A stretch of DNA of 29,688 nucleotides, taken from assembly GCA_964525615.1 (NCBI GenBank), contig CAZGKG010000003.1, forward strand, positions 457-30,144, given 5' to 3'. Shown here piece by piece: positions 1-29,688 of the stretch. Made by a program: the position numbers and the translations under genes. This stretch comes from an uncultured Rickettsiales bacterium. Lineage in GTDB: Bacteria > Pseudomonadota > Alphaproteobacteria > Holosporales > CAZGKG01. Below the pieces are notes generated by a model that was given only the letters and a program-made list of their open reading frames with translations, had not been told where the DNA came from and searched no databases. How positions within the stretch are numbered: position 1 is the stretch's first letter; every line of letters starts with the position of its first letter.

Positions 1-1418
1 AACAAAAACAGCGGGCAGATAACAAGGACAAAAGCACCACAAAAAAAGAAAACGGAAAACGGCGGAACATTGAAATCCGGGAAGTCCAATAAGAAAGAAA
101 AGACCGGAGAAACTGAGAAGAAAGAAAAGAAAAAACTGAAAAAAGCATTGCAAATCGCTGCGGTCGCTCTTGTTTCTGGCATGGCGCTATCGATCGTTTT
201 CATCCTGCTCATTGACCATGAGGTGGAGAAAATAGGGAAAGGACATTTTTGAAGGGCATAACAGGCCCATTGCCCATAAAAAGTTGTTTTGTATTTGGCT
301 GCTTTTTCATAAGCCTTTTCCGCCTTTTGGGGTTTTTTAAGGTCTGTGTAGGTGCGTCCCAGCCAATAATAAGCGCGGGAAAGACTAATAGGCGTTTTCA
401 CAACCGATTCAAAATTTTTAAAGTGACCCTCCGCTTGCAGGGGATCTTTAAGAAAACAAAGAGAAATCCAGCCCAAAAGCCATTCAGCTTCCGCATAATC
501 AGCGCCCGCCTTTAATTCATGGGATATCAGGACTTTTCGTGCCCCTTGGGGTTTTTGAGCCTCAAGTAATTCTCGTGCAGCAAGAATCCTCAGTTTGTGG
601 AACACCTGAGGATTCTTTAAAGGAGAGGGTAAGTGAAAGAAAATGTCACAAATTTCCCTATAGGCCTTTTGAGATTTAAGCCATTTTAGGTAAGACCACA
701 ACAACATCTCATTTTTTTGAAAAGAAAGCGGAAGATCTTTAAAGCATTTAGGGGAATTAGAATTTTTTTTCTTAAGAAATCCCAAAGCCGTCGTCCCATG
801 GCGTTTTAAAGAGAGCGGAATTTTAGACAAAAGACGTTCTGCCCCTAGAATGTCTTCTTGAAAAACAAGCTTTTCAAAACGCAATGCATGGTCCCTTGAG
901 TCTATAAAAGCACCTAAATGTGTGAAAAAAAGAGCTTCTTCATCAGGAACCATAAGGGTTTCCCGCCAATACGTCTTCGCCTTTTCCTTGGCTGCATGCT
1001 TTTGTTGGGTTGCAATCAAGGCCTTGATATAAAAAATTTTTCCTTTGGGTGTGAGGGGAGGATTTTTCTCAAAAAAGCTCACAAGAGTGTGAGGAGCAGG
1101 AGTATTTTTGACAAGATTCGCCTCGACTTTTTTCTGGAATGCGCCACAGCAGGGCCAGGTAGGATGACGATTAATAAAATCTGCCAGAGCTTCAAAGGAA
1201 GGAAATTGAGGAGCCCCTTTTTGAGCATTCAACCAAAAAATTAGGTCCTTAAGGAGAGGATCTTGGACGCTTTCATTTAAGATAGGAGTTGGGCTTGTCA
1301 AAATTTTTTTTAAAAGGGACTGTTGCGATGTTCCTTGAGCGATCACAATCTCTTTTGGAAAGATACAAAAAACAAAAGTTATTATCTTGCAGAGAAGGTA
1401 AGAGCGGGATATTTTCAC
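1..1418 (-). CDS. slt: Soluble lytic murein transglycosylase (Slt70-like, TPR/U-domain part); 3'-partial, runs off the window start
   Basis: Not in the ORF track. Manual translation shows a stop-free minus frame from GTG 1418 (AAGGA SD 7 nt upstream) to position 3. It has a signal-peptide-like N-terminus, SFEALADFINRHPTWP, and AEWLLGWISLCFLKDP...HF...TPISLSRAYYWLGR...AAKYKTTFYGQWA, typical of alphaproteobacterial Slt. It is divergent from dapA, a common arrangement. Similarity is not recognisable below about 240. Confidence 0.85.
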   Translation of the reverse strand, partial: MKISRSYLLCKIITFVFCIFPKEIVIAQGTSQQSLLKKILTSPTPILNESVQDPLLKDLIFWLNAQKGAPQFPSFEALADFINRHPTWPCCGAFQKKVEANLVKNTPAPHTLVSFFEKNPPLTPKGKIFYIKALIATQQKHAAKEKAKTYWRETLMVPDEEALFFTHLGAFIDSRDHALRFEKLVFQEDILGAERLLSKIPLSLKRHGTTALGFLKKKNSNSPKCFKDLPLSFQKNEMLLWSYLKWLKSQKAYREICDIFFHLPSPLKNPQVFHKLRILAARELLEAQKPQGARKVLISHELKAGADYAEAEWLLGWISLCFLKDPLQAEGHFKNFESVVKTPISLSRAYYWLGRTYTDLKKPQKAEKAYEKAAKYKTTFYGQWACYALQKCPFPIFSTSWSMSRMKTIDSAMPETRATAAICNAFFSFFFSFFSVSPVFSFLLDFPDFNVPPFSVFFFCGAFVLVICPLFL

Positions 1419-1459
1419 AAAGAATTCCTTGAAAAACCTTGAAATAGTCAAAGATAAAA

Positions 1460-2371
1460 ATGAAAAAAAATAACGAACTTTCGAAGAAAGTCCATCCTTT
1501 TTATGGCATTTTTGTCGCCCTCGCAACCCCCTTTAAGGGAGGTGAGATAGATGAAGAAAAGCTACAAACTCATCTTGAGTTTCTTTTGTCTGAGGGCGTT
1601 TCAGGGGTTGTTCCTTGTGGTACGACAGGAGAATCGGTGGCCTTAAGCCTTGAAGAACGGGGACGTTTGATTCGTTTATGTGTTGATTTTTTTAAAGGGA
1701 AAGGCCACGTAATTCCTGGTACAGGGGCAATGACAACAGCGGACGCGTTGACCTACACCCGTCAAGCCCAAGAGGCAGGAGCTGATGGTGCCCTCGTTGT
1801 CAGTCCTTATTATGTAAAGGCTGATCCTGAAGGAGTTAAAAAATACTATGAAACCCTTGCGGAAAAAACATCTTTCCCCTTGATTCTTTATAGTAATCCC
1901 GGTCGAACAGGCTTTGAAATTCCGGTTTCGTTGATTCGTTCTTTGGTGGAAAGCTGCCCTCTGATTATGGGGCTTAAGGATTCCTCTACGGACCTTACAC
2001 GTCCTATGGCTTTGGCTTCTTTGAACCGTCCTTTTTCCCTCCTCTCTGGCGAAGATGCCACCTTCCCGGCTTTTTTAGCACAAGGAGGTCATGGAATTAT
2101 CTCAGTAGGGGCCAATGTGGCACCTTCTCTCTACAGACAGCTTTATGAGGCATGGTGTCAGGGGGATTTGCCAACCTTTTCTCATTTAGGTCGAACTCTT
2201 TATTCCTTAAGCGAGACACTTTTTAAGACCCCAAGTCCTGGGCCTGTAAAGTACGCGCTTTCTCTTGAGGGATATGGAGGACCGGAAACGCGTCTTCCTT
2301 TAGCACCTTTGACGCCAGAGCATCGGGAAGAAATTCAAAAGGTTTTGAGCATCTTAAAGGAGCCTTCATGA
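1460..2371 (+). CDS. dapA: 4-hydroxy-tetrahydrodipicolinate synthase
   Basis: CGTTGES motif, LILYSNPGRT (catalytic Tyr), GLKDSS (Schiff-base Lys), SGEDA, PSPGPVKYAL. Confidence 0.96.
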   Translation: MKKNNELSKKVHPFYGIFVALATPFKGGEIDEEKLQTHLEFLLSEGVSGVVPCGTTGESVALSLEERGRLIRLCVDFFKGKGHVIPGTGAMTTADALTYTRQAQEAGADGALVVSPYYVKADPEGVKKYYETLAEKTSFPLILYSNPGRTGFEIPVSLIRSLVESCPLIMGLKDSSTDLTRPMALASLNRPFSLLSGEDATFPAFLAQGGHGIISVGANVAPSLYRQLYEAWCQGDLPTFSHLGRTLYSLSETLFKTPSPGPVKYALSLEGYGGPETRLPLAPLTPEHREEIQKVLSILKEPS

Positions 2372-2895
2372 GGAGAACTTTTTTATGGTTCTTTTGCTTT
2401 TGTTTTTTTTGCGTGCCCCACAAAGCGTCAGGACAGTCTCTAAGAAAGTCTGTTGTGCTGAGAGCAGCCTCTATAAGGGCGCCTGAGGTCAATGTCCGTA
2501 AGGGGCCAGGCATGCAATACCCGATTGTTTGGGTGCTTTTGTGTCCGGGATTCCCGGTCAAAATTGTGGCTGAATTTGGAATGTGGCGAAAAATTGAGGA
2601 TTCTTTAGGAACGAAAGGATGGGTTCATAAAAGTATGCTTTCTTCTCAAAAAACCCTCTGTCTCAAGACGCAGCAGCTTCTTTATCAAAAACCTTTTTCC
2701 AAAGGTAAACCTCTTGCAATTTTAAGGAAAAGGGTTGTTCTAGACTATCTGAAATCGGAAGAAGACCTCCAAGGACGTTGGCATTATGTGCGGGTCAATA
2801 AATTAAAAGGGTATGTGCCCGCCGCTTCTTGTTGGGGGTTAGACGATCTGTCCCTCAAGGATAGAGACACTACCTCTGCATCTTCTGGATCGTAA
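2368..2895 (+). CDS. Exported bacterial SH3-domain protein (two SH3-like repeats)
   Basis: N-terminal signal peptide; VNVRKGPGMQYPIVW...PVKIVAEFGMWRKIED..GTKGWVHKSMLS; ATGA overlap with dapA. Confidence 0.85.
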   Translation: MRRTFLWFFCFCFFCVPHKASGQSLRKSVVLRAASIRAPEVNVRKGPGMQYPIVWVLLCPGFPVKIVAEFGMWRKIEDSLGTKGWVHKSMLSSQKTLCLKTQQLLYQKPFSKGKPLAILRKRVVLDYLKSEEDLQGRWHYVRVNKLKGYVPAASCWGLDDLSLKDRDTTSASSGS

Positions 2896-2903
2896 AAGGA
2901 GAG

Positions 2904-4013
2904 TTAAACCCGCATCGGCATCAAAACATAAAGGGCATTTTCATCGCGAGAGTCCTTTACAATGGCGGGTATTGTTGCATCACTAATATGAATTTGAAAG
3001 GTGTCACCCTTTAATTGTTGGACAACATCCAGTACGTAACGCGCATTGAATCCCATCTCAAGGGAATCACCAGTATATTGAGCCGGGATATCCTCACAGG
3101 CAAACCCATTTTCTGGGCTTTGGGCTGAAAAGGTGATTCCTCCAGAATGGATGTGCATTTTAACAGCTTTTGTTTTATCTGGGCTTAACATGGAAACCCG
3201 ATCAATAGCCTCAGAAAAAAGGCGCGTTTCCACATCAACGACCTTATCATTCCCTTGGGGGATGGCTCTTTGATAATCAGGGAAAGTTCCCTTGACAAGA
3301 CGTGAGTACAAGATCACATCATTAACGCGAAAAGACATTTGGGAATTGGACAAGGAAACATCAATCACCGTATCATCAGAATCAATCAATTTACGTACTT
3401 CTGAAACGGTTTTACGGGACAAAATAGCGCCCGTCAGCCCTTCTGTATGGGGAGGAAGGGGAAGCCACGTGAGAGCAAGACGATGGGCGTCTGTTGCAAC
3501 AGCTCTGAGATCTCCTTCGCAGGCATGAAAATAAATACCGTTTAAATAATAGCGTGCTTCTTCCGTTGACATGGCAAAGCGTGTTTGATCAATAAGACGC
3601 CGAAGCTCACCTCCTGTCAGCATAAAGGAATGGGTAATCTCATGGGTTGTCATGAGAGGAAAATCACTTGCGGGAAGTGTTTGTAGCGTAAATTGAGAAG
3701 GAGCGCACCTTAACACCAAACTCGATTGGCTGGGATTAAGTTCAATATCAATGGGGGCTTCATCCTTAAGTTTTCGAACAATATCGTAAAGAAGATGGGC
3801 TGAAATTGCGGTGGAGCCTTCTTTTTGGACAACGGCCGGAATGGTTTCCACAACGGTCAACTCTAAATCTGTGCCTGTGAGTTTCACCCGCCCATCAAAA
3901 GTTGCCTCCATCAAAAGATGGGTCAAAATTGGAACTGTCGTTTTTCTCTCCACAACATTTTGTTGATGAGCGAGGGATTTCAAAAACAAGCTTTTTTCTA
4001 AGCGAATATGCAT
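2904..4013 (-). CDS. dnaN: DNA polymerase III beta sliding clamp
   Basis: ERKTTVPIL, LTGTDLE, STEEARYYLNG, VATDAHRLA, GTFPDYQR, GFNARY, C-terminal VLMPMRV. Confidence 0.98.
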   Translation of the reverse strand: MHIRLEKSLFLKSLAHQQNVVERKTTVPILTHLLMEATFDGRVKLTGTDLELTVVETIPAVVQKEGSTAISAHLLYDIVRKLKDEAPIDIELNPSQSSLVLRCAPSQFTLQTLPASDFPLMTTHEITHSFMLTGGELRRLIDQTRFAMSTEEARYYLNGIYFHACEGDLRAVATDAHRLALTWLPLPPHTEGLTGAILSRKTVSEVRKLIDSDDTVIDVSLSNSQMSFRVNDVILYSRLVKGTFPDYQRAIPQGNDKVVDVETRLFSEAIDRVSMLSPDKTKAVKMHIHSGGITFSAQSPENGFACEDIPAQYTGDSLEMGFNARYVLDVVQQLKGDTFQIHISDATIPAIVKDSRDENALYVLMPMRV

Positions 4014-4111
4014 TTAAGGACTCAGGCCATTTCCTTTACCATGACACTCTAACAACTCTCTTGTATTGTGCGCAAGAGAATCCATCGTTTGGAATAAAAA
4101 AAATTAAATTT

Positions 4112-5779
4112 TTATGTCTCTGGTACCTTAAGAGAAGCCTTTAAAAAAATGACAAGTTCTGTTAAGGCGGTGCTTTTTGTTTTTTGAGAAAGGAAATGAT
4201 CCAAAAAAGGATTGATGGAATTTCCAGGAAGACCAGATTGTTCCTCCGTTCTATTTTCTTCGATTAGCCCCCCTAAAACAACTGTCTCACCTGATTTTAA
4301 TTGAATGACCGAATCAATTTCACGCGTTTGCACAATGGGAATCTGGGAACGAATTTTGTTGTCTGAACGAATAGCGACCGCAGGATCGTCCCTCATTTCC
4401 ACAACACGTGAAAGACTCGGTCTGAGGGTAAGGGTAATTTCTTCCGTCTCTAGATTAATAGAAGGCTGAACCATCATCATCAGTCCGATGGGGACCGTTT
4501 GCATCTGACTGACTGTTGTTTCTAAATCTGGTTTGTTATCAGAGGAAATTACCCGATCAATCTCAAGACGAAAGAAAACTTCATTTTTCGCAACCTTGAT
4601 CACTGCCGGTTGGTTGTTAAGCACTGTAATACGCGGATTAGAGAGGGTTCTGACGGTACCAAACCGTTCCATCCAGGAAAGGCACGAAGAAAATTGAGGC
4701 GTTTGAATTTTCCAGGTAAAATTTCCAGGATCTTCCAGAAGGGCTCCCCTAAAATCAATACCAAGATGCCTCCCAAGAGAATGCCAATCAATACCCGTTT
4801 TAAAAGTGTCGTTTAAAAGAACTTCAAAAATTTTAGCTTCAATTGTCACTTGAGTGTGAACCAATTGTTGGAGTCGTTTAAGATAGTTTTCAACAAGTTT
4901 TTGTTGCTTTTGAGTGCCGTAAACCGAAAGAAGCCCTGCTTGTTTATGAAAGGCATAAGGAGCAGTCCTTTGAGAAAGAAAATTTTTTTGGAGTAATGGG
5001 ACTCCAGGGGTGTCGCTTTTGCAGGAAGCTTTTTGAGAGATGCTCCCTTCAGGAGATCCGAGAAGTTGAAGGCTTCTTTGAGGAAGCTCATGAGGATCTT
5101 CCTCAGGAAGCAACAAATCCAAAAGAGGGGGTTTTTTAGAAGAAAACGCCTCTTGAATTAAAGGAACTTGGATTTCAGGTGGGTTTAAAATTAATTCCAG
5201 GTTCTGTTGTAGTTCACCCCAAAAATCCGCTGTGGCCTCTCCAGAAAGTCTTGTGTTGGAACTATTATCGCCCCCTTTTCCTTCTGGCGATGATAAAAGA
5301 TTGGTGGTGATGTTGAGTTGGTTTTGGGTTTTCCGAGCACCTGATAAAAAAGAAACAGAGTGCACTTCCAGATAGGGAAGATCCTCTTCAATCATCAAGG
5401 TTCCTTGTTTTAGATAATAACGGGAGTGGGTTAAGTTACAAAGATCCTCAATAATTTCGATAAGAGGTTTTTGTCGTGCTTGATAGATTCCCCCCTTTTT
5501 TTCCTTGCTTTGTGCGTTAAGAGAAAAATTAAAGGGTCGCTTTGAGGTGAGTGTCTTAAAAGCGTCTGCCATTGTCACTTCTTCAGAGAAAGAACACGTC
5601 AGAGGTGTTTGAAACAAATCTGCCTTATCTTTTAATTTCAAGGAGTTGACAGATTTTTTTAAAGAAATTTTTTCAAAAAGAGAAGCTTCAAAATGAGGCA
5701 AACAAGAGGTTTTTTTGAGTCGAGGGCTGCAAGAAGAAAGAGCTAAAAAAATACCTCCTAGAAAAAAAAGTCGCATCAA
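4112..5779 (-). CDS. Outer-membrane secretin, lipoprotein type (MshL/BfpB/PilN-like; type IV pilus or T2SS)
   Basis: Lipobox LSSC at the N-terminus; QVTIEAKIFEVLLND...GIDW, LSNPRITVLNNQPAVIKV, VPIGLMMMVQPSI, REIDSVIQLKSGETVVLGGLI, TELVIFL secretin core motifs. Confidence 0.88.
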   Translation of the reverse strand: MMRLFFLGGIFLALSSCSPRLKKTSCLPHFEASLFEKISLKKSVNSLKLKDKADLFQTPLTCSFSEEVTMADAFKTLTSKRPFNFSLNAQSKEKKGGIYQARQKPLIEIIEDLCNLTHSRYYLKQGTLMIEEDLPYLEVHSVSFLSGARKTQNQLNITTNLLSSPEGKGGDNSSNTRLSGEATADFWGELQQNLELILNPPEIQVPLIQEAFSSKKPPLLDLLLPEEDPHELPQRSLQLLGSPEGSISQKASCKSDTPGVPLLQKNFLSQRTAPYAFHKQAGLLSVYGTQKQQKLVENYLKRLQQLVHTQVTIEAKIFEVLLNDTFKTGIDWHSLGRHLGIDFRGALLEDPGNFTWKIQTPQFSSCLSWMERFGTVRTLSNPRITVLNNQPAVIKVAKNEVFFRLEIDRVISSDNKPDLETTVSQMQTVPIGLMMMVQPSINLETEEITLTLRPSLSRVVEMRDDPAVAIRSDNKIRSQIPIVQTREIDSVIQLKSGETVVLGGLIEENRTEEQSGLPGNSINPFLDHFLSQKTKSTALTELVIFLKASLKVPET

Positions 5780-5862
5780 AAAATTCTTTTCTGTTGTCTT
5801 TTAAGAATAAAAAAGTTTACTTTCATTACATAAAAGACAAAAATGACAAAAAATCAACCTAA

Positions 5863-6297
5863 TTGACATTTTTTTTGATATCAGCAATAATTATAATACT
5901 TTTTTTGTTAGGTTTTTTTGACTTAAAATATCTTATTCTGCCAGATTTGCTCTTGGTGTTTTTTTTGCTTTTTAGCTTACTCTTGAAGGGGTTAGAAAGC
6001 ACTTTTATGTCTCTTCATGGTATTTTTACATTTTTCACTATAAGTTTGGGGCTCAAAGTCAGTTATCATTTGTGGCGGAAAATTGATGGTTTGGGGTGGG
6101 GCGATGTCAAATTGTTAACTCTTTCAGGTTGTTGGGTGCCATTTGAAGAGATTGGGTTTTTCCTGACAATAATTGGAGGATGTGGTTTTCTGCTTGGGAA
6201 ATACTGGAGGTTTTCTGGGCGAGGAGAGAGATTTCCTTTAGGAGCCTTAATTGTAGGTGTTTTAGGAGTGTGGATTTTGGTACAGGGAATAGAATAA
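5863..6297 (+). CDS. Prepilin peptidase, family A24 (short form lacking the N-terminal methylase/Zn domain)
   Basis: Multi-TM protein with both catalytic Asp motifs (FFDLKYLILPD and GLGWGDVKL) and a C-terminal FPLG; TTG start with an in-frame stop immediately upstream. Confidence 0.8.
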   Translation: MTFFLISAIIIILFLLGFFDLKYLILPDLLLVFFLLFSLLLKGLESTFMSLHGIFTFFTISLGLKVSYHLWRKIDGLGWGDVKLLTLSGCWVPFEEIGFFLTIIGGCGFLLGKYWRFSGRGERFPLGALIVGVLGVWILVQGIE

Positions 6298-6959
6298 TGG
6301 CAAGTGGTTTAGGTGGATCTGTTTATGGCCCTTGCAGTGGCCAAAAACCAAGGTCTTTGGTTGTACTTTTTCATGGGTATGGAGCGAATGCGGATGATTT
6401 GATCCCTTTGGCCTATACTTGGGGGCCTCACTTACCTGAGAGTCTTTTTATTTCGTTAAATGCTCCTGCACCCCATCCCACCATGTCCTTTGGACGTCAA
6501 TGGTTCCCAATGGACAATTTTGATTTGGCCCGTATTTGGGATGATGTCACCCATTTAGCCTCTCCTCTTAAGGTTTATTTAGATGAGACTTTAGCTAAAA
6601 ATGCTCTCTCCTATCGAGATGTTGTGTTTGTAGGTTTTTCCCAAGGGGCTGTTGTTGCACTTCATGAGGCCCTTTATATTTTAGATGTGGCAGGTGCTAT
6701 TAGCTATTCGGGATTTTTGGTGCCCCATTCTCATGGCATGCCTCCAAAATCAAAACCTATTTTATTGGTGCACGGAGATTGTGACAATGTATTGCCAATT
6801 AGTTTTTTAAGTGATGCTCAAAAAATTTTAAAGGAGGGGCAAGTCCCTTTTGAAGCGTGGGTTTGCGAGGGTTTAGGCCATGGCATTAGTCCTTTTGGGC
6901 TTGAAAAAGGACGTGTTTTCTTGCAGCGTGTTTTAAAAGCCCATCCGACAAAAATATAA
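6297..6959 (+). CDS. Phospholipase/carboxylesterase (alpha/beta hydrolase)
   Basis: LFHGYGANADDL, GRQWF, GFSQG nucleophile elbow, VHGDCDNVLP, GHGI triad. Start moved to ATG 6297, a TAATG overlap with the peptidase stop. Confidence 0.9.
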   Translation: MASGLGGSVYGPCSGQKPRSLVVLFHGYGANADDLIPLAYTWGPHLPESLFISLNAPAPHPTMSFGRQWFPMDNFDLARIWDDVTHLASPLKVYLDETLAKNALSYRDVVFVGFSQGAVVALHEALYILDVAGAISYSGFLVPHSHGMPPKSKPILLVHGDCDNVLPISFLSDAQKILKEGQVPFEAWVCEGLGHGISPFGLEKGRVFLQRVLKAHPTKI

Positions 6960-6970
6960 GGAATCATAAA

Positions 6971-7918
6971 ATGACACAGCCTAAAATAGCCCTTTTAGGT
7001 GCCGGAAATATTGGTGGTACACTTGCTCATTTAGCGTTGCTCAAACGCCTTGGATCGGTCGTTCTTTTTGATATTGTGCCTGGTTTGGCCCAGGGTAAGG
7101 CTCTGGATCTTTGCCAAAGTATGGGCCTTGAAGGAGGCTCGGCTTCCCTTGTGGGAACTGATTGCATCTCTGATATTTCTTGTGCCGATGTTGTTATTGT
7201 GACGGCCGGTTTCCCTCGTGCTCCTGGCATGAGTCGCGATGATCTTTTAGAGAAAAATGCCAGTGTAATAAAATCTTTAGGGTATGAGATTAAAGAGCAC
7301 GCTCCTCAAGCCTTTGTAATCGTGGTCACGAATCCTTTAGATGCAATGGTTTGGGTCATGAAGGAAGCCACAGGCTTTCCCCCCGAACGAGTTGTGGGAA
7401 TGGCGGGTATTTTAGATAGTGCGCGTTTTCGTTCGTTTTTATCCGAAGCTTTGGGGATCGCTGTTTGTGACATCGAATCAATGGTTTTGGGGGGACATGG
7501 AGATCTGATGGTGCCTCTGCCGCGCTATACCACGATTTCGGGCATTCCCTTAACGGAGTTTGTTGAAAGGGGGGCGTTAAGCGCTGAGAGACTTGAGGCG
7601 ATTGTAGATCGGACTCGCAAAGGAGGTGGAGAGATTGTAGCCCTTTTAAAGGCGGGATCTGCTTTTTACACACCGGCTTCTGCAGCTTTGTTGATGGCGG
7701 AATCTTACTTGTATGACAAAAAAAGACTCCTTCCCTGTGCGGCTTGGCTGGATGGCCCTTATGGTGTAAACCAGGTTTATGCGGGAGTTCCCATTACAAT
7801 TGGACGTGGTGGCGTTGAAAAAATTTGGCAGCTTAATCTGACAGAAGCTGAACTTTCTCTCTTTCATGCATCTATTGAGGGCGTTAAAGAGTTGATTCAA
7901 CAATTAAAGGGCAAATAA
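6971..7918 (+). CDS. mdh: Malate dehydrogenase (LDH-like alphaproteobacterial type)
   Basis: GAGNIGGTLA Rossmann motif, RAPGMSRDDLL, TNPLDAM, GMAGILDSARF, GGHGD, RTRKGGGEIV, GSAFY. Confidence 0.97.
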   Translation: MTQPKIALLGAGNIGGTLAHLALLKRLGSVVLFDIVPGLAQGKALDLCQSMGLEGGSASLVGTDCISDISCADVVIVTAGFPRAPGMSRDDLLEKNASVIKSLGYEIKEHAPQAFVIVVTNPLDAMVWVMKEATGFPPERVVGMAGILDSARFRSFLSEALGIAVCDIESMVLGGHGDLMVPLPRYTTISGIPLTEFVERGALSAERLEAIVDRTRKGGGEIVALLKAGSAFYTPASAALLMAESYLYDKKRLLPCAAWLDGPYGVNQVYAGVPITIGRGGVEKIWQLNLTEAELSLFHASIEGVKELIQQLKGK

Positions 7919-7920
7919 CT

Positions 7921-8517
7921 TTGAGGAAAACAGAAACCTCTCCCTCTTCTGCTGAAACACCTTTGTGGGAGATGCTTCCGTCTTGTCCCTTTCCGGGGGC
8001 GCCTTCTTTTTCTGAACGTCTTGATGAGGCCTTGCGAGTCGACCTTGCAGGAGAAAGGGGAGCAGAAGCCATTTATGAAGGACAATTGCGAGCTTTAGGG
8101 AATCATCCTTTCGTGCCCCTTTTGGAGGAGATGGCGACTCAAGAACGTGTCCATATCAAAGCTTTCGAAGAAAGGGCGGCCCTTCATCATGTGCGCCCCT
8201 CCTTTTTAACCCCCTTTTGGGAAAAGGCTGGTTTTCTTTTAGGTTTAGGTACCGGGCTTTTAGGGGGGAAAGCAGCAATGGCTTGCACTGCCGCAGTGGA
8301 AGAGGTCATTGATGCTCATTACCAAGAACAGATTGAAACATTAGCTTTTGTTGATCCTGAATTAGGAGAGTTTCTTGAGAAATGTCGTTCGGATGAGGTG
8401 ATGCATCGGGAAACAAGTCTGGAGCATGGAGCAGATGAGGCTCCTTTTTCCCCCCTTTTACAAAAAGCAATTCGTACCGCAACGCGCCTTGCAATTAGTA
8501 TTGCGAAGAAAGTTTAA
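7921..8517 (+). CDS. coq7: Demethoxyubiquinone hydroxylase (Coq7 di-iron family)
   Basis: RVDLAGERGA..IYEGQ, QERVH, RPSFLTPFW..AGF.LG, AMACTAAVEEVIDAHY.EQ, DEVMH iron ligands; alternative start ATG 7972. Confidence 0.92.
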   Translation: MRKTETSPSSAETPLWEMLPSCPFPGAPSFSERLDEALRVDLAGERGAEAIYEGQLRALGNHPFVPLLEEMATQERVHIKAFEERAALHHVRPSFLTPFWEKAGFLLGLGTGLLGGKAAMACTAAVEEVIDAHYQEQIETLAFVDPELGEFLEKCRSDEVMHRETSLEHGADEAPFSPLLQKAIRTATRLAISIAKKV

Positions 8518-9512
8518 GAAACGAAAGCAGAAAAAGGATAACTGACCCAAAGGTTGGGAAAGGCTTTCCTTACCATGTGTTCATCTTTTTTCAAAAAAAG
8601 TAATTTTAGATTTGGACCTGCGTCTTGAGTCCAGTAGACGGAAAGACCTTGGGCACGCAACGCATAAATACGCTCAATTGTTGCAAGGGTTTCCTGGTTT
8701 GTATAAGAAATAGAGGGAATCGCAGATCCTATCACGTTATGAAGAGCTAAGGCGTTTTTTTCCGTTAAATCTCCCAGAGCCTTAAAATCTTCCTCTTGAA
8801 GAATTTTTAGAATACTCACCAGATCCTTTTCTGTATGATCGACCCATTGGGAATAGCCGGGAGAGGTTTTTTGGGTGATCTCCATCGCTTCTCGAGAGGA
8901 AATCTCTTTTGGGGACTCCTGTAAAACAATAATTCCTGCCACAAGATCTGGCATCAGAAAAGGTAAAGGAGTTCCATGACTATCAAAACCGTCTTCTTGG
9001 GTACCTCGATTCCAAAGAACAAATCCCTGCCATAGGGATCGGCAAGCACTTCCACTACCAAGACGCGCCAAACAGGAAAGGGTTTGTAGATCTGCGTTCC
9101 AATCACAAAGTAAATTAAGGGCTTTTACAAGCGCTGCAAACCCACTTGCAGAAGATGCCAAACCTGAAGCAATCGGAATATTACTTTCTGTTGAAACAGA
9201 TAAGGAATCTTGGAGGGAAAAAAGGGAAAGAAAACCTCTGAGTCGCTTTCCAAAAGGTGTTTCCCATGAAATTTCCCTTCCTTGAAGCTTTAGGGAAGGA
9301 GATCCTTTTAGAAGACTTAACTTTGTTTTAGTCCCCCATTCGGGGAAGGTTAAGGACAAACTTCCTGCAGTTGGAAGATTTAATTCTTGATCCCTTTTGC
9401 CCCAATACTTGACGAGGGCAATATTAACCGGAGCAAAGACTTCTACCTCTTGTTTTTGAACAGTCTTATTTTTTCCCTCTAGAATTTTTTGAACGATCTT
9501 AAAGCGTTTCAC
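8514..9512 (-). CDS. mvaD: Diphosphomevalonate decarboxylase
   Basis: NIALVKYWGKRD, GLASSASGFAAL, RLGSGSACRS (catalytic Arg), TQDAGPN (catalytic Asp); GTG start overlapping the upstream gene by 14 nt. Confidence 0.96.
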   Translation of the reverse strand: MKRFKIVQKILEGKNKTVQKQEVEVFAPVNIALVKYWGKRDQELNLPTAGSLSLTFPEWGTKTKLSLLKGSPSLKLQGREISWETPFGKRLRGFLSLFSLQDSLSVSTESNIPIASGLASSASGFAALVKALNLLCDWNADLQTLSCLARLGSGSACRSLWQGFVLWNRGTQEDGFDSHGTPLPFLMPDLVAGIIVLQESPKEISSREAMEITQKTSPGYSQWVDHTEKDLVSILKILQEEDFKALGDLTEKNALALHNVIGSAIPSISYTNQETLATIERIYALRAQGLSVYWTQDAGPNLKLLFLKKDEHMVRKAFPNLWVSYPFSAFVS

Positions 9513-10440
9513 GCATCAGGCCTTTTGCGGTGGTTTCAATAGAAAAAAGAGGGAACGTGTGGAAAAGCTTTTCCGTCTGATGATTCAGATGACCTAGACC
9601 GATCACACAATCACCAAGTCCCGATCCTGAAATTTTAGCGCCCCAAATGGTAGGTTGTGTCCTGAGTTTAAAAATGAGATCGGCTAAGGTGGGTGTGTTC
9701 ACGCCATAAGCATCCATTAATCCCTGGGCGATATCAAAAATTTTTCCTACCCGTTCTAGATTGTTTTCTAAAAGAGCAGGAAGGGCTAAATCCACCAATT
9801 CTTTTGAGGTTTGAAGAAAAGAAGACCAGATGTGAGGAAAGGCTTGAAAGCGTTGCCTTACAACTTCTACAACTTCAGGTGTTTTCCTTTTGATGCCTGA
9901 ATAAACAGCAACTAAGGGAAGGTCCGCTCTAATCTGTTGAGTAGATCCAGTTATAGGATTATGGAGCACAACTCCTCCCCAAAGGCTGGCAGCAGCATCA
10001 GCACCTGATCCCATGCCTTGAACTTTTTGGATCACTTCTTTTGCTTTCTCCCAAAGAAATTGCCGACTCACCGCATCAAAATCTTTTTCTGGGTTAAGAT
10101 AAGTCCATAAGGCCCCTAAGGTTGCAACTGTCACAGCTGCGGATGATCCAAACCCTATTTGTTCTGAAAAATCTGAAAAGATTTTTAACTGTAAAGAAGC
10201 GGGCATTTGAGTTTTATAAAGAGCAAAGGCTTCCTTGACAAAAGAAAAAGCTGGAGGTGTTTCGGATGATCTGAGATCAAAACTGCCATGAAAGTCCGAG
10301 TGAACCCAACAGCCCTCTCCCCCTAACTCAAGAGAAACAAGGATGCGCCCCTTATGGGCCACAAGAAGGGCTGGACATCCCGACAGGACCGCATGCTCTC
10401 CTAAAAGCATTAAGCTACCCGGTGCAGAAACTTTAATCAC
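9499..10440 (-). CDS. mvaK2: Phosphomevalonate kinase (GHMP family)
   Basis: SAPGSLMLLGEHAV, GFGSSAAVTVA, QGMGSGADAAAS and KISGSGLGDC, which are PMK-type signatures; GTGA overlap with the upstream kinase. Confidence 0.8.
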   Translation of the reverse strand: MIKVSAPGSLMLLGEHAVLSGCPALLVAHKGRILVSLELGGEGCWVHSDFHGSFDLRSSETPPAFSFVKEAFALYKTQMPASLQLKIFSDFSEQIGFGSSAAVTVATLGALWTYLNPEKDFDAVSRQFLWEKAKEVIQKVQGMGSGADAAASLWGGVVLHNPITGSTQQIRADLPLVAVYSGIKRKTPEVVEVVRQRFQAFPHIWSSFLQTSKELVDLALPALLENNLERVGKIFDIAQGLMDAYGVNTPTLADLIFKLRTQPTIWGAKISGSGLGDCVIGLGHLNHQTEKLFHTFPLFSIETTAKGLMRETL

Positions 10441-11303
10441 AATTCAAATCTCACAGGAAAAAGTTGAAGGGGGGGAGTCCGATCCCAAACACTTAAAATG
10501 AATCCTCCTAACCCCGATCCAGTAGGTTTCACAGCAAGAGCTCCGTTTTTGAGAAGCCTTTCCATTTCTTGACGCATCTCTTTTGTGATAAGACCCCAGG
10601 CGTCGAAGCATTCTTTGGCTAATGTGACTCCTTGGGCAAGAGCACTTAAACTATCAGAATTATTTAAGATGCCCTTTAAAATTGTTTGAGTGGCTTCCTT
10701 CATTTGATCGTCAATCGTTTCTGAAAGTTGGGGATTAGCTTTTCTCAATCGTGAGACCTCTTCAATAGCAGGCCTTGTTTTTCCCATCTCACCACAAAAG
10801 GACAAAAAAAAAGGAGAATCACTAATAAAAGATAAGGGAATTATTTTAAAGGGCTCTTTTCTATAAAGTTGAGGGCCGTTTGCTAAAACTCCTGCGATAT
10901 CTACGCCGCTTGTTGTACCATGAAAAAAGCCCTCAATCGGGAGAGCTGTTTCAAAAATTTTTTCTTCAGAAAAATGAGGGCGAAAAAGACGTACCAGCCC
11001 CACAGCTAAAGCTGCAGATCCTCCCAACCCGCATCCTAAAGGCATATTAAGGTGAATCAAAATTCCTGGAAGCGTTTCTTGAAAAAAATTCTCTAAGAAC
11101 CTTTGAAACGCATCCCCCCCCTCAAAAGGAGTCCAGGTTTTTGTTGACTCTCCAGTAATCCAGATCCCCTCCCCTTCAGAAATTTTTTCAATTTCTAATG
11201 AAAAAGATTTTAAAGGAAGCACAAGCGCCTCCCCCCCCCGTAAAACGGTGTGCTCTCCTGAAAGAATGCATTTGCCGTGGCTTCTAGCGATATTTCTAAT
11301 CAT
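10437..11303 (-). CDS. mvaK1: Mevalonate kinase (GHMP family)
   Basis: HGKCILSGEHTV, GCGLGGSAA, FHGTTSGVDIA (MK catalytic Asp context), KPTGSGLGG; lies between HMGR and PMK. Confidence 0.82.
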   Translation of the reverse strand: MIRNIARSHGKCILSGEHTVLRGGEALVLPLKSFSLEIEKISEGEGIWITGESTKTWTPFEGGDAFQRFLENFFQETLPGILIHLNMPLGCGLGGSAALAVGLVRLFRPHFSEEKIFETALPIEGFFHGTTSGVDIAGVLANGPQLYRKEPFKIIPLSFISDSPFFLSFCGEMGKTRPAIEEVSRLRKANPQLSETIDDQMKEATQTILKGILNNSDSLSALAQGVTLAKECFDAWGLITKEMRQEMERLLKNGALAVKPTGSGLGGFILSVWDRTPPLQLFPVRFEL

Positions 11304-12561
11304 CTGTGCGCTCTTTTTGAAGAAGCTTTAAAATTTCTGGACTACTGATATATCCCTTGCTTTTTAATCCTTGATGCAGTTCTTTTTTTAGATTTTTGCT
11401 TTCTAGAGGGGAAGCTCCTGCGGACAAAAGCAAATTATCAATATGAAGGGCCATGTGTCCTTGAACGATTCCTACCGTTACTAAAGCGCGCAGCGCACCT
11501 AAGTTTTGCAAAAGGCCGATACTTGCCATAACTTGAGCGAGTTCTTGGGCTTTTGAAATGCCCAAAATCTTAAAAGAAAGACGCGCACCTGGGTGAGAAT
11601 TTGTAATACCCCCCACACAGCCAACGGGAAAAGGTGCCTCTAAAAAACCATTTAATGTACCCTCTTTGAAAACCCATGTGGAAAGTCCTCGATAGGTACC
11701 ATCACGAGCAGCATAGCTATGAAGAGCTGCTTCTAAAGCCCGCCAATCATTTCCCGTTGCAACGGCTACACCGTCAATACCATTTAAAAGACCTTTGTTG
11801 TGGGTGGCGGCGCGGTAGGGATCTAGTTGAGCAAAAAGAGAAGCCTCCTCAAGAGCCTCTCCCATACAAGATGAAACTCCGGGCACAGAAACTTGGACTC
11901 GCACACGTCTTAAGTCAGACAAATTCGATAGAACTGCCATTCCTAAGGTTTCTTCCGTCTCAGCTGCGATCAGGTGTTTTAAAAATTCGCAAATTTGGTT
12001 GATGAGATTTGCACCCATTGCCTCTTGCACGTCGACATGAACATGAATCACCCCCATATGATCACCATCAGGCCGAGGAAGTTGACGAAATAGGATATCT
12101 CTAATACCCCCGCCTCGTGCCGCCATCATACAAGCCGGTCCTTTATGGGCCTGTTCTATCAGAAATTGTTTCTTGCTGGACAATAGGTCCTTTAAACGGG
12201 AGATATTTTTTATCTTGGGAATATGGATTTGCCCAATCATTTCCTGAGGCGGCAGAGATTCTGCCGTAACTTGCCCCCGTTGTTTTTCAATCCAACGAAC
12301 TGTTTTTTGAAGAGCTGCAATGACAGAAGTTTCCTCCGTTACAAGAGGCACTGTATAGGTTCGATGATTGACGACAACGTCAGACACGATTCCTAAAGGG
12401 AGGGCATAATATCCCACAGCATTTTCAATCAAAAGGTCAGACAATCCTTTGTCAGGAAGGCCTCCCCCTTTCAAGAAGGTTTCCTCTTCATCACAAAGGC
12501 CTGAAATTTCCCTTAAAAGAAGCAAACGTTCTGGCAAAGAAAGCCGACTAAAAGACCGCAC
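11296..12561 (-). CDS. mvaA: Class II hydroxymethylglutaryl-CoA reductase
   Basis: ENAVG (catalytic Glu), VTEETSVIAA, EAMGAN, ATHNKG (Lys), GNDWRA (Asp), GHMALH (His); GTG start 3 nt after the fabF stop. Confidence 0.96.
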   Translation of the reverse strand: MRSFSRLSLPERLLLLREISGLCDEEETFLKGGGLPDKGLSDLLIENAVGYYALPLGIVSDVVVNHRTYTVPLVTEETSVIAALQKTVRWIEKQRGQVTAESLPPQEMIGQIHIPKIKNISRLKDLLSSKKQFLIEQAHKGPACMMAARGGGIRDILFRQLPRPDGDHMGVIHVHVDVQEAMGANLINQICEFLKHLIAAETEETLGMAVLSNLSDLRRVRVQVSVPGVSSCMGEALEEASLFAQLDPYRAATHNKGLLNGIDGVAVATGNDWRALEAALHSYAARDGTYRGLSTWVFKEGTLNGFLEAPFPVGCVGGITNSHPGARLSFKILGISKAQELAQVMASIGLLQNLGALRALVTVGIVQGHMALHIDNLLLSAGASPLESKNLKKELHQGLKSKGYISSPEILKLLQKERTDD

Positions 12562-12564
12562 CCC

Positions 12565-13818
12565 TTACACTCGCTTGAAAATAAGCGAAGCATTTGTACC
12601 ACCAAAACCGAAAGAATTAGACAAGACAAAATCGATTTTTTTCTCCCGTGCTTTATGGGGTACAAGATCAATGACCGTCTCTTCTGGTTCATCCAAGTTC
12701 AGCGTTGGCGGTAAGCAATGATCTCGCAAAGCTAAAAGGGAAAAGATCGCTTCCACACCGCCGGCTCCCCCAAGAAGATGTCCAGTAGCTGATTTTGTAG
12801 AAGACATTGAAAGGTCCTTTGCCGCCTGACCAAAAAGTCTCTCCACAGCCCGTAATTCAATAGAGTCACCCATCGGGGTTGAGGTTCCATGGGCATTCAC
12901 ATACCCAATAGCCTCTGGAGAAATTTTCGCACGCTTTAGAGCATTGCGCATAGATCTAAAAGCGCCATCTCCATCTTCTGCAGGAGCTGTTATATGGTAG
13001 GCATCGCCTGACAAACCGTATCCTAAAAGCTCGCCATATATGGGAACCCCACGTTTTTTGGCGTGTTCATATTCTTCCAAAACTAAAATTCCTGCCCCCT
13101 CTCCCATCACAAATCCATCGCGATTTTTATCCCAAGGACGTGAAGAGGCCTCAGGAGAATCATTAAAAGAGGTAGAAAGCGCTCGAATCGCCGCAAAACC
13201 TGCAACACCAATACGACAAATAGCAGCTTCAGTCCCTCCTACGACCATGACATCAGCTTCTCCTGTTTGAATCAGGCGTGCCCCGTCTCCAATTGCATGA
13301 GATCCTGAAGCACAGGCAGTCACAACGGAAAGGCTTGGGCCCTTCAGCTGATGGCGAATAGAAATATGGCCCGTGGCTAGATTCACAAGACAAGCAGGAA
13401 TAAAAAAGGGGCTGACACGTCGGGGTCCACTGTCCTTGAGCACGACAGATGTCTGATAAATCTCAGGAAGTCCCCCAATACCTGAACCAACCAAAACGCC
13501 TGTTTTTTCTTTCTCTTCCTCTGTTTCAGGTGCCCATGCGGCATCTTTCAAAGCCTCATCTGCTGCTGCCATTGCATAAAGAATAAAACGGTCCGCCTTT
13601 CGTTGATCCTTAGGAGGCATCACATGATCGAGATTGAGCAAACCTTCTCCTTCTCCAAGAGGGATTTGTCCTCCGACACGGCATGCCAAATCTTGCGTTT
13701 CAAATCCTGACAAGTGCCGCAGTCCGGATTTTCCTTCAATTAATTGCTTCCATACAAAATTAACACCCGACCCCAGAGGGGATACAAGCCCCATTCCTGT
13801 TACCACAACGCGCCGCAT
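12565..13818 (-). CDS. fabF: 3-oxoacyl-ACP synthase II
   Basis: MRRVVVTGMG, TACASG (Cys), NAHGTST and TGHLLG (His/His), SNSFGFGGTNA; GAGGA SD. Confidence 0.98.
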   Translation of the reverse strand: MRRVVVTGMGLVSPLGSGVNFVWKQLIEGKSGLRHLSGFETQDLACRVGGQIPLGEGEGLLNLDHVMPPKDQRKADRFILYAMAAADEALKDAAWAPETEEEKEKTGVLVGSGIGGLPEIYQTSVVLKDSGPRRVSPFFIPACLVNLATGHISIRHQLKGPSLSVVTACASGSHAIGDGARLIQTGEADVMVVGGTEAAICRIGVAGFAAIRALSTSFNDSPEASSRPWDKNRDGFVMGEGAGILVLEEYEHAKKRGVPIYGELLGYGLSGDAYHITAPAEDGDGAFRSMRNALKRAKISPEAIGYVNAHGTSTPMGDSIELRAVERLFGQAAKDLSMSSTKSATGHLLGGAGGVEAIFSLLALRDHCLPPTLNLDEPEETVIDLVPHKAREKKIDFVLSNSFGFGGTNASLIFKRV

Positions 13819-13945
13819 ACGGCTATCCTCACTGGTTTACGACCTAGTTACTTTTAAGAGATCCAGAAAAAAAAATACAGTCCCTTAGTGTAAAGAGGGG
13901 CAAAAAAGGAATAAAAATTTCTAATAAATCAAAATGGATTTTTTC

Positions 13946-14269
13946 TTAGAAAGGTTTTTTTTCTGTCTCTGCGGCCATTTCCCAGAAATACTCCATCTGA
14001 TTTTGAAGGTGAGACTCGCTAATAAAAATATTTTTTTCTAAAAGATCACTGTGAACCTTTTCGAGAAGAGCGATTTCATCTCCTCCAAACAAATCAATGA
14101 GGAGTAAATTTTCCACATACTCTTCAGCATTTTCAAGATGTAAACCTAGAAGTTCAGAAACCCATAGGCCAAACAAACGATGGGTTTTGGTCCGAGATTT
14201 AAAATAGTCTGAGAAACTCGATGCAACCGCAGAACAATCCTTCTCGTAATCAGAAAATGAAGCCATCAT
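13946..14269 (-). CDS. DUF1476 family / F1Fo-ATPase inhibitor zeta-subunit homologue (divergent N-terminus)
   Basis: 107 aa; FKSRTKTHRLFGLWVSELLGL..ENAEEY...DL..GDE.ALLEKVHSDL aligns by eye to the zeta pattern FKA.ARRNRLLG.WAA.LLG....A..YA..VV..DF...GD.DV.RK...DL. Confidence 0.72.
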   Translation of the reverse strand: MMASFSDYEKDCSAVASSFSDYFKSRTKTHRLFGLWVSELLGLHLENAEEYVENLLLIDLFGGDEIALLEKVHSDLLEKNIFISESHLQNQMEYFWEMAAETEKKPF

Positions 14270-14436
14270 CCCCCACTTTCCAAAAGCATTTTTTTAAGGT
14301 TTTTATGCGATACCAAAGGGGGGTCATTTTCATCCCTCCGTTGCCTTTGCTTAATTCTATCTTCTCTTCTTTTTGATTGATATTTAATTAATTGCCCTCT
14401 ACCGTTAACGATAGAGGGTTGTTTTTAAAAGGGCTC

Positions 14437-15204
14437 ATGATTGCCATGACCTCAGATTTCGGATTTAAATTTTTATCTCCTGACGAAAAAACAAAGGCTG
14501 TTCAGGATATCTTCAAAAAGGTTTCTTCCCGTTATGATCTGATGAATGATCTGATGAGTTTGACCCTACATCGTTGTTGGAAGAAACGATTTGTCGCAAC
14601 AATTCCATCCCAAGCCTTTAGCCAAGATTCCAGTCCCTCCCTGATTCTTGATATAGCTGGAGGAACCGGAGATATTCTAAGGCTTTTGATACAAAGGGCC
14701 TCTTTTTTATCGGCTTCTTGTCACTTTATTCTTTCTGATCTTAATTTTTCAATGCTAGCGCAAGGGCGAAGATCTCTCACCCAAGAAAACTTATTTTTTT
14801 TATGTGCAAATGCTGAAAAGCTGCCCCTTTCCCAAGGCATCATCTCTCTTTATACAATTGCTTTTGGTCTGCGGAACATCACCTATAAAGAAAAGGCGCT
14901 GGCGGAAGCTTTTAGGGTTTTAAAACCTGGAGGGTTTTTTTATTGCTTGGAATTTAGCCACCCAACGTCCCCCTTACTTCAGGGGATTTATGATATCTAC
15001 TCCTTCAAATGGATTCCCCTTTTAGGAAAATACATCGCACAAGAGGAAAAGGCCTACCAATATCTTGTTGAAAGTATTCGAACATTCCCGGATGCGCCTT
15101 TGCTTCAAAATTTGATTCAGGAAGCGGGGTTTACAAACACAGGCTTTCAAAAACTTTCAGGGGGATTGGTGGCAATTCATTGGGGGGAAAAACCCCAAAA
15201 GTAA
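14437..15204 (+). CDS. ubiE: Ubiquinone/menaquinone C-methyltransferase
   Basis: FGFK...EK...VQDIF..V..RYDLMNDLMSL.LHR.WK, LDIAGGTGD, NAEKLP, IAFGLRN, RVLKPGG, CLEFS, YQYLVESIR.FP; alternative start 14446. Confidence 0.96.
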   Translation: MIAMTSDFGFKFLSPDEKTKAVQDIFKKVSSRYDLMNDLMSLTLHRCWKKRFVATIPSQAFSQDSSPSLILDIAGGTGDILRLLIQRASFLSASCHFILSDLNFSMLAQGRRSLTQENLFFLCANAEKLPLSQGIISLYTIAFGLRNITYKEKALAEAFRVLKPGGFFYCLEFSHPTSPLLQGIYDIYSFKWIPLLGKYIAQEEKAYQYLVESIRTFPDAPLLQNLIQEAGFTNTGFQKLSGGLVAIHWGEKPQK

Positions 15205-15241
15205 AATCTACCAGAGGAAAACCTGATGGAGTGTTCAGGTG

Positions 15242-15775
15242 TTATTTCCATTGGTGAAGCATCGCATTGACATGTTGGTCTTTATCTTTACTACCTCTGG
15301 AAGAGCCAAACTCAAAAGCATAAGCATCTTTCAGGCATGAGCCAAAAATACCAGCAACGGTTGAGATGATACCGACGGCTTCTCCTGGGAGATTTTCTCG
15401 ATAAAAAGTTAAAATCAGAAGGCATGCTGAAAGTCCTAAAGCGGCTGCAATGACCATAATGTCGGCTCGAATATTTTTATGCCCTGTTTGTAAAAGCGCA
15501 ACATCCCTGTTTCTTGCGCTCTGGCGTTCTAGGGATTCAGCAAGAAGAAAATCCTTCTCTAGTTCGATCAATTTTTTTTCAAACTGGGTTGAAAATTCTG
15601 GATTTTTTGAAAAGCATCGCGCGATCTGAGAAGGACTTTGTGCTCCTGTAATTTGAGAGGCTATTTCTAAAACTTTGGGAAGAATTTTTTCGTGATGTTC
15701 TTGCGTAAGCCATTTCGAAATTGAAGGAAAAAGAGGGATTAAAAAACTAGCCGCAGTGATCAGAAAAGGATTCAT
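15242..15775 (-). CDS. Putative phage-holin-like membrane protein (C-terminal FxFGSSxGS motif)
   Basis: ATG 15775 with AGGAG SD; amphipathic N-terminus, coiled-coil ending in ERQSARNRD, two hydrophobic helices, AYAFEFGSSRGSKDK. I recognise this pattern from phage lysis-cassette proteins; not database-verified. Confidence 0.6.
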   Translation of the reverse strand: MNPFLITAASFLIPLFPSISKWLTQEHHEKILPKVLEIASQITGAQSPSQIARCFSKNPEFSTQFEKKLIELEKDFLLAESLERQSARNRDVALLQTGHKNIRADIMVIAAALGLSACLLILTFYRENLPGEAVGIISTVAGIFGSCLKDAYAFEFGSSRGSKDKDQHVNAMLHQWK

Positions 15776-15955
15776 AGGAAAAACTCCTGAAGAAAAAGTC
15801 AATAGGGGAATAGAGAAAAAGAGACACCAGTGACCTAGAAAAAATATTTTTTAAAATAAAAACCCCCTTAAAAGATTTGCAAGCCTTTAAGATTTTAGTA
15901 GGATTTTTTCGTAAAAGTATTTTGGTTTTTTTGAAAAAATTTTTAGGATTTTTTT

Positions 15956-16375
15956 ATGTCCAGAAAGATAGGCTCGCTTTTTGGGATCGCACTTTTAGGC
16001 GCTTGCACCTCAACGCCCAAACCCTCCAACGTTCCCTCTATTGTCTTTTCTTCCAGTAATGATAAGAAAATTAATAGAGGGGCTCTCTTTATGGAAAGGC
16101 AAATGGCCCAAACAGAAGCTGAAAGACGTTTGATTCGTAAAATTCTTGAATCAAAAACTGATCATTCCCCTTCTGATAACTTCCCCTTACCTACCGAAGA
16201 AGAGCTACATATTGCAGGAGAGCTTCTTTCTCAACAGTACAAAAAATCAAAAAAGATCCCCAGGAAAGATCTTGTTTCTCTTTTGGTCTCTCATATGAAT
16301 TTAGGATCGCCTTCTGAAGCGTCAGCAAAAGCAGAAGTCATTTTGAATTTGATTATGGGGACGAAACACCTTTAG
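15956..16375 (+). CDS. Hypothetical lipoprotein
   Basis: MSRKIGSLFGIALLGAC is a basic n-region, hydrophobic h-region and lipobox; 139 aa; no recognisable family. Confidence 0.7.
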   Translation: MSRKIGSLFGIALLGACTSTPKPSNVPSIVFSSSNDKKINRGALFMERQMAQTEAERRLIRKILESKTDHSPSDNFPLPTEEELHIAGELLSQQYKKSKKIPRKDLVSLLVSHMNLGSPSEASAKAEVILNLIMGTKHL

Positions 16376-16461
16376 CCTTTAATCTTGTGTTGCATTGTAA
16401 AGGTCAGTATACAATCCCTTACACCCTTGTGAAAAATCCTCCTAAGAGCTTTGAGGGAATT

Positions 16462-17096
16462 ATGGAACGTCTTAAGGGCCTCTTTGTCTCTTCAGTTGTC
16501 TATCCCCTTTGTTTTTTTTCTTTTGCCGTTGGCTTTTTTCCTTTTGTAGGAGGGAATGAGACAGACCTCTTAAGAAAATTGGCGCCTCCCCTTTTTTGGC
16601 TGATGGGATTTTTGACCCTTCTTTTTTCCTTTGGTGCCATTGAGGAGGGATTTCGAGACGGTCTTTTTGACCGTTGGTGGTTGCGCCCCCTATCACCATG
16701 GCAGAGCATTCTCCGTCTTTGGGGGCAACACCTTCTTTTTTTTGGAATTCCTTTTGGCGGTGCGTGTGTTTTTTTAAGTGACCTTTACGGTCTTTTGTGG
16801 AGGAAAAAATTATCCTTTTTCCTCGGTTTTGGTTTGGGTGTTCTTTTCTCAGTTTGTTAGGGATTTTTTTAGGAATTCTGAACTTTGGCACACGAGGCGG
16901 TATTTTTTTACAAGGGCTTTTAATGTTTCCTTTAGCAGCACCTCTTTTGCTGTTAGGAATTGGTGTGGGAGAAAATGGACAGGTGGAATTATTTCCCCTA
17001 TCTTATCTAGGAGGATTTTTAGCATTAGGATTGATTGAAGGCTTGTTTGCTTTTTTCTTAGGTTCTTGGGCATTAAAACAACGACTTTTGACATGA
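16462..17096 (+). pseudogene. ccmB: Heme exporter permease CcmB, frameshifted as assembled (one base missing around 16790-16840)
   Basis: Frame 1 (ATG 16462 to TAG 16860) encodes FFPF..G.E..LLRKLAP.LFW...LL..GF.DG.FD.W.L.P....HLLFFGIP. The overlapping frame to 17096 encodes SFLSLLG...G..RGG..LQGLLMFPLAAPLL. Together about 211 aa; ATGA overlap with ccmC. Confidence 0.8.
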
Positions 17097-17815
17097 AAAA
17101 ATCAAACAAGAAAAAACAATGCTGGGTTTCTTTTGGGGCCGTTTTAACCCTTTTTCTTTGGATTGCTGCTCTTTGGTGGGCCTTGGTGGCAAGTCCTTCG
17201 GATTTTCGTCAGGGGGAAGGTGTACGGTTCCTTTACCTTCATGTTCCCTGTTCTTGGCTTGCTTTGGGAATTATTACCGTCATGATGGGGGCAAGTATTT
17301 TGTTTCTGGTGGGGGGACTTGTCAGAGCCAACTTACTTTCAGAAGCTCTAACGCCCATTGGCGGACTTTTTGCCTTGCTCAGCATGATTACCGGAGCTCT
17401 TTGGGGCAAACCCATTTGGGGAACTTTTTGGGTGTGGGATGCCCGCTTGACTTCTATGCTTATCTTATGGATGTCTTACGGGGGGATTTGGGCCTTACGA
17501 AGCGCTTTTCCTTCGCCTTATGAAGCTCAAAAACCTGTTGCTTTTTTGATTTTGATTACCTGGTTAAACGTTCCCATCATTAAGGGGTCTGTGACATGGT
17601 TTCGGACCCTCCACCAACCGGCTTCTGTCATAAAATTCTCCGGCCCTTCTCTTTCTCTAGATCTTTTGATTCCTCTACTTCTTATGACTGCTGCCTTTAG
17701 TGCTACAACTTTTTGGTTAGTCCTATGGCGTTTAAAATTATTAGAAATGCGTTACAAAACTTTGGCTGTTTTCCAACGAAAACCCAGTCATGTATCTTGG
17801 AGAAGTGGAGGGTAA
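17093..17815 (+). CDS. ccmC: Heme exporter / heme delivery protein CcmC
   Basis: RFLYLHVPCSW, WWD motif TGALWGKPIWGTFWVWDARLTS, SVTWFRTLHQ; start set at ATG 17093. Confidence 0.96.
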   Translation: MKKSNKKKQCWVSFGAVLTLFLWIAALWWALVASPSDFRQGEGVRFLYLHVPCSWLALGIITVMMGASILFLVGGLVRANLLSEALTPIGGLFALLSMITGALWGKPIWGTFWVWDARLTSMLILWMSYGGIWALRSAFPSPYEAQKPVAFLILITWLNVPIIKGSVTWFRTLHQPASVIKFSGPSLSLDLLIPLLLMTAAFSATTFWLVLWRLKLLEMRYKTLAVFQRKPSHVSWRSGG

Positions 17816-17820
17816 TATCT

Positions 17821-17967
17821 TTGGATCTTCGATTCTATTTAAGCCTTGCCTATGGCTTTGTGATTGCTAGTCTTTTGTTTTTTGCTTTTTGGACGCGGTA
17901 TCGTCTGAAAAAAGCCCATTATGAACTTTCACAAGCTCAAAGAAACGCTATCTCTGATGTTCCCTAA
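17821..17967 (+). CDS. ccmD: Heme exporter protein CcmD
   Basis: 48-aa single-TM peptide (FYLSLAYGFVIASLLFFAFW then basic RYRLKK) between ccmC and ccmE; TTG start with GGAGG SD. Confidence 0.75.
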   Translation: MDLRFYLSLAYGFVIASLLFFAFWTRYRLKKAHYELSQAQRNAISDVP

Positions 17968-18400
17968 CCCTCAGATGCGACGTGCTTTTTTGATTTTATT
18001 TCTTTTAGTTGGTTGCGGAGGGAGTCTTTGGGGGCTTCTGTTTGTTTTTCAGTCCTCTTTAGTTTTTTACTATACCCCTCAGGATTTTGCGGGAAAGGAT
18101 CCCCTGCCCTTGAGGAAAGTGCGTTTAGGTGGGATGGTCGCCTATGGATCTCTAAGACGTCATGGGCCTGTTTTTTTTTTCCGTATTACAGACCATTCAG
18201 CATCTCTAGAGGTCGCCTATAAAGGATTGTTACCCCATCTTTTTCGAGAAGGAGGGGAGGTGGTCGTGGAAGGCATTTTTGATTTTCATCAAAACTTATT
18301 TCAAGGTCATCAGATTTTGATAAAACATGATGAGGTTTACGCCTCCGTTTCTTCTTGCGAGGCTTCTACTGGACCACGAAATCCTAACGCGACCAAATAA
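17957..18400 (+). CDS. ccmE: Heme chaperone CcmE
   Basis: N-terminal TM, VFYYTP, VRLGGMV..GS, AYKGLLPHLFREG..VVVEG, LIKHDEVY (heme-binding His and Tyr). Confidence 0.95.
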   Translation: MFPNPQMRRAFLILFLLVGCGGSLWGLLFVFQSSLVFYYTPQDFAGKDPLPLRKVRLGGMVAYGSLRRHGPVFFFRITDHSASLEVAYKGLLPHLFREGGEVVVEGIFDFHQNLFQGHQILIKHDEVYASVSSCEASTGPRNPNATK

Positions 18401-19029
18401 AGCTCTGCTGACTCTTTGCGGCTCGCCTTTGGCTTTGCGTGAGAAACCTTTTGAAAGGAGTGTTTTAAGGCCTTGAGCAAAGAGATTTCTGTCCCCCCTT
18501 GAAGGGTTTTTGTAATAAATGCCCCGCCTGGACGCAAAAAGAAGCAAGCAAAATCGAAGGCGGCCTCTGCCATAGTTAAGATTCTTAAGTGATCTGTTTT
18601 TTTATGCCCGCAGGAAGAGGGGGCCATATCGCTTAAAACAACATCCACTTTTTGATCATCCCCGAGGGCATTTTGAAGAGCCATTAGCCCTTCGTCAGTT
18701 AAAAAATCCTGTTGGAGAAAAAGGGCGCCCTCAAGGGGATCTATGCTCAAGAGGTCAAGGCCTAAAACCTTTTCCTTGCCAGCAGTTTTATCACAAAGGG
18801 TTCGTTTGACTGCGACTTGCGACCATCCTCCAGGAGCAGCCCCTAGGTCCACCACGCGTTGTCCCTTTTTAAAAAAATGGAATTGATCATCGAGTTGCTC
18901 AAGTTTAAAAGCAGCACGAGAGCGGTATCCTTGCGCTTTTGCAGCCTGAACATAAGGATCATTTAACTGTCTTAAGAGCCATTGTCGAGAGGCTGCTGTT
19001 CTTTTTTTAGGATTTTTGAGACGAATCAA
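18337..19029 (-). CDS. rlmE: 23S rRNA Um2552 2'-O-methyltransferase RlmE/FtsJ
   Basis: WLLRQLNDPYV, GYRSRAAFKL, DLGAAPGGW, VVLSDMAP, KPKASRKESAELY. Confidence 0.96.
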   Translation of the reverse strand: MIRLKNPKKRTAASRQWLLRQLNDPYVQAAKAQGYRSRAAFKLEQLDDQFHFFKKGQRVVDLGAAPGGWSQVAVKRTLCDKTAGKEKVLGLDLLSIDPLEGALFLQQDFLTDEGLMALQNALGDDQKVDVVLSDMAPSSCGHKKTDHLRILTMAEAAFDFACFFLRPGGAFITKTLQGGTEISLLKALKHSFQKVSHAKPKASRKESAELYLVALGFRGPVEASQEETEA

Positions 19030-19985
19030 TGCATCCTCCCACAGGCACGTTTGAGGCGATCATTAAGCGCAATCCCGAGGCCCTCTTCAGGAATCGGCAT
19101 CACAGCAATCCCACCGCAGAGAGAGGCTTCAAGTTGATGGAGGTAGTCAAAGAAAAGGCTAGCAGCTTCTACCAAGTTGCTTTTAGGGCTGAGGTTAAGC
19201 GTCAGCAGGGACCCAGGAAGAACAGAAGGGCCAAAAGCAAGAAGTCCTTCTTGTGCATCGACAGATTGCGCATTCATTCGCAAAGGTTTTAAAGGCGCAT
19301 AATGAGATGCAAGCATCCCAGGAGAATAAAAGACTTGAGGATCTGAAGAGGCGAGTTGAGAACACTGAACTTTTTCTCCTAAAACAAGTTCAATTTCCTC
19401 AACAGGTAAGGCACCCGGCCTTAATAAAATTGGATGATTTTTTGTCAAGTTAATCACTGTCGATTCAAGACCTAAAAAGCAATCGCCACCATCTAAAAGG
19501 GGAAGAGACGGAAAACTTTCTCTCACATGAGAGGCTTTGGTAGGGCTGAGGCGTCCTGATGGATTAGCGCTAGGAGCGGCTAAAGGGAAGGGAAGTGTCT
19601 TTAAAAGGTCTAGAAATATTGGATGGGCTGGGATACGCACTGCAACTGTGGCAAGACCTGCACTCGCGAGGGTGCTAATTTGTGTTTTAAGAGAGCGATT
19701 GAGTACCAACGTTAACGGACCCGGCCAAAAAGCTTTTGCCAATTTTGTTGCTTTACTAGGCCACACCACATCGTCTTGAAGACTAAAAACATCCTTATAA
19801 TGCAAAATAAGAGGATTAAAAGAGGGCCGACCTTTAAGGGAAAAAATCTCAGCGATGACCCGATCATCATAGGCGCTCCCCGCTAGACCATAAACTGTTT
19901 CTGTGGGAACGCCACAGATCCCTCCCTCTTGAAGAATCTGGGAAAACCCCTGTTGGACTTCTTGATACTCAAAAGAAACACTCAT
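19026..19985 (-). CDS. tsaC: L-threonylcarbamoyladenylate synthase, Sua5 long form (YrdC plus Sua5 C-terminal domain)
   Basis: PTETVYGLA, KGRPSFNPLILH, FWPGPLT, AAPSAN.SG..SPT, GLESTV, LLRPG, SPGMLASHYAP, GIALNDRLKRA. Confidence 0.95.
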   Translation of the reverse strand: MSVSFEYQEVQQGFSQILQEGGICGVPTETVYGLAGSAYDDRVIAEIFSLKGRPSFNPLILHYKDVFSLQDDVVWPSKATKLAKAFWPGPLTLVLNRSLKTQISTLASAGLATVAVRIPAHPIFLDLLKTLPFPLAAPSANPSGRLSPTKASHVRESFPSLPLLDGGDCFLGLESTVINLTKNHPILLRPGALPVEEIELVLGEKVQCSQLASSDPQVFYSPGMLASHYAPLKPLRMNAQSVDAQEGLLAFGPSVLPGSLLTLNLSPKSNLVEAASLFFDYLHQLEASLCGGIAVMPIPEEGLGIALNDRLKRACGRMH

Positions 19986-20053
19986 GATTTAATAGTAAAC
20001 ACTTCAAAAGGTCTTTCCAAGAACTTTTTCTTAAAAGGAGGATGAGACACCCC

Positions 20054-20081
20054 TTGCATCCCTCTTAATTTTCCATAGAAT
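20054..20081 (+). promoter_or_regulatory. Putative sigma70 promoter of the rpsB-tsf operon
   Basis: TTGCAT (20054-20059), 16-nt spacer, TAGAAT (20076-20081), just upstream of the structured leader. Confidence 0.55.
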
Positions 20082-20090
20082 GGGGGGAAA

Positions 20091-20165
20091 ACTCACGCAG
20101 TCTTTTGTTTCCAGTGGTTTCGGCCTCTCAAGATTGCGGCGGCTTAACTGGAAAAGGAAAAAAAA
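20091..20165 (+). promoter_or_regulatory. Structured rpsB 5' leader (t44 / S2-autoregulatory-type), pseudoknot-capable
   Basis: 20096-20104 pairs with 20130-20138 (9 bp, one G-U); 20108-20115 pairs with 20147-20154 (8 bp perfect); inner GGU-UUCG-GCC hairpin; abuts the AAGGA SD. Confidence 0.65.
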
Positions 20166-20960
20166 ATGTCTTCTTTAACACATTTCACATTGCGCCAATT
20201 ATTTGAGGCAGGCGTTCACTTTGGACACCACACCCGCCGTTGGAACCCCAAAATGCGTCCTTTTATTTACGGCATTAGGGATAAAGTCCATATTATCAAC
20301 TTGGAAGAAACCTTTCCTCTTTTAAAAAAAGCTTTAGATGGGGTGCGGCAAATTGCCTCTAGCGGTGGTCGTGTTCTTTTTGTGGGAACGAAAAATCAGG
20401 CTTCCGCTCCTGTGAAGGAAGCGGCGATTCGTTGTGGTCAGTATTATGTCAACCATCGCTGGCTGGGGGGGACTCTTACGAACTGGGGAACGATTTCTCG
20501 GTCCATCAAGCGTATGAAGGAATTAAAACAACTGATTGATTCAGAAGAAATTCGTGGGTACACAAAAAAGGAGCAACTCCATTTTGAAAGGGAGTATATA
20601 AAACTTGAGGCCTCTTTGGGGGGAATCAAGGATATGGCAGGTATTCCTGATGCTCTTTTTGTGATCGATACAAACAAAGAAAAAATTGCGGTTCAAGAGG
20701 CTAAACGCTTAAATATTCCTGTTTTCGCTATTGTGGATACAAACTCTGATCCCGACGATATCGCTTATCCAATTCCAGGAAATGATGATGCGTTGCGTTC
20801 GATTCAATTGTATTGCAACTTGGTTTCAAGTGCTGTTGTCGAGGGGATTCAGGCAGAAATGCGGTCTCAGGGGATTGATATAGGGGAATCTTTTGAGATC
20901 CCTGTGTTGGAAAATGGCTCGAGCGGTCAGGCGGACAATACATCTCAAGCTAGAGAATAA
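20166..20960 (+). CDS. rpsB: 30S ribosomal protein S2
   Basis: LFEAGVHFGHHTRRWNPKM, VLFVGTK, RWLGGTLTNW, IVDTNSDPD, IPGNDDALRSI. Confidence 0.99.
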   Translation: MSSLTHFTLRQLFEAGVHFGHHTRRWNPKMRPFIYGIRDKVHIINLEETFPLLKKALDGVRQIASSGGRVLFVGTKNQASAPVKEAAIRCGQYYVNHRWLGGTLTNWGTISRSIKRMKELKQLIDSEEIRGYTKKEQLHFEREYIKLEASLGGIKDMAGIPDALFVIDTNKEKIAVQEAKRLNIPVFAIVDTNSDPDDIAYPIPGNDDALRSIQLYCNLVSSAVVEGIQAEMRSQGIDIGESFEIPVLENGSSGQADNTSQARE

Positions 20961-20983
20961 AGCTGAGGATGAAACAATAGGAG

Positions 20984-21910
20984 ATGGTGAAGATGAATGC
21001 TGCAGAGCTTATTAAAGAGCTTCGTGAAAAAACCGGTGCAGGAATTTTAGACTGTAAAAAAGCCCTTGGGGAAGCCGGTGGCGATTTAGACGCCGCAATC
21101 GATTGGTTGCGTAAAAAAGGTTTAGCTGCTGCTGCGAAGAAAACGGGACGCGTTACAGCTGAAGGCCTTGTGGGCATTGTGACGGAAGGCACTTGGGGGG
21201 CTGTTTTAGAGGTAAACTCTGAAACAGATTTTGTAGCGCGTAATGAAAAATTTCAGCAATTTGTCTCCTCTTTGCTCAAGATTGTTAAAGACGCTCGTCT
21301 GTCATCTCTTGAGGCCTTAAAAAAGGCTCCTTTCGGGAATGAAAGAACCGTTGAAGAAGAGCTTTCATTGCAAGTAGCCACGATTGGTGAGTCCTTAAGT
21401 CTTCGTCGTTTAGAGGTTTTATCAGTTTCCAAGGGTGTTGTTGTTTCCTATGTGCATGGAATGATTGCCCCTCAAATGGGAAAGATTGGCGTGCTGGTAG
21501 GTTTAGAGTCGGAGGCCCCTTCTGAGGAATTAGTGGAACTTGGTCGTCAGATAGCAATGCATGTTGCTGCGACAAAGCCTTTGTTCTTGAGTGTTTCTGA
21601 TGTGGATTCTGAAAGCTTGAGAAGAGAAAGGGACGTTCTTTCAGAACAGGCAAAGGCCTCGGGTCGCTCTCAAGAAGTTATTGAGAAAATGGTGGAAGGA
21701 CGTCTTCGGAAGTATTTTGAAGAAGTTGTTCTGGAAGAGCAAATTTTTGTCATTGATGGAAAGACAAAAATTTTAAATGTTGTGAATGAAAAAACAAAAC
21801 TCTTGCAGAGTAATGTTCAGCTAAAGGGATTTCTACGGGTCTCTTTAGGAGAGGGAGTGGAAAAACCTGAAACAGATTTTGCTGCAGAAGTGAATGCTCA
21901 GATTCGTTAA
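20984..21910 (+). CDS. tsf: Elongation factor Ts
   Basis: IKELREKTGAGILDCKKAL, WLRKKG, EVNSETDFVARN, IAMHVAA, KMVEGRL.KYFEE. Confidence 0.99.
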   Translation: MVKMNAAELIKELREKTGAGILDCKKALGEAGGDLDAAIDWLRKKGLAAAAKKTGRVTAEGLVGIVTEGTWGAVLEVNSETDFVARNEKFQQFVSSLLKIVKDARLSSLEALKKAPFGNERTVEEELSLQVATIGESLSLRRLEVLSVSKGVVVSYVHGMIAPQMGKIGVLVGLESEAPSEELVELGRQIAMHVAATKPLFLSVSDVDSESLRRERDVLSEQAKASGRSQEVIEKMVEGRLRKYFEEVVLEEQIFVIDGKTKILNVVNEKTKLLQSNVQLKGFLRVSLGEGVEKPETDFAAEVNAQIR

Positions 21911-21918
21911 GGTTTTCG

Positions 21919-21934
21919 TGTTTCACGTGAAACA
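21919..21934. promoter_or_regulatory. parS site (ParB-binding centromere-like palindrome) #1
   Basis: Perfect 16-bp palindrome TGTTTCACGTGAAACA, the canonical parS consensus, in the tsf-pyrH spacer. Confidence 0.88.
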
Positions 21935-21948
21935 TTTAGGTAAAGATC

Positions 21949-22680
21949 TTGTTTGTGAAAGTCTTCAAAAGGGTTCTTTTTAAAATCTCAGGTGAGGCTC
22001 TTTCTTCTCAAGAAGGAGGAGCTCTGGATTTTTCTTTTGTTGATCGTTTAGTAGATCAGCTGTCTGAGGCTTCAAGTTTTTGTCAAATCGCTGTTGTTTT
22101 GGGAGCAGGCAATTTCTTTCGTGGGGAGGGGCTTCACTCTTTGGGTTTTGATCGGGGAGTTTCTGACCAGATCGGAATGCTCGGAACCCTTATGAATGGA
22201 ATGATTTTACGAGAGCGCCTTCTTCAAAAGGGCGTTGAAACGGCTCTTTTTTCAAGTCTGCAAGTGGAGGGGGTTGCATCCCTCTTTGAGGAATCGCGAA
22301 AAGCTGACCTTTTTGATAGATCAAGGGTTGTCATTTTCTCTGGCGGTGTTGGACAGCCTTATTTCACAACGGATACAGCGGCAGTATTGTGGGCTCTTCG
22401 GATAAATTGTGAAATTGTTTTCAAGGGAACACAGGTGGATGGCATTTACAATGCTGATCCTCGTTTGGATCCAACGGCGTCTCTTTTGAAGTCTTTGACC
22501 TATCAAGAGGCTCTTGAAAAAAAGCTGCGTGTCATGGATTTAACGGCCTTGACTTTAGCAGAAGAAAACACTTTGCCTCTTGTGGTTTTTAACATTAAAA
22601 GACCGGGAGGGATCCTCAAAGCTTTGAAGGGTGAACCTCCCTTTACTTGGGTTTTTTCAGAAAAAGAAGGCGTCTTATAG
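21949..22680 (+). CDS. pyrH: Uridylate kinase
   Basis: RVLFKISGEAL, VVLGAGNFFRG, GMLGTLMN, GQPYFTTDTAA, KGTQVDGIYNADP, LRVMDLTA. Confidence 0.97.
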   Translation: MFVKVFKRVLFKISGEALSSQEGGALDFSFVDRLVDQLSEASSFCQIAVVLGAGNFFRGEGLHSLGFDRGVSDQIGMLGTLMNGMILRERLLQKGVETALFSSLQVEGVASLFEESRKADLFDRSRVVIFSGGVGQPYFTTDTAAVLWALRINCEIVFKGTQVDGIYNADPRLDPTASLLKSLTYQEALEKKLRVMDLTALTLAEENTLPLVVFNIKRPGGILKALKGEPPFTWVFSEKEGVL

Positions 22681-23235
22681 ATGAACACCTTGAAGGATGA
22701 TTTAAAAAAACGGATGACAGCTTCTTGTGATATTTTTGCATAAGAGCTCAAAGGGCTTCGGACAGGCCGAGCATCGCCTCAATTATTAGAGCCAGTTATA
22801 GTGGAAGCTTATGGAAGCAAAATGCCTTTGACCCAAGTGGGTAATATTAACATTATGGAGCCCCGTCTTTTGGGAGTTCAAGTATGGGATAGTGGGCTTG
22901 TCAAAGCGGTAGACAAGGCAATTCGAGAGGCAGGTTTAGGCTTAAATCCCTCAGTAGATGGTTCTTTGGTGCGAGTGCCTTTACCAGAATTAACCCAAGA
23001 GCGGCGAAAAGATTTAGTAAAATTGGCATCAAAATATGCTGAAGGAGCTCGAGTATCTGTTCGTGGTGTTCGTCGTGATGGGATGGAAAGTGTCAAGAAG
23101 CATGAAAAAAATAAGGATATTTCGGAAGATGATGGGAAAAGGCTTGAGGAAGAAATCCAAAAAATGACCGATTCTTTTGTAAAAAAAATTGATGAAATGC
23201 TTCTCCACAAAGAAAAAGATATTTTGACGATATAA
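22681..23235 (+). CDS. frr: Ribosome recycling factor; full-length frame interrupted by in-frame TAA at codon 21 (22741-22743)
   Basis: ATG 22681 abuts the pyrH TAG and reads [45 protein letters not shown]...[12 protein letters not shown]...R.VRRD. The 184 codons match normal RRF length. The ORF track starts only at GTG 22801. Confidence 0.93.
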
Positions 23236-23249
23236 CTTTGGATTTTTTT

Positions 23250-24653
23250 ATGACGGTTGTAACGCGCTTTGCCCCCTCTCCTACGGGAGATCTGCATATT
23301 GGTGGAGCTCGGGTAGCTCTTTTTAACTGGCTTTTTAGTCGTCATGAGGGCGGCAAGTTTTTCTTACGAATTGAAGATACAGATCGCGTTCGTTCCACTC
23401 CTGAAGCGGAAGCCGCTATCATTGAAGGATTACGTTGGTTAGGATTAGATTGGGATGGTGACACAGTTTTCCAGTTTTCTAGAGCCCAAAGACACCGGGA
23501 TGTGGCCTATGAGCTTTTGGACAAAGGTCTGGCCTATCGTTGTTACACGACAACTGAAGAGCTTCAGGAAATGCGTGAAAAAGCCAAGTCGGAAAACAAA
23601 CCTTTTTTATACGATGGACGTTGGCGGGATTGTTCTCCTGAAGAAGCCCCATCCAATCAAAAATTTGCCCTTCGTTTAAAGGCCTCTCGTGTAGGCGAGA
23701 CGATTTTGACAGATTTAATTCAAGGCACCGTCAGTGTGAAAAATGCTCAGCTTGATGACATGGTGCTCTTGAGAGCGGATGGAACTCCTACATATATGTT
23801 ATCAGTGGTGGTAGATGATCATGATATGGGGGTGACTCATGTCATCAGGGGAGATGATCATTTAAGCAATACTTTTCGTCAAATGCAGATTTACCAAGCA
23901 ATGAATTGGGCGTTGCCTCAGTTTGCTCATGTGCCTCTCATTCATGGTTCTGATGGTGCGAAACTTTCCAAACGACATGGGGCAATGGGAGTTCAAACCT
24001 ATCAAGAAATGGGATTTTTGCCTGAGGCAATGAAAAATTATTTGCTACGTTTAGGATGGGGGCACGGAAATACGGAAATTATTTCAGAGGAGGAGGCGAT
24101 TCAATTGTTTTCTTTGGATCATGTGGGCCGATCACCTTCTTGTTTTGATTGGGCAAAACTCACGGCTTTAAACGCTCATTACCTTCGGGAAAGATCAGAT
24201 GCGTCTTTGTTTAAACTTTTAAAGGACCTGTTTTCTCAAGAGGGATTATCTCTAGATGAGGCGGCATCAGAGCGTGTGTTAAAGGGCTTGTCTACTTTGA
24301 AGCAAAGGGCTAAAACTCTTTTAGAACTCAAAGAAAACGCTGAGATTTATAGAACAGATGCAGTCAGTCACTGGTCTGAGGAAGCAAAAAGTCTTTTAGA
24401 AAAAAATGATTTCAAGTTTTTGCTTGAGAAATATCTTTTGCAACTAGAAAAACTTCAAATTTGGGCAGCGGATGATTTAGAAAAAACGGCACGTCTTTTG
24501 GTTCAGCAAGAAGGAACTAAGCTGGGCCATTTGGCTCAGCCGCTAAGGGCACTTCTCACGGGGAGTTTAGTTTCACCTCCTGTTTTCCATGTGATGGAAA
24601 TTTTAGGGCGTTCAATTGTGTTGGAACGTTTAAGAGTCAAAGCGTTTCAATAA
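23250..24653 (+). CDS. gltX: Glutamate--tRNA ligase
   Basis: TRFAPSPTGDLHIGG (HIGH), LRIEDTD, VVDDHDMGVTHVIRGDDH, GAKLSKRHGA (KMSKS). Confidence 0.98.
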   Translation: MTVVTRFAPSPTGDLHIGGARVALFNWLFSRHEGGKFFLRIEDTDRVRSTPEAEAAIIEGLRWLGLDWDGDTVFQFSRAQRHRDVAYELLDKGLAYRCYTTTEELQEMREKAKSENKPFLYDGRWRDCSPEEAPSNQKFALRLKASRVGETILTDLIQGTVSVKNAQLDDMVLLRADGTPTYMLSVVVDDHDMGVTHVIRGDDHLSNTFRQMQIYQAMNWALPQFAHVPLIHGSDGAKLSKRHGAMGVQTYQEMGFLPEAMKNYLLRLGWGHGNTEIISEEEAIQLFSLDHVGRSPSCFDWAKLTALNAHYLRERSDASLFKLLKDLFSQEGLSLDEAASERVLKGLSTLKQRAKTLLELKENAEIYRTDAVSHWSEEAKSLLEKNDFKFLLEKYLLQLEKLQIWAADDLEKTARLLVQQEGTKLGHLAQPLRALLTGSLVSPPVFHVMEILGRSIVLERLRVKAFQ

Positions 24654-24659
24654 AGAAAA

Positions 24660-24675
24660 TGTTTCACGTGAAACA
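24660..24675. promoter_or_regulatory. parS site #2
   Basis: Identical TGTTTCACGTGAAACA, extended to a 20-bp palindrome AATGTTTCACGTGAAACATT (24658-24677), 6 nt after the gltX stop. Confidence 0.88.
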
Positions 24676-24702
24676 TTCGACGATGGTTGATAGAAAAAAT
24701 CT

Positions 24703-25218
24703 ATGAAAGAGAAGCTGATGAGCTTTAGAAAGAAAATCTTAATTTTTACTCTTTTCTTGCAAGGGTGTCAAAAGGGGTGGGAGCCAACAACGGAGGCCCC
24801 CCCCGATAGCGTGACGCGTAAATATGAGGGAATGGGAAAACTTTTAGGCAAAGATCTCGTTTTGTTTGGGGGAGAACCTTCTGATCGTGAAAAGGTTCGT
24901 CTTAGTCCCTATCTTTGGCAAGCTGCTTTGGATGTTTTAGGATTTATGGGGATTCATCAGGCGAGTCTTGAAACAGGTCTTTTGGAAACCACTTGGTATA
25001 CGGATCCTAATTTTTTATCGGAACGTTTTAAAGTCATGGTGACAGTTTTTGGAGGCCGTATTTCTTCAGGAAAAGTACGTGCCACAGTTCTCTATCAAAA
25101 GAAAAAATCTTCTGGGGAATGGGAATTTTATACACCTTCAGAGGGGTTAGGGCGTTACTTTGAGGAAAAAATACTTTTGAAAGCTCGCTCTTTAAAATCT
25201 CAGATGCTAAGCCATTAA
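24703..25218 (+). CDS. DUF3576-family lipoprotein
   Basis: Lipobox LQGC; YLWQAALDVLGFM..........T.WY.....ERFKV.V; usual position upstream of leuS in Alphaproteobacteria. Confidence 0.75.
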   Translation: MKEKLMSFRKKILIFTLFLQGCQKGWEPTTEAPPDSVTRKYEGMGKLLGKDLVLFGGEPSDREKVRLSPYLWQAALDVLGFMGIHQASLETGLLETTWYTDPNFLSERFKVMVTVFGGRISSGKVRATVLYQKKKSSGEWEFYTPSEGLGRYFEEKILLKARSLKSQMLSH

Positions 25219-25229
25219 AGGATTGAGAT

Positions 25230-27806
25230 GTGATGGAGAGTCAAAGATATAACTTCCATGAGACGGAAGCCAAGTGGCAGAAGCGTTGGGCAGAAGATCA
25301 GGCTTTTCGTGTTGATGAAAAGGATGAGACACGTCCTCCTTTTTACGTCCTTGAGATGTTCCCTTATCCATCGGGACGTCCCCATATGGGCCATGCCCGC
25401 AACTATGTTTTAGGTGATGTCATGGCGCGTTTTCATTGGGCTATGGGGTATCAGGTTCTTCATCCGATGGGATGGGATGCTTTTGGACTTCCAGCTGAAA
25501 ATGCCGCAATCAAGCATGGAATTCATCCTCAGGAATGGACTTTTCGCAATGCCTCTGAAATGGCTGAAGAATTACGTCTTTTAGGATTTTCTTATGATTG
25601 GAGTCGTGAGTTTTTTTCCTGTGTCCCTGATTACTATTGTCATGAACAAAAGATGTTTCTAGATTTTTTTCGTGAAGGGTTGGCCTATCGGAAAGAATCT
25701 TTTGTGAATTGGGATCCCGTAGAGCAAACTGTTCTAGCGAATGAGCAAGTCATTGATGGTCGTGGTTGGCGTTCCGATGCCCTTGTGGAGCGCCGTTTGC
25801 TGTCCCAATGGTTTTTAAAAATTACTGATTTTGCTGACGATCTCATTGAAAGTTTAAAAAAACTTGAGGAGTGGCCTGAGCAAGTCAAAGCAATGCAGGT
25901 CAATTGGGTGGGTCGCTCTCAAGGAGCTCGTGTGGTCTTTCCTTTAGAGGAAGGCCAAGAGAGTATTGAGGTTTTTACCACCCGACCTGACACCCTTTTT
26001 GGCGCTTCTTTTGTAGGAATTTCTCCCGATCATCCATTTGCCAAGAGGTGGGCATGCGCGAACCCTGAACTTGATCTTTTTAGACGAGATTGTCATCAAG
26101 GGGGAACCTCCACCGCTCTTTTAGAGGCGGGAGAAAAGCGTGGCATTGAAACGGGTTATTTTGTGAGTCACCCTCTGTTGCCAGGAAAAAAACTTCCCGT
26201 CTGTTTAGTGAACTATGTTTTGATGGAGTATGGGACAGGAGCTGTTTTTGGATGTCCTGCTCATGACGCAAGAGATTTTCAAGTGGCTCAAAACTTGGGT
26301 CTTCCCATCATACCTGTTATTTGTCCTCCTGAGGGTCAGTCCCATGATTATGAGAAGGAGGCTTATACAGGAGACGGCACTTTAATGAACTCCTTTTTTG
26401 TAGATGGCTTTTCGATACAGCAAGCCCAAGAACGCATGATTTCCTTTTTGGAGGAAAAAGGCTTAGGCTCTGGAGAGACAATTTATCGTCTTCGCGATTG
26501 GGGGGTTTCTCGCCAAAGGTATTGGGGGTGCCCCATTCCTCTGATCCATTGTCCTTCTTGTGGGATTGTGCCCGTTCTTGAAAAAGATCTGCCTGTAACG
26601 CTTCCTCTTGATGTAACTTTTGAAAAGTCTGGCAATCCTTTAGATCATCACCCCACTTGGAAACATGTGTCTTGTCCCCAATGTGCTGGTCAAGCCGAGA
26701 GAGAGACCGATACGTTGGATACTTTTTTTGAATCTTCTTGGTATTTTTTAAGATTTTGTAGTCCTCATTCGCCTCAAGCGTTTGATGAAAGGGCTGTGAA
26801 CTATTGGATGCCCGTGAATCAGTACATTGGTGGCATTGAACATGCTGTTTTGCACTTGCTCTATGCTCGTTTTTTTATGCGAGCTTTGAGCCGTTGTGGA
26901 TATCGTGTGCCTGTAGAGGAACCTTTCAAAGGCTTATTTACGCAAGGAATGGTTTGTCATCGCACTTATAAAGATCAAAAAGGTCACTGGGTTTACCCTC
27001 ATGAGGTCGAAGAGAGAGAGGGCGGCGCTTTTCTCAAAAAAACGGGTGAATCCTTAACCGTCGGTCGTCTGGAAAAGATGAGCAAATCGAAATGTAATTT
27101 AGTTGGTGTTGATACGATTGCCCGTACTTACGGTGCCGATGCAGCACGGCTTTTTATGCTTTCTGATACGCCTCCAGAAAAAGATATGGAATGGACGGAA
27201 AGTGGAATTGAGGGAAGCTGGCGCTATTTAAATCGTCTCTGGAGGCTGTTAAACCGTCATCTGAAGGATTTCCCTCTAAATCAGGACTCTTCTCATTTAA
27301 ACCTCTCTTTAGAAGCTCAGGAGCTATTAGGCCTGACTCACCGAACAATTGTAGGGGTTCAGGGGGATCTTGCAGGTTTTCATTTAAACAAATATATCGC
27401 TCGTTTAAGAGAATTGAGTAATCATATTGAGGTGTTTAAACCTCATGAAAATTCAGATTTTGCTGTTTTGAAAGAGGTTTGGTTTATTTTTGTGCGTTTA
27501 ATAGCCCCAGCACTGCCACATTTAGGAGAGGAACTTTGGTCCTTACTGGGCGGTGAGGGATATGTCCATAAGGCTCCTTGGCCTGAGTCTCAGGAACGTT
27601 TTCTCAAAAAAAACCAGATAACTCTTCCTGTGCAAGTCAACGGGAAAAAACGTGGTGATGTCTCCTTGAGTGTAGGGATGTCAGAAGAGGAAGTGGGGCG
27701 AATTGTTTTAAGCCTTCCTTTTGTGGAACGTCTTCTCCAAGGAGCCACCCCTCATAAAATTGTGGTTGTACCTGGCAAAATTATTAATGTGGTTTTTCAT
27801 GGGTAA
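25230..27806 (+). CDS. leuS: Leucine--tRNA ligase
   Basis: [25 protein letters not shown], editing domain ([19 protein letters not shown]), [31 protein letters not shown]. Confidence 0.99.
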
Positions 27807-28317
27807 AAAATTAGCCCTTCTTTTGTATTTGTTGGTTCTGTTTTTAGGAGGATGCGTTCCTTTGTTGAATTCTTTTCCCGAAGATGTTCAGCAAGCCTTT
27901 CAATCTATTAAAATTGAAACAATTCCAGAGAGAAATGGTCAGTTTTTAAAAAATCGTTTGGAAAAAATTCTCACCCCTGAAGGGAATGGCCCTTGTCTTT
28001 ATCGTTTGAGGACTCAGATTACCAAAACAGAGCAATTGATGGGCATGGGAAAAGATGGGACGACCCGTCGTGTTCGTACAACGGTCTCGGTCACCTACAC
28101 ATTAACTTTAATTACAACCGGTAATCAGGTTTTTTCTAATACCTTACAAACTCACAGTTCCTACAATTACCTATCAGAAGGGTATTATGCGAATACCGTT
28201 TCTGAGCAGGCGTCTGAACGTTCCTGTTTGGAAGTATTAGCAAATTTGATTGCTTTGGATCTTGGGATGTTTTTTTCTCAAGGAACAAAGACGCATAAAA
28301 CTTGGGGTGCTTCTTAA
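27799..28317 (+). CDS. lptE: LPS-assembly lipoprotein LptE
   Basis: ATG 27799 overlapping the leuS end; lipobox LGGC; [20 protein letters not shown]; conserved leuS-lptE-holA order. Confidence 0.8.
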
Positions 28318-28369
28318 GAGAGCAGGGGAGGAAAGTCTTTCGACAAGACAAGATATTGGAGAGTTTTAA

Positions 28370-29335
28370 ATGAAGATAGATCCTTCCCAGCTTGATTGGC
28401 GTTTGTTCTTTCAAAAGCCTCCAGAGCTTGTGTTGCTGTATGGTTCTGATAAAGGATTAATTCGTTTTTTTTTAGAAGACTGTCGTAAGACGCTGAAGAA
28501 ATCACCCTTTCTTTTAAAAATCGTTCAAGAAGAAATTTTCTGGGAAGATCCTCACAGTTTTTTTCAGTCGGACCTTTTTTCTGAAAAGGGAGCTTCCTCT
28601 ATTGTCGTTTTGGAAGAGGTTTCTGACAAAAATGCAAAACGCTATCACTCTTTTCTGGACTCGGGAATTAAGGGATCGTTGATTTTGACCTCTTTAAAAA
28701 TGCGGGCTGCTTCAAGTTTAGTGCAGGAGGCTCAAAAATCTCCTGGTCAATGGGCGGTTGCTTGCTATCCTTTAGGATTACCCGAAAAGGGACTCATCAT
28801 TCAAAAAAAAGCCCACACCTTGGGGATTCGTTTTTCCAAAGAAGCGCTTCAGATGATTTCAATTGCGATCGATCTGGAAGATCTCTCTGCAACACTAGAA
28901 AAACTTTCTCTTTGGGGAGACTCAGAGGTGTTTCCTGAGGCTCTTGAGTCTTGCCTGGGGCAGGTGAACTTTCTTTTTGAAGGGGATCTGGCCTATATTC
29001 TTTCAGGTCGTCAGCAGGGGCCTTTTCAGAGTTGGGTTGCTCAAGCCCGAGCCGAAGATGTTTTACAAGGGCTGCGTCAAGCGGGACGTCATTTTATGAA
29101 CTTGCTCTGTGTACAAAGTGGTCTTCTTTCCCAAAGATCTCTAGATGAAAGTTTGGCAGGACTTTCTTCCCCGATTTTTTTTAAGCAGCTTCCCCTTTTT
29201 AAGGCCCATCTACGCCAATGGTCACTTTCTCAACTTTTATTTTCTTTGTCTCTTTTAGCCCGTGCAGAGCTTTTATTGAAGAAAAGGCCCTTCGACCGAG
29301 GCTACATTTTTCTTTTGCAACAGATCATGCAATAA
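28370..29335 (+). CDS. holA: DNA polymerase III subunit delta
   Basis: LVLLYGSDKGLI, SDLF, LEKLSLW, PIFFKQ...FK..L..W; position after lptE. Confidence 0.85.
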   Translation: MKIDPSQLDWRLFFQKPPELVLLYGSDKGLIRFFLEDCRKTLKKSPFLLKIVQEEIFWEDPHSFFQSDLFSEKGASSIVVLEEVSDKNAKRYHSFLDSGIKGSLILTSLKMRAASSLVQEAQKSPGQWAVACYPLGLPEKGLIIQKKAHTLGIRFSKEALQMISIAIDLEDLSATLEKLSLWGDSEVFPEALESCLGQVNFLFEGDLAYILSGRQQGPFQSWVAQARAEDVLQGLRQAGRHFMNLLCVQSGLLSQRSLDESLAGLSSPIFFKQLPLFKAHLRQWSLSQLLFSLSLLARAELLLKKRPFDRGYIFLLQQIMQ

Positions 29336-29341
29336 CCTGCC

Positions 29342-29688
29342 CTAACTGATGTTTTGATTCTTATACGCCAAAATTATCGGAACGGATTTAAGATTTTTTT
29401 GAATCGTTTGATAACTTGCCCTTAAGGGGGGAATTTTTCTTATGGGGGGCTCAAAATTTCTTGACGATGTCGAATCTTTAAGGCGATTTTTTATTTTTCG
29501 AAGACGGGGGGTGGGAGAAAGAGGTGTTTTTGCCATATAAAGCATTTTGAGGGCGGCACCTCCAAGACTTTTAAGAGCAGGAACTTTTTTTGTTTCCATC
29601 CTTCCAGAAATTTGTGACATTCGAGATTCATCATGAAAAACAAGATGTCTTTCTTTGTTTAATTTTATAGATTTTTGCATATATTTTT
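29342..29688 (-). CDS. Hypothetical basic protein, possibly 5'-partial
   Basis: The only minus frame open across the stretch; open to the window end, stop 6 nt from the holA stop; no recognisable motif. Confidence 0.4.
   Translation of the reverse strand, partial: KYMQKSIKLNKERHLVFHDESRMSQISGRMETKKVPALKSLGGAALKMLYMAKTPLSPTPRLRKIKNRLKDSTSSRNFEPPIRKIPPLRASYQTIQKNLKSVPIILAYKNQNIS

What the first reader, a model, noticed from the sequence alone, without database searches (positions are those of the whole stretch)
8514..12561. Four-gene mevalonate operon in an alphaproteobacterium, resembling Legionellales/Coxiella enzymes
Seen: mvaA-mvaK1-mvaK2-mvaD with intact catalytic motifs and 8-, 4- and 14-nt overlaps; three of the four start with GTG. 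Known: most Alphaproteobacteria use the MEP pathway, and mevalonate genes are patchy and often transferred. From recall, not computed: the order HMGR-MK-PMK-MVD and motifs such as HGKCILSGEH, KPTGSG.GG and SAPGSLML.GEHAV resemble Coxiella/Legionella. Inference: horizontal acquisition between intracellular bacteria sharing protist hosts, now compositionally ameliorated.
Basis: partly seen in the sequence, partly recalled or inferred. Interest (0 to 1): 0.75.

Follow-up and report, generated by a model that had tools for sequence, protein, structure and literature searches.

The report
Mevalonate operon in reduced alphaproteobacterial symbiont
A small-genome lake alphaproteobacterium that lacks the usual bacterial (MEP) route to isoprenoid building blocks makes them with a foreign, mixed-ancestry mevalonate operon, a pattern already known from a few other symbionts but not yet described for this lineage.

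Summary
On the minus strand, fabF is followed by a class II HMG-CoA reductase, a 288-aa mevalonate kinase, a 313-aa phosphomevalonate kinase and a diphosphomevalonate decarboxylase. The overlaps are 8, 4 and 14 nt, and the quoted motifs are present.

The 1.09-Mb genome (95% complete) has no dxs, dxr, ispG or ispH. It does have thiolase, mvaS, type-2 IDI, UppS and a polyprenyl synthase. The operon is therefore read as the only IPP source. All four genes are under purifying selection.

No genome of the 22-genome order has dxr or ispH, and only this family has HMGR.

The horizontal-transfer reading is partly supported:
- MVD and PMK fall in a well-supported clade with Legionella- and Coxiellaceae-labelled MAGs.
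- A single alphaproteobacterial MVD clade is rejected (AU p 0.0007).
- HMGR is sister to a Legionellaceae plus Bdellovibrionota clade, not nested in it; MK resembles the kinase of their gene clusters but was not placed in a tree with them.
- The Coxiellaceae-type operons carry a different HMGR and MK, so the operon looks mosaic.

Donor, direction and a shared protist host are not shown. The gain is old: synteny is conserved across the family and composition is native.

This scan has already noted similar mevalonate operons on other DNA. The nearest published precedent is 'Candidatus Sarmatiella mevalonica'.

The parts
12565..13818 (-). fabF (beta-ketoacyl-ACP synthase II, 417 aa). It is the first gene of the co-directional block, and its stop lies 3 nt before the HMGR start.
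   Evidence: TIGR03150 at 609 bits and NF005589 at 629 bits. The junction reads TAA-GGG-GTG. The fabF-HMGR adjacency is conserved in G001, L010 and L160.
11296..12561 (-). mvaA, class II HMG-CoA reductase (421 aa, GTG start)
   Evidence: PF00368, and TIGR00532 at 288 bits, above its cut-off. The best solved relatives are class II enzymes (6DIO, 1QAX), and the residues at E83, K267, D283 and H381 are conserved. dN/dS against a congener is 0.09.
10437..11303 (-). mvk, mevalonate kinase (288 aa, ATG, 8-nt overlap with mvaA); a short, divergent GHMP kinase
   Evidence: PF00288, and TIGR00549 at 109 bits, below its cut-off. The best solved match is S. aureus mevalonate kinase 2X7I. It forms a 100* clade with homologues from G419, G082 and L010, next to Firmicute and Actinobacterial MKs but with weak support. 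It is 36% identical to the 293-aa kinase of a Bdellovibrionaceae cluster. dN/dS is 0.29.
9499..10440 (-). pmk, GHMP-type phosphomevalonate kinase (313 aa, GTG, 4-nt overlap with mvk)
   Evidence: PF00288 plus PF08544. It lies in a 99* clade with the P. zeaxanthinifaciens gene next to mvd (pmk). That clade is sister (97*) to the Firmicute and Actinobacterial mvaK2-position genes. The GTG start and N-terminus are conserved in L160. dN/dS is 0.10.
8514..9512 (-). mvd, diphosphomevalonate decarboxylase (332 aa, GTG, 14-nt overlap with pmk)
   Evidence: PF22700 plus PF18376, and TIGR01240 at 245 bits, above its cut-off. The motifs, including TQDAGPN, are present. dN/dS is 0.17.
7921..8517 (+). COQ7 (ubiquinone hydroxylase), convergent with mvd; the two stop codons overlap (TTAA). 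It is a consumer-pathway neighbour, not part of the operon.
   Evidence: PF03232 at 185 bits; sequence at 8505-8525.
14392..15204 (+). ubiE/COQ5 methyltransferase, a second ubiquinone-pathway neighbour, on the other side of the block
   Evidence: PF01209 at 240 bits.

Best explanation
The block fabF-mvaA-mvk-pmk-mvd encodes the four committed steps of the classical mevalonate pathway: class II HMG-CoA reductase, mevalonate kinase, phosphomevalonate kinase and diphosphomevalonate decarboxylase. The genes are translationally coupled.

Thiolase, HMG-CoA synthase and a type-2 IPP isomerase lie elsewhere in the genome. Together with the operon they form the only route from acetyl-CoA to IPP and DMAPP in a 1.09-Mb, ATP/ADP-translocase-bearing alphaproteobacterium from lake water, probably labelled Holosporales. 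The products would feed UppS (cell-wall lipid carrier) and a polyprenyl synthase (ubiquinone side chain).

Shown here: gene identities, conserved catalytic residues, purifying selection, no MEP genes found, and the phylogenetic placements.

Inferred:
- The pathway is biosynthetic.
- The operon is of non-alphaproteobacterial origin and entered an ancestor of this family. Its order otherwise lacks both IPP pathways and presumably scavenges host isoprenoid precursors.
- The operon is a mosaic. HMGR and MK are of the type found in Legionella and Bdellovibrionota clusters. PMK and MVD are of the type found in Coxiellaceae-like and other gammaproteobacterial clusters.
- Since its gain it has been inherited vertically and has become compositionally native.
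For: Identity of the genes.

Rest of the pathway in the genome:
- thiolase at C27
- mvaS at C28
- fni at C2
- polyprenyl synthase and UppS

No dxs, dxr, ispG or ispH at 95% completeness.

Across the 22 genomes of the order:
- dxr 0 of 22 and ispH 0 of 22
- HMGR only in family f1
- polyprenyl synthase and UppS in 20 of 22 each

LeuS tree: the order is one clade (99*), and f1 is sister (99*) to f3, which lacks HMGR.

Function: dN/dS is 0.09-0.29 against a congener with the same synteny.

Foreign origin:
- MVD in 7 of 400 sampled Alphaproteobacteria.
- In the careful MVD tree, the window, L012, G001/L010 and G419 form a clade (99/97*) inside a 100/96* clade with Legionella-sp. and Coxiellaceae MAGs.
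- AU p 0.0007 against one alphaproteobacterial clade.
- PMK gives the same picture.
- In the careful HMGR tree, the alpha-type clade (99/97) is sister to a Legionella (100/98) plus Bdellovibrionota clade.

Mosaic:
- The nearest-MVD gammaproteobacterial genomes have no class II HMGR like this one. The five checked carry a PF00368 HMGR that this protein did not detect, and they use another mvk clade.
- L. micdadei and Bdellovibrionaceae clusters have an HMGR 47-48% identical to this one but an MVD only 30% identical; the Bdellovibrionaceae cluster's kinase is 36% identical to this MK.

Age and vertical descent:
- fabF-mvaA-mvk-pmk-mvd synteny holds in G001 and L010 at 40-54% protein identity.
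- GC, codon usage and tetranucleotide content are typical of the genome.

Lifestyle: a TLC ATP/ADP translocase at 615 bits.
Against: - No expression or enzyme data. The RNA-run search gave only runs of unknown kind.
- mvaS is incompletely assembled: a 10-N scaffold gap and a contig end. An intact upper pathway is therefore assumed.
- The genome is a 115-contig draft, so missing MEP genes are 'not found', although the order-wide pattern makes chance loss unlikely.
- MK and PMK both score below the NCBIfam equivalog cut-offs. Their assignments rest on trees and on operon position.
- Inside the MVD clade the branching between the alpha and gamma groups is poorly supported (22-79), so direction is open.
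- The mosaic reading depends on few named genomes. MAG labels such as 'Coxiellaceae' are the submitters' own.
- The MK affinity to the Bdellovibrionales-type kinases rests on pairwise identity and a hit list; those kinases were not in the kinase tree.
- The HMGR of the five gammaproteobacterial genomes was not classified; 'class I-like' is inferred from their failure to match this HMGR at E 1e-10.
- fni occurs in the sister family f3 at the same identity as within f1. This hints that the gain may predate f1.
- The AU group was defined after seeing a quick tree.
Confidence: 0.8

Rival explanations
1. Older gain with later losses. The mevalonate module, with fni, entered before the split of families f1 and f3, or even at the base of the order where it replaced MEP, and was then lost in the other families. 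Family f1 would be a retainer rather than a re-gainer.
For: fni is present in f1 and in sister family f3 (G010 and G013 complete, a fragment in G007). Identity between f1 and f3 is 56%, the same as within f1 at 57%. fni sits directly before HMGR in the Legionella and Bdellovibrionaceae clusters. Losses are frequent in reductive evolution. The MVA proteins are already 40-54% diverged within f1.
Against: HMGR and f1-type MVD were found in no other family of the order. The only other MVD trace is in G019: two fragments on short contigs that are closer to gamma-type MVDs. A basal gain needs at least three losses. fni could equally serve scavenged IPP, as idi is proposed to do in Rickettsia (PMC5615194).
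Confidence: 0.3
2. Reverse direction. The PMK-MVD type arose or resided in reduced alphaproteobacteria and was passed to the Legionellales- and Coxiellaceae-like gammaproteobacteria, not the other way round.
For: With outgroup rooting, an alpha group (L148, G453, G473) branches first inside the shared clade (85). The internal nodes between the alpha and gamma groups are weak.
Against: The wider clade is dominated by Gammaproteobacteria and also holds Verrucomicrobiota, Kiritimatiellota and Lentisphaerota. MVD is rare in Alphaproteobacteria (7 of 400). The alpha carriers are scattered among non-carriers in the LeuS tree.
Confidence: 0.12
3. Vertical inheritance from an alphaproteobacterial ancestor that had the mevalonate pathway.
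For: Native composition. The operon is embedded among core genes with no mobility genes nearby.
Against: AU p 0.0007 against one alphaproteobacterial MVD clade. Paracoccus-type and Legionella-type MVDs of other Alphaproteobacteria lie elsewhere. 393 of 400 sampled class members lack MVD, and most of the sampled genomes outside this order have ispH.
Confidence: 0.03
4. The genes serve salvage or catabolism (use of host mevalonate or HMG-CoA, or mevalonate degradation as in Pseudomonas mevalonii) rather than de novo synthesis.
For: The best NCBIfam model for the HMGR is named 'degradative'. mvaS is not fully assembled. A review describes the Sarmatiella pathway as enabling use of host-produced metabolites (PMC11253213).
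Against: MK, PMK, MVD, fni, thiolase and an mvaS fragment 50-76% identical to the operon-linked mvaS of L010 are all present. There is no other IPP source. The 'degradative' model is a class II family label. No HMG-CoA lyase was looked for.
Confidence: 0.07
5. Binning or assembly artefact: the operon belongs to a co-occurring gammaproteobacterium.
Against: The operon lies mid-contig between core genes on a 30-kb contig. The same synteny is seen in four independent assemblies and in at least 20 metagenomes. Composition matches the genome.
Confidence: 0.01

Closest known systems
'Candidatus Sarmatiella mevalonica' (Rickettsiaceae) mevalonate pathway (Castelli et al. 2021, as summarised in PMC11253213; the original paper was not readable here)
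   Same: An obligate symbiont with a genome of about 1.2 Mb, in the Alphaproteobacteria, carrying a complete mevalonate pathway attributed to horizontal transfer. Related genes were noted in metagenomic bacteria.
   Different: It belongs to a different order. Its sequences were not identified in my sets, so gene types and order could not be compared. Here the whole order lacks MEP, and only one family has the pathway.
Paracoccus zeaxanthinifaciens operon mvaA-idi-hcs-mvk-pmk-mvd (Humbelin et al. 2002, cited in PMC7264872)
   Same: An alphaproteobacterial host. The pmk-mvd pair belongs to the same broad clade. The operon is functionally validated and can replace MEP in Rhodobacter (PMC7264872).
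   Different: It is free-living with a genome of about 3 Mb. Its MVD lies in another subclade, with Cardiobacteriaceae and Oceanospirillales. Its mvk belongs to the proteobacterial 'up2' clade, not the 288-aa type. idi and hcs lie inside the operon.
Mevalonate operons of Coxiellaceae- and Legionella-labelled MAGs (loci L018-L028): HMGR-mvk-pmk-mvd
   Same: The same gene order, and the closest named PMK and MVD (39-50% identity; clade 100/96*).
   Different: Their HMGR is not detected by this class II protein at E 1e-10. Their mvk is a different clade. Several fuse MVD to a NUDIX (type-1 IDI) domain.
Legionella micdadei and Bdellovibrionaceae clusters: fni-HMGR(class II)-unnamed ~300-aa ORF, plus MVD and a ~293-aa GHMP kinase
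   Same: The closest named HMGR (47-48%). The Bdellovibrionaceae cluster's kinase is 36% identical to the 288-aa MK. A type-2 IDI is present.
   Different: The gene order differs. Their MVD is only 30% identical. No homologue of the 313-aa PMK was detected. fni is unlinked in this genome.
Isoprenoid scavenging in Rickettsia (PMC5615194, PMC6854040)
   Same: The other families of this order look like Rickettsia. dxr, ispH and class II HMGR were not found in them; the only MVD trace is two fragments in G019. UppS and a polyprenyl synthase are retained.
   Different: This family is the exception: it carries its own pathway.

Membership tests
Class II (NAD(P)H, 'Pseudomonas-type') HMG-CoA reductase | Scores above the curated cut-off of the class II model and well below the class I models | tested here: met
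   TIGR00532 at 288.2 bits against a cut-off of 259.95. The class I models TIGR00533 and TIGR00920 score 26-28 bits.
Class II (NAD(P)H, 'Pseudomonas-type') HMG-CoA reductase | Catalytic Glu83, Lys267, Asp283 and His381 (P. mevalonii numbering; the residue roles come from my own knowledge) | tested here: met
   The alignment to 1QAX shows EE, ATHNKG, TGNDWR and QGHM conserved.
Mevalonate kinase (GHMP) | GHMP ATP-binding motif and the N-terminal GK..L.GEH motif | tested here: met
   PF00288; GKCILSGEH and KPTGSGLGG.
Mevalonate kinase (GHMP) | Reaches the equivalog cut-off of TIGR00549 | tested here: not met
   109 bits against a cut-off of 163. Homologues from G082 and G419 score 122 and 99 bits, also below the cut-off.
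Mevalonate kinase (GHMP) | Groups with characterised mevalonate kinases rather than phosphomevalonate kinases | tested here: inconclusive
   The best solved hit is S. aureus MK 2X7I, and Lactococcus MKs are among the homologues. In the tree it lies beside Firmicute and Actinobacterial MKs, but with weak support (69), and apart from the PMK clades.
Phosphomevalonate kinase (GHMP / ERG8-type) | Orthology with a functionally assigned pmk | tested here: met
   A 99* clade with the P. zeaxanthinifaciens gene directly upstream of mvd. That clade is sister (97*) to the mvaK2-position genes of Firmicutes and Actinobacteria. The operon order is taken from PMC7264872.
Phosphomevalonate kinase (GHMP / ERG8-type) | Reaches the cut-off of TIGR01220 or NF040957 | tested here: not met
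   49 bits and 31 bits. The protein scores higher on the mevalonate-kinase models, at 146 bits. The same holds for its proteobacterial homologues.
Diphosphomevalonate decarboxylase | Above the TIGR01240 cut-off, not the phosphomevalonate-decarboxylase model; conserved motifs | tested here: met
   245 bits against a cut-off of 171; NF040704 scores 77 against 475. Motifs; invariant columns.
Complete classical mevalonate pathway | Thiolase, HMG-CoA synthase, HMGR, MK, PMK, MVD and an IPP isomerase all encoded | tested here: met
   mvaS is present but cut by a 10-N gap and a contig end.
Complete classical mevalonate pathway | Enzymatic activity and flux to IPP | not testable with these tools
   The only indirect evidence is dN/dS of 0.09-0.29.
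   MVD and PMK share a clade with Legionellales-labelled MAGs. HMGR is sister to Legionellaceae plus Bdellovibrionota. MK is of another type than in those MAG operons.
   AU p 0.0007. Carriers G000/G001 and G419 lie in separate LeuS clades among non-carriers.

The most novel reading that the evidence does not exclude
The operon is a recombinant of two distinct bacterial mevalonate cluster types: HMGR and MK from the Legionella/Bdellovibrionota type, and PMK and MVD from the Coxiellaceae/Oceanospirillales type. This hybrid has spread among unrelated, genome-reduced, host-dependent alphaproteobacterial lineages: this family, G419 and its relatives G453 and G473, and contigs L012, L148 and L149. 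It would let lineages whose ancestors had lost all IPP synthesis regain independence from host isoprenoid precursors. The lone fni of sister family f3 would then be a remnant of a later loss.
Probability: 0.3. Interest if true: 0.6.

Novelty: new member of a known kind. Interest (0 to 1): 0.45.

Why it matters
Rickettsia depend on host isoprenoids, and that dependence is a proposed drug target (PMC6854040). This order shows the same auxotrophy. dxr and ispH were found in none of its 22 genomes, and class II HMGR in no family but this one, while UppS and a polyprenyl synthase are kept.

One family escapes that auxotrophy with a foreign mevalonate operon. This gives a natural comparison of dependent and autonomous symbionts within one order. 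It also adds a second alphaproteobacterial symbiont lineage beside Sarmatiella. The searched literature on Holosporales, including a 2025 review, does not mention isoprenoid synthesis.

The mixed ancestry shows that bacterial mevalonate clusters are reassorted in modules. It also cautions against naming MK and PMK from HMM best hits.

Tried and rejected
The kinase tree and the Paracoccus operon order reversed that.
- The two-frame mvaS on C28 looked like a frameshift. The sequence shows a run of 10 N, a scaffold gap.
- I searched the named genomes holding the nearest MVDs for the window's HMGR, to build a labelled HMGR tree. Almost none have it. This became evidence for mosaicism after a PF00368 check on five of them.
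- The listing of cluster members gave no names for ten HMGR and MVD hits. The HMGR tree therefore has few labelled tips.
- The promoter and terminator scans were not clearly above shuffled expectation: 7 promoter-like sites against 7.5 expected, and 16 terminator-like sites against 9.0 with sd 3.1. No transcription signals are claimed.
- The first sequencing-run call failed. The RNA search returned only runs of unknown kind.
- The MVD fragments in G019 (family f2) were considered as evidence for ancestral presence in the order. They resemble gamma-type MVDs more than f1's and sit on contigs of 3 kb or less. They are left as possible contamination or a separate gain.
- The taxon of contig L148 could not be named. 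It groups with G453 and G473.
- The Sarmatiella paper is not held.
- The order name 'Holosporales' rests on a truncated NCBI label, 'Hol...', of an 89%-identical protein. It was not verified.

Full report
**Observation**

The ORF list shows four co-directional minus-strand ORFs:
- 12561-11296 (421 aa, GTG)
- 11303-10437 (288 aa, ATG)
- 10440-9499 (313 aa, GTG)
- 9512-8514 (332 aa, GTG)

They follow fabF (13818-12565), whose stop lies 3 nt before the first GTG.

Pfam and NCBIfam identify:
- a class II HMG-CoA reductase (TIGR00532, 288 bits, cut-off 260)
- two GHMP kinases
- a diphosphomevalonate decarboxylase (TIGR01240, 245 bits, cut-off 171)

The quoted motifs are present. The four residues that I know as catalytic in P. 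mevalonii HMGR are conserved in the alignment to 1QAX.

The block lies among core genes: dnaN, mdh, COQ7, the alphaproteobacterial zeta ATPase inhibitor, ubiE, ccm genes, rpsB-tsf-pyrH-frr-gltX and leuS. No mobility genes are nearby.

**Which kinase is which**

HMM best hits are misleading here. Both kinases score best on mevalonate-kinase models, and the 313-aa one scores higher.

I built a tree of 85 GHMP kinases taken from mevalonate loci of named genomes. It resolves three groups:
- the genes downstream of mvd in Firmicutes and Actinobacteria (the mvaK2 position, PMK; 98*)
- a sister clade (97*) of proteobacterial genes directly upstream of mvd (99*)
- the mevalonate kinases

The second clade includes the P. 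zeaxanthinifaciens gene, which is pmk according to the published operon order mvaA-idi-hcs-mvk-pmk-mvd (PMC7264872). The window's 313-aa protein sits in that clade, so it is the PMK.

The 288-aa protein forms a 100* clade with homologues from three other genomes or contigs. This clade is separate from the proteobacterial mvk clade (99*) and loosely next to Firmicute and Actinobacterial MKs. Its best solved match is S. aureus MK.

**The rest of the pathway, and the alternative route**

The window lies in a 1.09-Mb draft of 115 contigs, 95% complete. Searches of the whole genome gave:

| Gene | Result |
|---|---|
| dxs | not found above cut-off |
| dxr | not found |
| ispG | not found |
| ispH | not found |
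| type-1 IDI | not found |
| type-2 IDI (fni) | found, 389 bits |
| acetyl-CoA acetyltransferase | found, 368 bits |
| polyprenyl synthase | one found |
| UppS | found |
| HMG-CoA synthase (mvaS) | found on contig C28 |

The mvaS gene looked frameshifted, but it is interrupted by a 10-N scaffold gap and by the contig end. It is 50-76% identical to the mvaS that directly follows mvd in relative L010.

The genome also encodes a TLC ATP/ADP translocase (615 bits). This fits a host-dependent lifestyle.

**Function**

A congener contig, L160, has the same gene order. Against it, dN/dS values are:

| Gene | dN/dS |
|---|---|
| HMGR | 0.09 |
| MK | 0.29 |
| PMK | 0.10 |
| MVD | 0.17 |
| neighbouring core genes | 0.04-0.11 |

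Near-identical operon DNA occurs in at least 20 lake or freshwater metagenomes.

**Distribution**

Results for the 22 species-level genomes of the order:

| Gene | Genomes with it |
|---|---|
| dxr | 0 of 22 |
| ispH | 0 of 22 |
| polyprenyl synthase | 20 of 22 |
| UppS | 20 of 22 |
| class II HMGR | only G000 and G001 (family f1) |

MVD is also confined to those two genomes, plus two fragments on short contigs of G019. Those fragments look more like gamma-type MVDs.

The order is thus largely auxotrophic for IPP, like Rickettsia (PMC5615194, PMC6854040). Family f1 is the exception.

In a LeuS tree the order is one clade (99*), and f1 is sister to f3 (99*).

fni occurs in f1 and f3 only. Cross-family identity (56%) equals identity within f1 (57%). 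The module may therefore predate the f1-f3 split.

Across the class, MVD was found in 7 of 400 sampled genomes, mostly of about 1 Mb.

**Phylogeny**

MVD, careful tree of 50 rows:
- The window, contig L012, G001/L010 and L015 (G419, an NCBI 'Alphaproteobacteria bacterium' MAG) form a clade (99/97*).
- That clade lies inside a 100/96* clade whose other members are MAGs labelled Legionella sp., Coxiellaceae and Gammaproteobacteria.
- The Paracoccus-type MVDs lie elsewhere.
- Forcing all alphaproteobacterial MVDs together is rejected (AU p 0.0007). The group was defined after a quick tree.

G419 is not a close relative of G000. It is 51% identical in LeuS and falls in a different 97* clade. Three of its 40 relatives also carry MVD, and two of them show the same mvk-pmk-mvd order.

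PMK gives the same picture as MVD.

HMGR, careful tree of 49 rows:
- The alpha-type clade (99/97) holds the window, G001/L010, L148, L149 and three metagenomic proteins.
- It is sister to a clade (89/80) made of a Legionella group (100/98) and a Bdellovibrionota-rich group.
- It is not nested in Legionellales.

**Mosaic structure**

The named gammaproteobacterial genomes that hold the nearest MVD and PMK have no class II HMGR like this one. The five I checked have a PF00368 HMGR that this protein does not detect at E 1e-10; in two of them it lies on the same contig, upstream of the kinases and mvd. Their first kinase belongs to another clade.

Conversely, Legionella micdadei and a Bdellovibrionaceae MAG carry fni, HMGR (47-48% identical to this one), an unnamed ORF of about 300 aa, and a GHMP kinase of about 293 aa. 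The Bdellovibrionaceae kinase is 36% identical to the window's MK. Their MVD is only 30% identical, and no homologue of the 313-aa PMK was detected.

Homologues of the 288-aa MK share contig lengths with class II HMGR hits in four cases, which suggests they lie on the same contigs.

So HMGR and MK resemble one cluster type, and PMK and MVD the other.

The hybrid arrangement, with mvaS at the end, also occurs on contigs L010 and L148. The MVD of L148 groups with G453 and G473. Other reduced Alphaproteobacteria (G082, G252, G379, G480) instead carry the Legionella-type MVD.

**Age**

GC, GC3, codon usage and tetranucleotide content of the operon fall inside the genome's own distribution. The fabF-linked synteny is shared with G001 and L010, where protein identities are only 40-54% against 72% for FabF and 67% for LeuS. 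It may predate the family.

**What remains inference**

Donor, direction and ecological setting are not shown. Branching between the alpha and gamma groups inside the MVD clade is weak. The MK link to the Bdellovibrionales-type kinases rests on pairwise identity and a hit list, not on a tree that includes them. Coxiella burnetii itself was not in my sets. The label 'Holosporales' comes from a truncated NCBI name.

**Literature and earlier scan notes**

The closest published precedent is 'Candidatus Sarmatiella mevalonica' (PMC11253213). A 2025 review of Holosporales mentions neither mevalonate nor isoprenoids.

This scan has already noted similar mevalonate operons on other DNA. These include a five-gene alphaproteobacterial operon and a multi-phylum cluster of Gammaproteobacteria, Verrucomicrobia and Lentisphaerae.

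**Verdict**

This is a real, functional-looking operon of foreign origin, and a new member of a known kind. The points of interest are the order-wide auxotrophy that it relieves and its mixed ancestry.

Noticed in passing
G000 contig C28:12702-13562 (locus L004 879-1751): The HMG-CoA synthase gene lies next to pth, away from the operon. In this draft it is cut by a run of 10 N and by the contig end. In relatives L010 and G001, mvaS directly follows mvd.
   Followed up: yes
G010:C35:7016-8011, G013:C2:99681-100679, G007:C14:5612-5905 (loci L161, L162): The sister family f3 has no HMGR, MVD, dxr or ispH. It keeps a type-2 IPP isomerase 56% identical to this genome's, and one member has only a fragment. 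This may be a remnant of a lost mevalonate module, or a tool for using scavenged IPP.
   Followed up: partly
window 15877-17093: Compared with the congener contig L160, ccmB (16462-16812, then 16875-17093) and the ORF before it (15877-15966, then 15956-16357) each match in two different reading frames. These are probably draft consensus errors like the one reported earlier in frr.
   Followed up: partly
L116 9299-10195 and L117 9303-10244: Legionella micdadei and a Bdellovibrionaceae MAG have an ORF of about 300 aa with no Pfam hit, directly after class II HMGR. Their clusters hold no recognisable second kinase. It is a candidate unrecognised phosphomevalonate kinase.
   Followed up: no
L148 9751-11289; also L019, L025, L042: MVD is fused to a C-terminal extension, giving proteins of 511-531 aa. 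In L148 the extension is a NUDIX (type-1 IDI-like) domain; the three Coxiellaceae- or Gammaproteobacteria-labelled MAG loci have ORFs of similar length that were not scanned. Several hits carry the same PF00293 domain.
   Followed up: no
L054, L073, L079, L080, L082, L085, L088, L090, L074: In Rhodanobacteraceae, Nevskia, Calditrichota and others, the class II HMGR match and a mevalonate-kinase-like match fall in one open frame of 750-800 aa. This suggests HMGR-kinase fusions. The frames were read stop to stop, and starts were not checked.
   Followed up: no
L037 (contig of a 'Candidatus Liberibacter europaeus' MAG): A pmk-mvd pair sits on a long branch in a 63-kb contig attributed to Liberibacter. 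This is either contamination of the bin or another alphaproteobacterial acquisition.
   Followed up: no
G000 contig C98:1140-2612 (L159): A TLC-type ATP/ADP translocase (615 bits), a hallmark of energy-parasitic intracellular bacteria.
   Followed up: partly
G001:C4:215190-217766 (L118): The LeuS match in the sister genus contains one in-frame TAG.
   Followed up: no
window 8514-8517: COQ7 and mvd converge, and their stop codons overlap on the palindrome TTAA. The operon is bracketed by two ubiquinone-pathway genes, COQ7 and ubiE. This arrangement is conserved in L160 but not in L010.
   Followed up: partly

Follow-up and report, generated by a model that had tools for sequence, protein, structure and literature searches.

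An in-frame TAA in the ribosome recycling factor gene of a draft Holosporales genome is very probably a low-depth G>T error

The ribosome recycling factor (RRF) gene, frr, of an uncultured Rickettsiales bacterium (GTDB order Holosporales) was found to carry a TAA at codon 21, which raises the question of whether the gene is recoded, lost, or simply misread in the draft assembly (GCA_964525615.1). Positions are those of the window, the whole 29,688-nucleotide stretch of contig CAZGKG010000003.1 that was analyzed, unless a contig is named, and the features are listed in Table 1. On the plus strand of the window the gene order is rpsB-tsf-pyrH-frr-gltX, and frr starts with no gap directly after the stop codon of an intact pyrH. 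The Pfam RRF profile (PF01765) spans the in-frame stop with 212.8 bits (E = 1.7e-63; profile positions 3-164 of 164, one TAA inside), a whole-domain match above the curated cut-off. The zero frame runs straight on past the TAA, without a change of frame, and the 20 codons that precede it are perfectly conserved relative to the conspecific gene. These findings confirmed the preliminary description of this DNA, which had reported an in-frame UAA at this codon, and translation of the frame also upheld the GTG that it had named as the next in-frame start. A second frr copy, which it had suggested looking for, was not found by a profile search of the 1.09-Mb, 95%-complete genome; the gene is single.

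Table 1. Coordinates of frr, its neighbors, and the other features discussed, in window positions or, where a contig is named, in contig positions
Feature	Position	Strand	Remarks
frr (ribosome recycling factor)	22681-23235	+	PF01765; ATG at 22681; 184 codons with codon 21 = Glu as in conspecifics; stop TAA 23233-23235
In-frame TAA, codon 21 of frr	22741-22743	+	T at 22741 private to the assembly; conspecific contigs G (GAA, Glu)
Next in-frame frr starts	22801-22824	+	GTG 22801 (codon 41), ATG 22822 (codon 48)
Synonymous T/C polymorphism in frr	23112	+	AAT/AAC, Asn144; common to several other strains
pyrH (UMP kinase), intact	21949-22680	+	PF00696; stop TAG 22678-22680 abuts the frr ATG
ccmB lesion	16804-16860 (gene from 16387, span 16387-17096)	+	Private: 7 clustered substitutions and a 1-base deletion at 16842
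Sequence after 10-N scaffold gap (C3:447-456)	1-227 (contig C3:447-683)		No counterpart there in conspecific contigs
Mevalonate pathway block	8514-13818	-	Complete-looking; intact in all conspecific contigs
argS	C30:11384		In-frame TAA; conspecifics Glu
glpC-like Fe-S oxidoreductase gene	C7:10833		In-frame TAA; conspecifics Glu
DegT-like aminotransferase gene	C37:2933		In-frame TAA; relatives Tyr or Phe
secF	C57:2321		In-frame TAA; conspecifics Glu
Cysteine desulfurase gene	C26:11875		In-frame TAA; Asp in relative G001

The same codon was examined in relatives and in contigs of the same species. The search for frr covered 30 relatives with a match, from the same family, order, and class and including genomes down to 0.8 Mb, and the gene was intact and uninterrupted in all 30. 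The uninterrupted frame for helix 1 and the G-L-R-T-G-R-A segment, which the TAA removes from this assembly, was present in all the fetched conspecific contigs as well as in all 30 relatives. None of them had an in-frame stop in frr, so the conservation by which a recoding site is recognized was absent. The read-through RRF with Glu at position 21 (P0001) matched a sequence of the protein collection exactly, with records from NCBI, JGI/IMG, Logan, and ENA, and was found on 14 contigs (JGI, ENA, NCBI, and Logan). Ten conspecific contigs, 97.3-99.94% identical to the window, were fetched; every one had G at 22741, giving GAA, and their other differences in frr were all synonymous. The T/C difference in codon 144 is, judging from these sequences, an example of ordinary strain variation in the gene. 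An RRF variant of 98% identity on 11 further contigs also had Glu21. The truncated product of 137 amino acids, which starts at the ATG of codon 48, was recorded for the window's own contig only, and the truncated products P0003, P0029, and P0030 were recorded only on the assembly's own contigs. The species therefore encodes an ordinary RRF of 184 residues with Glu21 (GAA). The preliminary description had assumed that the lost codon was AAA, a guess accounted for by the closest relatives, which have Lys at the aligned position. This part was wrong, since the conspecific contigs read GAA and the change is G>T.

The distribution of the T was then followed in public sequencing runs. The 2-kb region around frr was found in more than 20 lake and freshwater metagenome runs, and the Logan contigs of four runs (X1, X3, X4, and X5) were compared over positions 22300-23500. 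X1 (depth 16), X3, and X5, which are independent lake metagenomes, had G at 22741 and differed from the window by a synonymous T>C at 23112 as well. X4, a freshwater metagenome, had T at 22741 and was otherwise identical to the window, at a word depth of 2.8 and in pieces of 200-500 bases. With a 61-base probe in which the T at 22741 was covered by every 31-mer, a match was obtained in X4 alone. The assembly was probably made from X4. Since the T was also present in Logan's separate assembly of X4, it must occur in at least two read-derived words, and a miscall by the assembler does not by itself account for it. It is either an error at low depth, made at the level of the reads or the library, or a rare variant. 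The preliminary description had named read support for a sense codon at this position as the refuting result, and a sense codon was seen in the contigs of three independent runs.

The assembly is a draft of 115 scaffolds with an N50 of 13.6 kb and 74 gaps of ten Ns each. A family-level relative of 1.18 Mb (G001) was compared with the genome by tblastn, using its 1176 open reading frames, and 612 well-conserved orthologues were obtained. Among these, six were interrupted by an in-frame stop, which was TAA in all cases, 15 were broken by an N gap, and about four had a frameshift without Ns, including a private 2-base deletion at C7:2737 and a split TspO-like gene. Irregularities were also seen in the window itself. 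Of the clustered substitutions in ccmB, six are amino-acid-changing and the seventh is silent, and the frameshift ends the product after 157 amino acids instead of 236; an intact CcmB of 236 amino acids was found in three conspecific contigs. The first 227 bases of the window are purine-rich and lie inside an SLT/TPR gene, at a place where the conspecific contigs join the flanks with a single base between them. This piece probably arose in scaffolding or is peculiar to the strain. In another contig, an imperfect tandem duplication of about 100 bases, repeating ...HYHLTG.SL.VLG.MDIL..., interrupts the gene of the TspO-like membrane protein (C4:2780-3350), as if the haplotypes of two strains had been assembled one after the other. 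An extra T at position 5869 of the window, upstream of a prepilin peptidase gene, was seen in comparison with two strains; it is shared with another sample, L036, and is therefore a real polymorphism and not an error. The window also holds a mevalonate pathway block, with genes for a diphosphomevalonate decarboxylase-like protein, two GHMP kinases, HMG-CoA reductase, and a ketoacyl-synthase/thiolase-like protein. This pathway is unusual in an alphaproteobacterium with a reduced genome.

The five in-frame TAAs outside frr lie in conserved genes, some of them essential. For argS, secF, and the glpC-like gene, reading the TAA as Glu gave the exact protein of conspecific contigs, and the truncated fragments were recorded only for contigs of this genome. 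At all three sites the fetched conspecific DNA showed a private G>T on the coding strand. The TAA of the DegT-like gene aligned with a conserved aromatic residue in 19 of 23 relatives (Tyr in 13, Phe in 6). No exact entry in the protein collection was found for its read-through products with Glu or Tyr at the TAA and four choices of start, and no conspecific of this gene was found in the metagenome scan, which gave only relatives of 55% identity or less. The original codon is suggested to be aromatic, by conservation in the family only. All six stops of the genome, frr included, are TAA, and the four that were resolved are all GAA>TAA, compared with about 36-50% predicted by codon usage (p about 0.02). 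We regard this uniformity as a mild, unexplained bias. A common sequence context was not found at the six sites.

To set the stops against the background of substitutions, 82 kb of the genome was compared with contigs of the same species that came from at least two samples, and 76 private differences were counted. Nine of the 23 isolated private substitutions were G>T/C>A, and four of these nine create the stops. By comparison, G/T and A/C differences of either direction together made up 17% of the natural polymorphisms within the species. With the stops removed, G>T/C>A made up 5 of 19 private substitutions versus at most 17% of natural polymorphisms, an excess that is weak. Private G>T/C>A differences that do not create a stop numbered 5 to 10 in the 82 kb, which scales to about 65-130 genome-wide. 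With the codon usage of this genome, about 9% of G>T/C>A hits in coding sequence create a stop, so about 5-12 stops are expected, and the observed number is six. That frr, argS, and secF should be hit at the rate expected without selection is predicted by errors but not by real mutations in a living lineage; real nonsense mutations in these genes would be purged by selection.

Taken together, the TAA in frr is in all likelihood a G>T error from sequencing or library preparation that was fixed at low depth in a draft metagenome-assembled genome. This was also the first choice of the preliminary description, which had favored a sequence or consensus error, and the confinement of the T to one assembly and run X4, with GAA in conspecifics, supports it. 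In this explanation, a private single-base G>T would have turned GAA (Glu21) into TAA in a low-coverage scaffolded assembly. At a depth of about 3, one damaged or miscopied fragment that was read twice, through overlapping mates or PCR duplicates, could set the consensus. Nothing would then have been recoded or lost, and the gene model should be continued through the TAA with Glu21. Guanine oxidized during library preparation classically leaves G>T changes, and such G>T (C>A) artefacts from oxidized guanine (8-oxoG) reportedly arise in DNA shearing and library preparation. The frr change resembles them in being a single private G>T at about 3x depth in one run only, but the CCG>CAG context preference reported for 8-oxoG artefacts was not seen at these sites. 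Low-coverage consensus errors are a similar case, in that the assembly has comparable private G>T/C>A changes and other lesions elsewhere, and their numbers give no hint that purifying selection has acted.

Another possible explanation, which we consider unlikely, is that some of the cells or relic DNA in X4 truly carried the frr GAA>TAA, for example through unrepaired 8-oxoG, and that this allele set the consensus at about 3x. A cell without functional RRF would be dead or dying, and the stops would come from different cells that were stitched together by the assembler. The recurrence of the T in at least two words of Logan's independent X4 assembly is consistent with such an allele, and a G>T change could result from oxidative mutagenesis in the cell just as it could in vitro. 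In addition, a search of the 95%-complete genome for the N-terminal domain of MutM/Fpg (PF01149) gave no match. Against this, a MutY-like gene is present (C-terminal domain, C1:28682-29002), and the two results together speak neither for nor against a G>T mutator in vivo. Nonsense alleles of essential genes should also be so rare that about three reads per locus would hardly pick them up at six loci; the number of stops is roughly the unselected expectation, and the T was found in no other run. These points argue for an error over a real but rare deleterious allele.

The remaining explanations treat the stop as functional or the gene as lost. Programmed readthrough or suppression is very improbable. 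Here the X4 strain would decode UAA at some rate, for example with a Glu-inserting ochre suppressor, so that TAA in frr, argS, secF, and other genes would be tolerated, and the frr stop could serve as a sensor of termination or recycling capacity; readthrough or recoding, with a possible feedback sensor of recycling capacity, had been raised in the preliminary description. The frr stop does resemble the autoregulatory one of prfB (RF2), an early in-frame stop in the gene for a translation-termination factor. However, the prfB stop is a UGA that is conserved across species and comes with a +1 frameshift and a Shine-Dalgarno-like stimulator, whereas the frr stop is a UAA at which the zero frame continues and which no conspecific contig and no relative has. 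The six in-frame stops also resemble stop reassignment or suppressor readthrough, since several conserved genes carry TAA and the four resolved sites are at conspecific Glu codons, where about 36% GAA>TAA is predicted. In contrast to such systems, TAA is the main terminator of this genome: the preliminary description had called it a normal stop elsewhere in the window, and in the genome it ends 507 of the 920 open frames of at least 150 codons (55%), frr included. No tRNA with anticodon UUA was found by ARAGORN among 36 tRNAs and one tmRNA in the 95%-complete genome. The tmRNA was called as permuted, in two pieces. The TAA of the DegT-like gene lies at a conserved Tyr/Phe and not at a Glu, so a uniform TAA=Glu code does not fit. 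Moreover, strains of 99.9% identity have GAA and lack the stops, the six sites have no common context, and suppression would not rescue the private frameshifts of the assembly. Reassignment of TAA was rejected because of its use as terminator in 55% of long frames, the lack of a cognate tRNA, and the Tyr/Phe site, and a suppressor tRNA was rejected because there was none among the 36 tRNAs. A related form is given hardly any credence, in which the X4 strain has ochres at Glu codons of frr, argS, secF, and the glpC-like gene and owes its survival to partial suppression of UAA, for example by a Glu-inserting tRNA encoded in the unassembled 5%; if it were true, a natural population would have been caught with genome-wide leaky termination. 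Equally hard to credit is a true loss of RRF or of its N terminus, with a restart at the GTG of codon 41 or the ATG of codon 48 that leaves out helix 1 and GLRTGRA, or life without RRF altogether. In-frame starts do exist downstream of the stop and the genome is reduced (1.09 Mb). Still, the perfect conservation upstream of the stop speaks against this, the change is one private base, and the conspecifics and all 30 relatives, genomes of 0.8 Mb included, keep a full-length gene, so the earlier suggestion of RRF loss found no support.

If the stop is the low-depth error that we favor, the practical value of this finding lies in quality control. A genome that serves as species representative contains at least six nonsense codons that look false, with frr, argS, and secF among the genes affected, and to these are added several frameshifts, the 74 N gaps, and one or more scaffold joins that are doubtful. 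Before a pseudogene or gene loss is read from this genome, including any "missing essential gene" inferred for the Holosporales lineage, a comparison should be made with the many near-identical contigs from other lake metagenomes. RRF itself should be annotated as a normal protein of 184 residues with Glu21. For the organism, the frr stop would have no biological significance, and RRF in this species is ordinary and intact.
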